Assembly: GCA_049325335.1 (NCBI GenBank) | Contig: JBMOMC010000006.1 | Location: 1 to 64,000 of the forward strand | DNA: 64,000 bases | From: Nitrospirota bacterium | Lineage (GTDB): Bacteria > Nitrospirota > Nitrospiria > 2-01-FULL-66-17 | Reading direction: 5' to 3' | Shown: positions 1-64,000 of the stretch, one piece after another | How positions within the stretch are numbered: the stretch's first letter is position 1 | Layout: every line of letters starts with the position of its first letter | Program-made: the position numbers and the translations under genes | Notes under the pieces: generated by a model | Seen by the model: the letters and a program-made list of their open reading frames with translations, nothing else | Databases searched by the model: none | What the model was told of the DNA's origin: nothing

Positions 1-2835
1 CGGCTGCCCGAAGGGGTGACGCCGATTCTCGGCCCCGACGCGACCGGCGTGGGCTGGGTGTATCAATACGCATTGGTGGACAAGACGGGCCGGCACGATC
101 TGGCCGAGTTGCGTTCGTTCCAGGATTGGTTCCTGCGTTATCAGCTCCAGTCCGTCCCGGGCGTGGCGGAGGTGGCGTCGGTCGGCGGGTTCGTGAAGCA
201 GTACCAGATCGCGGTCGACCCGAACAAGCTGCTGGCCTACCACATCCCCCTCACGCGGGTGATCGACGCGGTCCGCATGAGCAACAACGACGTGGGTGGG
301 CGCGCGATCGAGATGAGCGAGCGCGAATACATGATCCGGGGCCGCGGCTATCTGCAATCGCTCCAGGATCTCCAGGTCGTGCCGCTGGGGACCTCCGCGA
401 CGGGCACGCCGATCCTGCTCCAAGACCTGGCCACGATCGCGCTCGGACCGGAGATGCGCCGCGGGGTCGTGGAACTCAACGGCGAAGGCGAGGTCGTCGG
501 CGGCGTCGTCGTGATGCGCTACGGCGAGAACGCGCTCGCGGTGATCGACCGGGTGAAAGCCAAACTCGCGCAATTGCAGCCGTCCTTTCCGGAGGGCATC
601 TCCGTGGTCGCGACGTACGACCGCTCCGACCTGATCCACCGCGCCATCGCGACGCTGCGCGAGAAGCTGGTCGAGGTCACGGTGGTCGTGAGTTTGGTGA
701 GCATCGTCTTCTTGTTTCATGTCCGTTCGGCGCTGGTCGCCATTCTGACATTGCCCCTCGCCTTGTTCCTTTCGTTCATTGCGATGCAGGCCTTGGGGTT
801 GACGTCCAACATCATGTCGCTGGGCGGGATCGCGATCGCGGTCGGGGCCATGGTGGATGCCGCGATCGTGATGATCGAGGGCGCGCACCAGCGGCTCGAA
901 CAGGACCCGGCCGCCGCGCGCGACCCCGCTCGGCGCCGCGCGATCATCATCGACGCCGCCAAAGAGTTGGGTCGGCCGTTGTTCTTCTCCCTGTTGATTA
1001 TCACCGTGTCGTTCCTCCCGGTCTTCACGTTGGAGGCGCAGGAAGGGCGATTGTTCAAGCCGCTCGCGTTCACCAAGACGTTTTCGATGTTTTTTGCCTC
1101 GATCGTGTCGATCACCGTGGTCCCGTTGCTCATGGTGGCTCTGATTCGGGGCCACATTACTCCCACCGCCAAGAACCCGATCAACCGTGCCCTGGTCGCG
1201 CTCTACGCCCCCGTGGCGCGCGTGGCCCTGCGGCATGGCGTGGTCGTCATGGCCGCGGCCGTGCTCCTCCTGGTCACGACGATCCCGATCTACCGCTCGT
1301 TGGGGTCGGAATTCATGCCGCCGCTCAATGAGGGCACGATCCTCTACATGCCCACTGCGCTTCCCGGTATTTCCATCACCAAGGCCACACAGGTCCTCCA
1401 GCAACAGAACGCGTTACTCAAGACCATCCCCGAAGTGGACACCGTGTTTGGGAAGATCGGCCGTGCCGAGACCGCCACCGACCCCGCGCCCTTGTCCATG
1501 GCCGAGACTACGATCACGCTCAAGCCCGAGTCCGAGTGGCGTCCCGGGATGACGTGGGATGGCCTCATCGCCGAGATGGATCGGCTGGTCCACTTTCCCG
1601 GTATGCCCAACATCTGGTGGATGCCGATCCAGACCCGCACCGAGATGCTGGCCACGGGCGTGCGCAGCGCGGTCGGGATCAAGATCTTGGGCCGCGATCT
1701 GACGGACATCGACCGCGTGGGTCAGGAGATCGAAGGCGCGCTGTCGGATCTTCCCGGGACGCGCAGCGCATTCGCCGAACGGGTCACCGGCGGCTACTAC
1801 CTCGACATTACGGTGGATCGGGGACAGGCGGCGCGGTACGGCCTCACGGTCGGCGACGTGGAACACGTGATCGAGGCGGCGATCGGGGGCGTCAACGTGA
1901 CGACCACGGTGGAAGGCCGCGAACGGTACCCGGTGAACGTGCGATACGCCCGGGGGTTGCGCGAAGACCCGGAGAGCCTTGCGCGCGTGCTGGTGCCGAC
2001 GCCCGGAGGCGCCACGGTGCCGCTGGGCCAGCTCGCGACCGTCGAAACGACGATGGGACCCTCGATGGTGCGTGATGAAAACGGCTCACTGGCAGGGATC
2101 GTGTACGTGGATGTAACGGGCCGTGACTTGGCCGGCTACGTGGAGGAGGCCAAACAACGCGTGGCCGAACGGGTCACGCTGCCTGCGGGGACGTCGCTGG
2201 TCTGGGCGGGTTCGTACGAATACCTGCTGCGGGCGCAAGACCGGATGAAGGTCGTGGTGCCGGTGACGCTGTTGCTCGTCTTCGTGTTGCTCTACCTAAA
2301 CTTCCGGTCGGTGGCGCAGACGCTGATCGTGTTGCTCTCGATTCCCTTCGCCGTGGTGGGCAGTGTGCTGTTGCTGGGCCTGTTGCACTACAACCTCAGC
2401 GTCGCGGTGTGGGTGGGCATCATCGCGCTGGCGGGCGTGGCCGCGGAGACCGGCGTGGTTATGGTGATCTACCTCGATGAAGCGTTCCACCGTCGCCGGC
2501 GCGAGGGGCGGTTGCGCTCGCGCGCCGAGCTGCTGGACGCGGTGATCGAGGGCGCGGTCCTTCGGGTGAGGCCGGTGGTCATGACGGTGTCGGCGATCAT
2601 CTTCGGACTCATCCCCATCATGTGGAGCCACGGCGCAGGGGCGGACGTGATGAAACGCATCGCCGCGCCCATGATCGGCGGCATGGTCACGTCCACGTTG
2701 TTGACGCTCATCGTGATCCCGGTGATCTATCTGTGGTGGAGGGGACGCTCGTTGTCCGAGCCAAGTGCGTTCTCTCCGAGCGGAAACGACAATGCGGCCG
2801 TTGAGGGGACGTCGGTCGAACGCTTCGCACCATGA
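1..2835 (+). CDS. cusA: CusA-type Cu(I)/Ag(I) RND efflux permease (5' end outside window)
   Basis: Frame open from base 1 (RLPEGVTPILGPDATGVGWVYQY); CusA hallmarks GPDATGVGW, SLGGIAIAVGAMVDAAIVMIE, LYMP, DPAPLSM, RTEML, GVAAETGVVM, RVRPVVMT. Confidence 0.95.
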   Translation, partial: RLPEGVTPILGPDATGVGWVYQYALVDKTGRHDLAELRSFQDWFLRYQLQSVPGVAEVASVGGFVKQYQIAVDPNKLLAYHIPLTRVIDAVRMSNNDVGGRAIEMSEREYMIRGRGYLQSLQDLQVVPLGTSATGTPILLQDLATIALGPEMRRGVVELNGEGEVVGGVVVMRYGENALAVIDRVKAKLAQLQPSFPEGISVVATYDRSDLIHRAIATLREKLVEVTVVVSLVSIVFLFHVRSALVAILTLPLALFLSFIAMQALGLTSNIMSLGGIAIAVGAMVDAAIVMIEGAHQRLEQDPAAARDPARRRAIIIDAAKELGRPLFFSLLIITVSFLPVFTLEAQEGRLFKPLAFTKTFSMFFASIVSITVVPLLMVALIRGHITPTAKNPINRALVALYAPVARVALRHGVVVMAAAVLLLVTTIPIYRSLGSEFMPPLNEGTILYMPTALPGISITKATQVLQQQNALLKTIPEVDTVFGKIGRAETATDPAPLSMAETTITLKPESEWRPGMTWDGLIAEMDRLVHFPGMPNIWWMPIQTRTEMLATGVRSAVGIKILGRDLTDIDRVGQEIEGALSDLPGTRSAFAERVTGGYYLDITVDRGQAARYGLTVGDVEHVIEAAIGGVNVTTTVEGRERYPVNVRYARGLREDPESLARVLVPTPGGATVPLGQLATVETTMGPSMVRDENGSLAGIVYVDVTGRDLAGYVEEAKQRVAERVTLPAGTSLVWAGSYEYLLRAQDRMKVVVPVTLLLVFVLLYLNFRSVAQTLIVLLSIPFAVVGSVLLLGLLHYNLSVAVWVGIIALAGVAAETGVVMVIYLDEAFHRRRREGRLRSRAELLDAVIEGAVLRVRPVVMTVSAIIFGLIPIMWSHGAGADVMKRIAAPMIGGMVTSTLLTLIVIPVIYLWWRGRSLSEPSAFSPSGNDNAAVEGTSVERFAP

Positions 2836-3011
2836 CCCGATTGTTCTGCAACCGATTGGCTGAGTTACCGCTTTTGTTCACGGGGCTCGTTTTGGCTCTG
2901 GATCTCCTTCGAGGAGAGATGGATTACTTGTCGAGTCCCAATATGTGGTGGATGCCGCTCCAGGCCTTGGCCGAGATGCTGTCAGGGCGCGAGTGCACAG
3001 TTTGCCCATAG
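2832..3011 (+). other. 59-aa small ORF (or remnant) overlapping the cusA stop (ATGA), containing a diverged copy of a CusA internal segment and a C-terminal CxxC
   Basis: Hand translation MTRLFCNRLAELPLLFTGLVLALDLLRGEMDYLSSPNMWWMPLQALAEMLSGRECTVCP; matches CusA EMDRLVHFPGMPNIWWMPIQTRTEMLATG (nt ~1570-1660). Confidence 0.45.
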
Positions 3012-3020
3012 GCTGGCTAA

Positions 3021-3269
3021 ATGAAAAAGATTAGGGTGAAAAAGAGAAGGCGTTGGATAGAGCAAGCGGTCCTGTGGTCACTCATTACGGCTGTTGGCGC
3101 CATTATTATGTTGGGGGTGTTCTATTTTGGCGACAATCGCGGTGGCCACATGTCCACCACCGACACGGAAACCGAACGGGCTTCTCCAGGCGAACCCCAG
3201 GAGGAGTCGATGGACACCGTTTCTTCTGGCGTCGGAGATCATGATCCTCGTGCTCACAATGCGCACTAG
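3021..3269 (+). CDS. small single-TM hypothetical protein with acidic/His tail
   Basis: Basic N-terminus, one hydrophobic helix, C-terminal DHDPRAHNAH; weak RBS. Confidence 0.45.
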   Translation: MKKIRVKKRRRWIEQAVLWSLITAVGAIIMLGVFYFGDNRGGHMSTTDTETERASPGEPQEESMDTVSSGVGDHDPRAHNAH

Positions 3270-3388
3270 GCTGGCGATAGGTTTGGTCGCCTCAGCCATT
3301 GTTGTTTGGGACGCCCACTCGCGAAAACCGTCCTCGTCCCTTGCGATACAGGCGGTTTCGCATACGCGTCACCGGGGAATACCGCGCG

Positions 3389-3417
3389 TTGACTTTCAGT
3401 CACTTGTCGAGTAGGGT
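3389..3417 (+). promoter_or_regulatory. putative sigma70 promoter for the leader ORF-czcCBA operon
   Basis: TTGACT (3389-3394), 17-nt spacer, TAGGGT (3412-3417); small dyad TGACT-TTC-AGTCA overlaps the -35. Confidence 0.5.
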
Positions 3418-3435
3418 TGGATACCGACACCGGCG

Positions 3436-3846
3436 ATGAAGAGAGACATTCCCGTGCGATCAACATATCATCGGTCATCAGCCATCGGGATTTTGACCCT
3501 GTTGGCGGTTTTGATCCTGGCGCCATGCCTGCACGCGCAGGGGACGGAGATCGTCGAACCGCACGCGCCGGCGTCGCATGCCAGCGATCGGGATCCGTGC
3601 TGTTTTGATTCCTATACCCATCGGTTCGTTGAATCGCATCCGCCGTGTGCCGATGCCGTGACCGTCGCGCGGGGCGCCTTGGACCGAGAAACCACCCAGC
3701 CAGTCACAGCCGCTGTTCCGGTTCCTCTCTCATTACAGGACTGGGACCAAGTTGACGTCGATCTGACGACCCCGTTCCGCGAGGAACGCGGCTTCAAAGC
3801 CCAATCCGCCTCCCTGTATACCCTGCACCGGCAGTACCGTCTCTAA
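3436..3846 (+). CDS. exported His/Cys-containing leader protein upstream of czcCBA (candidate regulatory uORF)
   Basis: Signal-peptide-like N-terminus, HAPASH..DPCC..H..HPPC centre, C-terminus LYTLHRQYRL shared with 10368-10721. Confidence 0.7.
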   Translation: MKRDIPVRSTYHRSSAIGILTLLAVLILAPCLHAQGTEIVEPHAPASHASDRDPCCFDSYTHRFVESHPPCADAVTVARGALDRETTQPVTAAVPVPLSLQDWDQVDVDLTTPFREERGFKAQSASLYTLHRQYRL

Positions 3847-3956
3847 ACCCGTCTCCGCACCTCAACGCTAGGTAGGTTCGACTCAGCGTTCCCGACCAGG
3901 GTCCGCGGCTACGTTGCACGCGCCCGGGTCTGGACCCCTTTGCTGCGGAGCGTTTA

Positions 3957-5303
3957 ATGACCAAGGATCTTTCCACACGACGAGTGTTTGTCGGTTTGGT
4001 GTTTATGATGTCTGTGGCGGCCTGGAGTCGGCCGGTCGTTGCCGAGGACCGCGCAACTCATGAAACGCCGCGTGCCGTCAACGTTGAAGAAGCCGTTGAA
4101 ACAGCGCTCCGGCAAAACCCCGAGTTGAAAAGCCGGGAGCAGGAGCGGGCGACCGCCCAAGGCGTGCTGCTGCAGACGGGGGCGTACCCCAATCCGGAAC
4201 TCGATCTGGACCTGGAGACTGATCGGTTCTTCGCCGGAGACGGAGAAGGGCGACGGTCGATCGGTATTACCCAAACCATCGTGACGGCCGGCAAGCGAGG
4301 TCAACGTCAGGACAACGCCCGTCTCGGCGTCACGATGGTCGAGCAGACTGTCGACGACGCGAAGCGGCGATTGATCGCGGAGGTCGAGGACGCGTTCTAT
4401 CGGCTGCTGTTCACCCAGGAGCGCATGACGTTCGCGCGTGAGCAGATCGACCTGGCCAACCGCTTGGTTGTGCTCAGCGAGGGGCGCTTCCGCGAAGGGT
4501 TCGCTCCTGAAATGGACGTGACCCTTGCCAAAGTCGAGTACCACACCAGAGTGCAGGAGACCGTGGCTCTCGAACAGGAACTGGTGGATGCCCGAGCGGC
4601 CCTCAACACGCTGATGGGCCGGGCCGCCGAGGAGCTGATCACGGCCCAAGGCACTCTGCGCGCGGCTCCCGTTGTCATGAAGCAGAACTCCGCCCTTCAG
4701 AATGAGGCGCTCGGACGGAGGCCCGATCTCCGCGCCTTGACCGTTGAATCTGAACGAGCGGAGGGTGAGGTCGCGCTCGTTCGAGCGGAGCGCGTTCCGG
4801 ATCTGGCTGTCTCGCTCGATGTGACCGAAGAGCGGACCATCTTCGACGAGCCGGGTCTCTCTGACAGCGACCGGCTCTTGGGGGTAAAGCTCTCGATCCC
4901 GCTCCCGCTGTTCGACCGCAAGCGAGGGGAGTTGATGGCGGCGCAATCGCGTCTGCGGCGAGCCGAATCCGAACGCGCGGCCTTGAAAGCCCGCATCGCG
5001 CAAGAGGTCCATGTGGCAGTCGCCCGCATCGCCTCGGCCGAAGAGCGGCTCCACCACTTTGAGAACGACGTGGTGCCCCTCGCCAAAAACAATCTCGATC
5101 TCACCCGACAGGCGTACGAACAAGGGTTGGCCGGGATCCTCCAGATCATGGAGGCCCAGCGGCGATTCGCGGAGACGCAACTCGGTTATCTCGGCGTGCA
5201 GTATGAGCACCAAGTGGCGCTGGTGGCGCTGGAGCGAGACATCGGCGGCCGGATCGGTGGAACCGCACCCATGAGTCGCCCAGACGAAGGAGACGGGCCA
5301 TGA
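3957..5303 (+). CDS. czcC: CzcC/TolC-family outer membrane efflux protein
   Basis: Signal peptide, ALRQNPEL, YPNPEL, LSIPLPLFDR, QAYEQG motifs; first gene of an OMF-MFP-RND operon. Confidence 0.88.
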   Translation: MTKDLSTRRVFVGLVFMMSVAAWSRPVVAEDRATHETPRAVNVEEAVETALRQNPELKSREQERATAQGVLLQTGAYPNPELDLDLETDRFFAGDGEGRRSIGITQTIVTAGKRGQRQDNARLGVTMVEQTVDDAKRRLIAEVEDAFYRLLFTQERMTFAREQIDLANRLVVLSEGRFREGFAPEMDVTLAKVEYHTRVQETVALEQELVDARAALNTLMGRAAEELITAQGTLRAAPVVMKQNSALQNEALGRRPDLRALTVESERAEGEVALVRAERVPDLAVSLDVTEERTIFDEPGLSDSDRLLGVKLSIPLPLFDRKRGELMAAQSRLRRAESERAALKARIAQEVHVAVARIASAEERLHHFENDVVPLAKNNLDLTRQAYEQGLAGILQIMEAQRRFAETQLGYLGVQYEHQVALVALERDIGGRIGGTAPMSRPDEGDGP

Positions 5304-6334
5304 AACGATGGACGAACGTGAGGAGATTCGGATGGCGGGTCATTATCGGCGTGTTCGTGTTGGTCGTTGCGTTGCGGATGGGAAGTGCCTATCCGGTTCG
5401 CGCCGATGAAGGGCACACCCGTGCCGAGTCCAAGACAGAGCAGCCCCATGCTGACACCAAGGAGGCCGGCGAGCCGGACGGTCATGCCGCGGATGAAATG
5501 GAAGGCATTCGCCTGAGCGACGAGGCGAAACGCAACATCGGCCTGACCGTGGAACCGGCTGCGGCCCGGACGATCCAAAAGGTCATCAGCATCAACGGCG
5601 TCGTGAAACCCCAGGCCAACCGGTTGGCGGCCGTCGGGCCCAAGACCGAGGCCATCGTGGAGCGCGCGCTGGTCAATCCCTGGGATCGCGTGAAGCAAGG
5701 GCAGCTCTTGGCCGAGTTGCGGAGCCGGCAGTTCGGCAACCCGCCCCCGTTGATTCCGCTCACCGCGCCGATCGCGGGCGTGATCTCCAAATGGGATGCC
5801 AAGGTCGGCGAGGCCGTGGGGCCGGGCTCGGTGCTGTTCGAGATCATCGATCCCTCGGTCATGTGGGTCGAAGGCGATCTGCCCGAGCACGAATCGCAGC
5901 AGGTCCGGGTGGGGCAGACCGCCCGCGTCAGCGTGGTGGCCTTGCCCGACCACGTGTTCGAGGGACGCATCGTCCGCATGGGCGGGATGGTCGAGCCCGA
6001 GAAACGCACGGTGCACGTGTGGGTCGAGGTGCCCAATCCCCGCTATGAGCTCAAGCCGGAAATGTTCTCGCAATTGGCGATCGTCGTGGGCAGCCGATCC
6101 CAGGTCCTGGCGATTCCCAAGCAGGCGGTCCTCCGCGCCGGCGGCGAGTTGGTGGTGTTTGTCGAAGCAGGAGACGCGTACCGTCGCCGCAGCGTGGCTA
6201 CCGGGACTCAGGATGACCGCTACGTCGAAATCGTGCGAGGCCTTGAGCCGGGCGACCGCGTCGTCACACAAGGCCACTACGAACTGCTGTCCTCGATTGT
6301 GATCAAGGGCGGCGTGCAAGAACACGGGCACTGA
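5300..6334 (+). CDS. czcB: CzcB-like RND periplasmic adaptor (apparently lacking the alpha-hairpin)
   Basis: His/acidic N-terminal linker, VKQGQLLAEL..LTAPIAG lipoyl halves, LKPEMF, GLEPGDRVVTQG; ATGA overlap with czcC. Confidence 0.85.
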   Translation: MKRWTNVRRFGWRVIIGVFVLVVALRMGSAYPVRADEGHTRAESKTEQPHADTKEAGEPDGHAADEMEGIRLSDEAKRNIGLTVEPAAARTIQKVISINGVVKPQANRLAAVGPKTEAIVERALVNPWDRVKQGQLLAELRSRQFGNPPPLIPLTAPIAGVISKWDAKVGEAVGPGSVLFEIIDPSVMWVEGDLPEHESQQVRVGQTARVSVVALPDHVFEGRIVRMGGMVEPEKRTVHVWVEVPNPRYELKPEMFSQLAIVVGSRSQVLAIPKQAVLRAGGELVVFVEAGDAYRRRSVATGTQDDRYVEIVRGLEPGDRVVTQGHYELLSSIVIKGGVQEHGH

Positions 6335-6346
6335 GGAGGATGCGGC

Positions 6347-9300
6347 ATGTGGTCCAAGATCGTCGACTTCTCGCTGAAGAACTGGTTGCTCGTGGTCGCC
6401 GGGGCGCTGCTCGTGCTCTTCGCGGGCGCTCGCGTGGCGTCGCAGATGCCGGTGGACGTGTACCCCGATATCACCGACCCGCGGGTCACGATTCTGACCG
6501 AGGCTCCGGGCTGGTCGCCGGAGGAGGTCGAGGCGCTGGTGACCTTTCCCCTGGAAAGCGTGTTCAACGGCATGCCGTTCGTGACCCGTGTCCGGTCCTC
6601 CTCGGGGATCGGGCTCTCGGTGGTGATCGTGGAATTTGCGTGGGGCACCGACGTGTTCCAGGCCCGACAGATCGTCACCGAGCGCCTGGCCACCGTGAAG
6701 CTCCCTGCAGGGGCCGAGGCGCCGTTCATGACGCCGATCGCGTCGCGGCTGGGCGAGATCGTCGAGTTCGCGTTAGTGGACGAGAAGAACAGCCTCTCGC
6801 CACTGGAGATGCGGGATTTGGCCGACTGGGTGATCCGGTTTCGGCTCCAATCAGCCGGAGGCATCGCCAATATCCTGAATATGGGCGGGTTCGTGAAGGA
6901 GTACCAGGTGGTCGTCCATCCGGTGCACCTGACCCACTACGGCCTCTCCCTCAGTGACGTCTTCGAAGCCCTCGAGCAAAGCAATCTCAACGCCGCGGGC
7001 GGATTCTCCCAGGAGCGGCAGCAGGAGTATCTGATCCGCGGGCTCGGACGGATTCAGACGTTGGCCGATATCGAGAACGTGGTGATCACCACCCGGGACA
7101 GCGTGCCGATCTATGTCAAAGACGTGGCCGAGGTCAGAGTGGCGGGGCCGGCGGTCCGGCGGGGAGCGGGGAGCCTGAACGGCAACGAAGCCGTGCTCGG
7201 GCGAATCGTGAAGCAGCCGGGCACCAACACGCTGGAGTTGACGGCCAAGGTCTTCGGGATCTTCGATGAGCTCGAGACCACCCTTCCGGACGGCGTTCGG
7301 ATCGCCACCGAGTACGTGCAGGCCGAGGTCATTGAACGGGCGATCCGCACGGTGCGGGAGTCCTTTCTCGAAGGCGCGGTCCTGGTGGTGGTGATTCTGT
7401 TCGTCTTTCTGTGGAACCTTCGCGCCTCGCTGATCACGCTGACCGCCATTCCTTTGTCATTGATCCTCGGGGTGCTGTTCATCGCCGTCCAGGGAATGAC
7501 GCTCAATGTCATGACCCTGGCGGCGCTGACGATCGCGATTGGCCTGGTGGTGGACGATGCGATCATCGTGGTCGAGAACATCCACCGGCGCTTGCGAGAG
7601 GCATCGGGCCAGTCCTCGCCGGTGGGGAACGACGCCAGGCGAGAGATCGTGCTGGCGGCCACGAAGGAGATCGTGGGCTCGGTGGTCTACGCCACGATCA
7701 TCATCATGCTGGTCTTTCTCCCAATCTTCGCGTTCAAGGGGATCGAGGGCCGGCTCTTCGGGCCGCTGGCGACCACCGTGATCGTGGCGATGGCTGCCTC
7801 GCTGCTGGTGTCGGTCACGCTCAATCCCGCGCTGAGCTACCTGTTCCTGGCGTCCCAGTCAGGGTCCGTGCACCGCGAAAGCCCCATCCTGGCCTGGGTG
7901 CATCGCTGGTATCGGCCGCTGCTGACCCGCGTGCTCCGGCATCGCTGGCCAGTGGTCGGGATCGTGTTCGTGATCATCGCCGTGGCCGTGGCGCTGACGC
8001 CGTTCGTGGGCAAGGAGTTCCTGCCGATCATGGACGAGGGGACGTACGTGATCAACGTGCGCATGCTGCCCGGCACCTCGCTTGAGGAGTCGTTGCGCAT
8101 CGGCAGACAGGTGGAGCGGGCGCTCCTGGAGATCCCCGAGGTGGTCTCCACCTCGGCCCGCACCGGGCGCGCGGAGCAGGACGAGCACGCCGAGGGCGTC
8201 AACGTGAACGAAATCCTCGTCAACGTGAAGCCGCCGGAGCAGCGCACGCGGCCGCGCGAAGCGCTGCTCGCCGATATTCGCGAGAAGCTGGAACAATTCC
8301 CCGGCGCCGCGACGTTCGTAGGCCAGCCCATCCAACACCGGATCGACGAACTCCTCTCCGGCGTGACCGCGCAGGTGGCGATCAAGCTCTTCGGTCCCGA
8401 CCTCGAGGTCCTGCGCTCCACGGCGCAGAACCTGGCCGCGGCGGTGCGGTCGGTCCCCGGTGCGGCCGACGTGCTGGTCGAACAGCAGGTGGATATCCCC
8501 CAACTCCAGATCCAGGTGGATCGCAACGCCGCGGCCCGCTACGGGCTGTCGGTGGGCCAGGTGTCGCGGTTTATCGAGACGGCGTTCAAGGGAGAAGCGG
8601 CGACCCAGGTCATCGATGGACAACGCACATACGACCTCACCGTCATCTTCGATCAGGCCTATCGCGACGACGTCGACAAGATGCGGCAACTACTCATCGA
8701 CACACCCGCTGGTCCGACGGTGCCATTGGAACGGGTCGCCCAAATCCGCTACGGCAAAGGTCCCAACACCATCAACCGCGAGAACGTGTCGCGGCGGATC
8801 GTCATTCAATCCAATGTCCAAGGTCGGGACCTGGGCGGGTACATCGAGGAGGTGCAGGCCGCGGTAGCGCAGCGGGTCAGGTTGCCGGAAGGGTACTTCG
8901 TGGTCTACGGCGGGCAGTTCGAAGCGCAGCAGGAAGCCATGCGGCAGCTAATTCTCCTGGGCGGCCTGATCCTGGTGGCGGTGTTTCTCCTGCTGTATAT
9001 GAGTCTCGGGTCGGTCACCTCGGCCGTGCTGGTGATGTCCAATCTGCCATTTGCGCTGGCGGGCGGCGTCTTTGCGGTCTTCCTCTCGGGCGGCGTGCTC
9101 TCCATTCCCTCGGCCATCGGCTTTATCCTGCTGTTCGGGATCGCGATCCGCAATGGGATCATCCTGATCATGCACATCAAGACCCTCCGGGAACAAGAGG
9201 GGCTGCCCCTTGAGGAGGCGATCCTGGTGGGCGCGGAGCACCGCGTGAGTCCGGTGCTGATGACCGCGTTGGCTGCGGGCATCGGCATGGTGCCGCTGGC

Positions 9301-9460
9301 GCTGGCGACCGGTTCGGGAGCCGAACTGCTCAAGCCGTTGGCGACCGTGATTGTAGGGGGCATGGTCACCAGCACGGCGCTGACGCTCTTGGCGCTTCCG
9401 GCGTTGTATGACTTGGTGGAGAAACGCGCGTTTGCGTCACCCCGCAGGCCGCCGGCGTGA
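6347..9460 (+). CDS. czcA: CzcA-family heavy-metal (probably divalent cation) RND permease
   Basis: 1037 aa; PVDVYPDI, PEEVEALVTFPLE, AIGLVVDDAIIVVEN, DEHAEGVN, GIAIRNGI, PVLMTA. Confidence 0.92.
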   Translation: MWSKIVDFSLKNWLLVVAGALLVLFAGARVASQMPVDVYPDITDPRVTILTEAPGWSPEEVEALVTFPLESVFNGMPFVTRVRSSSGIGLSVVIVEFAWGTDVFQARQIVTERLATVKLPAGAEAPFMTPIASRLGEIVEFALVDEKNSLSPLEMRDLADWVIRFRLQSAGGIANILNMGGFVKEYQVVVHPVHLTHYGLSLSDVFEALEQSNLNAAGGFSQERQQEYLIRGLGRIQTLADIENVVITTRDSVPIYVKDVAEVRVAGPAVRRGAGSLNGNEAVLGRIVKQPGTNTLELTAKVFGIFDELETTLPDGVRIATEYVQAEVIERAIRTVRESFLEGAVLVVVILFVFLWNLRASLITLTAIPLSLILGVLFIAVQGMTLNVMTLAALTIAIGLVVDDAIIVVENIHRRLREASGQSSPVGNDARREIVLAATKEIVGSVVYATIIIMLVFLPIFAFKGIEGRLFGPLATTVIVAMAASLLVSVTLNPALSYLFLASQSGSVHRESPILAWVHRWYRPLLTRVLRHRWPVVGIVFVIIAVAVALTPFVGKEFLPIMDEGTYVINVRMLPGTSLEESLRIGRQVERALLEIPEVVSTSARTGRAEQDEHAEGVNVNEILVNVKPPEQRTRPREALLADIREKLEQFPGAATFVGQPIQHRIDELLSGVTAQVAIKLFGPDLEVLRSTAQNLAAAVRSVPGAADVLVEQQVDIPQLQIQVDRNAAARYGLSVGQVSRFIETAFKGEAATQVIDGQRTYDLTVIFDQAYRDDVDKMRQLLIDTPAGPTVPLERVAQIRYGKGPNTINRENVSRRIVIQSNVQGRDLGGYIEEVQAAVAQRVRLPEGYFVVYGGQFEAQQEAMRQLILLGGLILVAVFLLLYMSLGSVTSAVLVMSNLPFALAGGVFAVFLSGGVLSIPSAIGFILLFGIAIRNGIILIMHIKTLREQEGLPLEEAILVGAEHRVSPVLMTALAAGIGMVPLALATGSGAELLKPLATVIVGGMVTSTALTLLALPALYDLVEKRAFASPRRPPA

Positions 9461-9518
9461 TCGGGGCATCACACTGGCTCCGCAGTCTGACCAAGGGTCC
9501 GGGCTGTTCGGCGCGAAC

Positions 9519-9950
9519 TTACGCACCAATGGTCAGAACCGCCAGCTCACCCTTCATCTGCGGGTGCAGGTCGCAACTGAACTTGAGCGCGCCCACGTTG
9601 TGGGGTTCGAAGATGATTGCGGCCTTCTCGCCAGGGCCCACGTACACCCCTTTGATCCCGCGGCCGTAGGTCACAACGCCGTGAGCCTCAACGCGCACGT
9701 CCACGTCGGCCAATCCCGGGGTGGTGAAGCCGTGCTCGATCTTGTCCGTGTTATGCAGGACAATCCGAATCGGCGCTTGCAGACGCAACACCCGGGACTC
9801 GACCTTGAACGCTGAATCGCGGATGGTAATCTCCACGGTCTGGATCGGCTCTTCCCCGCCCGCCGGACTCCACGCCCCCGGGAGGACGGCCCCAGCCGCC
9901 ACCGCCGCAGCCAGAATCGCCGACCCCGCCAACTTGCCGATCTTAGGCAT
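9519..9950 (-). CDS. exported cupredoxin-domain protein
   Basis: Start MPKIGK after AGGAGG; signal peptide; HGF...CDLHPQM type-1 copper ligand pattern (His, Cys, His, Met). Confidence 0.85.
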   Translation of the reverse strand: MPKIGKLAGSAILAAAVAAGAVLPGAWSPAGGEEPIQTVEITIRDSAFKVESRVLRLQAPIRIVLHNTDKIEHGFTTPGLADVDVRVEAHGVVTYGRGIKGVYVGPGEKAAIIFEPHNVGALKFSCDLHPQMKGELAVLTIGA

Positions 9951-10088
9951 CGTTTCCTCCTTATGTTGATGAATGTTGACAGGCCCGATCTGTTGGTAAC
10001 CCAATCTCTTGATACGTGGTTAAGCACACCTCTCTCGCCATTCAACTGCTCCGGCTCTGGTAGTCGAGGGTGGCGTCAGGCGCTCGCG

Positions 10089-10118
10089 ATTATAGAACAG
10101 CGCGCCGTGGGCGGACAA
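10089..10118 (-). promoter_or_regulatory. putative sigma70 promoter for the cupredoxin gene
   Basis: Minus strand TTGTCC, 18-nt spacer, TATAAT. Confidence 0.4.
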
Positions 10119-10367
10119 CACCAGGCTGTGCGACGTCAGCCGGGTCTGGTAGGCAGCAGTTACCCTTGTTTTTTGGGGGGGATGAGTGGCCCTTTGGGTG
10201 GGGGTAGCTGGCCCTTGTGCATGGCGAAAACCCTCCTTTTGGGGTATAGCAGGCCGAAAGCCGCGAGTGCTAGGCTCAACTCCGCGATTGGAACGTATAG
10301 TCGCTTTGGATTGCTTTTTGAGATGGGATTTGTTATCCGTAGCGCCTAGACACACCGGGGATCCTAT

Positions 10368-10721
10368 ATGACTCGAGTACCCCGCACCCAGGGAAGCGCG
10401 TTCGGATTGCTCGCTGCGTGGTTCGTCGTCTGTCTCCTCTGCCAGTCATATCCTGTGATGGCCGAGGCACATCATTCGGCTTCCTCCGAGGCCGACCACG
10501 CCTGCACTACCGTGGCGGAGGCCGTTCCCAGCGCTCCTTCCACTCCCAACTTGGTGGGCGAATCGACGCGGAGTACTGACCAGGTTTACGATCTGGTTCT
10601 GACGGCGTCACCACTGCTTGACGGAATGTTCGGGAGTGTAAGTGCGCGATTTCAACGCGACACATCGTCGTCCGTAAGCCACGTCAAGCTCTATCAACTC
10701 AACCGCGTTTACCGTATTTAA
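10368..10721 (+). CDS. exported His/Cys-containing leader protein (paralog of 3436-3846)
   Basis: Signal-like N-terminus with CLLC, HHSASSEADHAC, C-terminus LYQLNRVYRI. Confidence 0.7.
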   Translation: MTRVPRTQGSAFGLLAAWFVVCLLCQSYPVMAEAHHSASSEADHACTTVAEAVPSAPSTPNLVGESTRSTDQVYDLVLTASPLLDGMFGSVSARFQRDTSSSVSHVKLYQLNRVYRI

Positions 10722-10827
10722 CCCCACCGCCCCTCCGGGCTGATGTCCTGATCGTTCGTTTTCAGAACTTCTGACAACGTAGTACGCGGTGTCGGCTGAT
10801 TCCAGTTCCGGCCGCGAGGAGATCCGA

Positions 10828-10935
10828 ATGGGGCGTGCCTCATCGGTGACCGTGATCCAACTGGCTTTGGCGGCAACCGGTTTTCTGATCAACGTTTCTG
10901 GGAAATGGTCCAGTCGACGCCTAATGACGGCGTGA
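10828..10935 (+). CDS. 35-aa small ORF (possible truncated signal-peptide remnant) downstream of the second leader
   Basis: GAGGAG at 10816-10821 then ATG; MGRASSVTVIQLALAATGFLINVSGKWSSRRLMTA. Confidence 0.3.
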   Translation: MGRASSVTVIQLALAATGFLINVSGKWSSRRLMTA

Positions 10936-11044
10936 AGCGCGGCCCGTCGCGTGATTTGGTTGGAACAGGCCATTCGACCGTTGCGGTCTGAGAGCCGGAG
11001 TGAGGGATAACGGGCACCATGGCCTCGAGACAAGGAGGGACAAA

Positions 11045-11695
11045 ATGACACGAACCGCATGGAAATGGATCGGGCCTGGCCTTGTCGTGATCGTCGCACT
11101 CTTCATCGTAGTGTCCTATCTCTACGACCAGAAGGTCCATATGCAGGTTATCAGTCATATGCCGGACCCTCCGGATGTGCCTGGAGGCGGTGTGTACGCC
11201 GGAACGCTCACCGATTCCGACGTGGGCAAGGCCTATTTGCGCGTCTGGGAGGCCAACACTCGACGGCTGAACGGACCGGAGTATGACCTGGAGATTCGGT
11301 TGAACGATGCGGCGTTCTTCGAGGCCTTGGCCGCCGTCGAGGGTAAAGACGCGCGCGATACCGGCGCGCGGTACCAGGCATACAAGGATCGATATCATTT
11401 CAACCAAAGGGTCGTTTTCACCGTGGAGATGCACTCGCCCAAGGGACGCCTCTTCGACGTGAAGCCCGAGCGGCAGGCCACGCTTCGGCTGGACTCCGGG
11501 GAAGAGTACGAGCCGGAGCGCTGGTCCGACTCAAATAGGTTCAGCGAGTATCGCCGTGAAGGCGTCTTGAACTTCGCGCGACATGATGGGCACCCGATCC
11601 TCGCTTCAAGCACCAAGACGATTGAACTCGTTTGGCGTGATCCGGCCACCCACGAGGAGCGGCGTGCCGTGTGGGAGCTACAGCAAGAGCCGTAA
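11045..11695 (+). CDS. membrane-anchored periplasmic hypothetical protein
   Basis: AGGAGGG RBS then ATG 11045; N-terminal TM helix; soluble C-terminal domain ending in ..RREGVLNF..RRAVWEL. Confidence 0.75.
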   Translation: MTRTAWKWIGPGLVVIVALFIVVSYLYDQKVHMQVISHMPDPPDVPGGGVYAGTLTDSDVGKAYLRVWEANTRRLNGPEYDLEIRLNDAAFFEALAAVEGKDARDTGARYQAYKDRYHFNQRVVFTVEMHSPKGRLFDVKPERQATLRLDSGEEYEPERWSDSNRFSEYRREGVLNFARHDGHPILASSTKTIELVWRDPATHEERRAVWELQQEP

Positions 11696-11752
11696 AAGGC
11701 GGAGGGCCGATCGAATGAACGCGGAGAGGCCGGTGCACGATCCGAGAGGGCG

Positions 11753-12511
11753 GTGATGGAAGAACACGCCTGGTTACTCTGGTCCCTGGGATTCTTGGTG
11801 GTATGGGTCGGGCTATATCTGATGACGCCGGCGAGGAGGCAGATGGTCCGGACCAGTCTCTGGACCATGCCGTTGGGCCTGACGGAGCCGCTCTTCGTGC
11901 CGGAGTATTGGAACCCGCCGACCCTGTTCGATCTCGCCCAGCGCACCGGCTTTGACGTGGAGAGTCTCATCTTTACCTTCGCCATCGGGGGTATCGGCAC
12001 GGTGCTGTATGAAGCGATCGTGCCGGTTCGGCACACCGTGATGAATCATGCGGAGCGACACCATCGCCGGCACCGGTATCACTGGCTGGCCCTGATCAGC
12101 CCCGTGCTCGTCTTCGGCCTCCTGATGGCCGGAACCAGCTGGAATCCGATTTACGCGGGGAGTCTCGCAATGTTTGTCGGTGCCATCGCGTCGTTGTTGT
12201 GTCGACCGGATCTCAAGACCAAGATCTGGGTCGGAGGCGGCGTGTTTCTCCTCCTCTACTTTGCGTTCTTCCAATTGTTGGACCTGGCGTTTCCCGGCTA
12301 CGTCGAGCGGGTCTGGACCCTGTCGGCGCTCTCCGGGGTGTTGATCTGGGGCGTACCGCTGGAGGAGTACCTGTTTGCGGTGACCTTCGGGATGATGTGG
12401 TCCAGCGTGTATGAGCACGTGTCGTGGCAGAAGATCGTTCCGGTATTCGGGAAGGGACAGCATCAGAGACAACCGTGGAGTACGGATGACGTTCGCGGGG
12501 AAGTGCGGTAG
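11753..12511 (+). CDS. lycopene-cyclase-domain-like polytopic membrane protein with His-rich loop
   Basis: Two internal repeats ending GFDVESLIF / GVPLEEYLFA (the PxEE motif is typical of membrane lycopene cyclase domains); loop HAERHHRRHRYH. Confidence 0.7.
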   Translation: MMEEHAWLLWSLGFLVVWVGLYLMTPARRQMVRTSLWTMPLGLTEPLFVPEYWNPPTLFDLAQRTGFDVESLIFTFAIGGIGTVLYEAIVPVRHTVMNHAERHHRRHRYHWLALISPVLVFGLLMAGTSWNPIYAGSLAMFVGAIASLLCRPDLKTKIWVGGGVFLLLYFAFFQLLDLAFPGYVERVWTLSALSGVLIWGVPLEEYLFAVTFGMMWSSVYEHVSWQKIVPVFGKGQHQRQPWSTDDVRGEVR

Positions 12512-12564
12512 CGCGTCACGGCGGTGTCGAGGCTGCAACGCGTCTTGACACAGGGAGGGTGCGC

Positions 12565-13125
12565 ATGAACCGGCTGAACTCACGATGGTGGATAGCTTCT
12601 GGGGGGCTGATAATGCTTGCACTCACGATGACCGGGTGTCCCAAGACCCCGAAGACAGCGACGCAAGTGGCGCATCCGGCCGAGGTCACTGTTTCCTCGG
12701 CGGCTCCGCCTGTCGCCGAAGAGGTCTCCCGTCCGCCGGTTGCCGCCAAAGAGCGCGAACACAAGGCGCCCGCCGAGGTGACCCTCCCGGAGATGCTTGA
12801 GGATGTGTACTTCGACTTCGATCGCTCGGATATCACGTTGGTTGCGCGCGCCAAACTAGAGCACATGGCCGAGTGGCTACTGCAGAATCCCGGCAAGGCG
12901 GTGCGCATCGAGGGACATGCCGATGAGCGCGGAACCAACGAGTACAACTTGGCGTTAGGCGAACGGCGGGCACAGGCAGTGAAGCGAGTATTGGTCGCGC
13001 TCGACGTGGCGGAAGAGCGACTCTCAACCGTGAGCTACGGTGAAGAGCAGCCGGTGTGCCGGGCTCGCGAAGAGTCGTGCTTCCACAAGAACCGGCGGGC
13101 GCACTTTGCGGTTGAATCGCCGTGA
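12565..13125 (+). CDS. pal: peptidoglycan-associated lipoprotein (OmpA/Pal family)
   Basis: Lipobox MTGC; VYFDFD, IEGHADERGTNEYNLALGERRA, SYGEE, NRRA. Confidence 0.9.
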   Translation: MNRLNSRWWIASGGLIMLALTMTGCPKTPKTATQVAHPAEVTVSSAAPPVAEEVSRPPVAAKEREHKAPAEVTLPEMLEDVYFDFDRSDITLVARAKLEHMAEWLLQNPGKAVRIEGHADERGTNEYNLALGERRAQAVKRVLVALDVAEERLSTVSYGEEQPVCRAREESCFHKNRRAHFAVESP

Positions 13126-13177
13126 TACACGGGCGCCTATCGGGGCTCGCGACTACGAGGCGATACCAGGAGGTCTG

Positions 13178-14308
13178 ATGTCCGACAACACGATTGAGAT
13201 CGTGGGGGCCGGCCCGGCTGGGCTTGTGGCGGCGATCACGCTGCGGCGGGCCGGGTATGCCGTCACAGTCTATGAAGAACGGCGGGATGTGGGGCTGCGC
13301 TTTCACGGCGACTTCCAGGGGATCGAGAACTGGAGCCTCGATGAAGACGCGCTGGACCAGCTCAGGCGGATGGGACTCACCGTCAACTTTCGCTGTGCGC
13401 CCTTCTACCGAGGGACGATCTTTGGCCCGGATCGTCAACGGACCGAGCTCCGGTCCGACCGCCCGCTCTTCTATCTGGTTCGGCGGGGCGTGGTGAACGA
13501 CTCGCTCGACCAGGGCCTCAAAGCACAGGCGCTCGCGTTGGGCGTGGAGATCGTATTTGACCGCCGGATGGAGAAGATGGAGGAGCGCGCCATCATCGCC
13601 ACCGGCCCCAAGGGGGCCGACGCGATCGTCAAAGGAGTGACGTTCGAGACGGACCTGCCGGACCAGGCGCTGGCCATCATGGACGATCGGCTGGCCCCGG
13701 GCGGCTATGCCTATCTGCTCGTTCACCAAGGCCTGGCCACCATGGCCACGGTGCTCTTCCGGGAGTACAACCGCGAGAAGGAGTACTTCGAGCGAACGCA
13801 GGCAGCCTTTCGCGCGCTCGTGCGGTTGGATGTAAGAAATCCTCGCGAGTTTGGCGGCTACGGGAATTTTTTTCTCCGATCCACGGAGCAGCACAATCGC
13901 CGCCTCTACGCCGGAGAATCGGCCGGCTTCCAGGACATTCTCTGGGGATTTGGCATGCGGTACGCCATGCCGTCCGGCTATCTGGCGGCCCAAAGTGTCC
14001 TCCACGGAGCAGACTATGACCGGCTCTGGCGCGAAGACCTGCTGCCGCGGCTGCGAGCCGCTCTGGTGAATCGGTTGCTGGTGGATCGTCTGGGGCACAT
14101 CGCGTACCGATACCTGCTCTGGCGAGCGCGACGTGCGGAAGACGTCCGGGGATTCGCGAAACGGCTGTATGGGCCGAGTTTCTGGAAGCGGCTGCTGCTG
14201 CCGTTCGCGAGTCGCCACTACCACAGCCGCGTGAAGGACGAGCGGTGCGGGCACGCGGAGAACTGCGACTGCGTCTGGTGCCGCTGCCAGCGGGCAGAGC
14301 CCCGATGA
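13178..14308 (+). CDS. NAD(P)/FAD-dependent oxidoreductase (geranylgeranyl-reductase-like) with Cys-rich tail
   Basis: AGGAGG then ATG 13178; IVGAGPAGL Rossmann motif, IATG, GGYAY, AGESAGFQD..GFGM; tail CGHAENCDCVWCRC. Confidence 0.85.
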   Translation: MSDNTIEIVGAGPAGLVAAITLRRAGYAVTVYEERRDVGLRFHGDFQGIENWSLDEDALDQLRRMGLTVNFRCAPFYRGTIFGPDRQRTELRSDRPLFYLVRRGVVNDSLDQGLKAQALALGVEIVFDRRMEKMEERAIIATGPKGADAIVKGVTFETDLPDQALAIMDDRLAPGGYAYLLVHQGLATMATVLFREYNREKEYFERTQAAFRALVRLDVRNPREFGGYGNFFLRSTEQHNRRLYAGESAGFQDILWGFGMRYAMPSGYLAAQSVLHGADYDRLWREDLLPRLRAALVNRLLVDRLGHIAYRYLLWRARRAEDVRGFAKRLYGPSFWKRLLLPFASRHYHSRVKDERCGHAENCDCVWCRCQRAEPR

Positions 14309-14372
14309 TGGAGGCTCGATGCCGTGGGCGGAGGATCTCTATTTTGGTACGGAATGCGCGGAGGAAAAGTTC

Positions 14373-14404
14373 TTGACCTGTGTGGTGCACCCAGGTCTTA
14401 CACT
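14373..14404 (+). promoter_or_regulatory. MerR-type promoter/operator (long spacer with dyad)
   Basis: TTGACC (14373-14378), 20-nt spacer, TACACT (14399-14404); dyad GACCTGtGTG-gtg-CACcCAGGTC (14375-14397). Confidence 0.8.
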
Positions 14405-14434
14405 GGCCTCCTCGGTCAAACGCGGTGAGTGGAC

Positions 14435-14839
14435 ATGATGACCGTACGTGAACTCTCACGAAAGGCCAACGTGACGCCTGATGCGATTCGGCATTACGTT
14501 CGGATCGGGCTGTTGACCCCGGAGCGCAATCGTCGCAATCAGTATCGGCTCTTCCCGGCAGGTCAGGTCAAAATCGTGAAGTTCATCCGCCAAGCCAAGA
14601 GTCTTGGCTTTACGCTGAACGAGATTCGCGAAATCCTCGCGCATGCGAAACAGGGACGATCGCCCTGCCCAACGGTTCGCGCACTTATCGAGACACACAT
14701 TGATCGGAATCGCCGGGTCCTGGCCGAGGTGCAGGCGCTCCAGACGCGCATGGAAGGGGCGCTGGCGAAATGGAAGACCATGCCGGACGGGGTGCCGGAC
14801 GGCGACGCGATCTGCAAGCTGATCGAGTCGGTGATGTAG
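14435..14839 (+). CDS. MerR-family metal-responsive transcriptional regulator
   Basis: MerR HTH (TVRELSRKANVTPDAIRHYVRIGLL..YRLF), AKSLGFTLNEI, Cys in SPCP and DAIC. Confidence 0.92.
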   Translation: MMTVRELSRKANVTPDAIRHYVRIGLLTPERNRRNQYRLFPAGQVKIVKFIRQAKSLGFTLNEIREILAHAKQGRSPCPTVRALIETHIDRNRRVLAEVQALQTRMEGALAKWKTMPDGVPDGDAICKLIESVM

Positions 14840-14861
14840 CGTGCATTAAGGAGGTGAGTAG

Positions 14862-15179
14862 ATGAACACGAGCGGACTGGGGGGCCTCTTTTGGTTCCTG
14901 GCTTTGGGGGCCTTCTTCTACTTCATGATGCGGATGGGCGGTTGCGGTGGCGGCCACGACAGACAAGAAGAGGAGTCTGAAGAGCACGGGCGACACCGCG
15001 GGGAGCGGGCCGGGGGCCGGTCGAAGGACCCTGTGTGCGGGATGGCGGTAGAAGTCACTGCGGCCAAGACCAGCGTTTACCGCGGGCAGACCTACTACTT
15101 CTGCTCAAACGAATGTCGGGAAAAGTTCGAAGCGACTCCGACTTCATACGCGATGGCCGATAAGGGAGGATGCTGTTAG
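14862..15179 (+). CDS. membrane-anchored YHS-domain protein
   Basis: N-terminal TM with MMRMGGCGGGH; KDPVCGM..YYFCSNECREKF; ends GGCC. Confidence 0.85.
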   Translation: MNTSGLGGLFWFLALGAFFYFMMRMGGCGGGHDRQEEESEEHGRHRGERAGGRSKDPVCGMAVEVTAAKTSVYRGQTYYFCSNECREKFEATPTSYAMADKGGCC

Positions 15180-15196
15180 GCGAGGGAGGACACGTC

Positions 15197-15460
15197 ATGC
15201 GCCTTGACTGGAAGGTGTTGGGATGCGCCACGGGAAGCTTTCTGGCGGTGACCTACGTGCTGTGTATCGTGTTCGATCTGGTGACCGGACTCCGCATGTA
15301 CGAGGCATGGGTCGCGCTCCTGCCAGGCTTCACGTGGATTTCCTGGGGAAGCTTCACATTGGGGCTGGTTGAGAGCTTCGGCTACGGGATCTATTTCGGC
15401 CTCGTGTTCGCGCCGCTCTACAACCTGTTCCTCGTGAGGGTGTGGAAGTACGCGAAGTAA
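15197..15460 (+). CDS. small membrane protein (DUF5676-like)
   Basis: GGAGG RBS; YVLC..LLPGFTWISWGSF.LGLVES..YG...PLYN pattern seen in copper-cluster small membrane proteins. Confidence 0.7.
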   Translation: MRLDWKVLGCATGSFLAVTYVLCIVFDLVTGLRMYEAWVALLPGFTWISWGSFTLGLVESFGYGIYFGLVFAPLYNLFLVRVWKYAK

Positions 15461-15541
15461 GCGAACGGGCCTATTGGTCAGGAACCGACACCGGCAGGGG
15501 CCGATGGCGGTATGGACGGAATCACGACAAGGAGGAGAACA

Positions 15542-16213
15542 ATGCATCGTCGGATGACACAGGGTTTTGTCGTACTTACCATCGTGATGATCTCGGTTAC
15601 GGCCTTTGCCCAGATGGGAAAGGAAGGCAAGGGACCGTCCGGGATGATGGGGGAGGGCATGATGGGCGGCATGATGGGTGGTGGCGGTATGGGCATGGAG
15701 ATGATGGGCGCCCATGGCGCGGGGATGGGCATGGACATGGGCGGGATGGGCGGGATGATGAAGATGATGGGGGCAGCGTCCAAGCTGAACCTGACTGCCG
15801 ATCAGAACAAGAAGCTCCAACTCTTCACACTCCAACACCAGAAGGAAGCGATCCCGATTCTGGGGCAGGTCCGCATGGCCGGTGTGGAGATTCAGGAACT
15901 GCTGCTCGCCGATCCCGTGAATCTGGACAAGGTCAAAGCCAAGGTCAAGGAAAAGTACGACGCGGCCGCGAAGCTCGAGATGAGCCATCTCGCGCTGGTG
16001 CAAGAGGTCAAGAAGATGCTGACTCTGGAACAGCGGCAGAAGATGGATTCCATGATGATGCAGATGGGGCCGATGATGGGGTCCATGCCCATGATGGACT
16101 CCATGATGGGATCGTCGTCGGGTTCAACCAAGGCGGAACCCTCGCCACAGACAGCCCCTAACAAGCCGGCGGAAGGCGGAGCGACGGAGTCAAAGGACCC
16201 GCACGGGCATTGA
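15542..16213 (+). CDS. periplasmic Spy/CpxP-like Met-rich protein
   Basis: Signal peptide ending AFA-Q; Gly/Met-rich N- and C-terminal regions; LNLTADQ and LTLEQR (LTxxQ) motifs; ends DPHGH. Confidence 0.85.
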   Translation: MHRRMTQGFVVLTIVMISVTAFAQMGKEGKGPSGMMGEGMMGGMMGGGGMGMEMMGAHGAGMGMDMGGMGGMMKMMGAASKLNLTADQNKKLQLFTLQHQKEAIPILGQVRMAGVEIQELLLADPVNLDKVKAKVKEKYDAAAKLEMSHLALVQEVKKMLTLEQRQKMDSMMMQMGPMMGSMPMMDSMMGSSSGSTKAEPSPQTAPNKPAEGGATESKDPHGH

Positions 16214-16247
16214 GGTGCCGACGACACGTCGGGCAAGGGAGGAGGAC

Positions 16248-18569
16248 ATGGCCACTGACCCAGTTTGCGGCATGACGGTCGACGAGGCGTCGGCCGCGGG
16301 CACGTCTGTATTCGAGGGACGATCGTACTATTTTTGCTCTGCTCACTGCCTGCGGGCGTTTGAGGCGAACCCGAAGCCATTTGTTGCTCCGGGCCGAGGT
16401 GGTGACGCCATGCCGGAGGCTCACCCCGCGAACACGACCGCCAAATCCTCCAAGGACATGGCCAAAGATCCCATCTGCGGGATGGTGGTGGACAAGGCCA
16501 CCGCGCTCAAGACAGAGCGCGCCGGGCGCGCGTACTACTTCTGCAGCGCCGGGTGCCAGCGGACGTTCGAGTCGCCGGAACAAGAACTCAAGTCCATGCG
16601 CACACGGGTGACGATCGCGCTCACCGGGGTGCTGGCACTGGCCATCCTCCGCGCCGGCGCGTTCCTGGCGCTTGCAACCGGGGCCACCATCGTCACGTGG
16701 GCGCCCATCCCCGCGCTGCCGTGGTTCACCTGGGGCATGTGGCTGTTCCTGTTGGTCACACCGGTGCAGTTCATCGGCGGCTGGACCTTCTATAAGGGCT
16801 CGTGGTTCGCGATCCGCACCCGCTCGATCAACATGGATTTCCTGATCGCGCTCGGCACCACGGTCGCCTACATCTACAGCGTCGCCGTGCTGTTCTTCCC
16901 CGACGTGCTGCCGGTGAAGGTCGAGGAGCGCGACGTGTACTTCGAGGTCTCGGCCGTCATCATCGCCTTCGTGCTGCTCGGCAAGTACATGGAGGAACTG
17001 ATCAAGAAGCGCTCCTCGGCCGCGGTGCGCAAGCTGCTCGATCTCAAGCCGGCCACCGCGTGCGTGATCCGCGAGGGCCAGGAGATGGAAGTGCCCGCCG
17101 AGAGCGTCATGGTCGGCGATATTTGCGTCATCCGCCCGGGCCAGAAAATTCCCACCGACGGCGTCGTGTTGGAAGGTCGGTCGTCGGTGGACGAATCCAT
17201 GTTGACGGGTGAATCCATGCCGGTAGACAAGGCGGCGGGGGCACCGGTCATCGGGGGGACGTTAAATCGGGCGGGCCTGTTGCACTGCAAGGCCACGCGC
17301 GTGGGTGCGGAGACCGCGCTGGCACAAATCATCAAGATGGTGGAGGAGGCGCAAGCCAGCACCGCGCAGATCCAGCGCATCGCTGATCAAGTCACCGCCA
17401 AGTTTGTCCCCGCCGTGGTGGTGGTCGCGTTCGCGGCGTTCTTCGGGTGGTGGCTCGCCGGCAATTTTCCCCAGGGACTGCTCTCGTTCATTGCAGTGCT
17501 CATCATCTCTTGTCCGTGCGCCTTGGGTGTAGCCACGCCTGCCGCGCTCATGGTGGGCGTTGGCAAGGGCGCCGAAGCCGGGATTCTCATCCGCGGCGGG
17601 GAAGTCCTGGAACGCGCGCAGAAGCTCACCACGATCGTGTTCGACAAGACCGGAACGTTGACGCGCGGCGAACCCAACGTCACGGATATCGTGCCGTTCT
17701 CCGGCGCGACCGAGGAGCAAGCGTTACGGTTGGCCGCCGCGATCGAAACCGGCTCCGAGCACCCGCTCGGCGAGGCCATCGTCCGTGCGGCGCAGCACCG
17801 CGACATTCAATTGCCCAAGGTCACGGGTTTCGCGGCGATTCCCGGCCACGGCATCCAGGGCAACGTGGACGGCCATCACGTGCTGCTCGGGAACAGGCGG
17901 CTGTTCCAGCGCGAGAAGGTCGATGCGGCCGAGGCCGAGGCAATCATGACGCGCCTCGAACACGAAGGCAAAACCGCCATGCTGGTGGGTACGGACGGTG
18001 CGCTCGCCGGCGTGATCGCCGTGGCCGACACGTTGAAGCCCGAGGCCAAAGAGGCCGTCGCCGCGCTGCGCCGCGAGAAGGTCGATGTCATTATGCTCAC
18101 GGGCGACAACCAGCGCACGGCGCAGGCGATCGCACGCGAGCTGGGCATCGAGCGCGTGATCGCGGAGGTGCTTCCGGGTGACAAAGCCAAGGTCGTGCAG
18201 GATCTCCAAAAGCAGGGTAAGTCCGTCGCCATGGTGGGCGACGGGGTGAACGACGCGCCGGCGCTGGCCGTTGCCGACATCGGCATCGCCATCGGTTCCG
18301 GCTCCGATGTGGCCAAGGAGACCGGCGGCATCATCCTCATCAAGAACGACGTGCGCGACGTCGTGTTCGCGATCCGGCTGTCCCGCGCGACCATGCGGAA
18401 GATCAAACAAAACCTGTTTTGGGCCTTCATCTATAACACCGTAGGGATTCCGATCGCGGCGCTCGGCTTCTTGAACCCCATCATTGCCGCGGCCGCGATG
18501 GCGTTAAGTTCCCTGTCGGTGATCGTGAATTCCGCCCTTCTGAAACGGGCCCGGATGGCCGGCGCATGA
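16248..18569 (+). CDS. copA: Cu(I)-translocating P1B-1 ATPase with two N-terminal YHS domains
   Basis: Two DPxCGM..YYFCS..C domains; TGES, CPC, DKTGT, SEHP, GDGVND, YN, MALSS. Confidence 0.93.
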   Translation: MATDPVCGMTVDEASAAGTSVFEGRSYYFCSAHCLRAFEANPKPFVAPGRGGDAMPEAHPANTTAKSSKDMAKDPICGMVVDKATALKTERAGRAYYFCSAGCQRTFESPEQELKSMRTRVTIALTGVLALAILRAGAFLALATGATIVTWAPIPALPWFTWGMWLFLLVTPVQFIGGWTFYKGSWFAIRTRSINMDFLIALGTTVAYIYSVAVLFFPDVLPVKVEERDVYFEVSAVIIAFVLLGKYMEELIKKRSSAAVRKLLDLKPATACVIREGQEMEVPAESVMVGDICVIRPGQKIPTDGVVLEGRSSVDESMLTGESMPVDKAAGAPVIGGTLNRAGLLHCKATRVGAETALAQIIKMVEEAQASTAQIQRIADQVTAKFVPAVVVVAFAAFFGWWLAGNFPQGLLSFIAVLIISCPCALGVATPAALMVGVGKGAEAGILIRGGEVLERAQKLTTIVFDKTGTLTRGEPNVTDIVPFSGATEEQALRLAAAIETGSEHPLGEAIVRAAQHRDIQLPKVTGFAAIPGHGIQGNVDGHHVLLGNRRLFQREKVDAAEAEAIMTRLEHEGKTAMLVGTDGALAGVIAVADTLKPEAKEAVAALRREKVDVIMLTGDNQRTAQAIARELGIERVIAEVLPGDKAKVVQDLQKQGKSVAMVGDGVNDAPALAVADIGIAIGSGSDVAKETGGIILIKNDVRDVVFAIRLSRATMRKIKQNLFWAFIYNTVGIPIAALGFLNPIIAAAAMALSSLSVIVNSALLKRARMAGA

Positions 18570-18588
18570 AGCGCGTCGTGGAGCGACC

Positions 18589-19152
18589 ATGTACTGGTTC
18601 CTAATCCCATTGCTCGTTGGATTCGCCTTTGCGGTCGCCAGCGCGTTTACCGCCGCGTACTCCCGGCGCTTCGGCGAACGCGGCGGCCGACTGACGACGG
18701 CGGTTCTTCGTAACCTGGTGGGTATCCCGCTGTGGCTAATGGGCTTCATCATGGCCTGGCAGGCACCGTCACCCCGGTTATGGGCTTCTCACGCGATGTC
18801 CGCTCCGCGGGCCTGGATTCTTATCACGATCGGCTCAGTCCTGGTGGTTTGGGGCCATCTCCAGCTCGGGTGGCGCACCCACATGCCCTCGGTTCGGGAC
18901 ACGCTGGTGCGACATGGATTGTACGCCCATGTCCGGCATCCGATTTATGCGGGAAGCGTTCCGATCTTTGTGGGGCTGGCGCTGCTCAAACCGACAGGGA
19001 CCGTCGTCGTGGCCTGCGCGATCGCCATCGCGTGGCTCTTTGTCCAGGCCCGCCTGGAGGAGATCGATCTGCTGCAGCGCCTGCCGGCCTACCGAGGGTA
19101 TATGCAGGAGGTGCCGGGTTTCGTGCCCTGGTGGCGGAGGAAACGATCATGA
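18589..19152 (+). CDS. isoprenylcysteine carboxyl methyltransferase (ICMT/PEMT)-family membrane protein
   Basis: LVRHGLYAHVRHPIY, ARLEE..L, Y..Y...VP.F.P motifs. Confidence 0.8.
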   Translation: MYWFLIPLLVGFAFAVASAFTAAYSRRFGERGGRLTTAVLRNLVGIPLWLMGFIMAWQAPSPRLWASHAMSAPRAWILITIGSVLVVWGHLQLGWRTHMPSVRDTLVRHGLYAHVRHPIYAGSVPIFVGLALLKPTGTVVVACAIAIAWLFVQARLEEIDLLQRLPAYRGYMQEVPGFVPWWRRKRS

Positions 19153-19346
19153 ACGAATGGATGAGGACGTGCGCGCGCGAGTGGGCCTGGCTCTGCCCGT
19201 TCGTCATGCTGGGGTTGGCCGCGGTGATTTTGATCTTGTTCGGCGTCACGTTCTGGACCGCGATTCTGGTCGCGCTCCTGCTGGTCTGTCCCGCGATCAT
19301 GATCTGGGGTGCTCTCTATCTGAGGCGCCGCGCGCCGAAGAGGTGA
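19149..19346 (+). CDS. small two-TM membrane protein with LLLVCP motif
   Basis: ATGA overlap; MNEWMRTCAREWAWLCPF..LLLVCPAIM; DUF2933-like CP motif. Confidence 0.6.
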   Translation: MNEWMRTCAREWAWLCPFVMLGLAAVILILFGVTFWTAILVALLLVCPAIMIWGALYLRRRAPKR

Positions 19347-19347
19347 C

Positions 19348-21054
19348 GTGAAGACCGACCCCTTCAGGCTCAGATTCACCGACGTCAACCGTCTCCGCGC
19401 GATCCTGATGATCGTGATCGAGTCGGGTGGAGCCGTTGCGATCGAGCGATTGCGGCTCAACTACCTCCTTCCGCTCCGGTACCGCATCGTCAGTCTCATG
19501 AGACGAGCCCCGGTCGCGCGCCGCTCAGACCGTGGCGAGGCGCCGCCGATCTTCTCTCCTCCAGCTCTGCGGTCGCTGTTGGAGCGCCTCGGCCCGACCT
19601 TCATCAAATTCGGGCAGATCCTCAGCATGCGGGCCGATCTGGTGGGCGCGGACCTCTCCGAGGAGTTGTCCAAACTCCAGAGCAACGTCGGCCCGTTTCC
19701 CTATGAGAGGGCACGGGAAATCATCAAAGCGGAGTTGGGCGGCTACCCCGAAGACCTCTTCACCTCGTTCGAAAAGGTCCCGGTGGCCGCGGCCTCCCTG
19801 GCACAGGTCCATCGGGCCTTTCTCAAAGACGGCGCCGAGGTCGCGGTCAAGGTCCAGCGGCCCGGCATCCAAACGATCATTGCGCAGGACATTCACATCC
19901 TTTACTTCCTCGCGGGGATGGCGGAGCGGTTCCTCCCGGAGCTTCGGGCCTTCAGGCCGACGAGGATCGTGCAGGAGTTTGCGGATTGGACGTTCCGTGA
20001 GCTCGATTTCAAGGAAGAAGGCCACAATGCCGAGCGATTCCGGTACATCTTCCGTGAGAACCACGACATCTCCATTCCCAGGGTCTATTGGGACTACACG
20101 ACTTCCCGCGTGTTGACCGCCGCGTTTTCGCACGGGGCCAAGGTCACGGATCTCGATCGGATCGCGGCCTTCGGCGTGGATCGCAAGAAATTGGCGTCCA
20201 TCGGCGTGGACGCCTTCTTCCAACAATTCTTCGTGGCGGGTTTTTTCCATGCCGATCCGCATCCGGGGAATTTCTTCGCCATGCCTGACGGCTCGCTCTG
20301 CCTGCATGATTTCGGGATGGTCGGGTATCTGGATCAGACCTCGCGGCGGGAGCTCTTGAGTTGCCTGATCGGGTTCGTCAACAAGGACATCGAGGCGTAT
20401 ATCAAACACGTGATGCATCTGGCTGTGACCGACGATCGCAGCGACGTTGTGGGATTCGAAAAAGATACGGCGGGGATTCTGAGCGGGTTCTTCTTCTCAG
20501 AACATCCGCCGAGCGTGGCGTGGGCATTCTTCCGGGTGATCAACAACGCGACTCATCGCGGGATCAGGTTTCCAGCCGATTTGGCGCTTTTTGGGAAGGC
20601 GCTGGTGACCACCGAAGGAATGGGGAGCAAGCTCTACCCCGAGTTCGATCTCAATTCGGAGTTAGCTCCGTTCGTGACGAGCGCACTCAAGGGCTACTTC
20701 GCTCCCCAAAAGGCGCTCGAGCAGCTCGAAACCGATCTGCTCGATTACGCGGCCGCCGTGAGGACCTTCCCCGATCGGGCGCTCAATGTCTTAGCCAAGA
20801 TCGAACGGGGAGAGATCGGCGTGAAGCTGGACACGGGAGATCTGGACGGGCTGAAGAAGGAGTTTGATCGCCAGAATGATCTTCGGATGTTGGGGATGGT
20901 CCTGACGGCGGTGATCTTCGCGACGTTCGCATTGCTGCATTTCGAGGGGACCACAACATTGCTCGGCGTTCCTCTAAGCCGGCTGGGCCTCGCCGTCGCG
21001 GGCATCTTGGTTATCTGGTTCTTGATCCGGTTGAGGCAGGGACCGCGAAAATAA
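19348..21054 (+). CDS. UbiB/ABC1-family atypical kinase
   Basis: LGPTFIKFGQ, AAASLAQVH, VAVKVQRP, FHADPHPGN, DFGM; two C-terminal TMs. Confidence 0.92.
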   Translation: MKTDPFRLRFTDVNRLRAILMIVIESGGAVAIERLRLNYLLPLRYRIVSLMRRAPVARRSDRGEAPPIFSPPALRSLLERLGPTFIKFGQILSMRADLVGADLSEELSKLQSNVGPFPYERAREIIKAELGGYPEDLFTSFEKVPVAAASLAQVHRAFLKDGAEVAVKVQRPGIQTIIAQDIHILYFLAGMAERFLPELRAFRPTRIVQEFADWTFRELDFKEEGHNAERFRYIFRENHDISIPRVYWDYTTSRVLTAAFSHGAKVTDLDRIAAFGVDRKKLASIGVDAFFQQFFVAGFFHADPHPGNFFAMPDGSLCLHDFGMVGYLDQTSRRELLSCLIGFVNKDIEAYIKHVMHLAVTDDRSDVVGFEKDTAGILSGFFFSEHPPSVAWAFFRVINNATHRGIRFPADLALFGKALVTTEGMGSKLYPEFDLNSELAPFVTSALKGYFAPQKALEQLETDLLDYAAAVRTFPDRALNVLAKIERGEIGVKLDTGDLDGLKKEFDRQNDLRMLGMVLTAVIFATFALLHFEGTTTLLGVPLSRLGLAVAGILVIWFLIRLRQGPRK

Positions 21055-21066
21055 AGGAGGTCACTC

Positions 21067-21282
21067 ATGAAGCATGACCATGCATCCACCACACGCAACA
21101 GGTGGCGCTCAGGCTTGGCGCTGATCGGGTTTCTCGCGATCGGCGCGTTTTTCTTCCTGTCAGAGCATCGGGCGCACGCTTTCGGCATTCTGCCGTTTGT
21201 GCTGTTGCTGTTGTGCCCACTGCTCCATCTGTTCGGGCACGGCGGACACGGTCGACATTCGGGTGAAGGAGATCAGCGATGA
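21067..21282 (+). CDS. DUF2933-like small membrane protein
   Basis: EHRAH..LPF.LLLLCPLLHLFGHGGHGRH. Confidence 0.85.
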   Translation: MKHDHASTTRNRWRSGLALIGFLAIGAFFFLSEHRAHAFGILPFVLLLLCPLLHLFGHGGHGRHSGEGDQR

Positions 21283-21959
21283 ATGATTCCGCTCCTGCGT
21301 ATGGGTTGTGGTCGTTGGTCATCATCAATTCGCTGGTCTTCATTATGTTCGCGTTCAGCTTCACCAAACCGCGTACCGCCCGCGATTGGCGATCGTTCAG
21401 CGCGTTCTCGGCGTTTCTGGTGGCGCTGTTTACCGAAATGTACGGCTTCCCCCTGACCATCTACCTGCTCTCGGGCTGGCTGCAGAGCCGCTACCCCGGC
21501 GTGAACTGGTTCGCGCACGACTCCGGGCACCTCTTGGAGATGCTCTTCGGCTGGCGCGGCAATCCACATTTCGGACCCTTTCACTTGCTCAGCTCCGCCT
21601 TCATCGCCGGCGGGTTCATCCTGCTGGCCAACGCCTGGAAAGTGCTGTATGAGGCCCAGAGGACGCACACCTTGGCGACCACGGGTCCCTACGCGCGCAT
21701 CCGGCATCCACAGTACGTGGGGTTTGTCCTGATCATGTTCGGGTTCTTGCTGCAATGGCCGACGATCCTCACGTTGGCCATGTTCCCGGTGCTGGTCTTC
21801 ATGTACGTCCGGTTGGCGCTGCGTGAGGAACGTGACGTGAGGGCTGAGTTCGGGGAGGGCTACGCCCGCTACGCAGAACACACGCCCCGCTTCTTCCCGC
21901 ACGTCGGCTCCGGCGCGGGGACGCAAGCACGCAGTGCCCGAAGCGGTGGGCATCACTAA
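21279..21959 (+). CDS. ICMT-family methyltransferase (usual DUF2933 partner)
   Basis: AYGLW, ALFTEMYGFPLTIY, GPYARIRHPQY, LQWPT, REE. Confidence 0.88.
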   Translation: MNDSAPAYGLWSLVIINSLVFIMFAFSFTKPRTARDWRSFSAFSAFLVALFTEMYGFPLTIYLLSGWLQSRYPGVNWFAHDSGHLLEMLFGWRGNPHFGPFHLLSSAFIAGGFILLANAWKVLYEAQRTHTLATTGPYARIRHPQYVGFVLIMFGFLLQWPTILTLAMFPVLVFMYVRLALREERDVRAEFGEGYARYAEHTPRFFPHVGSGAGTQARSARSGGHH

Positions 21960-21987
21960 GAAAGAGTGGGGGATCGAGGGAGTCACC

Positions 21988-23172
21988 ATGCCACGCCGTA
22001 TCGTTGTGAGGGCGTTGTCTCGCCTTCCGATCGAACAACACGAGGTCGAGTTGTGCGAGCACAAAGGGATCGGGCACCCGGACACCATCGCGGATACGGT
22101 CTGCGAATCGGCATCACGCGAGTTGTCGCTCGCGTACATGACGGCTTATGGCCGCATTCTGCACCACAATCTGGACAAAGGTTTGCTCGCAGCGGGGAAG
22201 AGCGTGCCGCGGTTCGGCGGCGGCACGTGCATCGAGCCCATCAAGATCATCGTCTGTGGCCGAGCGACGAACGGGAGCCCGGCGATCAATGTGCGGGCGA
22301 TCGTGGGCGCGGCGGCGCGACGCGCCCTGGAGCGCCACATTCGATGCGATGTCTCGCACTTCGATGTGGACACCCAGATCCGGGAGGGCAGTGCGAATCT
22401 CAAAGAGGTCTTTGCGCGGGGGGAGAAGACGCCGCTGGCAAACGACACGTCGTTCGGCTGCGGCTACGCCCCATACTCCCGATTGGAACAGACCGTGCTC
22501 GCGCTCTCGCGCCTGTTGAAGTCGCCCGACTTCAGAACCACGTTTCCCGCTGCCGGCGATGATTTCAAGATCATGGGGCACCGGGTGAACGGGACGCTAC
22601 GCGTGACGATCGCGCTGGCGTTCGTGGATCGCCACGTGGAGGGCGTGGGGTCGTACTTTGCGATCAAACGCGCGATGCATGACTACGTGGCCGACCACCT
22701 AGATGCGCCGGCCGAAATTCGGATCAATACGTTGGACGATCCAACCGCGAAAAATGAGGCGGGCGTGTACCTCACCGTGACCGGATTGAGCGCGGAGATG
22801 GGGGATGATGGTCAAGTCGGCCGGGGCAATCGCGTGAGCGGCCTGATCACGCCGAACCGGAACATGTCGCTGGAGGCCGCGGCGGGCAAGAACCCGGTTT
22901 CGCACGTCGGCAAGCTTTATAACGTCCTGGCCACGCTGATCGCGAAGGACGTGTACGACCGCGTCGAGGGGCTGGATGAAGTCAGCGTGACGCTCTTGTC
23001 CGCCATCGGGGAGCCGACCGACCAGCCCCAGGTCGCGGCCATCGAGATCGGAACGCGACACGGTGTGTCCGCGGAGTTGGTCAGAAGGGCGACGGGAGTG
23101 GCAGATGAATGGTTGGGAAAAATCGGGACGGTCACGGAGCTGATCCTCAACGAACAGGTGACAGTGTACTGA
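21988..23172 (+). CDS. mat: archaeal-type S-adenosylmethionine synthetase (methionine adenosyltransferase)
   Basis: E.CEHKGIGHPDTIAD, HHNLDK, ANDTSFG.GYAP, DFKIMG, YLTVTG.SAEMGDDGQVGRGNR, EAAAGKNPVSHVGKLYN. Confidence 0.9.
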   Translation: MPRRIVVRALSRLPIEQHEVELCEHKGIGHPDTIADTVCESASRELSLAYMTAYGRILHHNLDKGLLAAGKSVPRFGGGTCIEPIKIIVCGRATNGSPAINVRAIVGAAARRALERHIRCDVSHFDVDTQIREGSANLKEVFARGEKTPLANDTSFGCGYAPYSRLEQTVLALSRLLKSPDFRTTFPAAGDDFKIMGHRVNGTLRVTIALAFVDRHVEGVGSYFAIKRAMHDYVADHLDAPAEIRINTLDDPTAKNEAGVYLTVTGLSAEMGDDGQVGRGNRVSGLITPNRNMSLEAAAGKNPVSHVGKLYNVLATLIAKDVYDRVEGLDEVSVTLLSAIGEPTDQPQVAAIEIGTRHGVSAELVRRATGVADEWLGKIGTVTELILNEQVTVY

Positions 23173-23235
23173 CTGATGGAGCTTCTGGGACCCCGTGTCT
23201 GAAGCTCCTGATGAGCGGATAAGGAGGTTCTAGCC

Positions 23236-23415
23236 ATGTGGAAAAAGAAGGACATTGATCCGGTTTGTGGGATGTTGGTCAAAACCAGCGACGCTCGATT
23301 TACGAGCGTGTATCAGGACAAGACCTATTACTTCTGCGAATCAGGCTGCAAAGAGCGCTTTGACCAGGACCCCGCTCGATATCTCAAGTCGTTTGACGGG
23401 CGCGAACGCACATGA
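23236..23415 (+). CDS. stand-alone YHS-domain protein (59 aa, absent from ORF track)
   Basis: AAGGAGG RBS; MWKKKDIDPVCGMLV..YQDKTYYFCESGCKERFDQDPARY. Confidence 0.88.
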   Translation: MWKKKDIDPVCGMLVKTSDARFTSVYQDKTYYFCESGCKERFDQDPARYLKSFDGRERT

Positions 23416-23468
23416 AACTGACGAGCGGGAGTGAGGGGCATCGATCGAGTGACACGGGGGGGGAGCGT

Positions 23469-23861
23469 ATGAGGACGACAATGACACGACGCGTAGCCGT
23501 TTTTGTGGCGCTGGTGATCACGTCCACGGCGTGCGCCCACTGGATGGGCTGGGGAAGTATGCAACCTGGGCATATGAGAACGGAGGATGGAACCGCACAG
23601 GCGGCCGATCGTCCGATGCCTATGGGAACGACACAGGCTCCGGTCCTTAAGACGGAGGGCGTGAGTGAAGATCAGATGCGGATGTTGTTGGACGTGATGG
23701 TGTTGATGCGCGACATGATGGAAAGCATGAAGGGCATGACGGTCGATCCCACGACCCAGCACAAGATGGACCAGATGATGAGCAAAATGGATGAACTCAT
23801 GATCCGGCATCGGGCGATGATGAAGGAGCACGGAATGACCGTGCCTCCGGTTCTTCACTAG
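23469..23861 (+). CDS. Met-rich lipoprotein (helical; paralog of 50988-51308)
   Basis: Lipobox-like STAC; C-terminal DQM..MRDMMESMKGMTVD..MDQMMSKMDELM..H.AMMK. Confidence 0.75.
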   Translation: MRTTMTRRVAVFVALVITSTACAHWMGWGSMQPGHMRTEDGTAQAADRPMPMGTTQAPVLKTEGVSEDQMRMLLDVMVLMRDMMESMKGMTVDPTTQHKMDQMMSKMDELMIRHRAMMKEHGMTVPPVLH

Positions 23862-23927
23862 CAACCGGTTGATCTGAGGGGATGATGCACGCGATGACGA
23901 CCCGTCGGCTCGGCTCCGTCAACACGA

Positions 23928-24953
23928 ATGAGGCAGCTTAAAATGGGTAAGCGACAGGCGGAAGACGATACCGTATCGAATCGTTGCGGGATCATTCTCG
24001 CTGGAGGGGACGGGCTGCGCCTCCGCCCCTTTATCCGGAGGGTCCGCGGCGACGCCTTGCCCAAGCAGTACGTGAACTTTGTCGGCAAGCGCTCCATGTT
24101 GGAACACACCTTCCACCGCGTGGAGCGGCTGATCCCGAGCGACCGTCTCTTCACGGTGGTGAGCCGCGACCATCTGAAACATCCCGAGGTCCGGCGGCAA
24201 CTGGCCGGCCGCTCGAAAGGCACCGTCATTCTCCAACCCGAAAACAGAGAGACCGGTCCCGGACTTCTCCTGCCGTTGGTGCATCTTCACGCGCGGTATG
24301 GTGACGCCGTGGTGGCGGTGTTCCCATCGGATCACTTTGTCCTCCATGAGGCCGCGTTTATGGGACAGGTGGATATCGCCTGCCGCGCGGTGGAGCGGGA
24401 TCCGTCTCGCGTCGTGCTGTTGGGGGTGGAGCCGGATAGGCCGGAGCCGGAATACGGCTACCTGCTTCCCGATGGAGCCAACGGTCACGACGTGCCCGAT
24501 GGCACCTGCCCATTGTCGGGTTTTGTTGAAAAACCCGGGATTGACGCCGCGCGGGACCTGGTCCTGCGAGGCGGGCTGTGGAACACGTTGGTCATGGCCT
24601 TCCGAGTCAACACGCTCCTGAGTCTGGTGCAGGAGGTGACGCCGAGCGTCTATCGGACCTTTGAACTGATCGAGGCGGCTATCGGGACTCCCAGCGAAGG
24701 CGAAGTCGTTGAAGGCGCCTACCGGACGATGGAACGAGTGAATCTTTCACATAACGTGCTGGAAGTGTTGGCGCGGCGGCGGCCGTCTCCTCTGCTGGTG
24801 ATTCCGGTCAAGGGCGTCGGCTGGAGCGATTGGGGATCGGAGGAGCGCATCGCAAACGTCTTGCAAAGGAACGGGTGCGTGAGTCGATCTCCTGCGCCAT
24901 CCCGTGTCGAAGACGTTGGACGTGGCGCAGAACGCCTGAACCCACAGGTATAG
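23928..24953 (+). CDS. mannose-1-phosphate guanylyltransferase-like nucleotidyltransferase
   Basis: IILAGGDGLRL, PKQY, QPENRETGPG, FPSDH, EYGY, FVEKP, LWNT, GWSDWG; start codon uncertain. Confidence 0.85.
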   Translation: MRQLKMGKRQAEDDTVSNRCGIILAGGDGLRLRPFIRRVRGDALPKQYVNFVGKRSMLEHTFHRVERLIPSDRLFTVVSRDHLKHPEVRRQLAGRSKGTVILQPENRETGPGLLLPLVHLHARYGDAVVAVFPSDHFVLHEAAFMGQVDIACRAVERDPSRVVLLGVEPDRPEPEYGYLLPDGANGHDVPDGTCPLSGFVEKPGIDAARDLVLRGGLWNTLVMAFRVNTLLSLVQEVTPSVYRTFELIEAAIGTPSEGEVVEGAYRTMERVNLSHNVLEVLARRRPSPLLVIPVKGVGWSDWGSEERIANVLQRNGCVSRSPAPSRVEDVGRGAERLNPQV

Positions 24954-24988
24954 ATTGCAATTACGGAAGACACATGTCGAGGAGTCGC

Positions 24989-25447
24989 ATGTTCTCGCAT
25001 AGGGGAGATCCTCCGACCTGTCCGATGAACGGTCAAGCCACCAAACCCGTTGGGCGAAAGACCGTCGAGAGCTTGATCAAGCCGGAAGTGAGGGGAACGT
25101 TGACGCCTCAACCGTATTACTTCTGCGATGCCCCCGACTGCGATACGGTGTATGTCTCGGCGTTGGGCGATCACGTGGTCGCCAAGGAGATGCTCACCGT
25201 GCGCGTGGGGATCAAGGAGACCGAAGACCTGATCCCGCTCTGTTATTGCTTCGGTTATGACCGCCGGGCGGTCCGGGATGACATCCGTCGCACGGGTGAC
25301 ACGGACATCCAACGGATCATCACCGAGCGGGTGAAAGCCGGCGAGTGCCGGTGCGAAGAGACCAATCCCAGTGGAGGGTGTTGTTTGGGTAGCGTCGCAA
25401 AGGCCATCAAGGAAGCTCGCGCGATGAAGGAACAAGGACTTCTCTAG
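24989..25447 (+). CDS. Cys-rich protein resembling the Zn/[2Fe-2S] N-terminal domain of Archaeoglobus CopZ
   Basis: GAGGAG then ATG; CP.NG, YYFC...DC.TVY, LCYCFG, CRCEETNPSGGCCLG. Confidence 0.8.
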   Translation: MFSHRGDPPTCPMNGQATKPVGRKTVESLIKPEVRGTLTPQPYYFCDAPDCDTVYVSALGDHVVAKEMLTVRVGIKETEDLIPLCYCFGYDRRAVRDDIRRTGDTDIQRIITERVKAGECRCEETNPSGGCCLGSVAKAIKEARAMKEQGLL

Positions 25448-25469
25448 TCGAGCACGAGGAGCAGGGTAG

Positions 25470-27320
25470 ATGCAACCGAAACAGCAGCAGTTTTCGATCT
25501 GGTACTTTGTGGTCGCTTCCCTGGTGATAGTTGCCATTCAGTTCGTCCTGTTCGCGCCGCACATCGAGAATCTGGCGTACAGCGACTTCAAGGTGCTCCT
25601 GCGAGCCGGGAAAGTGGCTGATGTGGATCTCGGTTCCCGCGTGATCAAAGGCACGTTGAAGAAGGAGGGCTTGGAGGGACTCCTGCCGCAGCAGAAGATC
25701 GACGAACTCAAGCAATTCGGCCAAGGGGAGCACCGGTTTGTCACGGTGCGGGTGGATGATCCTGCTCTGATTCAAGAACTGGAAACGTTGAAGGTGCGGT
25801 TCGCGGGCGAAGTGGAGAGTACATGGTTTACGACGCTATTGTCCTGGATCTTCCCGGCCCTGATCACGTTAGCCCTTTGGGGATTCTTGATGAGACGGAT
25901 GGGTGCTGCCAGCGGCGTGATGGAGATCGGAAAGAGCAAGGCCAAGGTCTACCTGGAAAAGCAGACCGGCGTGACGTTTGACGACGTGGCGGGAATCGAT
26001 GAAGCGCGCGGCGAGTTGATGGAGGTGGTCGAGTTTCTCAAGACTCCGGAGCGATACCGCCGGCTGGGCGGCAAGATTCCCAAAGGCGTCCTGATCGTCG
26101 GCGCTCCCGGCACCGGAAAGACCCTGCTGGCCAAGGCCGTGGCCGGCGAAGCCGGTGTGCCGTTCCTCAGCATCAGCGGGTCCGAATTTGTCGAGATGTT
26201 CGTGGGGGTCGGAGCGGCGCGCGTCCGGGACCTGTTCGCCCGGGCGCAGGAGAAAGCGCCCTGCATCATCTTCATCGACGAGTTAGACGCCCTGGGAAAA
26301 GTCCGAGGGATCAGCGCGATCGGAGGGCACGAAGAACGCGAGCAGACGCTCAATCAGTTGCTGGTGGAAATGGACGGGTTCGACACCAACAAGGGTGTCA
26401 TCATCATGGCCGCCACCAACCGGCCTGAGATCCTCGACCCCGCCTTGCTCCGTCCCGGCCGCTTCGATCGGCACGTGGCGTTGGATCGCCCGGATCTCAA
26501 GGGGCGCGAGAAGATCCTTCAGGTCCACGCTAAACACGTTCGCCTCGCGCCCGAGGTCGTACTGTCGGCCGTCGCTGCGAAGACGCCGGGGTTCGTGGGA
26601 GCGGATCTGGCGAACCTCGTGAACGAGGCGGCGCTCTTGGCGGCACGCAAAGGCAAGGAGGCCGTCGAGATGACGGACTTCGACGAGGCGATCGACCGCA
26701 TCGTAGCGGGTTTGGAGAAGAAGTCCCGGCTGATGAATCCCAAGGAAAAGGAGACCGTGGCGTACCACGAGGCCGGCCACGCCCTGGTCGCCGAATCGCG
26801 CCCCCACGCGGACCGGGTTTCGAAAATCTCGATCATTCCCCGCGGGGTGGCTGCCTTGGGCTACACCCAGCAACTCCCCACGGAAGACAGGTACCTCCTG
26901 AAGAAGGCCGAACTGCTCGATCGGCTCGACGTGTTACTGGGTGGCCGGGTGGCGGAGGAACTCGTGTTCAGCGATGTTTCCACGGGGGCTCAAAACGATC
27001 TCCAGCGGGCGACCGACATGGCACGGCATATGGTCACGCAATACGGCATGAGCGAGCAGTTGGGTTTGGCGACGTTCGAGGAGCCGCGCAGCGCCTTTCT
27101 GAATATCCCGGGGCCCCAAGGCCGGCGAGAGTACTCCGAGCGGACGGCTCAGGCGATCGACGAGGAGATCGGGAAACTCCTGGCGGACGCCCGCGCTCGG
27201 GTGACCGAGACTCTCACCACGAAGCGCGCCGCACTCGAATCGCTGGCCAAGCTCCTGCTGGAACGAGAGGTCGTCGACCGCGCGATGCTGGACCAGGTGT
27301 TGGGAGTCCGAAATGGGTGA
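25470..27320 (+). CDS. ftsH: ATP-dependent zinc metalloprotease FtsH
   Basis: Two TMs, [42 protein letters not shown]. Confidence 0.96.
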
Positions 27321-27452
27321 GGCGGGGATTCTTCCATTTCCGGAAGAGGAGACCTTGTGACGAATGGAAGAAATGGAAGATTTGAGTTCAAGGGTATTTC
27401 CTGACCGGGACGGGGTAACTTCGCGCCGCTGGCAAGGTGAAAGGAGACCGCG

Positions 27453-27677
27453 ATGCATTTCGACGGCTGGGGATTTTTCGGCATGCACGTATTCTGGTGG
27501 TTGTTCTGGATCGTTCTGATCCTGGCGTTCTTTTCGCTGCTGACTCCGGTGCCGCGCCACAAGGCGCGCGAAACGCCGCTGCAGATCCTCCAACGGCGCT
27601 ACGCCGCGGGCGAGCTCTCGACTCAAGAGTACGAAGAGCGCAAGGCAAGGCTTGAACGCGATGCGCCGAAGACCTAG
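27453..27677 (+). CDS. SHOCT-domain small membrane protein
   Basis: AAGGAG RBS; GMH.FWW.FW TM, PLQILQRRYAAGELSTQEYEERK. Confidence 0.85.
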   Translation: MHFDGWGFFGMHVFWWLFWIVLILAFFSLLTPVPRHKARETPLQILQRRYAAGELSTQEYEERKARLERDAPKT

Positions 27678-27704
27678 TCCGATGCAGTCTGCTGGAGCTG
27701 AATC

Positions 27705-30125
27705 ATGAAGACGAGCGTCGTGGAGGTCGGCGGAATGGTGTCTGCCTTGAGCGCCCGCGGCGTGGAGAAGCGGCTCGCGCGTCTGCCCGGCGTGCAGCAG
27801 GTGGAGGTCAACTACGTGGCCGGGAGCGCCACCGTGACCTACGACGAAGCCGTGGTCGACCTGTCCACGATCAAGAAACGGATCCACGAGTGCGGATACC
27901 ACTGCGCCGGTGAACGGCTTCCCAGGCACGTGTGTGCGCCCGAGGATCCGCCGGCCGAAGCCGTGGCGCTGCCCGCGGGTGCAGCGGCCGCTCACATCGG
28001 GCATGCGGAACACGTCGCGCACGAGCCCCGTCGGGCGGAGCCTGTCGCACGTCCGGCCCATGTTGAGCACGGGGAGCCCGCGGCACCGCCTGCGCACGCC
28101 GAGGCCATGGCGCACGAGATGGGGCACGGCGCCGGCATGGATCTGCAGACCATGGCCCGCGACATGGGGGACCGTTTCTGGGTCGCGCTGGTGTTTACCG
28201 GTCCGGTATTTCTGTATTCACCCATGGGCGGCATGTTCACCCCGCCTGTGCCGCCGTTCGGGCTATCCCTCAACACGTGGCTGTTCTTCCTCACCAGCGC
28301 CGCAGTGCTGTACCCCGGCTGGCCGTTTCTCGTCGCGGCGTGGCGCGCGCTCAAAAACGGCGTGCTCAACATGGCGGTGCTGGTCGTGCTCAGCGTCGGC
28401 ACGGGCTATCTGTTCAGCGTGGGGGCCACCTTTTTCTTCGAGGGCGCGCAGTTCTACGAAGCCGTGTCGGTGCTGTTGGTGTTCATTCTGCTCGGGCACT
28501 GGTTGGAAATGCGCGCCCGCGCCGGCGCCTCGGAGGCGATCCGCGCGTTACTCGATCTGGCCCCGCCCATGGCCACCGTGATCAGGGGGGACCGGGAGAT
28601 CGAGGTCCCGACCGCCGAGGTCATCACCGGGGATGTGGTCGTGATCCGCCCGGGCAACAAGATCCCGGTGGACGGCGAGGTACTTGAAGGCGAGTCCCAG
28701 GTGGACGAATCCATGTTGACCGGCGAATCCATGCCGGTCGGCAAAAAGCCGGGCGACACCGTGATCGGCGCCACGATCAATAAGAGCGGAAGCTTCCGCT
28801 ACCGTGCGACCAAGGTCGGCGCGGACACGGCGTTGGCGCAGATCGTGAAATTGGTGCAGGAGGCGCAGAACTCCAAGGCCCCGGCGCAACTGCTCGCAGA
28901 CCGCGCCTCGCAGTGGCTGGTGATGATCGCGGTGGTGATCGGGCTGCTCACGTTCTCCGTCTGGTTCTGGTGGGTTGGCCAGCCGCTGCTCTTCGCCCTT
29001 ACGCTGACGATCACGGTGTTTGTGATCGCCTGTCCGGACGCACTGGGGCTCGCCACGCCCATGGCGGTGATGGTCGGCACCGGCCTCGGCGCCGTGAACG
29101 GCATCCTGTTCAAGAACGCCGCGGCGCTCGAGGACTCCACCAAGCTCGACGTGGTGATTTTCGACAAGACCGGCACGCTCACCGTGGGGCAGCCGGAGGT
29201 GGTGGAAGTGGTGCCGGCGCCTGGAGCGACCGAAGAGACCGTCTTGGCGCTGGCTGCCGCGGTGGAACAGGGTACGGATCATCCGTTGGCCCAGGCCATC
29301 GTGCGGCGCGCGGCAGGGCTGTCGAAGGAAGCCGTCTCTGCGTTCAGCATCATCGAGGGCAAGGGGGCGCGCGCCGACGTGGCGGGCCGCGCCGTGCTCC
29401 TCGGCAACCGGCGCCTGATGAACGAGCAGAACATTGATCTTGGCGGATTGGAACCGAGATCTACTGAACTCCAGGGCGCGGGACGCACGGTGGTGCACGT
29501 GGCGCACGGCGGCAAGCTGATCGGGCTGATTGCTATCGCCGATGCCGTTCGGCCGACCGCGATGGCCACCGTCAAGACGCTGCGCGAACGCGGGGTTGAG
29601 GTCGCGATGCTGACCGGCGACAACCGCGGCACCGCCGAGCGCATCGCCCGGGAGCTGGGCATCGGCATCGTGCTCGCCGACGTGTTGCCAGGGCAGAAGG
29701 CGGCCAAGGTCAAGGAATTACAGGAGGGCGGCAAGAACGTCGGGATGGTCGGCGACGGCATCAACGACGCGCCGGCGCTGACCCAGGCCGACGTGGGCTT
29801 CGCGATCGGCGCCGGTACCGACGTGGCCATGGAAAGCGCGGACGTAGTGCTGATGAAAAGCGATCCCTTCGACGTGGTGGGCGCGATCACACTCTCGCGC
29901 GCCACCCTGCGCAAAATGCACCAGAATCTCTGGTGGGCGGTGGCCTACAACGTGGTCGCGTTCCCTGTCGCGGCGGGCGTGTTCTATCCCGTGGTCATCA
30001 GCCCGGAGGTTGCGGCGCTCGCCATGTCGGGCAGTTCCGCGCTCGTGGCGGTCAACGCCCTGTTGCTCAAGCGCACGCGGTTGGCCGGCATTCATCGGAT
30101 GTCGTCGGGTGAGGCTCGGACCTGA
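27705..30125 (+). CDS. copper-type P1B ATPase with CPD motif, Cys-less HMA domain and His-rich linker
   Basis: HMA fold GGMVSALSA (no CxxC), [44 protein letters not shown]. Confidence 0.92.
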
Positions 30126-30135
30126 GAGGGATGTG

Positions 30136-31494
30136 ATGGATCTGCGTTTTCTCGGAGCAGCCGGAACCGTGACCGGATCGAAGTACCTCGTGAACGCCGG
30201 GAACCGGAAGGTCCTGGTCGACTGCGGGCTCTTTCAAGGCTTCAAGCATCTGCGCCTGCGGAACTGGGCCCCGCTGCCGTTGGACCCAGCCGCGCTCGAT
30301 GCCGTGATCCTCACGCACGCGCACCTCGATCACAGCGGGTACCTACCGCTGCTGGTCAAGCACGGCTTCAGCGGGCCGGTGTACTGCACCCGCGCCACGC
30401 GCGAGCTGTGCCGGATCTTGCTCCCGGACAGCGGGCGGCTGCAAGAGGAGGACGCGGCCTACGCCAACCGGCAAGGCTTTTCCAAGCACAAGCCCGCGCT
30501 CCCGCTCTACAACGAGAAGGACGCCAAACACGCGCTGCGCCGCCTGACGCCGGTGGCCTTCGAGCAAGACGTGGATCTCGGTGACGGCGTGAGCGTGCGA
30601 CTTTCGCCCGCCGGACACATCCTCAGCGCGGCGATCGTCACGCTGACCCACGGCGGGACGTCTGTGGTGTTTTCCGGAGACCTCGGGCGTTCGAACGACC
30701 TCTTGATGCCGCCGCCAACGGTCGTGCACAGGGCGGATTACCTGGTCGTCGAGTCCACCTACGGCGACCGCCGCCACGACCCGCGCGACCCCCAGGCTGT
30801 CCTGGCCGAGATCTGCCATCGCACGTTTGACCGCGGCGGCGCGCTCATCGTGCCCGCGTTCGCGGTCGGCCGCTCCCAGGCCCTCATGTATTGCCTCCAC
30901 CTGCTCAAGGAGGCGAAGGCCATCCCCGACGTGCCGGTGTATCTGAATAGTCCGATGGCGGTCAATGTCACGCGCGTGTTCCACAACCACCGCGGGGAGC
31001 ACCGACTGACGCCGGAACAGTGCGACGGCATGTGCAATGCAGCGCGTTACGTCAACACGGTTGAAGAGTCCAAGGCGCTCAACAGGCGCCGCGGGCCGAT
31101 GATCATCATCGCGGGCAGTGGGATGGCGACCGGCGGTCGGGTGCTCCATCACCTGAAGGCGTTCGCCCCGGACAGCCGTAACACGATCCTGTTCGCCGGT
31201 TTCCAGGCCGGCGGCACGCGCGGCGCCGCCATGTTGAACGGCGCCGAGTCCGTCAAGATCCACGGCGAGTACGTGCCGGTTCGTGCCGAGGTGGCGAATA
31301 TCGCCAACCTCTCGGGACACGCCGACTCCGCCGAGATCCTCGACTGGCTCGGTCGCTTCGAAGCGCCGCCGCGCCAGACCTTCGTCACCCACGGTGAACC
31401 GACCGCAGCCGACGCGCTGCGCCATCGCATCGAGGAGCGCTTCGGCTGGGCAGCGCGCGTGCCCGAACACCAGGAACGGGTGACGCTGCGGTGA
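30136..31494 (+). CDS. MBL-fold beta-CASP metallo-hydrolase (YSH1-like putative RNase)
   Basis: LGAAGTVTGS, DCGLFQG, THAHLDHSG, AGHIL, SGDLG, ESTYG, FAVGR, SGHAD, THGE. Confidence 0.92.
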   Translation: MDLRFLGAAGTVTGSKYLVNAGNRKVLVDCGLFQGFKHLRLRNWAPLPLDPAALDAVILTHAHLDHSGYLPLLVKHGFSGPVYCTRATRELCRILLPDSGRLQEEDAAYANRQGFSKHKPALPLYNEKDAKHALRRLTPVAFEQDVDLGDGVSVRLSPAGHILSAAIVTLTHGGTSVVFSGDLGRSNDLLMPPPTVVHRADYLVVESTYGDRRHDPRDPQAVLAEICHRTFDRGGALIVPAFAVGRSQALMYCLHLLKEAKAIPDVPVYLNSPMAVNVTRVFHNHRGEHRLTPEQCDGMCNAARYVNTVEESKALNRRRGPMIIIAGSGMATGGRVLHHLKAFAPDSRNTILFAGFQAGGTRGAAMLNGAESVKIHGEYVPVRAEVANIANLSGHADSAEILDWLGRFEAPPRQTFVTHGEPTAADALRHRIEERFGWAARVPEHQERVTLR

Positions 31495-31534
31495 AAATTG
31501 GTTTGAGACCCGAAATGAGAGGCCAGACCTGGAT

Positions 31535-32278
31535 ATGGAACGAGACCCTGTCTGTCTGATGGCGCTCGACCCGCGCCAGGCCAGCGCCATGATGCAACAC
31601 GGCGGGCGAGCCTATTACTTCTGCTCCGAGGGTTGCAGGGGGAAGTTCCTTGTCAGCCCGGAGCGTTTCCTCAATAAGGCCCCGGGCCTGCGTCTGACCG
31701 TGGGGATGATGGGCGCGGCCGACGAGCCGCAGCCGCCGGAGATCGAGGGCAAGGTCCGCGCCCTTGGCCGAGCGGTCGCCGAGCACGGCTTCATATTGAT
31801 CACCGGCGCGTGTCCAGGGCTTCCCTATGCCTGCGCGCTCGGGGCGCGGGAGGCTGGTGGGTTGTCGATCGGCATCTCGCCGGCATTGTCGCTCGACGAG
31901 CACGTGCACAAATACCTCTCGCCCTCGGACGCCTTCGACGTGCTGATCTACACCGGCAGCGGGCTCATGGGGCGCGAGGTGACCAATATCCGGTCGAGCG
32001 ACATGGTGGTGATCGCGGGCGGCCGCTCGGGCACGCTCGGGGAGTTCGCCATCGCGTACGACGAAGGCAAACTCATCGGCGTGCTCGAAGGCAGCGGAGG
32101 CATCACTGGCCACCTGCCCGAGATCGTCCGGGGCTTCGGCGGTAAGGACACCGGCGCGCGCCTCGTGTACGAGGCCGACCCAGCGCGCCTCATCGCGCAA
32201 CTTGCGAACGCCTACACGACGAACCACTTTAAGCGGCCGTCGTGTTTCTGCGGCGAGCAGGCTGCGGCCTCTGGTTAG
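31535..32278 (+). CDS. YHS domain fused to a SLOG/LOG-family domain
   Basis: N-terminal DPVCLM..YYFCSEGC; then LITGACPG, GISP, GRE..NIRSSD, GGRSGTLGE. Confidence 0.82.
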   Translation: MERDPVCLMALDPRQASAMMQHGGRAYYFCSEGCRGKFLVSPERFLNKAPGLRLTVGMMGAADEPQPPEIEGKVRALGRAVAEHGFILITGACPGLPYACALGAREAGGLSIGISPALSLDEHVHKYLSPSDAFDVLIYTGSGLMGREVTNIRSSDMVVIAGGRSGTLGEFAIAYDEGKLIGVLEGSGGITGHLPEIVRGFGGKDTGARLVYEADPARLIAQLANAYTTNHFKRPSCFCGEQAAASG

Positions 32279-32301
32279 CGGAGACAGCGTCGATCTCCCG
32301 C

Positions 32302-32418
32302 GCAGAGCACGTCAAGTAGTTGATGCACGACAAGCGGGCCGAGCACCGCGAGTACATTGAGCGCCACGGCCAGGACATGCCAGAGGCTCTGGACTGGCAG
32401 TGGGCGTCAGGAGACTAG
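32302..32418 (+). pseudogene. C-terminal remnant of a phosphoketolase (Xfp family)
   Basis: AEHVK*LMHDKRAEHREYIERHGQDMPEALDWQWASGD* resembles the Xfp C-terminal ..EH..YI..HG.DMPE..DW.W; internal stop; rest of gene missing. Confidence 0.7.
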
Positions 32419-32431
32419 AGGAGGAGGCATC

Positions 32432-34192
32432 ATGCAACGCATTGGGTCTGTGGTTCTGGGAGTGGTCGTCGCGGCGATGGCCACGCCGTCCGTTGCGGGG
32501 ACGTACAACCTGGTGATCGACGAAACAACGGTCAATGTCACGGGCCGGGAGCGCACGGCGGTGACGATCAACGGCGCCGTGCCGGGCCCCGCGCTTCGGT
32601 GGCGCGAGGGCGAGGAAGTGACCCTCCATGTCGCCAACCGGCTCAAGGAGCCGACCTCCATCCACTGGCACGGCATCATCGTGCCGAACACCATGGACGG
32701 CGTTCCCGGCATCGGGTTCGAGCACATCGGGCCCGGCGAGACGTTCACCTATCTCTTCAGAGTCAAGCAGAGCGGCACCTACTGGTATCACAGCCACTCC
32801 GGTCTGCAGGAGCAATCCGGGATGTACAGCCCCCTGCTCATCGACCCGGCCAAGCCCGAGCCGTTTCAGTACGATCGCGAGTACGTGGTCATGCTCTCCG
32901 ACTGGACCGATGAAAATCCCAGTCGAGTCATGGCGAAGCTCAAGAAGCAGAGCGGGTACTACAACTTCAACAAGCTGACGGTCGTCGATTTCTTCCAGGA
33001 CGTGGGTCGCGAGGGTTGGCGTGCCACGCTTTCCGATCGGCTCGCGTGGGGCCGGATGCGGATGGACCCGACGGACCTCGCGGACGTCACGGGGTACACG
33101 TACACGTTTCTGGTGAACGGCGACCCGCCCCGGAAGAACTGGACTGCGATTTTTAAACCAGGGGAGCGGGTGCGCTTGCGGTTCATCAACGCCGCGACCA
33201 TGACGTACTTCGACCTCCGCATCCCCGGGCTCAAAATGGAGGTGGTGCAGGCCGACGGGCAGGATGTGGAGCCTGTGACGGTGGACGAATTCCGCATCGC
33301 GGTCTCCGAGACCTACGACGTGATCGTCGAACCACGGGAAGAGAGGGCCTACACGATCTTTGCCGAGGCCATGGACCGGAGCGGCTACGCCCGGGGCACA
33401 CTGGCTCCCCACGACGGGATGTCCGCGCCGATTCCTTCGATGCGACCGCGACCGGTCCGCACCATGGCCGACATGGGGATGTCCGGGGCGCACGGGAAGA
33501 AGCCGGAAGGCCAGGCGCCGGAGCAGGAGGTTCCCGTGCAAGGGATGGATCGCGGAGGGCAAGGCGATATGGGCGCCATGCCGGGTATGGATCATGGCGC
33601 GATGGAAGGCGGGGAGATGGGTACTATGCCCGGCATGGCCGGTGAGGAGCCCATGGTGATGCACGGTCCTGACACCCACGGCAAGGGCAACTCCATGGTG
33701 GCGATGACGCCGCGAAGCCGACTTGGCGAGCCCGGCGCCGGCCTCGAGCACACGGGCACGCGCGTGCTCATGTACGCCGACCTGCAGGCCCGCGAGGCCG
33801 GCTACGATCATCGCCCGCCCGAGCGCGAGATCGAGCTGCACCTCACCGGCAACATGGATCGTTACATCTGGGGATTCAACGGGAAGAAGTATTCGGAGTC
33901 CGAACCGATCCGCATGCGGTATGGGGAGCGGCTGCGCGTCGTCCTGGTGAACGACACCATGATGGAACATCCCCTGCACCTGCACGGGATGTGGATGGAA
34001 CTCGACAACGGGAACGGCGAGCACAACCCCCGGAAGTTCACCATCAATGTGAAGCCGGGTGAGCGGCTGTCCTTCCTCATGACGGCCGACGCCCTGGGTG
34101 TGTGGCCCTTCCATTGTCACCTCGGCTACCACATGGCCGCCGGCATGATGGTGAACGCGGTGGTCGCCGACCGCGCCGCGGAGGCGCACTGA
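32432..34192 (+). CDS. copA: copper-resistance multicopper oxidase (CopA/PcoA family)
   Basis: IHWHG, WYHSH, WGRMRMDPTDLADV, Met-rich insert, HPLHLHG, HCHLGYHM. Confidence 0.93.
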   Translation: MQRIGSVVLGVVVAAMATPSVAGTYNLVIDETTVNVTGRERTAVTINGAVPGPALRWREGEEVTLHVANRLKEPTSIHWHGIIVPNTMDGVPGIGFEHIGPGETFTYLFRVKQSGTYWYHSHSGLQEQSGMYSPLLIDPAKPEPFQYDREYVVMLSDWTDENPSRVMAKLKKQSGYYNFNKLTVVDFFQDVGREGWRATLSDRLAWGRMRMDPTDLADVTGYTYTFLVNGDPPRKNWTAIFKPGERVRLRFINAATMTYFDLRIPGLKMEVVQADGQDVEPVTVDEFRIAVSETYDVIVEPREERAYTIFAEAMDRSGYARGTLAPHDGMSAPIPSMRPRPVRTMADMGMSGAHGKKPEGQAPEQEVPVQGMDRGGQGDMGAMPGMDHGAMEGGEMGTMPGMAGEEPMVMHGPDTHGKGNSMVAMTPRSRLGEPGAGLEHTGTRVLMYADLQAREAGYDHRPPEREIELHLTGNMDRYIWGFNGKKYSESEPIRMRYGERLRVVLVNDTMMEHPLHLHGMWMELDNGNGEHNPRKFTINVKPGERLSFLMTADALGVWPFHCHLGYHMAAGMMVNAVVADRAAEAH

Positions 34193-34932
34193 TGAGCGGC
34201 GCGAACGCAGTGATCAGCGGCGGCGTGCGACTCGCGGCCGCGTTCCTCCTGGCCGTGATTGCCTTGGCGGGGCGACCGGGGCCGGCCGAGGCGGGAGAGG
34301 CCAGCCTTCTCACGTTCCTTGAAGTCGAGCAATTCGAGTACCGGGCCGGGAATGGAGCGGACACGTTCAGTTGGGAGGCGCAGGGCTGGATCGGCGGAGA
34401 CTACGACAGAGTCTGGCTCAAAACCAAGGGAGACGACGTGGTCAATGGCGCGATGGAGCGGGCCGAGATGCAACTCCTGTACAGCCGGACTATCGCCGCG
34501 TACTGGGACCTGCAGCTTGGCGCGCGCTACGACGTGAAACCCAACCCCTCGCGCGACTACGTTGTCCTTGGGATCCAGGGGCTGGCGCCGTATTTCTTCG
34601 AGGTGGACGCGGCGGCGTTCGTGAGCAACAAAGGCGACGCGTCGGCGCGCCTGGAGGCGGAATACGAGCTCCTTCTCACCCAGCGGCTGATCGCCAAGCC
34701 GTCCGCGGAATTCAACGTCGCCGTTCAGGACGTCGAGGAACTGGGTATCGGGTCCGGTTTGACCGATGTCGAACTGGGGTTGCGGTTGCGGTACGAAATC
34801 GTGCGCGAGGTCGCCCCGTACCTCGGCGTGGCCTGGGAAAGCAAGATCGGCCCCACGGCTGATATCGCGCGACGTGCCGGCGAGGACGTCGACGACCTGA
34901 CGTTCGTCACGGGCGTCCGTTTCTGGTTCTGA
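34192..34932 (+). CDS. copB: copper resistance outer membrane protein B (CopB/PcoB)
   Basis: TGATG overlap; WIGGDYDRVWLK, GIQGLAPYFFEVD, YELLLTQRL, GLRLRYEI.RE.APY.GV, GVRFWF. Confidence 0.92.
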   Translation: MSGANAVISGGVRLAAAFLLAVIALAGRPGPAEAGEASLLTFLEVEQFEYRAGNGADTFSWEAQGWIGGDYDRVWLKTKGDDVVNGAMERAEMQLLYSRTIAAYWDLQLGARYDVKPNPSRDYVVLGIQGLAPYFFEVDAAAFVSNKGDASARLEAEYELLLTQRLIAKPSAEFNVAVQDVEELGIGSGLTDVELGLRLRYEIVREVAPYLGVAWESKIGPTADIARRAGEDVDDLTFVTGVRFWF

Positions 34933-34952
34933 GTCACGTGGTCGGAGCGTAG

Positions 34953-37244
34953 ATGCAGATCTGGCAGTCCACCGTCGATGCCCAACGCACTCCCCGGAAT
35001 CCGAGTCCTGGAGAGCGGGTGGAACTGACCATCGGCACCTATCCCATCGAACCGGGGCAGGCCGTGTGGGTCGCCTACCAGGTCGAACGCTCAGACGGCA
35101 CACTGCGGGAAGACCAGGTGGCGGCATCCTGGCGGTACAACCAGGGCAACAACAGCTACTGGTCGGCGTTGCTCGGCCCGTTCGCGGACGGCGATCGGGT
35201 GCGATACCGCGTCCATGGTCGGTCCGGAGACCTGGAAGTCGTGAGCGAGGAATTTGCGTTCGTCGTGGGCCCCAAGCTCCATCTTGCGCTTCTGTGGCAC
35301 ATGCACCAACCGCTCTACAAGGACCTAGCGGGCAAGCGCCCGCACGGCAGCTATCGGCTCCCGTGGGTGCGGTTGCACGCAATCCGCGATTACTACGCCA
35401 TGGCGGCGCTGGTGGCGCAGCACCCCGAGGTGCATCTCACCATCAACCTGGTGCCGTCGCTGCTGTGGCAGATCGAAGATTACGTGGAGCGGGGGGCGAC
35501 GGATCGGGCGCTGGACCTCACCCTGAAACCGTCCAAGAAATTGACCGGCGCCGAGAAGGCCTATCTGCTGGAGCACTTCTTTGAGGCGCACTGGCACAAT
35601 CAAATCTTCCCTTACCCGCGGTACTACGAGTTGTTCCAGCGACAGATCGAGGGATCGATGTTCTCCGACCAGGATTTCACCGACTTAAAGATGTGGTTTA
35701 ACCTCGCCTGGTTTGCCCCCGAGTTTCTTGAGGAAGAGACGAGTATGCCGGACGGGTCGATCGTGTCCCTCAAGAGATTTGTGGAGCAGGGCGCCGGGTT
35801 TGGCGACGCGGACATCGAGCAGATGGTCGCCCAGCAGTACGCCATCATGCGAAACATTGTTCCCCTTCACCGAGCGCTTCAGGATCAAGGCCAGATCGAG
35901 ATCGCAACCACGCCGTTTTATCATCCGATCCTGCCCCTCGTCTATGACTCCGATCAGGCGACGATCGACCGCGAAGGCAGTACGCATCCCGCGCGATTTT
36001 TCTATCCCGAAGACGCCCGTGCGCAGGTGCGGCGCGCCGTCGAGTATTACCAAGCGGCGTTCGGGCGCTCGCCCCGAGGGATGTGGCCGGCGGAAGGCGC
36101 GGTCAGCTCGCCGGTGGCCGATCTCTTTGCAGAGGCCGGGATCGCGTGGATCGCCACCGACCGCGGGGTGCTCCAGCGATCAGGGCGCTGGGGATACCGG
36201 GTCGATGATCCCAACGTGCTGTGCCGGCCCTATCGAGCCGGAGAAGGTGAACGCGGGGTCTCGGTGTTCTTCCGAGACGCCACGCTGTCGGACCGGATCG
36301 GGTTTCACTACCAGAGCTTTGACGACGCCGAACAAGCGGCCGCTGATTTCATCGCGGAGATCAAGGCTCGCTTCGCGCATCGCGTCGATGATCCGCCGAA
36401 TCGGGTTCTGTCCGTCATCCTCGACGGGGAGAACGCCTGGAGCGCCTATCGCGAGTCGGCGCGGCCCTTTCTGCACGCGCTTTACCGGCGGCTCGGCGTC
36501 GATCCCGAAATCAGAACCGTGACCCTCGCTGAGTTCCTGGAAGGAAATCCCGCGCGGCGCGTGGTCCCGCATCCCGCGTCGTCGCAAGAGAAGGTCTACG
36601 ACCTGTTCTGCGGCAGCTGGATCGACGAGATGGGCTCTCGCCCCGGCGCGGACCTGGGGACGTGGATTGGGGAACCGGAGGAAAACCGGGCGTGGGAACT
36701 CCTGGGTGAAGCCAGGCAGGCCCTGTCTGAGCGAGGCGCGGCGCCGGAGCGGCATCCGGCCGCGTACGAATCACTCTACGCCGCCGAAGGGTCCGATTGG
36801 TTCTGGTGGTATGGAGACGACCAGAGCGCCGATCATGAGAGTGAGTTCGACGAACTGTTCAGAACGCACGTGAAGCAGATCTACCGAGGGCTGGGCCGCA
36901 GGCCGCCCCGAAGTCTCTCGCAGCCTCTGGTGCCGCGAGTCGTCGTGTGGTCGTTCGAACACCCGATCGGGACGATTGAGCCGTCCGACCGGTTGGCGAT
37001 CCAGACCCATTGCCGGGGCGTGCTGACATGGACCCTCAATGACGAAAAGACCGAGCAGCGCGCCGAGCTCGCGGCGGTGGGTGGGGTCATGGCGGGCGTC
37101 CGCCGGTATCGGTTGACGCTGGGCCCGTTCCCTCTCGGCGTGAAGCGGATTCGATTTGCGTTCCGATGCGCCGAGCAGGGCTGCTCGGGCGATCGACTCT
37201 GCTGCGCCCAACAGTGGTACACCGTTCGGATCGACACCCGATGA
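34953..37244 (+). CDS. glycoside hydrolase family 57 (amylopullulanase-like) with N-terminal beta domain and Cys-rich C-terminal domain
   Basis: LWHMHQP, PWVRLH, TTPFYHPILP, GMWPAEG, LDGENAW, AEGSDWFWW. Confidence 0.9.
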   Translation: MQIWQSTVDAQRTPRNPSPGERVELTIGTYPIEPGQAVWVAYQVERSDGTLREDQVAASWRYNQGNNSYWSALLGPFADGDRVRYRVHGRSGDLEVVSEEFAFVVGPKLHLALLWHMHQPLYKDLAGKRPHGSYRLPWVRLHAIRDYYAMAALVAQHPEVHLTINLVPSLLWQIEDYVERGATDRALDLTLKPSKKLTGAEKAYLLEHFFEAHWHNQIFPYPRYYELFQRQIEGSMFSDQDFTDLKMWFNLAWFAPEFLEEETSMPDGSIVSLKRFVEQGAGFGDADIEQMVAQQYAIMRNIVPLHRALQDQGQIEIATTPFYHPILPLVYDSDQATIDREGSTHPARFFYPEDARAQVRRAVEYYQAAFGRSPRGMWPAEGAVSSPVADLFAEAGIAWIATDRGVLQRSGRWGYRVDDPNVLCRPYRAGEGERGVSVFFRDATLSDRIGFHYQSFDDAEQAAADFIAEIKARFAHRVDDPPNRVLSVILDGENAWSAYRESARPFLHALYRRLGVDPEIRTVTLAEFLEGNPARRVVPHPASSQEKVYDLFCGSWIDEMGSRPGADLGTWIGEPEENRAWELLGEARQALSERGAAPERHPAAYESLYAAEGSDWFWWYGDDQSADHESEFDELFRTHVKQIYRGLGRRPPRSLSQPLVPRVVVWSFEHPIGTIEPSDRLAIQTHCRGVLTWTLNDEKTEQRAELAAVGGVMAGVRRYRLTLGPFPLGVKRIRFAFRCAEQGCSGDRLCCAQQWYTVRIDTR

Positions 37245-37309
37245 TTGCTCGACAGCCACGAGCAGAATCATCCCGACGGATCTCCAGGACGTAGAAAGGA
37301 GAAGCGCTG

Positions 37310-39748
37310 ATGACACCGCGGGCTCCGTACATTCGATGGTTTGATGAAATCGGAATCGACGATATCCCACTGGTGGGCGGCAAGAACGCTTCGCTGGGGG
37401 AGATGTATCGCGAGCTGGCTTCCAAAGGCGTGAAGGTGCCGAACGGATTTGCGATCACCGCCGAGGCCTACCGGGACTTTCTCCGGCAGACCGGCCTGGA
37501 TCAGCGGGTCCGGGACATCCTGAAGGATTTGAACACCCATGACCTGGACAATCTTCGCCAGCGGGGACGCCAGGTGCGGCAGGCCATGCTCTCCGTCGGC
37601 CTACCCCCGGATCTTGAGCAGGGCATCACGGAGGCGTACGACCGCCTGGGTTCGGCAAACACCGGAGCGTTGGATGTCGCGGTTCGGAGCAGCGCTACCG
37701 CCGAGGACCTGCCGGATGCCAGCTTTGCCGGGCAGCAGGAAACGTATCTGAATGTCCAGGGCCATGCGGCGTTGCTGGATGCCTGTCGGCGTTGCTTTGC
37801 CTCGCTGTTTACCGACCGGGCCATTTCCTATCGGGCGGATAAGGGATTCGATCACTTCAAGATCGCTCTGTCCATCGGGATCCAACAGATGGTTCGGTCG
37901 GATCTGGCGACCTCGGGGGTGATGTTTTCGATCGACACCGAGACGGGCTTCCCTGATGTGGTCCTCATCAATGCCGCCTATGGGTTGGGGGAAAACGTGG
38001 TGCAGGGGTCGGTGAATCCCGACGAGTATTACGTGTTCAAGCCCACCCTGAAGCAAGGCCACAAACCGATTCTCCAGAAGATCCTGGGGAGCAAGGAGTT
38101 CAAGCTGGTGTATGACGTGGGGGGAAGCAAGATGGTCAAGAACGTCCCGGTCCCGCCGGATGACCGGTCCCGCTTCGCCCTTACGGAGGAGGAAATCCTG
38201 ACTCTGGCGCGGTGGGCGTGCGTGATCGAAGACCATTACAGCGCCAAGAAGGGACGGTCCAGCCCGATGGACATGGAGTGGGCCAAGGACGGCCGCACCG
38301 GGGAACTGTTCATCGTGCAGGCGCGCCCCGAGACGGTGCAGTCCCGTAAAGATCGAGACGTGCTGGAGATCTATCACCTTGGTCAGCGCGGACGGGTCGT
38401 GGTCACGGGGCGGAGCGTGGGGGAGAAGATCGGCCAGGGGCCGGTGCGGGTGATCAAGAACGTCCAGCACATCCACCAATTCAAGGACGGCGAGGTCCTG
38501 GTGACGGACAAGACCGATCCGGACTGGGAACCCATCATGAAGAAGGCGGCCGCCATTGTCACCAACCGGGGAGGCCGGACCTGCCACGCCGCGATCGTGA
38601 GCCGCGAGTTGGGCCTTCCCGCGATCGTGGGCGCCGAGACCGCCACGGAGGCGCTGAAGGACGGCCAGGCCGTCACCGTGTCATGCGCCGAGGGCGACAC
38701 CGGGTTTGTCTACGACGGCTTGCTTCGGTTCGACGTGGAACGGGTGGAGCTCAAGGGCTTGGGTCGTCCCAGAACCAAGGTCATGATGAACGTGGGTAAT
38801 CCCAATGAGGCGTTCGCGCTGTCTTTCATTCCGAACGATGGGGTGGGTCTGGCGCGGGAAGAGTTCATTATCACCACCTCCATCAAGATCCACCCGATGG
38901 CTCTGCTGAACTACGATCGGCTGGAGGATCCCACGGTGAAGGCCGAGATCGATCGGTTGACCGCTGGCTATGCCGATAAATCGCGCTTTTTCGTGGATCG
39001 GCTTGCACAGGGGGTTGCGACGATTGCGGCGGCCTTTTACCCGAAGGACGTGATTGTCCGGCTGAGCGATTTCAAAACCAATGAATACGCCAACCTGGTC
39101 GGCGGAAGGTCGTACGAGCCGACCGAGGAGAACCCGATGCTGGGATTCCGCGGGGCGTCTCGCTACTACGATCCGCGTTACCGGGAGGGTTTTGCGTTGG
39201 AGTGCCGGGCGATGAAGAAGGTTCGCGACGAGATGGGGCTCACCAATGTGAAGCTCATGATCCCGTTCTGCCGCACGGTGGAGGAGGGGCGACTGGTCCT
39301 GGCCGAGATGGAACAGAACGGGATGAGGCGGGGCGAGAACGGGCTGGAGGCGTACATGATGTGCGAGATCCCCAGCAATGTGATCCTGGCGGAACAATTC
39401 GCCGAGGTGTTCGACGGCTTCTCGATCGGCTCGAACGACCTCACCCAGCTCGTCTTGGGCGTGGACCGGGACTCCGAGATCGTCGCCCACATTTTCGATG
39501 AGCGCAATCCAGCGGTCAAAGCCATGGTCGCCAGCGTGATCCGCGCCGCCAAGGCCAACGGGCGGAAGATCGGAATTTGCGGCCAGGCGCCCAGCGACTA
39601 TCCGGAGTTCGCCCGGTTCCTGGTGGAGCAGGGCATCGACAGCCTCTCACTCAACCCGGACGCGGTGATGAAGACCACACTCGCGATCTTGGAAGTGGAG
39701 AAGGTCCTGGCCGAGGGTCAGCAGGATTCAAAGCGGGTCGTGAAGTGA
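37310..39748 (+). CDS. ppsA: phosphoenolpyruvate synthase
   Basis: VGGKNASLGEM, VAVRSSATAED..ASFAGQQET, GGRTCHAAI, EENPMLGFRGA, FSIGSNDLTQ, ICGQAPSD. Confidence 0.96.
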   Translation: MTPRAPYIRWFDEIGIDDIPLVGGKNASLGEMYRELASKGVKVPNGFAITAEAYRDFLRQTGLDQRVRDILKDLNTHDLDNLRQRGRQVRQAMLSVGLPPDLEQGITEAYDRLGSANTGALDVAVRSSATAEDLPDASFAGQQETYLNVQGHAALLDACRRCFASLFTDRAISYRADKGFDHFKIALSIGIQQMVRSDLATSGVMFSIDTETGFPDVVLINAAYGLGENVVQGSVNPDEYYVFKPTLKQGHKPILQKILGSKEFKLVYDVGGSKMVKNVPVPPDDRSRFALTEEEILTLARWACVIEDHYSAKKGRSSPMDMEWAKDGRTGELFIVQARPETVQSRKDRDVLEIYHLGQRGRVVVTGRSVGEKIGQGPVRVIKNVQHIHQFKDGEVLVTDKTDPDWEPIMKKAAAIVTNRGGRTCHAAIVSRELGLPAIVGAETATEALKDGQAVTVSCAEGDTGFVYDGLLRFDVERVELKGLGRPRTKVMMNVGNPNEAFALSFIPNDGVGLAREEFIITTSIKIHPMALLNYDRLEDPTVKAEIDRLTAGYADKSRFFVDRLAQGVATIAAAFYPKDVIVRLSDFKTNEYANLVGGRSYEPTEENPMLGFRGASRYYDPRYREGFALECRAMKKVRDEMGLTNVKLMIPFCRTVEEGRLVLAEMEQNGMRRGENGLEAYMMCEIPSNVILAEQFAEVFDGFSIGSNDLTQLVLGVDRDSEIVAHIFDERNPAVKAMVASVIRAAKANGRKIGICGQAPSDYPEFARFLVEQGIDSLSLNPDAVMKTTLAILEVEKVLAEGQQDSKRVVK

Positions 39749-39766
39749 TCGGTCCTTGAGGCGGAC

Positions 39767-40792
39767 ATGGCAACGATTGAAGGGACCATACGGTCAATCA
39801 TTTTCCTGGAGGTTGAGTCCTGGGAACAGGAGTTTCTCATGAAGTCCTGTCCCTCCCATTGGCAGGGCCGGTTTTACCCGGAGGAGGCCGACCGCATCGA
39901 CCCGGAAAAGATCAGTGACGCCGAGATCCTCTCGGTCTTCATTTACTCCGATCTGGATGCCGCGTTCCTGAGTCGACTTCCCCATCTGAAAATGATCGCC
40001 ACCCGATCCACCGGCTACGATCACATCGATGTCGCCTACTGCCGTGAACGCGGGATCATGGTCTGTACCGTGCCTACGTATGGGACCAACACGGTGGCTG
40101 AACACGCGTTCGCCCTGATCCTGTCGCTCTCGCGCAAGATTTATCCGGCCCGCGAGCGCACCGTCCGCGGCGAGTTCTCCTTTCACGGACTTCAGGGATT
40201 CGATCTGATGGGAAAGACGCTGGGGGTGATCGGCACCGGCCAGATCGGCCGGCATGTCATCCGGATCGCCAACGGTTTCCAGATGCGAGTGCTCGCCTAC
40301 GATGCCAGGCCCGAGCCGTCCCTGGCAGACCTGTTGGCTTTCCGGTACGCCGATTTGAACGAGCTCCTTTCGCGCGCGGATGTCATCTCGCTTCATTGTC
40401 CCCTGACGCCGGAGACACGGCATCTCATCGGAAGGGATCAGTTTCAAAGGATGAAGAGGGGAGTTCTGCTGATCAACACGGCCCGCGGGGGCCTCGTGGA
40501 TACTGAGGAACTGCTCCGGGCACTGGAGGAAGGCATCGTGGGCGGAGCGGGGCTGGACGTCCTGGAGGAGGAAGAGGCGATCCGGGAGGAGCGGGAGCTG
40601 CTCTCGGCGCGTTTCGACGAAGAAAGGCTACGCTCCGTGGTCAGAAACCACATCCTGCTCAAGCGGGACGACGTGATCATCACGCCGCACATCGCGTTTA
40701 ACAGCCGCGAGGCCGTGGAGCGGATCCTGATCACCACACTGGACAACATTGCGGGATTTCTCGAAGGCACGCCGCGTAATCGCGTGGCGTGA
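39767..40792 (+). CDS. D-isomer-specific 2-hydroxyacid dehydrogenase (D-lactate dehydrogenase-like)
   Basis: RSTGYDHID, VAEH, GVIGTGQIG, LHCPL, INTARG, GLDV.E.E, TPHIAF. Confidence 0.9.
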   Translation: MATIEGTIRSIIFLEVESWEQEFLMKSCPSHWQGRFYPEEADRIDPEKISDAEILSVFIYSDLDAAFLSRLPHLKMIATRSTGYDHIDVAYCRERGIMVCTVPTYGTNTVAEHAFALILSLSRKIYPARERTVRGEFSFHGLQGFDLMGKTLGVIGTGQIGRHVIRIANGFQMRVLAYDARPEPSLADLLAFRYADLNELLSRADVISLHCPLTPETRHLIGRDQFQRMKRGVLLINTARGGLVDTEELLRALEEGIVGGAGLDVLEEEEAIREERELLSARFDEERLRSVVRNHILLKRDDVIITPHIAFNSREAVERILITTLDNIAGFLEGTPRNRVA

Positions 40793-40849
40793 TGCGCGTC
40801 GGGGAGGCGAAGCCCTCCCATGTCATTCCAACCGATTGAAGGAGGCGTG

Positions 40850-41320
40850 ATGCCCAAGGTCAGAACGGCGAAGCATGCGATCACGACGATCCTGGTTCCA
40901 ACCGATTTCTCCGAGTATTCCAAGCAGGCCCTCAGCTACGCCGAGATGTTAGCCAAGAAATTTGATGCCAAGATCGTCCTGATTCACGTGATCGACACCG
41001 TGAGCTACATCGTGAGCGAATCGGTGCAGTGGACAGCAGATGTCTCCGCCCGCGTGCAAGGCACCATCCAGCCCATGCTCGATGATCTGATTCGCGACGC
41101 GGAGAAGAGGGGTATCGTGGCATTCAGTCAATTGACCCAGGGCGTACCCTACGACCAGATCGTCAAGGCTGTCGAGGACATCCGCGCCGATCTCATCGTC
41201 ATGGGAACCCATGGCCGGACCGGCATGCGCCACGTGCTGTTGGGAAGCGTGGCGGAACGAGTCGTCCGGTTGGCGGCGTGCCCGGTGTTGACCGTTCGAA
41301 GCAAAGGAGGAGACACATGA
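40850..41320 (+). CDS. universal stress protein
   Basis: ILVPTDFSE, DLIVMGTHGRTG...LLGSVAERVVR.A.CPVLTV. Confidence 0.93.
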   Translation: MPKVRTAKHAITTILVPTDFSEYSKQALSYAEMLAKKFDAKIVLIHVIDTVSYIVSESVQWTADVSARVQGTIQPMLDDLIRDAEKRGIVAFSQLTQGVPYDQIVKAVEDIRADLIVMGTHGRTGMRHVLLGSVAERVVRLAACPVLTVRSKGGDT

Positions 41321-42375
41321 ACACGATCAAGGTAGCGGTCAACGGCTACGGAGTCATCGGCAAGCGCGTGGCCGATGCGGTGAGGCGGCAGGATGATATG
41401 GAACTCGTGGGCGTCGCCGACGTGGTGACCGATTATCGGATCAAGACCGCAGCGGTGTTGGATGTTGACGTATATGCCGCGCTGCCCGAGAAAAGTCGGG
41501 AGATGCGCGCGGCGGGGATTCCGGTCGCTGGAACGCTCGACGAGTTGCTTGGACGTGTGAATGTCATCGTGGACTGCACCCCCAAGAAGATCGCCAAGGC
41601 CAACAAGACTCGATACGAGCGCGCGGGCGTGAAAGCCATTTTCCAGGGCGGCGAGTCGCACGAACTGACCGGTCATTCGTTCGTGGCGCAGGCCAACTAC
41701 GAGAGCGCGCTTGGCCGTCAGATGACGCGGGTGGTGTCGTGCAACACGACCTCGATCGTTCGCACCCTGACCGCGCTGAAGAAAGCGGGCCTGCTGAAGC
41801 GGGCGCGCGGCACGCTGATTCGGCGGGCCTCCGACCCCTGGGAAGGACATAAGGAAGGGATCTTGAACACGGTCGTTCCCGAGCACGTGATCCCCAGCCA
41901 TCAAGGGCCGGACGCCCGCACCGTGGACCCTGATCTCGATGTGGTCACGATTGCGGTCAAGGGTCCCATGAACGTCAGCCACCTCCACACTTGGTGGGTC
42001 GAGTTGGCACGGCCGTCGACCAAGGACGAGGTGCTCTCGGCGTTCCACGCCGCGCCCAGAATCGCGTCGATCCGGATGAGCGACGGGGTGGAAGCTCTCA
42101 ACAGCACCAAGGAACTGATGGCCGACCTGGGCCGACCTCGGGCCGACATGTGGGAGGTGGCGCTCTGGGAAGACGTGTTGACCGTGACCGGCAACGAGGC
42201 TTATTACGCCTACCAGGTGGACAACCAGGCGATCGTGATCCCTGAGACCGTCGATGCCATTCGCGCGCTCTCGGGCATCGAGCGAGACGCGATGCAATCC
42301 ATTGCGAAGACGAACCAGTCGCTGGGTATCGTCAAGGAGTTCCTACCGCTCAAACAGGGCGTGTCGGCGGCGTAA
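41317..42375 (+). CDS. gap: type II (archaeal-type) glyceraldehyde-3-phosphate dehydrogenase
   Basis: VNGYGVIGKRVADAV, DCTP, FQGGE, RVVSCNTT, RRASDP, SHQGPD, QAIVIPE. Confidence 0.92.
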   Translation: MNTIKVAVNGYGVIGKRVADAVRRQDDMELVGVADVVTDYRIKTAAVLDVDVYAALPEKSREMRAAGIPVAGTLDELLGRVNVIVDCTPKKIAKANKTRYERAGVKAIFQGGESHELTGHSFVAQANYESALGRQMTRVVSCNTTSIVRTLTALKKAGLLKRARGTLIRRASDPWEGHKEGILNTVVPEHVIPSHQGPDARTVDPDLDVVTIAVKGPMNVSHLHTWWVELARPSTKDEVLSAFHAAPRIASIRMSDGVEALNSTKELMADLGRPRADMWEVALWEDVLTVTGNEAYYAYQVDNQAIVIPETVDAIRALSGIERDAMQSIAKTNQSLGIVKEFLPLKQGVSAA

Positions 42376-42427
42376 GGGGTGGTGAAGGCCGCTCCGGTTT
42401 GAAAATTGGGGGGAAGGGGGAGAACCC

Positions 42428-43285
42428 ATGAACGTGCTTAGGACCGGTCTGCTGCTGGCAGTGCTCGCGGGCATCCTGGTCGCGGTGGGAGGACTGGTGG
42501 GCGGGCAGGGGGGCGCGACCTTTGCGCTGATCCTCGCGCTAGTGATGAACCTCGTGGCCTACTGGTTCTCCGACAAGATCGTCCTGGCCATGTATCGGGC
42601 AAAACCGGTGTCGGAGGCTGAGGCGCCGGAGCTGCACCGGATCGTGCGAAACCTGGCGCGCAAGGCGGGGATTCCCATGCCTCGCATCTATCGGATCGAA
42701 CACCCGACGCCCAACGCGTTTGCGACGGGCCGCAATCCCTCGCATGCCGCCATCGCGGTGACCACGGGGATCGAAACGCTTCTGGAGGCGGAGGAACTCG
42801 AAGGGGTGCTGGGCCACGAGCTAGCGCACGTGCTCCATCGCGACATCCTGATCAGCACCATCGCCGCGACGATCGCCGGGGCAATCAGTTATCTCACCTA
42901 TTGGGCGCAGTGGAGCCTGATGCTGGGGGGCAATCATCGGGACCGTGATGGGGGACCGGCTCAGTTGATCGCGGCTCTGGTCGCCATCATCGTTGCCCCG
43001 CTTGCCGCGATGCTGGTTCAGTTGGCGATCTCGCGCGGGCGGGAGTACCACGCGGATGAGGGCGGCGCGGCTCTGACCAACCCGCTGAGTCTGGCCTCGG
43101 CCCTGCGCAAACTGGAGGCGGGCAATCGGCGGATTCCGCTCGACGCCAATCCTGGCACCGCGCACCTGTTCATCGTCAACCCCTTGCGCGGGGGCGGATG
43201 GGCCACCCTCTTCTCAACCCATCCCCCGATTGGCGAGCGGGTCGCGAGGCTGGAGGCGATGGCGGGGCGCCGCCTCGTTCGGTAG
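42428..43285 (+). CDS. htpX: membrane zinc metalloprotease HtpX
   Basis: [29 protein letters not shown]. Confidence 0.93.
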
Positions 43286-43335
43286 CGGATCACGGTTTTC
43301 GAAGGCGCGAATCGAGGTTTTCTGATTGGCCGACG

Positions 43336-44097
43336 ATGAATAGAAGATCATCCACTTCTATTGTCTTGATTTCTGCCGTCCTCGTTTCGTGGGCGTTTGC
43401 CTGGGCGGGAGACGAAACCGAGATCATCGATCTCGGCCTCTCATCAAGGGACTATCGAGAAGGTCAGGTGCCCTCGGGTTGGACATTGCGCAAGTGGTTC
43501 GGCCTGCCGAAGGGAGCCAGCGCAGCGTGGGCCATCGAGAATGGGGTGCCGGCCGTGAAACTTCGTTCCAACGGCGCGCTGACCTTTCTCGAGAAATGGG
43601 TTGACATCGATATCCAGGCCCACCCGGTCGTGACGTGGAAGTGGAGGGTGCGAAATATTCTTCAAAGGATTGACGAGACAACGAAAGCGGGCGACGACCA
43701 TCCGATCAGACTGCTGTTCGTCTTTGCCCCTGACGAATCTCGGCAATCCGTTTGGTTTCGGTTCAAGCGGTTTGTCTATCTCGACCGCGTTCATGGGCAT
43801 CCGATGGGGAGCCGATTTATCGAATATCTCTGGAGCAGCCGTCTTCGAGCCGGTGACGTCATCGACGATCCGGGGAAGTCCGGGCAGAAGCTGGTAGTCG
43901 TGGAGAGCGGCAGCACGAACCTGGGCAGATGGTTGTCGTATCAGAGAAACCTGTATCGGGAATTTCAGACACTGTATGGAGAAGAACCTCGGCGACTCGT
44001 GAAGATCGGCATCATCAACGACACCGATCAAACAGCGCAGGAAGCCGTCAGTTACATCGTCGATCTGACCTTCGGTCGGTCGGGAACGGCCGACTGA
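43336..44097 (+). CDS. exported DUF3047-like protein
   Basis: Signal peptide; W.W.V, K.GDD...R, IEYLWS, VVESG, W....RN...F, DTDQT. Confidence 0.7.
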   Translation: MNRRSSTSIVLISAVLVSWAFAWAGDETEIIDLGLSSRDYREGQVPSGWTLRKWFGLPKGASAAWAIENGVPAVKLRSNGALTFLEKWVDIDIQAHPVVTWKWRVRNILQRIDETTKAGDDHPIRLLFVFAPDESRQSVWFRFKRFVYLDRVHGHPMGSRFIEYLWSSRLRAGDVIDDPGKSGQKLVVVESGSTNLGRWLSYQRNLYREFQTLYGEEPRRLVKIGIINDTDQTAQEAVSYIVDLTFGRSGTAD

Positions 44098-44129
44098 TTC
44101 CATAGCGCGCTGCAACTGGAGAGGAAGCG

Positions 44130-45542
44130 ATGAACGTGTCATGGCTCACTGCAAACTCGACCGGCTGGCTTCAGTGGCGCAAGATGCGTCCATCGGTGGT
44201 TCTCATTCTGGCCGCGCTGGGGGGAAACAGCGGGATTGCTCTCGGCGCCGAAGGGGAGGCGCCGATCGTAGCGGCGCTCACCTTGGAGCAGAGCCTTCGG
44301 TTTGCCGAGGAGCACAACCCTCAACTCGTTGCGGCCCATGAGAAGGTTCGTTCCGCCGAGGCCGGTATCGTGGAGATGCGTTCCGGCCTGTACCCGCACC
44401 TCGACGCCAGCGCCGGCGTGTTCCACCTCGAATCTCCTCCCACCCTGACACTGGGTCCTCTCAGTGTCCCGATCGGCCGGGAGGACATGAGGTTTATCAA
44501 CGTGGGTGCGACGCAGACATTGTACGCCGGCGGCCGCATCCAGGGTGGCATTGAGTCGGCGCGGCTCGCCCGGGTTGACGCCAAGGAGCGGCTCCGGGCC
44601 TTGAGCCGCGAAGTAGCGGCGCAGGTGAAGAACGCGTTTTACGGCGTGCTGTTCGCGCGCGAACTGGTCAGGGTCAGGCAGGACGCGCTGGCCCTGTTGC
44701 AGGAGCATCTGGCCACGACGCAAGCGAGGTTTCGGCAAGGCACCGCGGCCGAGTTCGATATGCTGCGGGCGGATGTGGAGGTGGCGAACGCGCGTCCGCC
44801 GCTGATTGAGGTGGAAAATCAGTTGGCGACGGCGGAGGAACGCTTCAAAAGAGCGCTGGGTTTTGATCTTGACAGCGCCGTCAGCGTTAACGGCGAGCTT
44901 CGGCAACGGCCGGTCCCGTTCGCGGGCGCCGAAGCGGCAGCAGAGTCGGCCGCCTACGCCTGCCGTGCCGAAGTCGAGGCGGCCAGAGCGGCGGTTCGGC
45001 TTGCCGACACGCAGACCCGCATCGCGCGGGCCGGCGACAAACCCACGGTGTCGCTCTCTGCGAACTACTTCGGCACGTCGCCGGAGTACTTCATGGCGCC
45101 GTCGGAGGATTTGCGCTGGAACTGGATGGCAGGGGTCAACGTGACCCTGCCGCTGTTCTCCGGGTTTGAAACCCGCGGGCGGGTCGCCAAATTTCAGGCG
45201 GAATCCGCGGGGGCACTGGCCCAAGTTCACGACGTGGAGCAGCAGGTTCGGCTGGAGACGCGGCAGGCCTTCCTGCGAATCAAGGAGGCGGAGGAACTCG
45301 TACGCTCGCAGGCCCAGAACGTGGTGCAGGCGGAGAAGGCGTTGCGCATTGCGCGCCGGCGCTATGAGCAGGGCCTGGGGACGCAGCTCGATGTGACGGA
45401 TAGTCGGGTGGCGCTCACCCAGGCGCGGGTCAACGAACTGTCCGCTCTCTATCGACATGAGCTCGCCGTCGCCGAGCTCGATCGGGCGGTGGGCTGCCCA
45501 CCGGGCACGCCAACGGAGGGACGGGAAGGAGACGAACCGTGA
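44130..45542 (+). CDS. TolC-family outer membrane protein
   Basis: AEEHNPQL, YP.L, PLFSGF, RYEQGLGTQLDV; precedes HlyD-ABC genes; alternative start 44184. Confidence 0.88.
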   Translation: MNVSWLTANSTGWLQWRKMRPSVVLILAALGGNSGIALGAEGEAPIVAALTLEQSLRFAEEHNPQLVAAHEKVRSAEAGIVEMRSGLYPHLDASAGVFHLESPPTLTLGPLSVPIGREDMRFINVGATQTLYAGGRIQGGIESARLARVDAKERLRALSREVAAQVKNAFYGVLFARELVRVRQDALALLQEHLATTQARFRQGTAAEFDMLRADVEVANARPPLIEVENQLATAEERFKRALGFDLDSAVSVNGELRQRPVPFAGAEAAAESAAYACRAEVEAARAAVRLADTQTRIARAGDKPTVSLSANYFGTSPEYFMAPSEDLRWNWMAGVNVTLPLFSGFETRGRVAKFQAESAGALAQVHDVEQQVRLETRQAFLRIKEAEELVRSQAQNVVQAEKALRIARRRYEQGLGTQLDVTDSRVALTQARVNELSALYRHELAVAELDRAVGCPPGTPTEGREGDEP

Positions 45543-46486
45543 GGAGGAACACTCAACGCGGCCTGTGGGCACTGGGACTGCTGGTGATCGCCGGCGCGAT
45601 CTGGGGTGCTTGGCGTTGGTTCGCACCAGCGGGCCTGCCGGAGGGCATCCTGGAGGGGTATGGGCGGATCGAGGGGACGGAAGTCACCGTGAGCAGCAAG
45701 GTGTCGGGCCGCATCGCGAAGTTGGCCGTTGCTGAAGGCGATCGTGTGGAGCAGGGCACGCTGATCGCGGAGCTGTCGGCCGATGAGATCGAGGCCCGCC
45801 TGGCCCAGGCCAGTGGCCGGTTGCTGGCCGCCGAGAAACAGGTCAAACAGCTGGCCGCGCGCCTTGCGACCCTCGAACACCATGCGTCCAAGGCGGAAAC
45901 CGACCACCGGCGGTACCAGGCCCTGTTGCAGGAGGGCGCCGTCTCTACGCAGGAATTGGACCGATCGGAAAACGCCGTGCGCGCCGCGGAAGGGGACGTG
46001 ACGGCCGCCCGCGAACTCCTGTCTGCGGCCCGGGCGGAGGTGACCACCGCACGCGCCGCGCGGGATGAGGCCCAAGTGGCCGCGACCGAGACGCGCATCA
46101 CCTCGCCGCTTGCAGGGACTGTCACCACCAAGCCGGTGGAGGCCGGCGAACTCGTGTTTCCGGGCAAGCCGATCGTGGTCCTGGTGAATCTGAACCGACC
46201 GTACCTGCGGGTCTATTTGCCCGAACGCGACATCGGCAAGGTCAAGCTGGGTGATCCCGCGCGTGTGTACATCGACTCGTTTCCCGATCGGCCGTTCGCG
46301 GCCACGGTGACCGAGGTCGCCAACAAAGCCGAGTTTACGCCCAAGGACGTGCACATGCCCGATGAGCGCGTGACCCTGGTGTACAGCGTCAAGCTGGAGA
46401 TCACCAATCCCGAGGGGATCCTGAAACCGGGCATGCCGGCCGATGCGCTCATCCGTTGGAAGCCGGATGCGGACTGGGGCCGATAG
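45539..46486 (+). CDS. HlyD-family membrane fusion protein
   Basis: N-terminal TM, GRIEGTEV.VSSK, coiled hairpin, AEFTPK, LKPGMPA. Confidence 0.9.
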   Translation: MRRNTQRGLWALGLLVIAGAIWGAWRWFAPAGLPEGILEGYGRIEGTEVTVSSKVSGRIAKLAVAEGDRVEQGTLIAELSADEIEARLAQASGRLLAAEKQVKQLAARLATLEHHASKAETDHRRYQALLQEGAVSTQELDRSENAVRAAEGDVTAARELLSAARAEVTTARAARDEAQVAATETRITSPLAGTVTTKPVEAGELVFPGKPIVVLVNLNRPYLRVYLPERDIGKVKLGDPARVYIDSFPDRPFAATVTEVANKAEFTPKDVHMPDERVTLVYSVKLEITNPEGILKPGMPADALIRWKPDADWGR

Positions 46487-46490
46487 GCTC

Positions 46491-48419
46491 ATGGCCGAGC
46501 AATTCGTAATCGAGACGCGCGCCCTCACCCGCCGGTACCGCGAGCGCACGGCCGTGCAGGGGCTATCCCTTTCCGTTCGCCGCGGCGAAGTGTTCGGCCT
46601 GCTCGGTTCCGACGGCGCCGGTAAGACCACGACGCTGCAGATGCTCGCGGCCATCCTCGACCCCGCCGAAGGATCGGCCACGGTGTTGGGGTACGACACG
46701 GTGCGCGAGGCGCCCGCGGTGACTGCTCGGCTCGGGTATATGTCGCAGACCTTCAGCCTCTACGGCCGGCTGTCGGTGGACGAGAACCTGGAGTTCTTCG
46801 CCGATCTCCATCGGGTGCCCGAACCGACACGAAGCGAGCGCACGCGGCGGTTGCTGGATTTCGCCCGCCTGGTGCCGCACCGCGGCCGGGCCGCGCGCCA
46901 CCTGTCCGGTGGCATGCAAAAGAAACTCGCATTGTGTTGCGCCCTGATCCATCAGCCAGATCTCTTGATCCTGGACGAACCGACCACGGGCGTGGATCCG
47001 GTCTCGCGCCGCGAATTCTGGAATATTTTGTATCAAGCGCTTACCGCGGGAGCGACTATCGTGGTCTCCACGCCCTACATGGACGAGGCCGAGCGCTGCA
47101 CGCGCGTGGCGTTGCTGCACGAAGGCCGACTTATCGCCTGCGACACCCCGGCGCGGCTACGCGCCGAACTGCCGGGCCGCATGCTCGCGATCAACGCGCG
47201 GCCGCAGCGTCAGGCGCTCGCGATCCTCCAGGAAACCCTGCCGAAGGCGCGTCCCTATGTGTTCGGCGAGACCCTGCACCTTCACCAAGAAGAACAGATC
47301 ATGTCGGACACGTCATTACAGGACTTGCTTATCTCGCGCGGCGTGACGGTCGCGCAGATCCGTCCGGTCAGTCCCAGTTTGGAGGACGTGTTCGTCAGGC
47401 GTCTGGCGGAGGCCGCACCGGTGTCTCCGCCGTCTCCGGTCGCGGTCTCCACCAGAACCGGCGCGGAGATCGCGGTGCAGGCACAGGATCTCACGATACG
47501 TTTCGACAGCTTCACGGCCGTCGACCGAGTCAGTTTATCGGTGCGGCGCGGGGAGATCTTCGGATTTCTGGGTCCCAACGGGTCGGGCAAGACCACCACC
47601 ATCCGCATGTTGTGCGGGTTGCTCGCGCCAACGGAGGGGCGGGCCAAGGTGGCGGGATTTGATATCGGCCAAGAGCCTTCGGCGGTTAAGGCGCGCATCG
47701 GCTATATGTCACAGCGTTTCTCATTGTACGACGATATGACGGTGGACGAGAACCTCGCGTTTTTTTCCGGCGCTTACGGCGTGCCGGTCGCTGAGCTGCC
47801 CGCACGGCGCGAGTGGGCACTGATCTTGGCGGGGCTTGCGGGCTCGGAGTCGCGGCCGGTGCGCTCCCTCTCCGGCGGGGTGAAACAACGCCTGGCCCTG
47901 GCCTGCGCCGTGCTGCACGAACCGGAGGTGCTGTTTCTGGACGAGCCCACGGCGGGCGTTGATCCGCTGTCCCGGCGCCGCTTTTGGGAGCTGATCTACC
48001 ACTTGTCCGATCGGGGCGTGACCGTGTTCGTCACCACGCATTACATGGACGAGGCGGAGCACTGCCACACCCTCGGGTTGCTCTACTCCGGGCGTCTGAT
48101 CGCCCTGGGTTCGCCACAGGCGCTGCGGGACGGTATGCGCGCCGGAGAAATGCTGGAGTTGGAGTGCGATCAACCGATCCAGGCGCTGGCGATTTTTCAA
48201 GAGGCAGAAGGGATCCGAGCCTCCTTCTTCGGCGATCGGCTGCATCTCCTGGTCGACGACGCGGAGGCGGCGAGGCCGCGGATACTCGATCGCCTGCAGC
48301 GGGAAGGCCATCGGGTCCACCGGGTCGAGCGCGTGCCCTTGAGCATCGAGGACGTGTTCATCGCCTTCATCGAGATGGAGCAGGCTCGTCTCGAAGCGGC
48401 AAACGCGCGGGGAGGGTAG
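46491..48419 (+). CDS. ABC transporter ATP-binding protein with two NBDs (YbhF-like)
   Basis: GSDGAGKT/LSGGM/LDEP and GPNGSGKT/LSGG/LDEP. Confidence 0.92.
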   Translation: MAEQFVIETRALTRRYRERTAVQGLSLSVRRGEVFGLLGSDGAGKTTTLQMLAAILDPAEGSATVLGYDTVREAPAVTARLGYMSQTFSLYGRLSVDENLEFFADLHRVPEPTRSERTRRLLDFARLVPHRGRAARHLSGGMQKKLALCCALIHQPDLLILDEPTTGVDPVSRREFWNILYQALTAGATIVVSTPYMDEAERCTRVALLHEGRLIACDTPARLRAELPGRMLAINARPQRQALAILQETLPKARPYVFGETLHLHQEEQIMSDTSLQDLLISRGVTVAQIRPVSPSLEDVFVRRLAEAAPVSPPSPVAVSTRTGAEIAVQAQDLTIRFDSFTAVDRVSLSVRRGEIFGFLGPNGSGKTTTIRMLCGLLAPTEGRAKVAGFDIGQEPSAVKARIGYMSQRFSLYDDMTVDENLAFFSGAYGVPVAELPARREWALILAGLAGSESRPVRSLSGGVKQRLALACAVLHEPEVLFLDEPTAGVDPLSRRRFWELIYHLSDRGVTVFVTTHYMDEAEHCHTLGLLYSGRLIALGSPQALRDGMRAGEMLELECDQPIQALAIFQEAEGIRASFFGDRLHLLVDDAEAARPRILDRLQREGHRVHRVERVPLSIEDVFIAFIEMEQARLEAANARGG

Positions 48420-48566
48420 CCTGAGACCCCCGCAAAACAAGAAGTTTGGCTTCAGACGAGGCGCGGCGCAGCTGAGCAGCGGAGCATACACGACAGTATG
48501 TGAGCAGCGGAAACAAGCCGCAACGAAGTATCAAGACAACATCCGCAGTTTTGCGGGGGTCTCAGG
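48420..48566. mobile_element. 147-bp MITE-like element with perfect 19-bp terminal inverted repeats
   Basis: CCTGAGACCCCCGCAAAAC (48420-48438) and GTTTTGCGGGGGTCTCAGG (48548-48566); internal CATAC..GTATG hairpin; fills the whole intergenic gap; no transposase. Confidence 0.75.
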
Positions 48567-49670
48567 ATGAGAAGCCTGATCGGTGCGGTGATCTGGAAGG
48601 AGGTGCGCGAGATCCGCCGCGACCCCGTGATCATCTGGGTGGCCGCGGTCCTGCCGCTCATCATGCTCTACCTGTACGGCTCAGCCCTGTCGCTTGACGT
48701 CAAAGACGCGGCGCTCGCGGTCTACGACCAGGACAAGAGTCCCGAGAGCCGTGCCCTGATCGACGCGTTTCCGCATTCGGGCTATTTCCGCCTCGCCCAC
48801 GAGATCCGCGCGAACGCGGACATCGGGCCGCTGCTTGATCGGGGCCGGGCGCGGCTGGTATTGGTGATCCCGAGCGATTTCTCCGAGCACCTCGCGGCCG
48901 GCGAGACCGCCATGGTCCAGACGCTGGTCGACGGCTCGTTTTCCGCGACGGCCATGGTGATCGCGGGGTACGCCGCCGCCATCATCCAGAACTACAACGT
49001 GGAGCGGACACACCACATACCCGCCCCCATCACCGTGGAAAGCCGCGTATGGTTCAACGCGCCGCTCAAGAGCGTGAACTACATCGTGCCGGGCTTGTTT
49101 GGGGTCATCCTGATGGCGTTCCCGCCGCTGCTCACGGCGCTCGCGGTGGTGCGAGAAAAGGAGGCGGGATCGGTGCAACAAATCTTCGTCTCGCCGATCC
49201 GGCCGTACCAGTTCATCGCCGGGAAGATGGTGCCGTACGCCGTCATCGCCTTCCTGGAGATGCTCCTGATCCTGGTTGCCGGTCTGTGGGGGTTCGGGAT
49301 TCCGTTTCAGGGGAGCCTGCCGCTGTTTCTCGCCGCCACCACGATTTACGTCTTCTGCACGGTGGGCCTTGGCCTGTTGATCTCCACGGTCACGCGCAGC
49401 CAACTCGTGGCCATGCTGCTCGCGCTCATCGTGACCCTCATGCCCTCGTTCTTGTTCTCCGGGTTTCTGTTCCCGATCTTCACCATGCCGAAGATGATGC
49501 AGATGTACACGTATCTGTTCCCGGCGCGCTATTTCATCGAAATTGTTCGCGGCATCGTCATGAAGGACGTGGGCCTGGAGTTTCTGTGGCCGCAGTTTCT
49601 CCTGCTCGTCGTCTACACGACGGTCGTCTTCACTGTCGCCACCCTGCAGTTTCACAAGAAGATGGCCTGA
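48567..49670 (+). CDS. ABC-2 type permease (YbhS-like)
   Basis: KEVREIRRD, DQDKS, VPGL, REKEAG, SGF.FP...MP. Confidence 0.9.
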   Translation: MRSLIGAVIWKEVREIRRDPVIIWVAAVLPLIMLYLYGSALSLDVKDAALAVYDQDKSPESRALIDAFPHSGYFRLAHEIRANADIGPLLDRGRARLVLVIPSDFSEHLAAGETAMVQTLVDGSFSATAMVIAGYAAAIIQNYNVERTHHIPAPITVESRVWFNAPLKSVNYIVPGLFGVILMAFPPLLTALAVVREKEAGSVQQIFVSPIRPYQFIAGKMVPYAVIAFLEMLLILVAGLWGFGIPFQGSLPLFLAATTIYVFCTVGLGLLISTVTRSQLVAMLLALIVTLMPSFLFSGFLFPIFTMPKMMQMYTYLFPARYFIEIVRGIVMKDVGLEFLWPQFLLLVVYTTVVFTVATLQFHKKMA

Positions 49671-50788
49671 TGATCAATACGGCACGCCTGGCAGCGGTCA
49701 TGCGCAAGGAGTTGATTCAGTTTCTACGGGACCGCTTCATGCTGCTCCTGATTGTCTTCCTGTATACGGCCGAGATCCTGATGTGCACCTATGCCTTGTC
49801 GTTCGACGTGCGCCACCTGCCCACGGTGGTGGCCGACTTCGACCGCTCCGCCGCGAGCCGCCTGCTCACCGAGCGGTTCCGCAGCTCGGGATATTTCGAC
49901 ATCAATCACCAGACGACGCGTGACGCTGACCTGGCCGCCCTCCTCAATCGGGGCGAGGCCCTGGCGGCGCTGGTGATCCCCCCGGAATTTTCTCGGCATT
50001 TGGCAGCCGGGACGCCGGTGTCGGTGCAGCTCCTGCTCGACGGGGCTAACGCCAATACGGCGAGCGTGGCCCAGGGATACGCCCAACGCATCGTGCAAGC
50101 GTACGCCCTGGATCGCCTCCAGGCGTTCGCACCCGAACCATTGGCCTTGTCGGTCGAGCACCGGCCGCGTATCTGGTACAACTCCGAGCTCAAGTACGCC
50201 TACTTCATGGTGCTGTCCATGATCGCCCTGGCCGGGATGATGGTCGGGGTGATCACCGCGGCGGCCGGCATCGTACGCGAGAAGGAGTCCGGCACCATCG
50301 AACAGATGCTGGTTACGCCGGTCAGACCTGCCGAACTGCTCGCGGCCAAGATGCTGCCCACCCTGCTTGTCGGATTGCTGGCGCTCGTGCCGAGCCTACT
50401 CATTGCCGCGTGGATCGGCGTGCCGATGCGCGGGAGCCTGGCGCTGTTCTTTCTCCTCTCCGCCGTGTTCCTGGTCAGCAGCATGGGCATCGGTATCCTG
50501 GTCGCGACCTTCGCGGACACCTTGCAGCAGGCGTTGTTGATGTCGTTCTTCGCCCTGTTTCCCATCCTGTTCCTGTCCGGAACCCTGGTGCCGGTGGAGA
50601 GTATGCCGGTGTGGCTCCAATACCTCGCGGAGCTGAGCCCGCTGACGCACTATATGGACGCCACGCTGGGGATCTTCCTCAAGGGCGTTGGGATGGAAGT
50701 CCTGTGGCATCCACTTGCCGCGATCTCTTTGATTGCGTCAGCACTGTTGGCCGGTGGGATTTTGCAACTGCGGCGTCGTATGCGTTAG
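49670..50788 (+). CDS. ABC-2 type permease (YbhR-like)
   Basis: TGATG overlap; KELIQFLRD, REKESGTIEQ...TP, LSG...PVESMP.WLQ. Confidence 0.9.
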   Translation: MINTARLAAVMRKELIQFLRDRFMLLLIVFLYTAEILMCTYALSFDVRHLPTVVADFDRSAASRLLTERFRSSGYFDINHQTTRDADLAALLNRGEALAALVIPPEFSRHLAAGTPVSVQLLLDGANANTASVAQGYAQRIVQAYALDRLQAFAPEPLALSVEHRPRIWYNSELKYAYFMVLSMIALAGMMVGVITAAAGIVREKESGTIEQMLVTPVRPAELLAAKMLPTLLVGLLALVPSLLIAAWIGVPMRGSLALFFLLSAVFLVSSMGIGILVATFADTLQQALLMSFFALFPILFLSGTLVPVESMPVWLQYLAELSPLTHYMDATLGIFLKGVGMEVLWHPLAAISLIASALLAGGILQLRRRMR

Positions 50789-50824
50789 AACGAGAGCGTT
50801 TGGATTCAACAAGGAGACACGACC

Positions 50825-50974
50825 ATGGAAAAAGATCCGGTGTGCGGGATGCTGGTGGACGAGAAAAGAGCCGCGGCCACCAGCAGCTACAAGGGGAAGT
50901 CCTTCTGGTTTTGCTCCGCGTCGTGCAAAGAGAAGTTCGAGAAGGATCCCGGAAGGTTTATCACACAACCATAG
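50825..50974 (+). CDS. stand-alone YHS-domain protein (49 aa, absent from ORF track)
   Basis: AAGGAG RBS; MEKDPVCGMLVDEK..YKGKSFWFCSASCKEKFEKDPGRF. Confidence 0.88.
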   Translation: MEKDPVCGMLVDEKRAAATSSYKGKSFWFCSASCKEKFEKDPGRFITQP

Positions 50975-50987
50975 AGGAGGAACTCAC

Positions 50988-51308
50988 ATGAAGATCCGGA
51001 CAATCGGAGCGCTGGTGTTTGCCCTGCCCATTGTGGTCGCCCCCGTGGTATCCGCCCAGATGATGGGCGGGGGGACGGAGATGAAGGGGGGAGAGATGGG
51101 GATGATGAAGGGCATGGACCGGGACCAGATGATGCACGAGATGATGGGCATGATGCGCACCATGATGAAACGGATGGAGGGGATGACGCAGGATCAACAA
51201 ATGAAGCGCGAAATGGGCGACATGATGAAGCAGATGGACGAGATGATGAAACAGCACGAAGCGATGATGAAAGGGCCTGGCATGATGCAGAAGGGATCGC
51301 CGAAATAG
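50988..51308 (+). CDS. exported Met-rich helical protein (about 29 Met in 106 aa)
   Basis: GAGGAGG RBS; signal peptide ending VSA-Q; DQMMHEMMGMMRTMMKRMEGMTQD..MGDMMKQMDEMMKQHEAMMK. Confidence 0.85.
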   Translation: MKIRTIGALVFALPIVVAPVVSAQMMGGGTEMKGGEMGMMKGMDRDQMMHEMMGMMRTMMKRMEGMTQDQQMKREMGDMMKQMDEMMKQHEAMMKGPGMMQKGSPK

Positions 51309-51342
51309 ACGACGAAGCAGGCCACTTGGAGGCCAACGGGAT

Positions 51343-52098
51343 GTGAATCAGCCCGGCCTGATCCCACACAATACACGGTTGACGCTCCGGGGCTTGCCGA
51401 TCAGCATTCGGTGGCTGTTGAGCTGCTTCCTCGTCACCATCGGGCTGGGTTATCTCCTTGCCTTGACCTACCTCTTTCTGTTGGACGTCGAGCCTCATCG
51501 GACGATGGGGATGAACCTGGTCCAGGCGACGATCGTGAAGTATTACGGGAACCGAGGAGATACGCGGCTGGAGGCTGCCCTGAACGGCTCGATGGCGGGG
51601 AACATTGACTCGGCCGAAAAGTCCGACGTGATCGTATGGATACGCAACGGCGCATCAGCCACAGAATATGAAAAGGTCCAGCCGTTGTTTGCGAAAAACT
51701 GCGTGTCCTGCCACAGCAAGGATTCCGGCTATCCCGTTCCACCGCTGACGAGTTATGAGGAAGTCCGCAAATTCGCTGAGGTGGATGTGGGACAATCCGT
51801 GCGTACGTTGGCCCGTGTCAGCCACGTCCATTTGTTCGGCATCGGTTTCTTGTTTCTTTTGACCGGCTCCATTTTCGCGCTGAGCCAGATCAATAAACGG
51901 CTGCGTCTGGCCATTGTGGCTCTTCCCTTCATCGCGATCTGGCTGGACATCGGATCCTGGTGGTTCACAAAGTATCAGCCGGTCTTCGCGTACACCGTGG
52001 TGATCGGAGGTGCGTTGATGAGCCTGGCGCTCGCGGCCCAGATCCTGATCTCGCTCTGGGAAATGTGGTTGAAAACAGAAGCCACGGAGACGACCTGA
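51343..52098 (+). CDS. membrane protein with a periplasmic c-type heme motif
   Basis: TM, soluble domain with CVSCH, then LARVSHVHLFG and three more TMs (DIGSWW.TK). Confidence 0.78.
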   Translation: MNQPGLIPHNTRLTLRGLPISIRWLLSCFLVTIGLGYLLALTYLFLLDVEPHRTMGMNLVQATIVKYYGNRGDTRLEAALNGSMAGNIDSAEKSDVIVWIRNGASATEYEKVQPLFAKNCVSCHSKDSGYPVPPLTSYEEVRKFAEVDVGQSVRTLARVSHVHLFGIGFLFLLTGSIFALSQINKRLRLAIVALPFIAIWLDIGSWWFTKYQPVFAYTVVIGGALMSLALAAQILISLWEMWLKTEATETT

Positions 52099-52146
52099 GT
52101 GCTTTTGGTTGTAGACATCGCGGACGCAGTTCTCCAATACTGACGC

Positions 52147-53100
52147 ATGAGATCGCCTCGGATCGGCGTGGTGCTGAGTTCGGGTGGCACACGAGGCGTC
52201 TACGCGCACACCGGCTTTCTGATCGCGCTGGAACGCCTGGGTGTTCCAATTGCTGCTGCCACGGGATCAAGCGCCGGGGCGGTCGTTGGCGCCATGGCCG
52301 CAAGCGGGACCGATATGATGGCGTGGTCGGAGACCATCGCCCATATCGCCCCCGCGCGATTTTGGCGACCAGACCCGCTGCTGTATGTGCTGTGGCAGTT
52401 CCTGGTCCGTCGCGGGCGAGGCTATACCGGATTATCCGGTACTGACGCGGCGATTGAGTTCTGCCGCGGCCAGTTGGCGGTTCAGACGTTTGAAGAATGC
52501 CGGTACCCGTTTTACGCCTTGGCCGTCAGTCTCGGTCGAGGACGCAAGGTCGTCTTTTCGCAGGGACAACTGGCGCCGCGTATCGTGGCCAGCGCCGCCG
52601 CGCCGGTTCTGTACCGTCCGGTCGAGATCGAGGGGGATTGGTACTGCGATGGCGCCCTCGCTGATCTGGCTCCAACGGACGCCATCTGCTGTAAACACAA
52701 CCTGGACGCACTGATCGTACATCACGTCTCAAGTCGCTATGAGGGGCAGAAGGATCTCAAGCGTATCAGCGAAGGCCCATGGTCCATGTTTCGTATACTG
52801 GAACGGCTGCTGTTCCGCCGGCGGCCATGGTATCTGTCCGATGAGCGGCTGGGCTTTCGGCGATGTCCGTGCGGTTGCGGAGCCGTCGTGGTTGTGGTGG
52901 AACCGCAATTGCCTGAACTTCAGTGGACCCCTGATAAGAGCGGTCCCCGGATCCAAAAGACGGCCATGGAACAAACCCAAGCATTCTTGGCACCTCATGT
53001 GGATGCCCTATTGAGCGATCCGAAAAATCGTTTGCCGCCGGGGCACACCGATCGTCCTGACCACACTCTGACGGAGGAGACCTTTCGACCACCCGATTGA
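52147..53100 (+). CDS. patatin-like phospholipase/acyl hydrolase
   Basis: SSGGTRG oxyanion loop, GSSAG nucleophile, ASAAAP, DGA; extra CCKH and CPCGC. Confidence 0.85.
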   Translation: MRSPRIGVVLSSGGTRGVYAHTGFLIALERLGVPIAAATGSSAGAVVGAMAASGTDMMAWSETIAHIAPARFWRPDPLLYVLWQFLVRRGRGYTGLSGTDAAIEFCRGQLAVQTFEECRYPFYALAVSLGRGRKVVFSQGQLAPRIVASAAAPVLYRPVEIEGDWYCDGALADLAPTDAICCKHNLDALIVHHVSSRYEGQKDLKRISEGPWSMFRILERLLFRRRPWYLSDERLGFRRCPCGCGAVVVVVEPQLPELQWTPDKSGPRIQKTAMEQTQAFLAPHVDALLSDPKNRLPPGHTDRPDHTLTEETFRPPD

Positions 53101-53122
53101 TCACTTGTCTGAGACCTTCCTG

Positions 53123-53148
53123 ACGGCGGACGGGGGGAGTACCGCCGT
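53123..53148. terminator. GC hairpin between convergent genes (possible terminator)
   Basis: ACGGCGG...CCGCCGT stem; no clear U-tract. Confidence 0.3.
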
Positions 53149-53149
53149 G

Positions 53150-54739
53150 TTAGGGTGAGTGGTGCGATGTCTGTGCGGGCAGGTACTGCAGGCTCCTCTT
53201 GAGCGATGCGAGTACCGGCGTCCGCGAGACATCTTCCTCGGCGCAGGCGCCCAGGAGCCGTTCGATGGCTGATCGCAGATCCGCGACAGCGTCGTCCGGC
53301 GTCCCAGCCGCCTGCGCCAACATCCGGTAAGTCCGGCGGGCCTGCTCCAAGAGCGTCTTGGCCCGCCGGAGGCGCTCTCCTTTGGCCATCGTGGCCAGTG
53401 CGGCGAAGAGCGCGCGTCGCAGGGCGTCCCGGTTCGGCAAGGCCCGATACACTTGCCTGGCCTCGCCCAGATCCGCGAAGCCGCCCCAGGTGAGGATCTG
53501 GGGCCGATAGCCGGTGCGTGGCCGCTCCGCCGCGACGCTGGATCCCCGAAACCCGCCGTAACGGGATTCGAAGAGTGCCAGCGCCGCGACCCGCTTTGCC
53601 CCTGCAGGTTCGACGCCCACCGGTCGCATCCCGGTCCGAAACGTCTTCACGAAGATCTCCACGACGGGATCGGATTTCCTCTCCCGCCGTCGTTTCACGG
53701 CTCGCTTCAAGAAACTGAAGAGCCGCGACGCGTAGAAGTCTTCCATGAAGCGATCGAGCCGGCCGAATCGAGCCGTCGCGTCGTCCGCTGCGAGTCCCGC
53801 AAAGGCAAGTGCCTGGGCCTTGTAGCTCGGATGATTCATCCGGCCGTAGGCTACGGCCGCCACCTCCGCAACGACTTCCGCCGGCACGGTCGTCGGAGCC
53901 TGTTTGTTCCGAACGAACGCCGCTGAGGCCCGGCACACGTCCAGGTGCAGCCGGTAGAACCGGGCCCGCTCGGTTCGCGCCAGATCCCGCAGTGGCGCTT
54001 GGTCCAGGTGCCAAGCCTGCGCGATGTAGGGGAGCTTCCGATTGAGCTGGGCTTCAAACACCCCTTGTTCGGGGTGAAAGAAGCTCGACTCTTTCATCAG
54101 CACCCGCAGCACGCGCCGCCGCTGGTCCCGGAAGAGCCGCACCGGCCGCAGATCAGAGGGCAGGATGCCCGAGCCCATGACGCGCTGAGGATCGCCGTCC
54201 GGATCCTGTGTGAAGAACAGAAAATCGTCTTCAGACAGGCCCGATAGCCACCGGCTGACTTCCTCTTGCGTCGAAGAGTCGGTCTCCATCCACCGATCGC
54301 CGACCAGGCTCCACAACAGCGCCAGCGCCGACACCGGCCGATCAGGATCCACGAGCGCCGAGGCCGCCGCCCTCCGGTACAGCGGATTGCGGCGCCGCGC
54401 GAAGAACGCGGACACGAGCTGACGGTGTGCCGTCATGAAGCGCTCGGCCCGCTCTTCCGCTTCCTCAGCCAGTTCCTCCACGTGGAAGCCTTCGCGGAGT
54501 GCGGCGAACCCGGTGGCGTCGTCCCGGTCGACGAGCCGCTCGTCCGGGCCTTCGAACACTTCCCAGACGAACTGGCCCCTCGCGGCATCCGGGGCGCGAT
54601 GGGACAGGACCTGAACCGATGGTTCAGGTGATAGGAACGCCCGTTCATAGACACCGGATGCGTTCCCCACGGAATCTTCTCCGGCCTCCAGGCTGTATCC
54701 GTCTGGAGACCCCAGGCATGAGCGATGGTCTTCGTCCAT
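53150..54739 (-). CDS. orphan hypothetical protein (~529 aa)
   Basis: Long ORF occupying the gap between patatin and fadL; AAGGAG RBS before MDEDH; no recognised motif. Confidence 0.6.
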   Translation of the reverse strand: MDEDHRSCLGSPDGYSLEAGEDSVGNASGVYERAFLSPEPSVQVLSHRAPDAARGQFVWEVFEGPDERLVDRDDATGFAALREGFHVEELAEEAEERAERFMTAHRQLVSAFFARRRNPLYRRAAASALVDPDRPVSALALLWSLVGDRWMETDSSTQEEVSRWLSGLSEDDFLFFTQDPDGDPQRVMGSGILPSDLRPVRLFRDQRRRVLRVLMKESSFFHPEQGVFEAQLNRKLPYIAQAWHLDQAPLRDLARTERARFYRLHLDVCRASAAFVRNKQAPTTVPAEVVAEVAAVAYGRMNHPSYKAQALAFAGLAADDATARFGRLDRFMEDFYASRLFSFLKRAVKRRRERKSDPVVEIFVKTFRTGMRPVGVEPAGAKRVAALALFESRYGGFRGSSVAAERPRTGYRPQILTWGGFADLGEARQVYRALPNRDALRRALFAALATMAKGERLRRAKTLLEQARRTYRMLAQAAGTPDDAVADLRSAIERLLGACAEEDVSRTPVLASLKRSLQYLPAQTSHHSP

Positions 54740-54854
54740 GAGCTGTTCTCCTTTCCCCCCGTCCTCCCGCGGGCCGACAGCTCGGCCAGCGAGAGGGCGA
54801 GGAGAACAGGAGAGGAGAAACGGTTTCCCCGTCCGCCAACAGCAAGGTCTCACG

Positions 54855-54872
54855 ATTCAGTTGTCAAAGAAC
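54855..54872 (-). promoter_or_regulatory. boxA-like (Nus antitermination) sequence
   Basis: Minus strand GTTCTTTGACAACTGAAT resembles the rRNA-leader boxA consensus. Confidence 0.55.
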
Positions 54873-54995
54873 GGGTGCTGCTACGGGCTGAGCATACAGG
54901 CTGCCGCAACGAGCGAGCACGGGCTGGGCCGCCACTCAGCGCTTTGTTTTGGCAGGTTGAACGCAAGAACAAGGGATGGATTAGGAGGGCAAACG

Positions 54996-55111
54996 CTGTC
55001 CACATCCCGGACAGTGATTGCGACATTCTGTGTCCGGTGATTCCAGTTCGTCATGTTCGCCGCGATTTTCAGGTCCTGGACGCGTCGCCCTTGGAGGGCA
55101 CCGACCTTGCA
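54996..55111 (+). promoter_or_regulatory. putative sigma54 (-24/-12) promoter with upstream palindromic enhancer-like sites
   Basis: GGCACCGACCTTGCA (55097-55111; GG-N10-GC); dyads CTGTCC-N7-GGACAG (54996-55014) and GACA-N5-TGTC (55022-55034). Confidence 0.6.
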
Positions 55112-55156
55112 CAGAAGACTCCTCACAAGGATCGTCCTCGGGCGGGGAGGTCAACC

Positions 55157-56398
55157 ATGGGAGCGGTATGCTGGCTTCTGACAGTGGTCTTTGCGGTAGC
55201 AGTATTGTTTAGCAATCCACAGGAGGTCGAGGCGTCTGGCTTTTCGGTTTACGACTTTGGAGCGGCTGAGCAAGCCAAGGGGAATGCCGTGGTGGCCCAG
55301 GTCGATGCCCCTTCGGCCGTGTTCTATAACCCGGCAGGGCTGGCCGGGCTCGAAGGGACCGATCTCCAGGTGGGAACCACGGCCGTCTTCCCCAAGAGCA
55401 GCTTCCACAGCAACGTCACGGGCCTGGACACGGACGGCGATGCCGGTGCCGCGTTCCCTTCCTATCTCTTCGTGTCACAGCGACTGGGCGGCTCTTGGGG
55501 CATGGGGCTCGGTCTCTTTGCGGCCTCGGGGAACAAGGTGGACTACCCCGAGGACTGGGAGGGCCGTTTCGTCGTGACCTCCGCAGAATTGCGCCAGGTG
55601 CATCTGGCGCCCTCGATAGCGTACCGTGTCACGCCGAACGTGTCGGTTGGAGCCGGCGTGGTGGTCACGCGAGCCGACTTTCAGCAATCCAGTCAACTCG
55701 ACTTCTCGACATTCAGCCTTCCCGAAGGCAGCGCGGACCTGGAGGGCGACGGCTATGGACTCAGCGCGAACGCCGGTCTGCAGGCCCGGTTCGGTGCGAC
55801 CGCGGTCGGCGCGGTCTATAAGAGCGCATCCAGTATTTCGTTCGACGGGACCGCCAGCTTTCAGGTACCGGTACCCGCGGCCGCGTTCTTTCCCAACGGC
55901 GGGATGGAAACTTCGCTCAAGTTTCCGCAGATGGTCATCGTGGGAGTAGCGAACCGGGCGATTCCGCGGCTGACCCTTGAGGGCGACGTGCAGTGGAGCA
56001 ACTGGAACACGTTGGACAGCCAGGCCATCCGCTTCGACAACAACACGCTCGCGCTCCAGGACACCAGCGTGGCACTTGACTGGCAGGACACCTGGACATT
56101 CCGTATCGGCGGCCAGTACGACGTGAGCGATGCCGTGGCCATCCGGGCCGGATACACCTACGATCCCAGCGCCGTGCCGGATGCGACGCTGAGCCCCGTG
56201 TTTCCAGAGCCGGATAAGCACGAGGTGAATATGGGCCTGGGCATCACGCGAGGATCGTGGACCATCGACCTCCTGTACGGGGTCCTCATCACCGAGAGCC
56301 GCCAAGCGAACAACTCGCTGACCGGCCTTCCGAATCACAACGGGACCTACGACAGCTCCGCGCAGGCCGTCGGACTCTCGGTGCGCGGCCGGTTCTGA
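55157..56398 (+). CDS. FadL/OmpP1-family outer membrane hydrophobic-compound channel
   Basis: GGGGAGG RBS; signal peptide then SGF..., A.FYNPAGL hatch motif, WSNW, WQDTW, RAGY.YD, terminal Phe. Confidence 0.9.
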   Translation: MGAVCWLLTVVFAVAVLFSNPQEVEASGFSVYDFGAAEQAKGNAVVAQVDAPSAVFYNPAGLAGLEGTDLQVGTTAVFPKSSFHSNVTGLDTDGDAGAAFPSYLFVSQRLGGSWGMGLGLFAASGNKVDYPEDWEGRFVVTSAELRQVHLAPSIAYRVTPNVSVGAGVVVTRADFQQSSQLDFSTFSLPEGSADLEGDGYGLSANAGLQARFGATAVGAVYKSASSISFDGTASFQVPVPAAAFFPNGGMETSLKFPQMVIVGVANRAIPRLTLEGDVQWSNWNTLDSQAIRFDNNTLALQDTSVALDWQDTWTFRIGGQYDVSDAVAIRAGYTYDPSAVPDATLSPVFPEPDKHEVNMGLGITRGSWTIDLLYGVLITESRQANNSLTGLPNHNGTYDSSAQAVGLSVRGRF

Positions 56399-56542
56399 CT
56401 TGTGGAAGTCCGCGGGCTTGTGCTAGATTCGCGGCACGTCGGCGTCCGCGGAGACTTCTCGTGCCTCATCCCTGACGCTCCCCCAGCCGACCTCGGACCG
56501 GAACGCCGATCTCATGAACGCCTGGCTGAAGAAGGACGGGTC

Positions 56543-57598
56543 ATGCGCGTTGGAATGATCCCCGAAAATCCCTTGGAGTGGGTGGCGGCGCGAGCCAACG
56601 CGCTGCCGTTTCCCGTAGCCGATACGTTCGTGGCCATCATCCAGGCCCGGGCGATCATGGCCGCGACCCGGCTCGGCGTGTTCGGCGCGCTGGCGAAGAC
56701 GCCGGCCTCGGCCGCGGAACTGGCGGCCAGGCTGTCGTGCACGGAAAAGGGGATCCAGATCCTGCTGAACACGCTCGTCGGGTGCGGATACGCAGTGGAG
56801 ACCGCCGGGCGCTACGACCTCGCGCCGCGCGCGCGCAAGTGGGTCACGCCGGATGACCCGCGGTCCATGAACCACTTCATCGACTTTCAGTACGATCACT
56901 GGGAGTGGTGGACCCGCCTTGAAGACGCCATTCGCACCGGGGCGACATTGGACCTGCACGCGGGCATGCTCGATCCGGCCGGGTGGCGCCGCTACATCTA
57001 CGGGCTGCACGATCTGTCCAAAATGGCGGCCAAGGAGCTCGTGCTGCGATTCCGGTTGAAGCCAAACCAGACGCGCCTGCTCGACATCGGGGGCGGCCAC
57101 GGAGCGTACGTCGCGGCGTATTGTCGCCGATACCCCAATCTGCAAACCGTCATCTTTGATCTGCCGCCGTCCCTCGATGTGGCGCGCGAGATCGTCGGAA
57201 CCCTGTATCGTGACGTGGCGGATCGGATCGCCTTTCGCCCGGGCGACCTGGTCAAAGACGACTTTGGCTCCGGCTATGACGTGATCTTTCTGTTCAACGT
57301 CCTGCACCACTTCGACGACGCGGCGATCCGCCAGACGTTCCAGAAAGTCGCCAATGCGTTGAATCCCGGCGGGACGTTCGTGATCCTCGATCAGTTCAAG
57401 CGCGACAAGGCCGCGGGCCCGGAATCCTACGCCGCGGTCCTGACGCAGCTCCTGTTCCTGGTCACCAGCAACGCGGGAAGCCTGGATCTGGGCAACGTCC
57501 GTACGTGGCTGGGGGAGTCAGGTTTTTCGACCGTGCAGTCGAAAAACCTTCGTGTCGGTCCCGGAACCTCGTACGTCACGGCGATCAAACGCTCGTGA
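56543..57598 (+). CDS. SAM-dependent O-methyltransferase with N-terminal dimerisation wHTH
   Basis: ATRLGVF.AL....SAAELA, LLDIGGGHG, FDLP, GD...DDF..YD, NVLHHF, LNPGG. Confidence 0.9.
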   Translation: MRVGMIPENPLEWVAARANALPFPVADTFVAIIQARAIMAATRLGVFGALAKTPASAAELAARLSCTEKGIQILLNTLVGCGYAVETAGRYDLAPRARKWVTPDDPRSMNHFIDFQYDHWEWWTRLEDAIRTGATLDLHAGMLDPAGWRRYIYGLHDLSKMAAKELVLRFRLKPNQTRLLDIGGGHGAYVAAYCRRYPNLQTVIFDLPPSLDVAREIVGTLYRDVADRIAFRPGDLVKDDFGSGYDVIFLFNVLHHFDDAAIRQTFQKVANALNPGGTFVILDQFKRDKAAGPESYAAVLTQLLFLVTSNAGSLDLGNVRTWLGESGFSTVQSKNLRVGPGTSYVTAIKRS

Positions 57599-57616
57599 AA
57601 CCCGTGAGGTCGCTCC

Positions 57617-60600
57617 ATGACGATCGTGCCCAAGGGCATCCTGATCGTCGGCATCGCCATCGCGACGGCGGCGATCGGCATCTTGGTCCTCAAAGAGCGC
57701 CGCGCCGCTGCCAATGTGGCGGGCTTCTTCTTATGCCTGGCGGCCGCCTTTCAGGCCTTGTTCCTCTTCGGCCGCGAGTGGCTGCTCGACCGGAACCAAG
57801 TCCCGCTTCCGTGGAATAACTTCGCCGACGCCAGCGGCGCGCTATTTTCGTTTGCCGCGGTGTCGTTCGCGCTGGCGTTTCCCAAGCCCATCCCTCATTT
57901 CCGCCTGGCGGTCATCCCGCTCGCCGTGGTCTCGGCGCCCATTGCCGGAATCGCGCTGGCCGGCGGCAATTTCGCCGAGCACGCCGTCGTCGATGGCGTC
58001 CACGTCTTCACCACGACCACGTTCTATCAGGTCTATGTCGCCTACGCCTTGCTCTCCATGGTGGCGACGTTCGGCATCCTGGTGGCCAAGTACCGCCAAG
58101 CCGGGACTGCGAGCGCGAACGAGACCGCCCGGAAAGCGGTCGGGACGGTCCTGATCGGCTTCTCTGGCGCGATCGCGGTCGGGCTCATTTTCGCATTCAT
58201 CCTGCCCCTGCTCTTCCATGAGGTCCGGTACTTCTATCTGCAAACGCTCGGGTTTCTGATCGCCACCATCGTCGTCTTCTATTCCGTGGTTCGGTTCCGG
58301 GCGTTCGACGTCCAGACCGTGGTCCACAAGACCCTGAGCTGGCTTGCCCTGTCCTCGGTGCCACTTGCGGTCGCCTTCTGGGTGGGGTCGTGGCTCAAGC
58401 CGCGCATGGCGGAGGCATCGGCGTCGGAGTGGGGGCTGGCCATCGGGGGAATCGGATTTCTTTGCGGCCTGTACCTGTACGTCGCGCAACCTTATATCGA
58501 CCAGCTCTTCGACCGGAGAAAGCATAACCTCCGGCGGACCCTGGAGGAGATGATCACGGATCTGGCTGTCCTCCAGGAACTCCGTCCCATGGCGGAGGGC
58601 ATTCTCGCGCGCGTCTGCCGCGTACTTCCGGTCGAGGGCGCCAGCGCGCTGGTCCTTGCCGATTCCCGCGATCGGCTAGTGGTCGTGGCCTCGCAGGGTC
58701 ATGGCGCGACCGACTCGATCGGGGTTGGTGCCGCCGTCCTGAAACGGCTCGAAACCGGAGACGTGTTGGCGTTCGATCGTGCCGGTGACGATTCGGCGCG
58801 GCAGTGGCTCGAGACATCGAACTTCGCGCTCTGCTTCCCCCTGGTCCAGCAGGGGCAAGTCGTCGGAGCGATCGCACTCGGAAAGAAACGGAACCTCCGC
58901 CGGTTTGCCCCGCGGGAGATCGCGTTTCTCTCGCGAGTGGCTGCCACCGCGACGATCGCGTTTTCCAATTCGCTGCTCCTGGAACGAGTCCGTGAGCTCG
59001 ACCGTCTCAAGACGGAATTTCTCTCGGAGATCGCCCACGAGTTGCGCGGGCCGCTCTTCGGCATTTCGAGCATTGCGGACGGGCTCACGGCGGACGACGA
59101 TCACGCGCTCACCGAAGACCACCGCCGGTTGATCGATGTGATTCGCGTGACGGCGGTGGAGATGAAGGAGCTGGTAGAGCATCTCTTTGATTTGAACAAG
59201 ATCGAAATGGGCATCATGAGATTCGATGTCCAGCCAGTGGACGTCCCCACCGTAGTGCGTCTGGCGGCCGATTTGGCGCGGGATTCGGCTCGGGCGAAGG
59301 GCCTCAGTCTCGAGGTGGCGTTAGACGATGATCTCCCGCTCGTCGAGGGAGACCGGACGCGGATCAGGCAATGCGTCACCAACCTGCTCTCGAACGCGAT
59401 CAAGTACACGGACAAGGGCACGATCCGCCTGTCCTGCGGGCTTGAGGGAACCGGCGTGCGGGTGGCTGTCGCGGACACCGGACCGGGGATGGCGCCGGAA
59501 GAAGTGAAGACGGCGTTCGATCGCTACCGCCGCGGCCGAGAGGTGGGGGCCATCGAGGGGACCGGCCTGGGGTTGGCGCTCACCAAGGAGATCATCGAGG
59601 CCCACGGAGGCAGTGTGGCGGTTGACAGTGCGCCGGGGAAGGGAAGCACGTTCTTCTTTGATCTTCCGATCCAACAGGCGACGCCCCAGCGCATGACGGA
59701 TGGGGCGCACCGGTGGCCGGGCCGGCCGTTGCTCAGAACCCACGCATCTCTGGGGACAGGGCTCCAAGGCGGCTCGTCGTGGACCATGCCGGAGTCCCTG
59801 CATGGCCGTGGCGAAACTGTTCTTGTAGCTGATGATTCTGAGACGGATCGCGAGGCGCTCCGAGCGTCGCTGGTGGGCAAGGGCTACACGGTCCTGGCCG
59901 CGAAAGACGGCATGGAAGCGCTGGATCTGGTGCGCACCCACAAGCCTGGTCTGGTCGTGACCGACTTGATGATGCCCCGGCTGTCGGGCGCCGAGCTCTG
60001 CCGGCTGCTGAAAGAGGATCCCGACACGGCGTCCATCCCCGTGATCCTGGTAACGGCCCGGAATAGCCTGGGCGACATGGTGTTCGGGATCGAGATGGGG
60101 GCCGATGACTACGTGGCCAAGCCGTATGACGCGCACGAACTGGCCGTGCGGATCTCCGCGCTGCTGCGTATGCGGCGGATCAGGGAGGACCTTGAATCAG
60201 CCCAGGCCCGTCTAGTGGAGATGGAACTGATCGCCACCTCGGCGGGGACCTTGGCGCACGCAGTCAAGAATCCCGTGGTGATCATCAGAAACTACGTGAA
60301 GTGGCTGCGGGACGCAATCGAGCGCTCGGACAGACGAGAAACTGGTGACGCGCTGGCACGGATCGACGCGGCGGCCGCGGCCATTGCGCGGATCATCGAT
60401 GGCCTCAAGCGGGCCCACCTGGATCGGCCGCGGAAGACTTGGGTCCACCTGCCGGAACTCCTGGATGGCACGCTTCGCGAAATGGCGGAGACAGCGGCCG
60501 GGGCGGGCGTCCATGTGGTCCGGGACTACGAGGAGGGGCTGCCTGCGGTGGAGGCGGACGCGGCGCAGCTCGCGATGGCGTTCACCAATCTGCTGACCAA

Positions 60601-60925
60601 CGCGATCGAGGCAATGCCTCATGGGGGGACCCTGACGCTGCGAACGTTTGCGGGATCTGATGGTATCCAGACCGAGATTGAGGATTCCGGGCCCGGGATT
60701 CGAGAGGAGTTACAGGAGCACCTGTTCAAGCCGTTCATCACAACCAAGATCGGCGGTACCGGACTTGGGCTTTGGACCACGAGGCGGATCATCGAGTCGC
60801 ATCACGCAGGACGCCTGACGATCGACTCGGTCCCGGGCAAAGGCACCGTGGTCCGGGTGTGGATGCCGACGCGAAGCCCGGCGAGCACCGCTCTGCGAGA
60901 GGTGGTGAGTCATGGAACGAGCTGA
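57617..60925 (+). CDS. multi-TM hybrid sensor kinase (TM sensor-GAF-HisKA-HATPase-REC-HisKA-HATPase)
   Basis: About 8-9 N-terminal TMs; GAF-like region; AHELRGPL, NLLSNAIKY, DTGPG, GTGLGL; TDLMMP; AHAVKNP, NAIEA, DSGPG, GTGLGL. Confidence 0.92.
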   Translation: MTIVPKGILIVGIAIATAAIGILVLKERRAAANVAGFFLCLAAAFQALFLFGREWLLDRNQVPLPWNNFADASGALFSFAAVSFALAFPKPIPHFRLAVIPLAVVSAPIAGIALAGGNFAEHAVVDGVHVFTTTTFYQVYVAYALLSMVATFGILVAKYRQAGTASANETARKAVGTVLIGFSGAIAVGLIFAFILPLLFHEVRYFYLQTLGFLIATIVVFYSVVRFRAFDVQTVVHKTLSWLALSSVPLAVAFWVGSWLKPRMAEASASEWGLAIGGIGFLCGLYLYVAQPYIDQLFDRRKHNLRRTLEEMITDLAVLQELRPMAEGILARVCRVLPVEGASALVLADSRDRLVVVASQGHGATDSIGVGAAVLKRLETGDVLAFDRAGDDSARQWLETSNFALCFPLVQQGQVVGAIALGKKRNLRRFAPREIAFLSRVAATATIAFSNSLLLERVRELDRLKTEFLSEIAHELRGPLFGISSIADGLTADDDHALTEDHRRLIDVIRVTAVEMKELVEHLFDLNKIEMGIMRFDVQPVDVPTVVRLAADLARDSARAKGLSLEVALDDDLPLVEGDRTRIRQCVTNLLSNAIKYTDKGTIRLSCGLEGTGVRVAVADTGPGMAPEEVKTAFDRYRRGREVGAIEGTGLGLALTKEIIEAHGGSVAVDSAPGKGSTFFFDLPIQQATPQRMTDGAHRWPGRPLLRTHASLGTGLQGGSSWTMPESLHGRGETVLVADDSETDREALRASLVGKGYTVLAAKDGMEALDLVRTHKPGLVVTDLMMPRLSGAELCRLLKEDPDTASIPVILVTARNSLGDMVFGIEMGADDYVAKPYDAHELAVRISALLRMRRIREDLESAQARLVEMELIATSAGTLAHAVKNPVVIIRNYVKWLRDAIERSDRRETGDALARIDAAAAAIARIIDGLKRAHLDRPRKTWVHLPELLDGTLREMAETAAGAGVHVVRDYEEGLPAVEADAAQLAMAFTNLLTNAIEAMPHGGTLTLRTFAGSDGIQTEIEDSGPGIREELQEHLFKPFITTKIGGTGLGLWTTRRIIESHHAGRLTIDSVPGKGTVVRVWMPTRSPASTALREVVSHGTS

Positions 60926-62333
60926 GATTCTGGTCGTTGAAGACGACCCCAACTACGTCGAACTGTACGGAGCGGTCTTGAAGGCCGCGGGATACACGAC
61001 CGCCGTCGCGTCCGATCCCCAAGCCGCGCTCGCAGCGATCCATCGGCGCGCACCGGACCTGGTGCTCCTCGATCTGACCTTTGAGGGCACGCCGCAGGCC
61101 GGGTTGGACTTCATTCCTGACGCGCTCCATCGACAGCCGGACCTTCCTATCACCGTGGTGAGTAGCCAGGATCAGAGCGCGATCATCACCAAGGCCCTGG
61201 AACTGGGCGCGGTGGATTACATCGTGAAGGATCAATCGCTCTACGACCTGCTCGCGTTCCGGGTGGGGCAGACGCTGACCCGCACGCGCCTGGAGCGGCG
61301 GATCAAGATGGACGGCGGGTTCATCTTCGACGCGGGCCGGGTGATCATCGGGCGGTCTCCAGCGATGGTGCATGTCTACGACCTGATCGAGCGCGTTGCC
61401 CAGCACCGGTCCACCGTGCTCATCCTGGGGGAGAGCGGGACCGGGAAGGAACTGGTGGCCCAAGCCATCCACGCGCGCAAGGGGCTGCCCAGCGCGCCGT
61501 TCGTCTCGATCGATTGCGGCGCCGTACCGAAGTCCGTCTTGGAACCCGAGTTGTTTGGGGTGAAGGCGAATTACCCAGGCTTTCACAACAAAGAGCGGCT
61601 GGTCGGCAAGCTGGAGGCCGCCGGAGAAGGAACGCTCTTCCTCGATGAGATCGGCAACATGGAGATGGACCTGCAGGCCTCCCTGTTGCGCGTACTTGAG
61701 GAGCGCCGGTTCACACCGATCGGGGACACGACACCTCAATCGCTCAAAGCCCAGGTCGTCGCCTCGACCAACGTCAACATCGACGCGGCCATCCGAACGG
61801 GAAAGTTCCGCGAAGATCTCTACTATCGCCTGAACGAAGTCCCGATCGTGTTGCCCCCGCTGCGCGACCGGAAGGAGGACATTCCCTTGTTGGTGCGACA
61901 CGTGCTCGCTCAACACGAGGTGCGGTCGGGCGATCGGATCGAGATCGTGCCGGAGGCGGTGGAGAAACTGATGGCCTACGATTGGCCCGGCAATGTGCGG
62001 GAACTCGTCAAGACGTTGCAGCGAGCGGCGACATTGTGCCGGTCCCGTTATCTCACGCCGAAAGATTTCGATCTCAGCCCGTCCACGGCCAAGCCCACGG
62101 CTGGGGCGATCGAATTTACACCCGTTGACGAGTCGGTCCTGTCGATTTCGGTTCGTGTGCCGTTCGAGAGTACGCCGTTGGCCGAGTTCACGCGCGCTGC
62201 GAGAAGGGCATACGCCAAGCATGCCATGGCGCAGTCCAAGGGCAATCGGCTCATGGCAGCGGGGCTGTTAGGCGTCGACATCAGAACACTGCGACGGTTG
62301 CTGAATAACCGCAGTGGAGACGAGGGGACGTGA
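60912..62333 (+). CDS. NtrC-like response regulator (REC-AAA+-HTH) with non-canonical GAFTGA loop
   Basis: VEDD/LLDL receiver; GESGTGKE, FLDEIG, FREDLYYRL, WPGNVREL, Fis-type HTH; ELFGVKANYPGF in place of ELFGHxxGAFTGA. Confidence 0.92.
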   Translation: MERAEILVVEDDPNYVELYGAVLKAAGYTTAVASDPQAALAAIHRRAPDLVLLDLTFEGTPQAGLDFIPDALHRQPDLPITVVSSQDQSAIITKALELGAVDYIVKDQSLYDLLAFRVGQTLTRTRLERRIKMDGGFIFDAGRVIIGRSPAMVHVYDLIERVAQHRSTVLILGESGTGKELVAQAIHARKGLPSAPFVSIDCGAVPKSVLEPELFGVKANYPGFHNKERLVGKLEAAGEGTLFLDEIGNMEMDLQASLLRVLEERRFTPIGDTTPQSLKAQVVASTNVNIDAAIRTGKFREDLYYRLNEVPIVLPPLRDRKEDIPLLVRHVLAQHEVRSGDRIEIVPEAVEKLMAYDWPGNVRELVKTLQRAATLCRSRYLTPKDFDLSPSTAKPTAGAIEFTPVDESVLSISVRVPFESTPLAEFTRAARRAYAKHAMAQSKGNRLMAAGLLGVDIRTLRRLLNNRSGDEGT

Positions 62334-62431
62334 TGGAAAGAGATCGCGCTTTGCAGCTCCCTCTGAACACCGCTTCTACAGGCAGTCTTGCCGCGAGTCT
62401 CTGCCGTTCGTCTCCCCGCCCTCCAATGCCT

Positions 62432-63652
62432 TCAACTGAAGAAATTGAACGATCTTGACTCAGGAAATTTACAATTAGGATTTCTAAAGAGCAGTCCCTC
62501 ATTGTAGAAGCGGCTAACGTTGGTAGTCCTCTCGCTTCTGACTTCTGACCAATAGCCTATTGCTGCGACGTGAGAGAGCCCGGGCTTCGCAAGCTCAAGG
62601 CAGGTCATGATTTGCAGGGCGCTATCCGTATTTAGACCGTGAAGATCATCTATCCCTTCTAAAAAACACCAAATCAGACCGGGTCGTGACGTATCTAATT
62701 GCCCAACAGCATTGGAAATCCTATCCCTGATGCCAGATACGACATGATCAGCCTTGTTCGACTTCAAGATCAGTTCAACGGGATCAACGGGGTGCCCACC
62801 GTGGCCCCTTGCGAAAACTGCCCCGTGAGCGTGGTGTTGCTCTTCCTTGTTCAGCTTTTCGTACAGGTTGCTGTAGCACGAAGCAAAATCCACAGCGGCT
62901 TTGCTCGATCTCTCTAGCTCTACGTGTAATGTCCCTTGATCGATAGACCGAAAGCCGTGGTTTCCCGTGGTCCTTATTGATTGAATGACTGAGTGCAATA
63001 AGGTGTCCAAGTACTGCTCATTGGTATGAAGCCGGTCGTTTAACGTGAGATCAATTGTCCCCGAATATCCCATCTTCTCGATTTCGGGAATCAGCTTTTC
63101 TGCAAGTCGGTAAAAGTCTCTCCGTCTAATCTTTCTGGACGCGTCTACGCTTATTCGTTTGCACTCAACATTAAATTCTACCGTGGGGGCTTTCACTAGG
63201 AACTCTGAATGGCGGCGAGAGTCGTCACTGTGCCATTGAATTGAATAGCCCTTCACATAAAAAGGCCATGCCGCTGCTATCTCAAACAGAGCGTCATATG
63301 ATCGTTCGTCAACAGTAAGGTCCCGACGATATTTCTCTCTGATCGAGTCGGGCATCAGTTTCTGAAGAGTAGTTATCTTTTTCGCATCAGCAGCTAGGTT
63401 CTTCAGTTCGCCCGTAAGGTTTAATCGTAGAGACTTGCCAGCCTTGAGCAGCGCACGATACTCGCTAAGAGCTTGCCACCATGGATGCCTATATTTTAGA
63501 AAATACTCCCGATATACCGGGCCAGCCGATCGGAGGGCCTTTTCGTATCTTTCGAGTTGTTTCTCCACAGTAATTGGCCCTAGAAACCGAATGAGTTTCC
63601 TGACCAAATTCGACACCTCAGTGTCATGAAGCTCTGCAACTGACTGCGTCAT
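62432..63652 (-). CDS. hypothetical protein, lower GC, possible PD-(D/E)xK-like fold
   Basis: 406-aa ORF in visibly AT-richer DNA; LFE..A....Y, SEFLV...FNVECK. Confidence 0.7.
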   Translation of the reverse strand: MTQSVAELHDTEVSNLVRKLIRFLGPITVEKQLERYEKALRSAGPVYREYFLKYRHPWWQALSEYRALLKAGKSLRLNLTGELKNLAADAKKITTLQKLMPDSIREKYRRDLTVDERSYDALFEIAAAWPFYVKGYSIQWHSDDSRRHSEFLVKAPTVEFNVECKRISVDASRKIRRRDFYRLAEKLIPEIEKMGYSGTIDLTLNDRLHTNEQYLDTLLHSVIQSIRTTGNHGFRSIDQGTLHVELERSSKAAVDFASCYSNLYEKLNKEEQHHAHGAVFARGHGGHPVDPVELILKSNKADHVVSGIRDRISNAVGQLDTSRPGLIWCFLEGIDDLHGLNTDSALQIMTCLELAKPGLSHVAAIGYWSEVRSERTTNVSRFYNEGLLFRNPNCKFPESRSFNFFS

Positions 63653-63700
63653 TTTATGGCGCGGAGTTTTGAGAGTTTCCGCGTCTCACGGCAACCTTGA

Positions 63701-64000
63701 TTATGGTAACGGAGCCAAGAGACCTCTCCTTGACTTGATGGTGATCGCGTCAGATGGACGGCGCTCAAAATCTTCATCCGAGATCTTGTGCATTATTTGG
63801 GGTGTGCCTCCGTCGGGAGGAATGAAGAGGACTGTTGCTGCGGCGGAACCAGACCGCATGACGTCCGGGCCTACCGCAAAGCAATCGCCAAATAGAACGC
63901 CTAGCGGCCCGTCAAAGCTATGATCCTTGTAAAACTTCAGCACGCGGCAGTTGGTGAGTTGTATCTGATCGGGATCGATCCTAGAGAAACGATCATAAAA
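63701..64000 (-). CDS. hypothetical protein, C-terminal part (5' end outside window)
   Basis: Frame open from 64000 (FYDRFSRIDPDQIQLTNCRVLKFYKDH...) to stop at 63701. Confidence 0.55.
   Translation of the reverse strand, partial: FYDRFSRIDPDQIQLTNCRVLKFYKDHSFDGPLGVLFGDCFAVGPDVMRSGSAAATVLFIPPDGGTPQIMHKISDEDFERRPSDAITIKSRRGLLAPLP

Follow-up and report, generated by a model that had tools for sequence, protein, structure and literature searches.

How the translation of a heavy-metal export operon might be governed by a short reading frame of no recognized family lying directly ahead of it is the question raised by a locus in the 64,000 nucleotides of Nitrospirota DNA analysed here (contig JBMOMC010000006.1, positions 1 to 64,000; referred to as the window). 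In a preliminary description of this DNA the reading frame had been taken for a candidate leader that would stall the ribosome and so free the start of the operon, by the logic of the copper leaders CruR and CutF but with a different C-terminal motif.

The leader gene and the operon behind it

The leader ORF (3436..3846, + strand) encodes 136 aa and is followed by a gap of 110 nt to the ATG at 3957, which confirms the coordinates given earlier. Its product matched no Pfam family up to E 10 and no NCBIfam family, and 11 homologues with 60-77% identity were found. Residues 13-34 (3472..3537, +) form a signal-peptide-like hydrophobic helix (hydropathy 3.0; residues 16-35 are 88% identical), and a helix at 13-32 was also predicted in a low-confidence AlphaFold model. 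This hydrophobic N-terminus suggests that the leader is exported. It is followed by a His/Cys cluster (H43, H48, C55, C56, H62, H68 and C71; 3562..3648, +), a candidate metal site situated 65-94 residues from the C terminus. The residues of the cluster are invariant in 12/12 aligned proteins, and the His/Cys region is 77% identical across the 11 homologues. Cys residues occupy positions 31, 55, 56 and 71. Besides the N-terminal helix, the AlphaFold model contained a helix at 127-134 and no folded domain (mean pLDDT 53.7, on a shallow alignment); about 107 residues, a long disordered spacer, separate the hydrophobic helix from the C terminus. Some members among the leaders have a single Cys, and in all 20 leaders analysed a Cys lies 62-73 residues before the end. 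A search of 1.84 billion representatives with a profile of the subfamily alignment returned 4 proteins only, which implies that the N-terminal parts of the leaders are lineage-specific.

The leader ends in a proline-free tail, residues 126-136, which together with the TAA stop (3811..3846, +) constitutes a candidate termination-arrest element with the pattern LYxLxxxYR[LI]-stop; the predicted helix 127-134 falls within it. The expected conservation of the tail was borne out, as the last 11 residues are 99% identical among the 11 homologues, versus 43% for linker residues 96-125. The tail is not RAPP-like, as had been noted, and Pro-Pro is absent from the last 30 residues; within the subfamily, one of nine loci (G001) has a Pro-Pro inside the last 15 residues. 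The penultimate residue is Arg in 19/19 tails and the third-last is Tyr in 18/19. As this Arg is spelled by four different codons, selection at the protein level is indicated, whereas the residue conservation among Nitrospirota is partly circular because many members were retrieved using the motif itself. Two further observations concern the nucleotides of the tail. Its third codon positions are nearly invariant within the subfamily, where a small hairpin is predicted (3823-3835 in the window), and TAA is the stop codon in 16/20 leaders versus 89/314 background genes.

Upstream of the leader a sigma-70-type promoter (TTGACT-17 nt-TAGGGT; 3389..3417, +) is predicted from the sequence, leaving about 12 nt ahead of an ATG that has no SD. 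It stays under the threshold of the promoter scan, but TTGACT and the TAnnGT box are kept in 8/8 aligned homologous loci. Across the -35 box lies an inverted repeat, TGAC-N5-GTCA (3390..3402), a candidate operator that is perfect in 6/8 of the aligned loci and has one mismatch in the other 2. Between a CusA-type gene (16-2835) and the promoter, an ORF of 82 aa (3021-3269) with one hydrophobic segment and no Pfam match was seen.

The target operon (3957..9460, +) consists of genes for an OEP (3957-5303), an HlyD-type adaptor (5300-6334) and an RND protein of the CusA/CzcA family (6347-9460; TIGR00914, 991 bits versus a cut-off of 701). It had been named czcCBA; this holds in so far as a TolC-CzcB-CzcA-type operon is present, but 'czcC' serves as a family label only. 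A second leader of the same tail class is found at 10368..10721 (+), and behind it lies a remnant ORF of 35 codons (10828-10935). At locus L062 an intact 392-aa Metal_resist protein follows a leader related to the second one, and in G001 the counterpart of the remnant has 24 codons and is followed by a MerR-like gene.

Tails and prolines in related leaders

Of 45,021 reading frames in the genome, 4 end in the strict tail, two in the window and two on contig C7. All four are small, have a hydrophobic N-terminus and are located within metal-gene clusters. The anticipated over-representation of the tail at the C-termini of small, predicted-exported ORFs preceding metal genes was thus found. Among 26 OEP loci of the class that were picked without the motif, 11 have RAPP/RPP leaders, 4 have leaders with this tail and 2 end in Leu/Ile-Ile; no leader was seen at the remaining 9. 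Since the tail alternates with RAPP/RPP before OEP genes, it takes a place otherwise occupied by known arrest motifs. In relatives, tail leaders precede OEP genes, multicopper oxidases, a membrane protein followed by a YHS P-type ATPase (a Cu-ATPase locus), and a DUF326 cluster. The subfamily of the window's leader, too, is found ahead of multicopper oxidases (loci L108, labelled Nitrospiria, and L246).

Every OEP gene of the genome that was checked has its own small exported-type leader, each with a different ending. Those other endings are Pro-Pro with a variant tail, His-Pro-Pro and Leu-Leu-Ile, and a RAPP leader stands before another operon. These leader loci are situated on C1 near 24966 (-) and near 137700, on C6 near 96700 and on C2 near 214381 (-). 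When the mixed alignment A3 was run against 201 genomes of the phylum, 5 weak new matches were obtained, one of which is a true new leader (G318). This leader (L240), before an OEP gene, has an RGPP motif and then a hydrophobic tail, a composite of both types. A degenerate DNA pattern of the tail matched 45/251 genomes of the class, the reversed control being at least as frequent, and 10 of the 21 pattern regions inspected were rejected as chance matches or ends of other genes. At L076 (G034) a second tail-like ending occurs in another frame about 450 nt upstream of the leader stop, cut by the contig end; these are possibly tandem leaders. In the order of G429, 9/30 OEP loci have leaders, all of the Lys-Pro-Pro type and none with this tail. 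Uniform Cys-rich leaders ending in Lys-Pro-Pro-Gln/His-Asn were observed at L279-L286 and L294; in eight of these the chosen start lies 114-127 nt past the stop.

Looser forms of the tail occur in other phyla. A DNA pattern scan of 26/64 parts of the genome collection gave 119 loci, 114 of which were dropped. The five likely real ones belong to Flavobacteriales, Weeksellaceae, Omnitrophota, Nitrospiria and one unassigned bacterium. The Weeksellaceae leader (L130) matches the NCBIfam family HYC_CC_PP (NF047658), known from Bacteroidota, and of 15 it is the only member to do so; the window protein was not matched by this model (cut-off 28 bits) and has neither HYC nor a terminal PP motif. Similar tails were nevertheless seen at the stop in 9 of 16 HYC_CC_PP loci. 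In 6 loci 2-3 residues are added after the tail, which is therefore not always stop-anchored, and 1 locus has none. In most of these loci xAPP or xSPP precedes the tail at a variable distance. In Omnitrophota a leader was found directly upstream in 8/30 adaptor loci, 7 of the 8 leaders being located by the neighbouring gene and not by the motif. Arg-Ile or Leu-Ile closes each of these 8, and each contains a Pro-Pro located 30-57 nt ahead of its stop. The other 22 loci showed no leader directly upstream of the adaptor, most being leaderless because the OEP gene stands in front.

Relatives outside the lineage of the window mostly retain a Pro-Pro, and some relatives fall within the published CutF-like set. 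The earlier suggestion of an undescribed class needs refining in that the tail is not restricted to this lineage and also ends many HYC_CC_PP proteins and Omnitrophota leaders, in which it stands behind a Pro-Pro. In a literature largely without subscription journals, no paper was found on this tail or under the name HYC_CC_PP; Bacteroidota clusters ending in it may be among the 29 whose logos make up Figure S6 of PMC9973294.

CutF of Rhodobacter capsulatus (PMC9973294; bioRxiv 10.1101/2025.02.05.636593) is, in the available text of these sources, likewise a small Sec-exported Cys/His leader, followed by an intergenic stem-loop that hides the SD of a metal-detoxifying gene (PMC9973294). OEP genes are the commonest neighbours listed for the CutF-like set in the accessible part of that paper. 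CutF stalling is described as needing a PPP motif and EF-P, in contrast to the window leader with its proline-free end. Besides, the window leader has no match to DUF2946 (PF11162, up to E 10), its Cys residues are found 66-82 positions before the C terminus and its geometry points to the stop codon. According to the sections of Ozturk 2023 (PMC9973294) consulted, membership of the CutF-like set requires Pro-Pro within the last 15 residues. The window leader complies with the length (<150 aa) and with the distance to a same-strand gene lying downstream (110 nt; the rule is <=1000 nt) and deviates in the prolines. As to the rule of an N-terminal signal peptide, what was seen is a strong hydrophobic helix (13-32). 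CzcI proteins without a proline motif are noted in the same portions of the paper, hinting at proline-free cases.

CruR of Bordetella pertussis, a DUF2946 protein, resembles the window leader, as far as the available account (PMC9426467) goes, in being an exported-type uORF that ends in a conserved motif and stands before a metal gene and a long intergenic region. The window leader differs in having no CxxC, no RAPP and no 45-residue spacing, and in having an exporter as target. An Atlas look-alike annotated 'putative DUF2946' (score 0.96) shares no common Pfam with it. Precedents for proline-free termination arrest are CliM (PMC13183943) and TnaC and PepNL (PMC11890864). In the parts of the sources seen, CliM (uC_KYxIW, Clostridia; PMC13183943, PMC10987492) forms helices in the tunnel, acts via the residue before its last and opens a stem that masks the SD, and the penultimate Arg23 of TnaC is described as blocking RF2 (PMC11890864); Arg135 of the window leader is penultimate too. 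Its conserved residues lie within about 12 of the stop codon, as in termination-arrest peptides. These peptides, by the same accounts, monitor YidC or tryptophan and not metals, and the parallels are analogies with no evident sequence relationship.

Predicted pairing of the post-stop RNA with the ribosome-binding site

Between the leader stop and the OEP start a closing helix is predicted, of which the 5' arm (3844..3859, +) comprises the stop-codon arm (3844-48) and the anti-SD (3853-59), and the 3' arm (3944..3959, +) contains the SD (GGAG) and the OEP start codon. Two inner hairpins (3865-3889 and 3891-3933, within 3864..3933, +) bring the arms together. CTCCGCA (3853-3859) is complementary to TGCGGAG (3944-3950), and their proposed pairing had a mean pair probability of 0.97-0.98 in five folding windows. 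The extension TAAAC/GTTTA (3844-48/3952-56) was recovered with a pair probability of 0.56-0.88 and the inner stem AACGCT/AGCGTT (3864-69/3885-90) with one of 0.85, whereas the inner stem GGGTCC/GGACCC had to be abandoned (probability 0.0), 3891-3909 pairing with 3916-3933 in a different register instead. Positions 3840-41 pair into the start codon region. This predicted fold would hide the OEP gene's ribosome-binding site. In a relative, the interior of the helix has diverged and both flanks are kept (joint 3860-3938). No Rfam match was obtained for the region 3250-4050 up to E 1. Among sequencing runs, none from RNA was listed as holding the sequence.

The overall fold is modestly better than shuffles (z -1.67, 11/200). 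As the whole fold is unremarkable in this respect, the specific pairing between post-stop RNA and RBS was examined instead. Among 314 other same-strand gene pairs in the genome, taken from crude in-house gene calls, 5 have at least 5 RBS bases paired with the stop region; the value for the window is 9.1. One of the 5 is itself a leader ahead of another OEP gene.

Each post-stop 18-mer was then paired with the RBS of its own locus and with those of other loci, and the duplex energies were compared by permutation; start codons were picked by SD score or by eye and the loci are not fully independent. For 18 tail leaders the cognate energy was -12.5 versus -9.5 kcal/mol (0/20000). The 19 proline-ending leaders gave no cognate effect (-8.4 versus -8.6 kcal/mol; 12844/20000). 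A cognate effect was present in 14 HYC_CC_PP loci (1/20000), in which the post-stop RNA thus fits its own start region as in the tail leaders. When six windows were tested, the signal appeared only in +1..+18, both for 10 Nitrospirota lineages (81/20000) and for 8 Omnitrophota loci (54/20000). This supports the claim that anti-SD and SD change in concert between unrelated loci. Within the subfamily of the window the permutation test was null (9047/20000). When its 9 loci are aligned, pairing of the helix amounts to 90.5%, and two-sided changes are seen in 3/7 pairs; 7/500 and 14/500 shuffles did as well, and all slid controls were lower. Covariation among these loci is modest (score 34/500). 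The SD-hiding stem-loop is a prediction with comparative support.

In full folds, at least 5 RBS bases are paired with post-stop RNA in 6/8 Omnitrophota and 7/20 Nitrospirota tail loci, versus 0/19 proline-ending loci, in 7 of which the RBS is paired with the final codons; a separate count gave post-stop pairing in 8/20 leader loci. Two loci lose the post-stop pairing when the folding window changes. It is absent from the subfamily of the second leader (4/4), from both loci at which the window's subfamily precedes an oxidase, and from G034 and G079. The RNA tests left out the tail ORF of G036 (no identifiable downstream gene), L101, L130, L183, L222, L233 and L294, as well as L060 (the leader of L059) and L248 (the leader of L065). 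In two Bacteroidota loci (L223, L224) an AU-rich post-stop arm was seen to form a nearly perfect pairing with the sequence upstream of the following start codon; Bacteroidota are not known to have SD sequences.

With the stop codon in its A site, a ribosome extends to about stop+6 to +10. Because the match to the own RBS is restricted to post-stop +1..+18, the stop codon is where this geometry would place a pause. The Pro-Pro of the Omnitrophota leaders, at 30-57 nt before the stop, is too distant for a ribosome held there to cover the post-stop anti-SD. In the model, a ribosome several codons before the stop leaves the helix closed. In the free RNA, opening the RBS costs 14.3 kcal/mol; covering the RNA as far as the stop lowers this to 11.4, and covering it as far as stop+10 lowers it to 5.2. 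Under ribosome cover the modelled SD accessibility rises about tenfold, from 0.03 to 0.25-0.37. The opening is partial because other folds re-pair the SD. Hence the idea that a ribosome at the end of the ORF covers the anti-SD fits as to position, the anti-SD lying where a ribosome on the stop codon or adjacent to it is needed, and holds incompletely as to the modelled release of the SD.

The geometry is equally suited to normal termination, as an ordinary terminating ribosome sits at the same place. This makes plain long-range translational coupling the main rival: any terminating ribosome would briefly open the helix, and the tail would be kept for another purpose, such as clearance in the periplasm by a protease or PDZ recognition. 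Its aromatic-x-hydrophobic C terminus presumably does resemble protease-recognition tails, and CutF is described as rapidly degraded in the available text of PMC9973294. However, tail and RAPP arrest motifs replace one another at the same place before the genes, and coupling leaves the invariant His/Cys cluster unexplained. Furthermore, conservation of the tail reaches 10-11 residues back, further than in known degrons of 3-4 residues. Coupling without arrest is consequently held to be unlikely.

A stop-codon pause as the proposed switch

A conserved leader-plus-RNA switch at this locus is regarded as real, and arrest and a response to metal are its presumed means. That the leader is a cis-acting, CutF-like ON switch whose proline-free tail pauses the ribosome at its own stop codon is considered rather probable. 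The nascent leader would be exported co-translationally through Sec, and the His/Cys cluster, which lies 65-94 residues before the end, would have just arrived in the periplasm when the stop codon enters the A site. Without metal, translocation would pull the tail out, termination would be quick and the helix would re-form over the SD and the AUG. Metal binding would prolong the pause at the stop, so that the helix is melted and translation of the pump takes place. This ON polarity is suggested by the target, which is an exporter, and by the working of CutF.

A tail that arrests but senses export capacity or thiol redox rather than metal, by the logic of SecM, MifM and CliM, would be compatible with the signal peptide and the long disordered spacer, a Sec-monitoring layout in the accessible parts of PMC10987492, and with the single Cys of some members. 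This is thought quite improbable, as the identified targets are all metal-handling and none is a Sec part, the His/Cys residues are invariant in the subfamily and the position of a Cys relative to the end is kept in all leaders analysed. It is very unlikely that the leader gene makes a free metal-binding protein of the periplasm or a modulator of the pump (the role proposed for CzcI), with the helix merely dampening translation: the predicted export, the richness in His/Cys, the position as first gene of the operon and the CzcI clusters among the Atlas look-alikes of the second leader (score 0.92, a lead only) would agree with it, but no folded domain is predicted, unrelated targets follow the same leader subfamily and the post-stop RNA fits the RBS of each locus. 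Just as remote is control in the reverse direction or at transcription, with metal relieving a default pause or a paused ribosome masking a Rho site in the C-rich post-stop region, since exporter and detoxifier targets should rise with metal and the specific RBS pairing accounts for the post-stop pyrimidines (at least 9 in the first 12 nt in 16/20 leaders versus 29/314 background pairs); CruR does operate so, through RAPP and Rho (PMC9426467, as far as available), whereas control in the window appears translational and not Rho-dependent.

The CutF-like ON switch with a pause at the stop codon is thus preferred. The leader likely shares the working of CutF while departing from the proline rule of the CutF-like set, arrest, metal response and polarity being the conjectural parts of that likeness. 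More tentatively, and without our calling it probable, the aromatic-Leu-xxx-aromatic-Arg-aliphatic-stop tail may be an undescribed termination-arrest module of at least three phyla (Nitrospirota, Omnitrophota and Bacteroidota). Many 'CutF-like' and HYC_CC_PP proteins whose pause is now ascribed to Pro-Pro would then in reality owe it to the tail, which would link metal binding in the periplasm to a block of peptide release without need of EF-P. As the window leader has no Pro-Pro, it offers a clean natural test of arrest by the tail alone.

In the portions of the literature at hand, the metal-sensing leaders tested in print (CutF, CruR and the RAPP/RGPP peptides of Streptomyces) pause on prolines, and leader surveys used Pro-Pro or RAPP as their filter. 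If true, a stop-anchored tail free of proline would represent a second chemistry for the same metal switch. The large, unstudied HYC_CC_PP family would gain a function, and heavy-metal resistance operons an extra layer of control, seemingly invisible to searches for transcription factors.

Follow-up and report, generated by a model that had tools for sequence, protein, structure and literature searches.

Does the 117-codon open reading frame at 10368-10721 encode a leader peptide that governs the gene behind it, and if so, by which route and with what present output? The ORF lies in a 64,000-nucleotide stretch of DNA from a Nitrospirota bacterium (the window), and a first-pass annotation had described it as the second of two exported leaders with a common C-terminal motif. 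The ORF with its CLLC and HH..HAC motifs and its LYQLNRVYRI-stop end, as reported then, is correct in all coordinates and in sequence. Its parts are as follows.

10368..10721, forward strand: leader ORF, 117 aa, supported by ORF translation, orthologues, and pN/pS
10368..10463, forward strand: predicted signal peptide, residues 1-32, containing CLLC (22-25), with cleavage after A32 assigned by rule
10470..10505, forward strand: His/Cys patch H35-H36...H44-A-C46, a candidate metal site
10689..10721, forward strand: stop-anchored LYQLNRVYRI-stop, a candidate arrest sequence whose ending recurs in 25 of 26 relatives found by their N-terminus

Export of the leader is a prediction, based on a hydrophobic helix (residues 9-27) and an A-x-A-like cleavage site assigned by rule. 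This helix is the sole confident element of the AlphaFold model (mean pLDDT 53), in which the linker is of low confidence. The earlier call of an exported protein is thus retained as a predicted signal peptide, but CLLC falls inside the predicted signal helix and outside the mature part. By the lipobox consensus for lipoprotein signals, CLLC was ruled out as such a signal, the lipobox being absent. In the mature part, HH (35-36) is followed by HAC (44-46), and H36 is invariant in alignment A1. C46 lies 72 residues from the C-terminus and the CxxC 93-96 residues from it, about 75 residues separate signal and terminal motif, and the proline nearest the C-terminus is 36 residues from the end. The leader has no Pfam match at E 0.1, including DUF2946 (PF11162), and no NCBIfam match, the 28-bit cut-off of HYC_CC_PP (NF047658) not being reached. 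Pfam and NCBIfam searches likewise assign no family to the 150-aa target described below, and an Rfam search returned nothing meaningful.

Judged from its sequence and its relatives, the ORF is a real gene. It belongs to a leader family that has no annotation and whose members combine a predicted signal peptide, a His/Cys patch some 70 residues before the C-terminus, a linker, and a stop-anchored YxLxxxYR[IL]. In the source genome (G000), [YF]xLxxxYR[IL] ends exactly four of 374 short hydrophobic ORFs, with stops at C6 3846, C6 10721, C7 23214, and C7 16805. These copies sit in two paralogous metal cassettes of the order leader1-tolC-mfp-czcA-leader2-target. Since the motif occurs only four times in non-terminal position in all six frames of the genome, the four terminal copies are not due to chance, for which genome counts give an arithmetic expectation of about 0.08. 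The other copy in the window shares the family design and has a textbook anti-Shine-Dalgarno (anti-SD).

3436..3846, forward strand: sister leader, 136 aa, ending LYTLHRQYRL, ahead of tolC-mfp-czcA

As had been noticed at first pass, the two window leaders are barely alignable: BLASTP aligns their last 23 residues only (7/23 identical). A protein search recovered orthologues of the 117-aa leader in G001 (84% identity) and G003 (48%), and paralogues in G000, G001, G034, and G006. Against the G001 orthologue, pN/pS is 0.34 overall, 0.13 in the last 12 codons, and 0.33 in the N-terminal part with signal and His/Cys patch, while the middle diverges freely (20% identity to the C7 paralogue). Because the N-terminal part is conserved among orthologues as well, selection extends beyond the last 10 residues, where the first-pass annotation had seen it concentrated.

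A DNA pattern applied to 151 genomes of the class uncovered many leaders in family f12 and one in f11. Circularity was avoided by searching f12 with the first 80 residues of one leader only: 25/26 matches end YxLxxxYR[IL]-stop, and the 26th ends LYQFNPTLRI-stop. Among 80 family proteins, the strict motif is found in 70 and a final R-[ILV] in 79, counts that are not independent, as the profile included the ending. The profile matches bear the source names Manganitrophus, Manganitrophaceae, or Nitrospiria and are annotated 'hypothetical protein'. Pro-Pro is absent from the last 15 residues of all 40 locus leaders and all 80 family proteins. A cysteine stands 60-76 residues from the end in 35/40 leaders, usually after the His patch; the other five lack this Cys. 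The motif codons vary synonymously (Arg by five codons), and the stop codons TAA, TGA, and TAG are used by 23, 15, and 2 of the 40 leaders, which indicates that the constraint acts on the peptide; an RNA-level constraint on the terminal motif was rejected on these grounds. The claim of a genuine leader family thus stands, with four copies in the source genome and many more in relatives.

Across the genomes searched, the family is patchy, as judged from few matches in the phylum, in three other phyla, and at efflux-channel loci. The A3 profile, run over 201 genomes of the phylum, matched firmly in G000 and G001 only, with one weak match besides; with so few matches, its reach ends with the subfamilies from which it was built. 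Among at least 120 listed loci of the DNA pattern in the genome collection (about 660 estimated), two looked like leaders, L083 in a named Nitrospiria record and L171. Pattern searches in 81 genomes of each of the three other phyla gave 53 new loci, which were examined and include no exported leader; seven further matches without a locus were left out. Of 30 family-f3 loci encoding the efflux channel that follows the leader in L196, 29 have no upstream exported ORF by our filter and one has a RAPP-type ORF. Single motif-bearing leaders also precede an efflux adaptor in a record from Omnitrophota (L171/L280) and occur in metagenome contigs.

Several arrangements within the family deserve mention. 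On G079:C1 (3464843-3481540), five leaders lie within 17 kb, each ahead of a different gene, and one of them ends LYQFNPTLRI. Locus L004 (G034:C69) has two tandem motif-bearing ORFs ahead of tolC-mfp-czcA, the first being cut by the contig end. The metagenome leaders L191, L196, L201, and L206 carry the ending with few or no Cys at the sensor position and precede carbonic anhydrase or efflux channels; in such Cys-poor leaders, the ending may serve other signals.

From the 40 leaders, 25 non-redundant downstream proteins were chosen and scanned. Fourteen are metal genes: outer-membrane efflux channels (5), multicopper oxidases (4), Metal_resist proteins (3), a heavy-metal ATPase, and a MerR regulator. 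The remaining 11, not plainly metal-related, comprise two YtkA-like proteins, one each of cytochrome c, MetA-pathway barrel, aldo-keto reductase, carbonic anhydrase, and sorting-domain protein, and four without a family. None of the 25 is secA, secDF, or yidC. Within the window, czcA and copA exceed the heavy-metal RND and copper-ATPase cut-offs, and copper appears the likeliest metal. With the family genuine and situated ahead of metal genes, neither of the outcomes named at first pass as fatal to the leader reading, a coincidental motif or ORFs lying away from metal genes, has come about.

Immediately behind the 117-aa leader, the target is broken. As first annotated, a Shine-Dalgarno sequence (GAGGAG, 10816-10821) and an ATG (10828) follow 106 nt past the leader stop and open an ORF of 35 aa (10828-10935), which was suspected to be a truncated gene.

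10828..10991, forward strand: pseudogene remnant, made up of the 35-aa ORF (10828-10935) and its continuation in another frame (10905-10991), as seen when its DNA and protein are aligned with those of G003 and G001

Comparison of syntenic loci, the check proposed at first pass, bears this out. The corresponding gene in G003, behind the orthologous leader and spacer, is intact: its N-terminal ~150 residues make up a membrane protein without annotation, to which a Metal_resist protein is joined in frame, and a copper ATPase comes next. The window retains the 5' end of this ~150-aa membrane-protein gene up to a one-base frameshift near 10895, after which similarity is lost. An assembly error was ruled out as the cause of the frameshift, since 10765-11700 recurs without a difference in a contig that a second study produced. 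In G001, a different 7-base gap truncates the gene onto merR. There, at 2091 of locus L002, the original frame of the remnant ends in a TGA that overlaps the merR ATG, as if the truncated gene had once handed leader control to a regulator. An intact copy of the target was not found in G000; the C7 paralogue has a recognisably related spacer, which leads to an intact cytochrome c gene. With the direct target broken in two of three orthologous loci, a present function of the 117-aa copy appears doubtful.

The next intact gene lies on the same strand, 323 nt past the leader stop, and heads the operon from 11045, the other target that had been considered. Direct gating of this operon finds no support: its start has its own strong ribosome-binding site, predicted to be open (2.5 kcal/mol). 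Placing a ribosome on the stop of the 35-aa ORF leaves this energy as it was, so that gating of 11045 through that ORF is unsupported too. The one RNA sequencing run aligned to the region covers 11517-11667 only; small-share sequencing runs were set aside. In G003, the homologue of 11045 is 10 kb away from the leader. At L055 (G091:C174), a locus of another family, a leader is followed by a short remnant and then by a homologue of 11045. A weak terminator-like hairpin lies directly past the 35-aa stop of the window (10937-10952); three such hairpins were found in the region against 0.9 expected.

Upstream, 120-140 nt before the leader, lies an element resembling AA[AC]AC[CT]CCnTTTG[AG]GGTAT (10230-10251). 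It is conserved in four leader-2 loci (window, G001, G003, C7) and one f12 locus (L057) and is a candidate operator or promoter. A CsoR operator upstream of the leader was rejected, G000 having no CsoR. Between czcA and the leader, there is a divergent cupredoxin-like gene (9519-9950, reverse strand) that is absent from this position in G001 and in the C7 cassette; a sigma-70-like promoter (10118-10089) points towards it. At 10187-10216, the direct repeat TGGCCCTT occurs twice, the only such pair in the genome.

Can the spacer between leader and remnant act as a switch? Three of its elements matter here.

10728..10740, forward strand: first spacer element, forming by folding either a local GCCC/GGGC hairpin or the helix with 10824-10835 proposed at first pass; it lies under a ribosome on the stop codon
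10743..10749, forward strand: predicted anti-SD ATGTCCT, from the RNAalifold consensus of four spacers and ensemble probabilities, with no covariation
10816..10830, forward strand: Shine-Dalgarno GAGGAG and ATG of the gated gene, both invariant in the four spacers

The complementary stretches CGCCCC-TC-CGG (10728-10738) and CCG-AAT-GGGGCG (10824-10835), which had been thought to occlude the ATG, are present; their helix is one of two competing states and not the conserved SD-covering helix. Its outer 6 bp form with p=0.43-0.56 and its inner 3 bp with p=0.23-0.28, against p=0.42 for the rival GCCC/GGGC hairpin, and in four homologues 78% of it is paired with no compensatory change. The SD-covering helix is formed by ATGTCCT (10743-10749) with AGGAGAT (10817-10823; p=0.59-0.70). 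Accordingly, the consensus fold of four leader-2 spacers consists of the GCCC/GGGC hairpin and a helix between the SD and an anti-SD at +22 to +28. When at least 8 nt past the stop are blocked in the window copy, the anti-SD/SD helix falls from 0.7 to at most 0.07, the 10728-10738/10824-10835 helix is abolished, and GGGC (10737-10740) pairs with GTCC (0.86-0.99), an exchange that would amount to an attenuator-like switch. After blocking, other pairings cover the SD or AUG of the window copy.

For the family at large, we blocked the leader end plus 12 nt past the stop and took the drop in opening energy of the next start as relief. Thirty of 40 leaders were kept, with hand-chosen starts, and ten dropped that have no clear proximal start. 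Relief exceeds 3 kcal/mol in 18/30 leaders, against 8% of 211 crudely called G000 gene pairs (nominal p about 1e-6, overstated by kinship among leaders); the other 12 show no large relief. Moreover, the first 12 nt past the stop are at least 75% pyrimidine in 22/30 leaders, compared with 6% of 1,969 long ORFs. In six leader-1 spacers, two changes preserve the anti-SD/SD helix, one of them compensatory and the other one-sided; the fold recurs in five f12 spacers. The 3436 sister leader has a predicted relief of 9.9 kcal/mol. Spacers down to 43-46 nt occur in the family. Opening of the next start by a stop-parked ribosome is thus supported by prediction for the family, but no net gain was reproduced at the 10368 locus or its two orthologues. 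In these, predicted relief is negative (-1.9, -1.0, and -3.6 kcal/mol); the SD-only figure for the window copy changes sign with the window folded, and the 2:3 helix of the leader-2 subfamily has 4 bp and no covariation. We therefore do not carry the on-switch over to the 10368 locus.

Among described systems, CutF of Rhodobacter capsulatus is presented as the first to turn an extracytoplasmic ligand into ribosome stalling, for which it needs a PPP motif and EF-P (PMC9973294; bioRxiv 10.1101/2025.02.05.636593). CutF and CutF-like proteins share with the leader a length below 150 aa, a Cys/His patch, and a conserved C-terminal motif (PMC9973294; bioRxiv 10.1101/2025.02.05.636593). Further, they have an SD-shielding structure behind the stop, and efflux proteins of the outer membrane or multicopper oxidases are found next to them (PMC9973294). 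For the N-terminal Sec signal peptide that the CutF-like survey calls by SignalP, the leader has a candidate in its hydrophobic helix 9-27 and the cleavage site assigned by rule. The survey also asks for a same-strand gene within 1,000 nt, usually metal-related, with a shielded SD, which the window leader has (its SD is paired in the consensus fold), but also for Pro-Pro in the last 15 residues, which leader and family lack (PMC9973294). Unlike CutF, the leader has no DUF2946 match, its CxxC lies within the signal helix, and its Cys stands ~70 rather than 45 residues from the motif. In addition, the motif ends at the stop codon, so that arrest would fall at termination and be independent of EF-P.

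CruR (Bp2923) of Bordetella pertussis, a DUF2946 protein, is likewise an upstream ORF at the head of a copper operon, with a predicted export signal, a CXXC, and a long spacer (PMC9426467). The window leader differs in having no RAPP 45 residues after the CXXC, and targets in its family are mostly for export or detoxification, whereas CruR serves uptake (PMC9426467). The evidence for our leader also favours initiation control over Rho. One leader relative scores E 0.054 against DUF2946 (PF11162), below the cut-off. CzcI of Cupriavidus metallidurans, a small exported gene before czcCBA, similarly has no C-terminal proline motif (PMC9973294); a CzcI cluster is among the Atlas look-alikes of the leader (score 0.92, with only 76 of 256 features), but no sequence match to it was seen. 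Both kinds of ending can occupy one slot: the efflux-channel orthologue at L267 lies behind a hydrophobic ORF of 122 aa (G144:C40, reverse strand, 753-1121) with the end IIRAPPAA, and the orthologue in L196 follows a leader ending PLYQLHAVYRI. In G000, two short exported Cys/His-rich ORFs ending RAPPVL (C2 214381, reverse strand) and RGPPFLLV (C6 106596, forward strand) are candidates for classical RAPP-type leaders.

The HYC_CC_PP family of Bacteroidota shares size and genomic slot with the leader family, but the window protein matches neither its model nor its HYC, CC, and PP motifs. The sole leader above the HYC_CC_PP cut-off (NF047658), the Bacteroidota-type L199, ends LYQLHSVYRI, exactly like f12 leaders. 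Among 21 HYC_CC_PP matches (two below cut-off), 14 end [FYWL][RL][ILN]-stop, six have LYxL ending two residues later, and one has neither; the 14 are counted by the last three residues, and a strict regular expression fits 4/21. Since nine of the 21 have Pro-Pro in the last 15 residues, some HYC_CC_PP proteins may stand in published CutF-like lists. No paper on this family was found in open-access text.

Exported upstream ORFs that arrest with a stop codon in the A site are known, ending NSP-stop, NAP-stop, or DGMK-stop (PMC10987492). The leader agrees with these monitoring-substrate arrest peptides in export signal, conserved C-terminus, and a spacer of more than 30 aa, but theirs precede sec or yidC genes and monitor secretion, and its motif is a different one (PMC10987492). 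As reported, KYxIW acts 7-11 residues from the peptidyl-transferase centre, the distance at which YxL of the leader would lie. PepNL and TnaC-type peptides also arrest at termination (PMC11890864); some of the known stop-codon arrest peptides sense small molecules in the cytoplasm, and again the leader motif differs. The string 'YRL' is absent from the main text of PMC12992588, and no publication describing a YxLxxxYR[IL]-stop ending was found in open-access text, though the clusters in Fig. S6 and File S1 of PMC9973294 could include it.

Taken together, our analysis makes it fairly probable that the 117-aa leader is a cis-acting nascent-chain metal sensor that would pause the ribosome at termination and thereby uncover the next start. 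This reading starts from the gene, its family with an invariant stop-anchored ending, the place ahead of metal genes, and the broken target. Export would be co-translational, such that the His/Cys patch, with its Cys 60-76 residues from the end, reaches the periplasm while the last codons are read. The last ten residues would then act in the exit tunnel and delay termination, as proposed for CutF, and the delay would be greater with bound metal, most likely copper, and a weakened pull of the translocon. The paused ribosome is predicted to cover the first ~12 nt past the stop, where most members carry the anti-SD; in the leader-2 subfamily, the switch would run via one extra helix (1:2 and 3:4 off, 2:3 on). 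The membrane-protein, Metal_resist, and copper ATPase genes behind the G003 orthologue are the probable ancestral target. In the window, the leader is intact but its direct output is gone; what remains is at most a polar, indirect effect on the genes from 11045 on.

An unlikely explanation is plain translational coupling combined with a C-terminal sorting or degradation tag that a PDZ protease or sensor of the periplasm, such as a DegS/Prc-like protein, would recognise once the leader is exported. It would account for a motif strictly at the free C-terminus that ends hydrophobic-x-hydrophobic, and the folding signal needs no stall; ordinary terminating ribosomes also open an anti-SD adjoining a stop, which counts against taking that signal for stalling. 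A PDZ ligand, however, usually needs less conservation than the ten residues spanned here (-10, -9, -7, -3, -2, -1). Such a tag also sits poorly with a Cys-to-end distance kept across unalignable subfamilies and with the 6/21 HYC_CC_PP proteins that keep LYxL yet end two residues later. The rapid degradation of CutF after export fits it (PMC9973294).

Improbable, in turn, is transcription control of the CruR type, in which a paused ribosome shields a Rho loading site and its release leads to Rho termination in the spacer. The family-wide anti-SD directly past the stop points to initiation control instead, and spacers as short as 43-46 nt also count against it. Still, CruR works by Rho (PMC9426467), the genome encodes Rho, and the leader contains two C-rich, G-poor windows (from 10468, C 0.44/G 0.23; from 10668, C 0.38/G 0.18; given here with no control comparison). 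Under Rho control, the window copy could continue to act on the genes running in its direction, from 11045 through the copper ATPase, and such control would suit a leader that stays intact despite its broken direct target.

Very improbable is a free periplasmic His/Cys metal-binding peptide or chaperone, encoded as the first gene of metal operons and with no role in cis. Its predicted signal peptide, His-rich mature start, and purifying selection on the N-terminal half speak for it, but structure prediction (mean pLDDT 53) gives no fold apart from the signal helix, the middle diverges freely down to 20% identity with the C7 paralogue, each target operon has one copy and a genome up to five, and the anti-SD past the stop is conserved. 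A coincidental motif in unrelated or spurious ORFs, to which the alignment of the two window leaders over 23 residues only and the mostly chance nature of genome-wide DNA pattern matches (2 real-looking among at least 120 loci listed) might point, has next to no probability, being refuted by the N-terminus-only search and by codon variation, the genome-wide motif count, and the paralogous cassettes.

For a sensor that pauses the ribosome at termination, the novelty is the proline-free, stop-anchored ending, not the 10368 copy with its dead direct target. Because that target is broken, the 10368 copy is a poor test case, and the 3436 sister and the f12 leaders are better ones. We tentatively propose, as a serious possibility falling somewhat short of a probable one, that the proline-free decamer (hydrophobic-Y-x-L-x-x-x-Y/F-R/L-I-stop) is an undescribed termination-arrest motif of exported metal-sensing leaders in several phyla, and that it may also be the working element in HYC_CC_PP, with Pro-Pro secondary. 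If true, metal bound in the periplasm by such leaders would inhibit release factors on the other side of the membrane, by a route independent of polyproline stalling. Surveys that filter on Pro-Pro or RAPP would miss this proline-free family, as their filters demand what it lacks. A proline-free, stop-anchored ending in a CutF-like slot, shared with an unstudied Bacteroidota family, is a short and testable candidate for a new arrest chemistry, and through it, many genes labelled 'hypothetical' that precede metal pumps and oxidases would gain a function.
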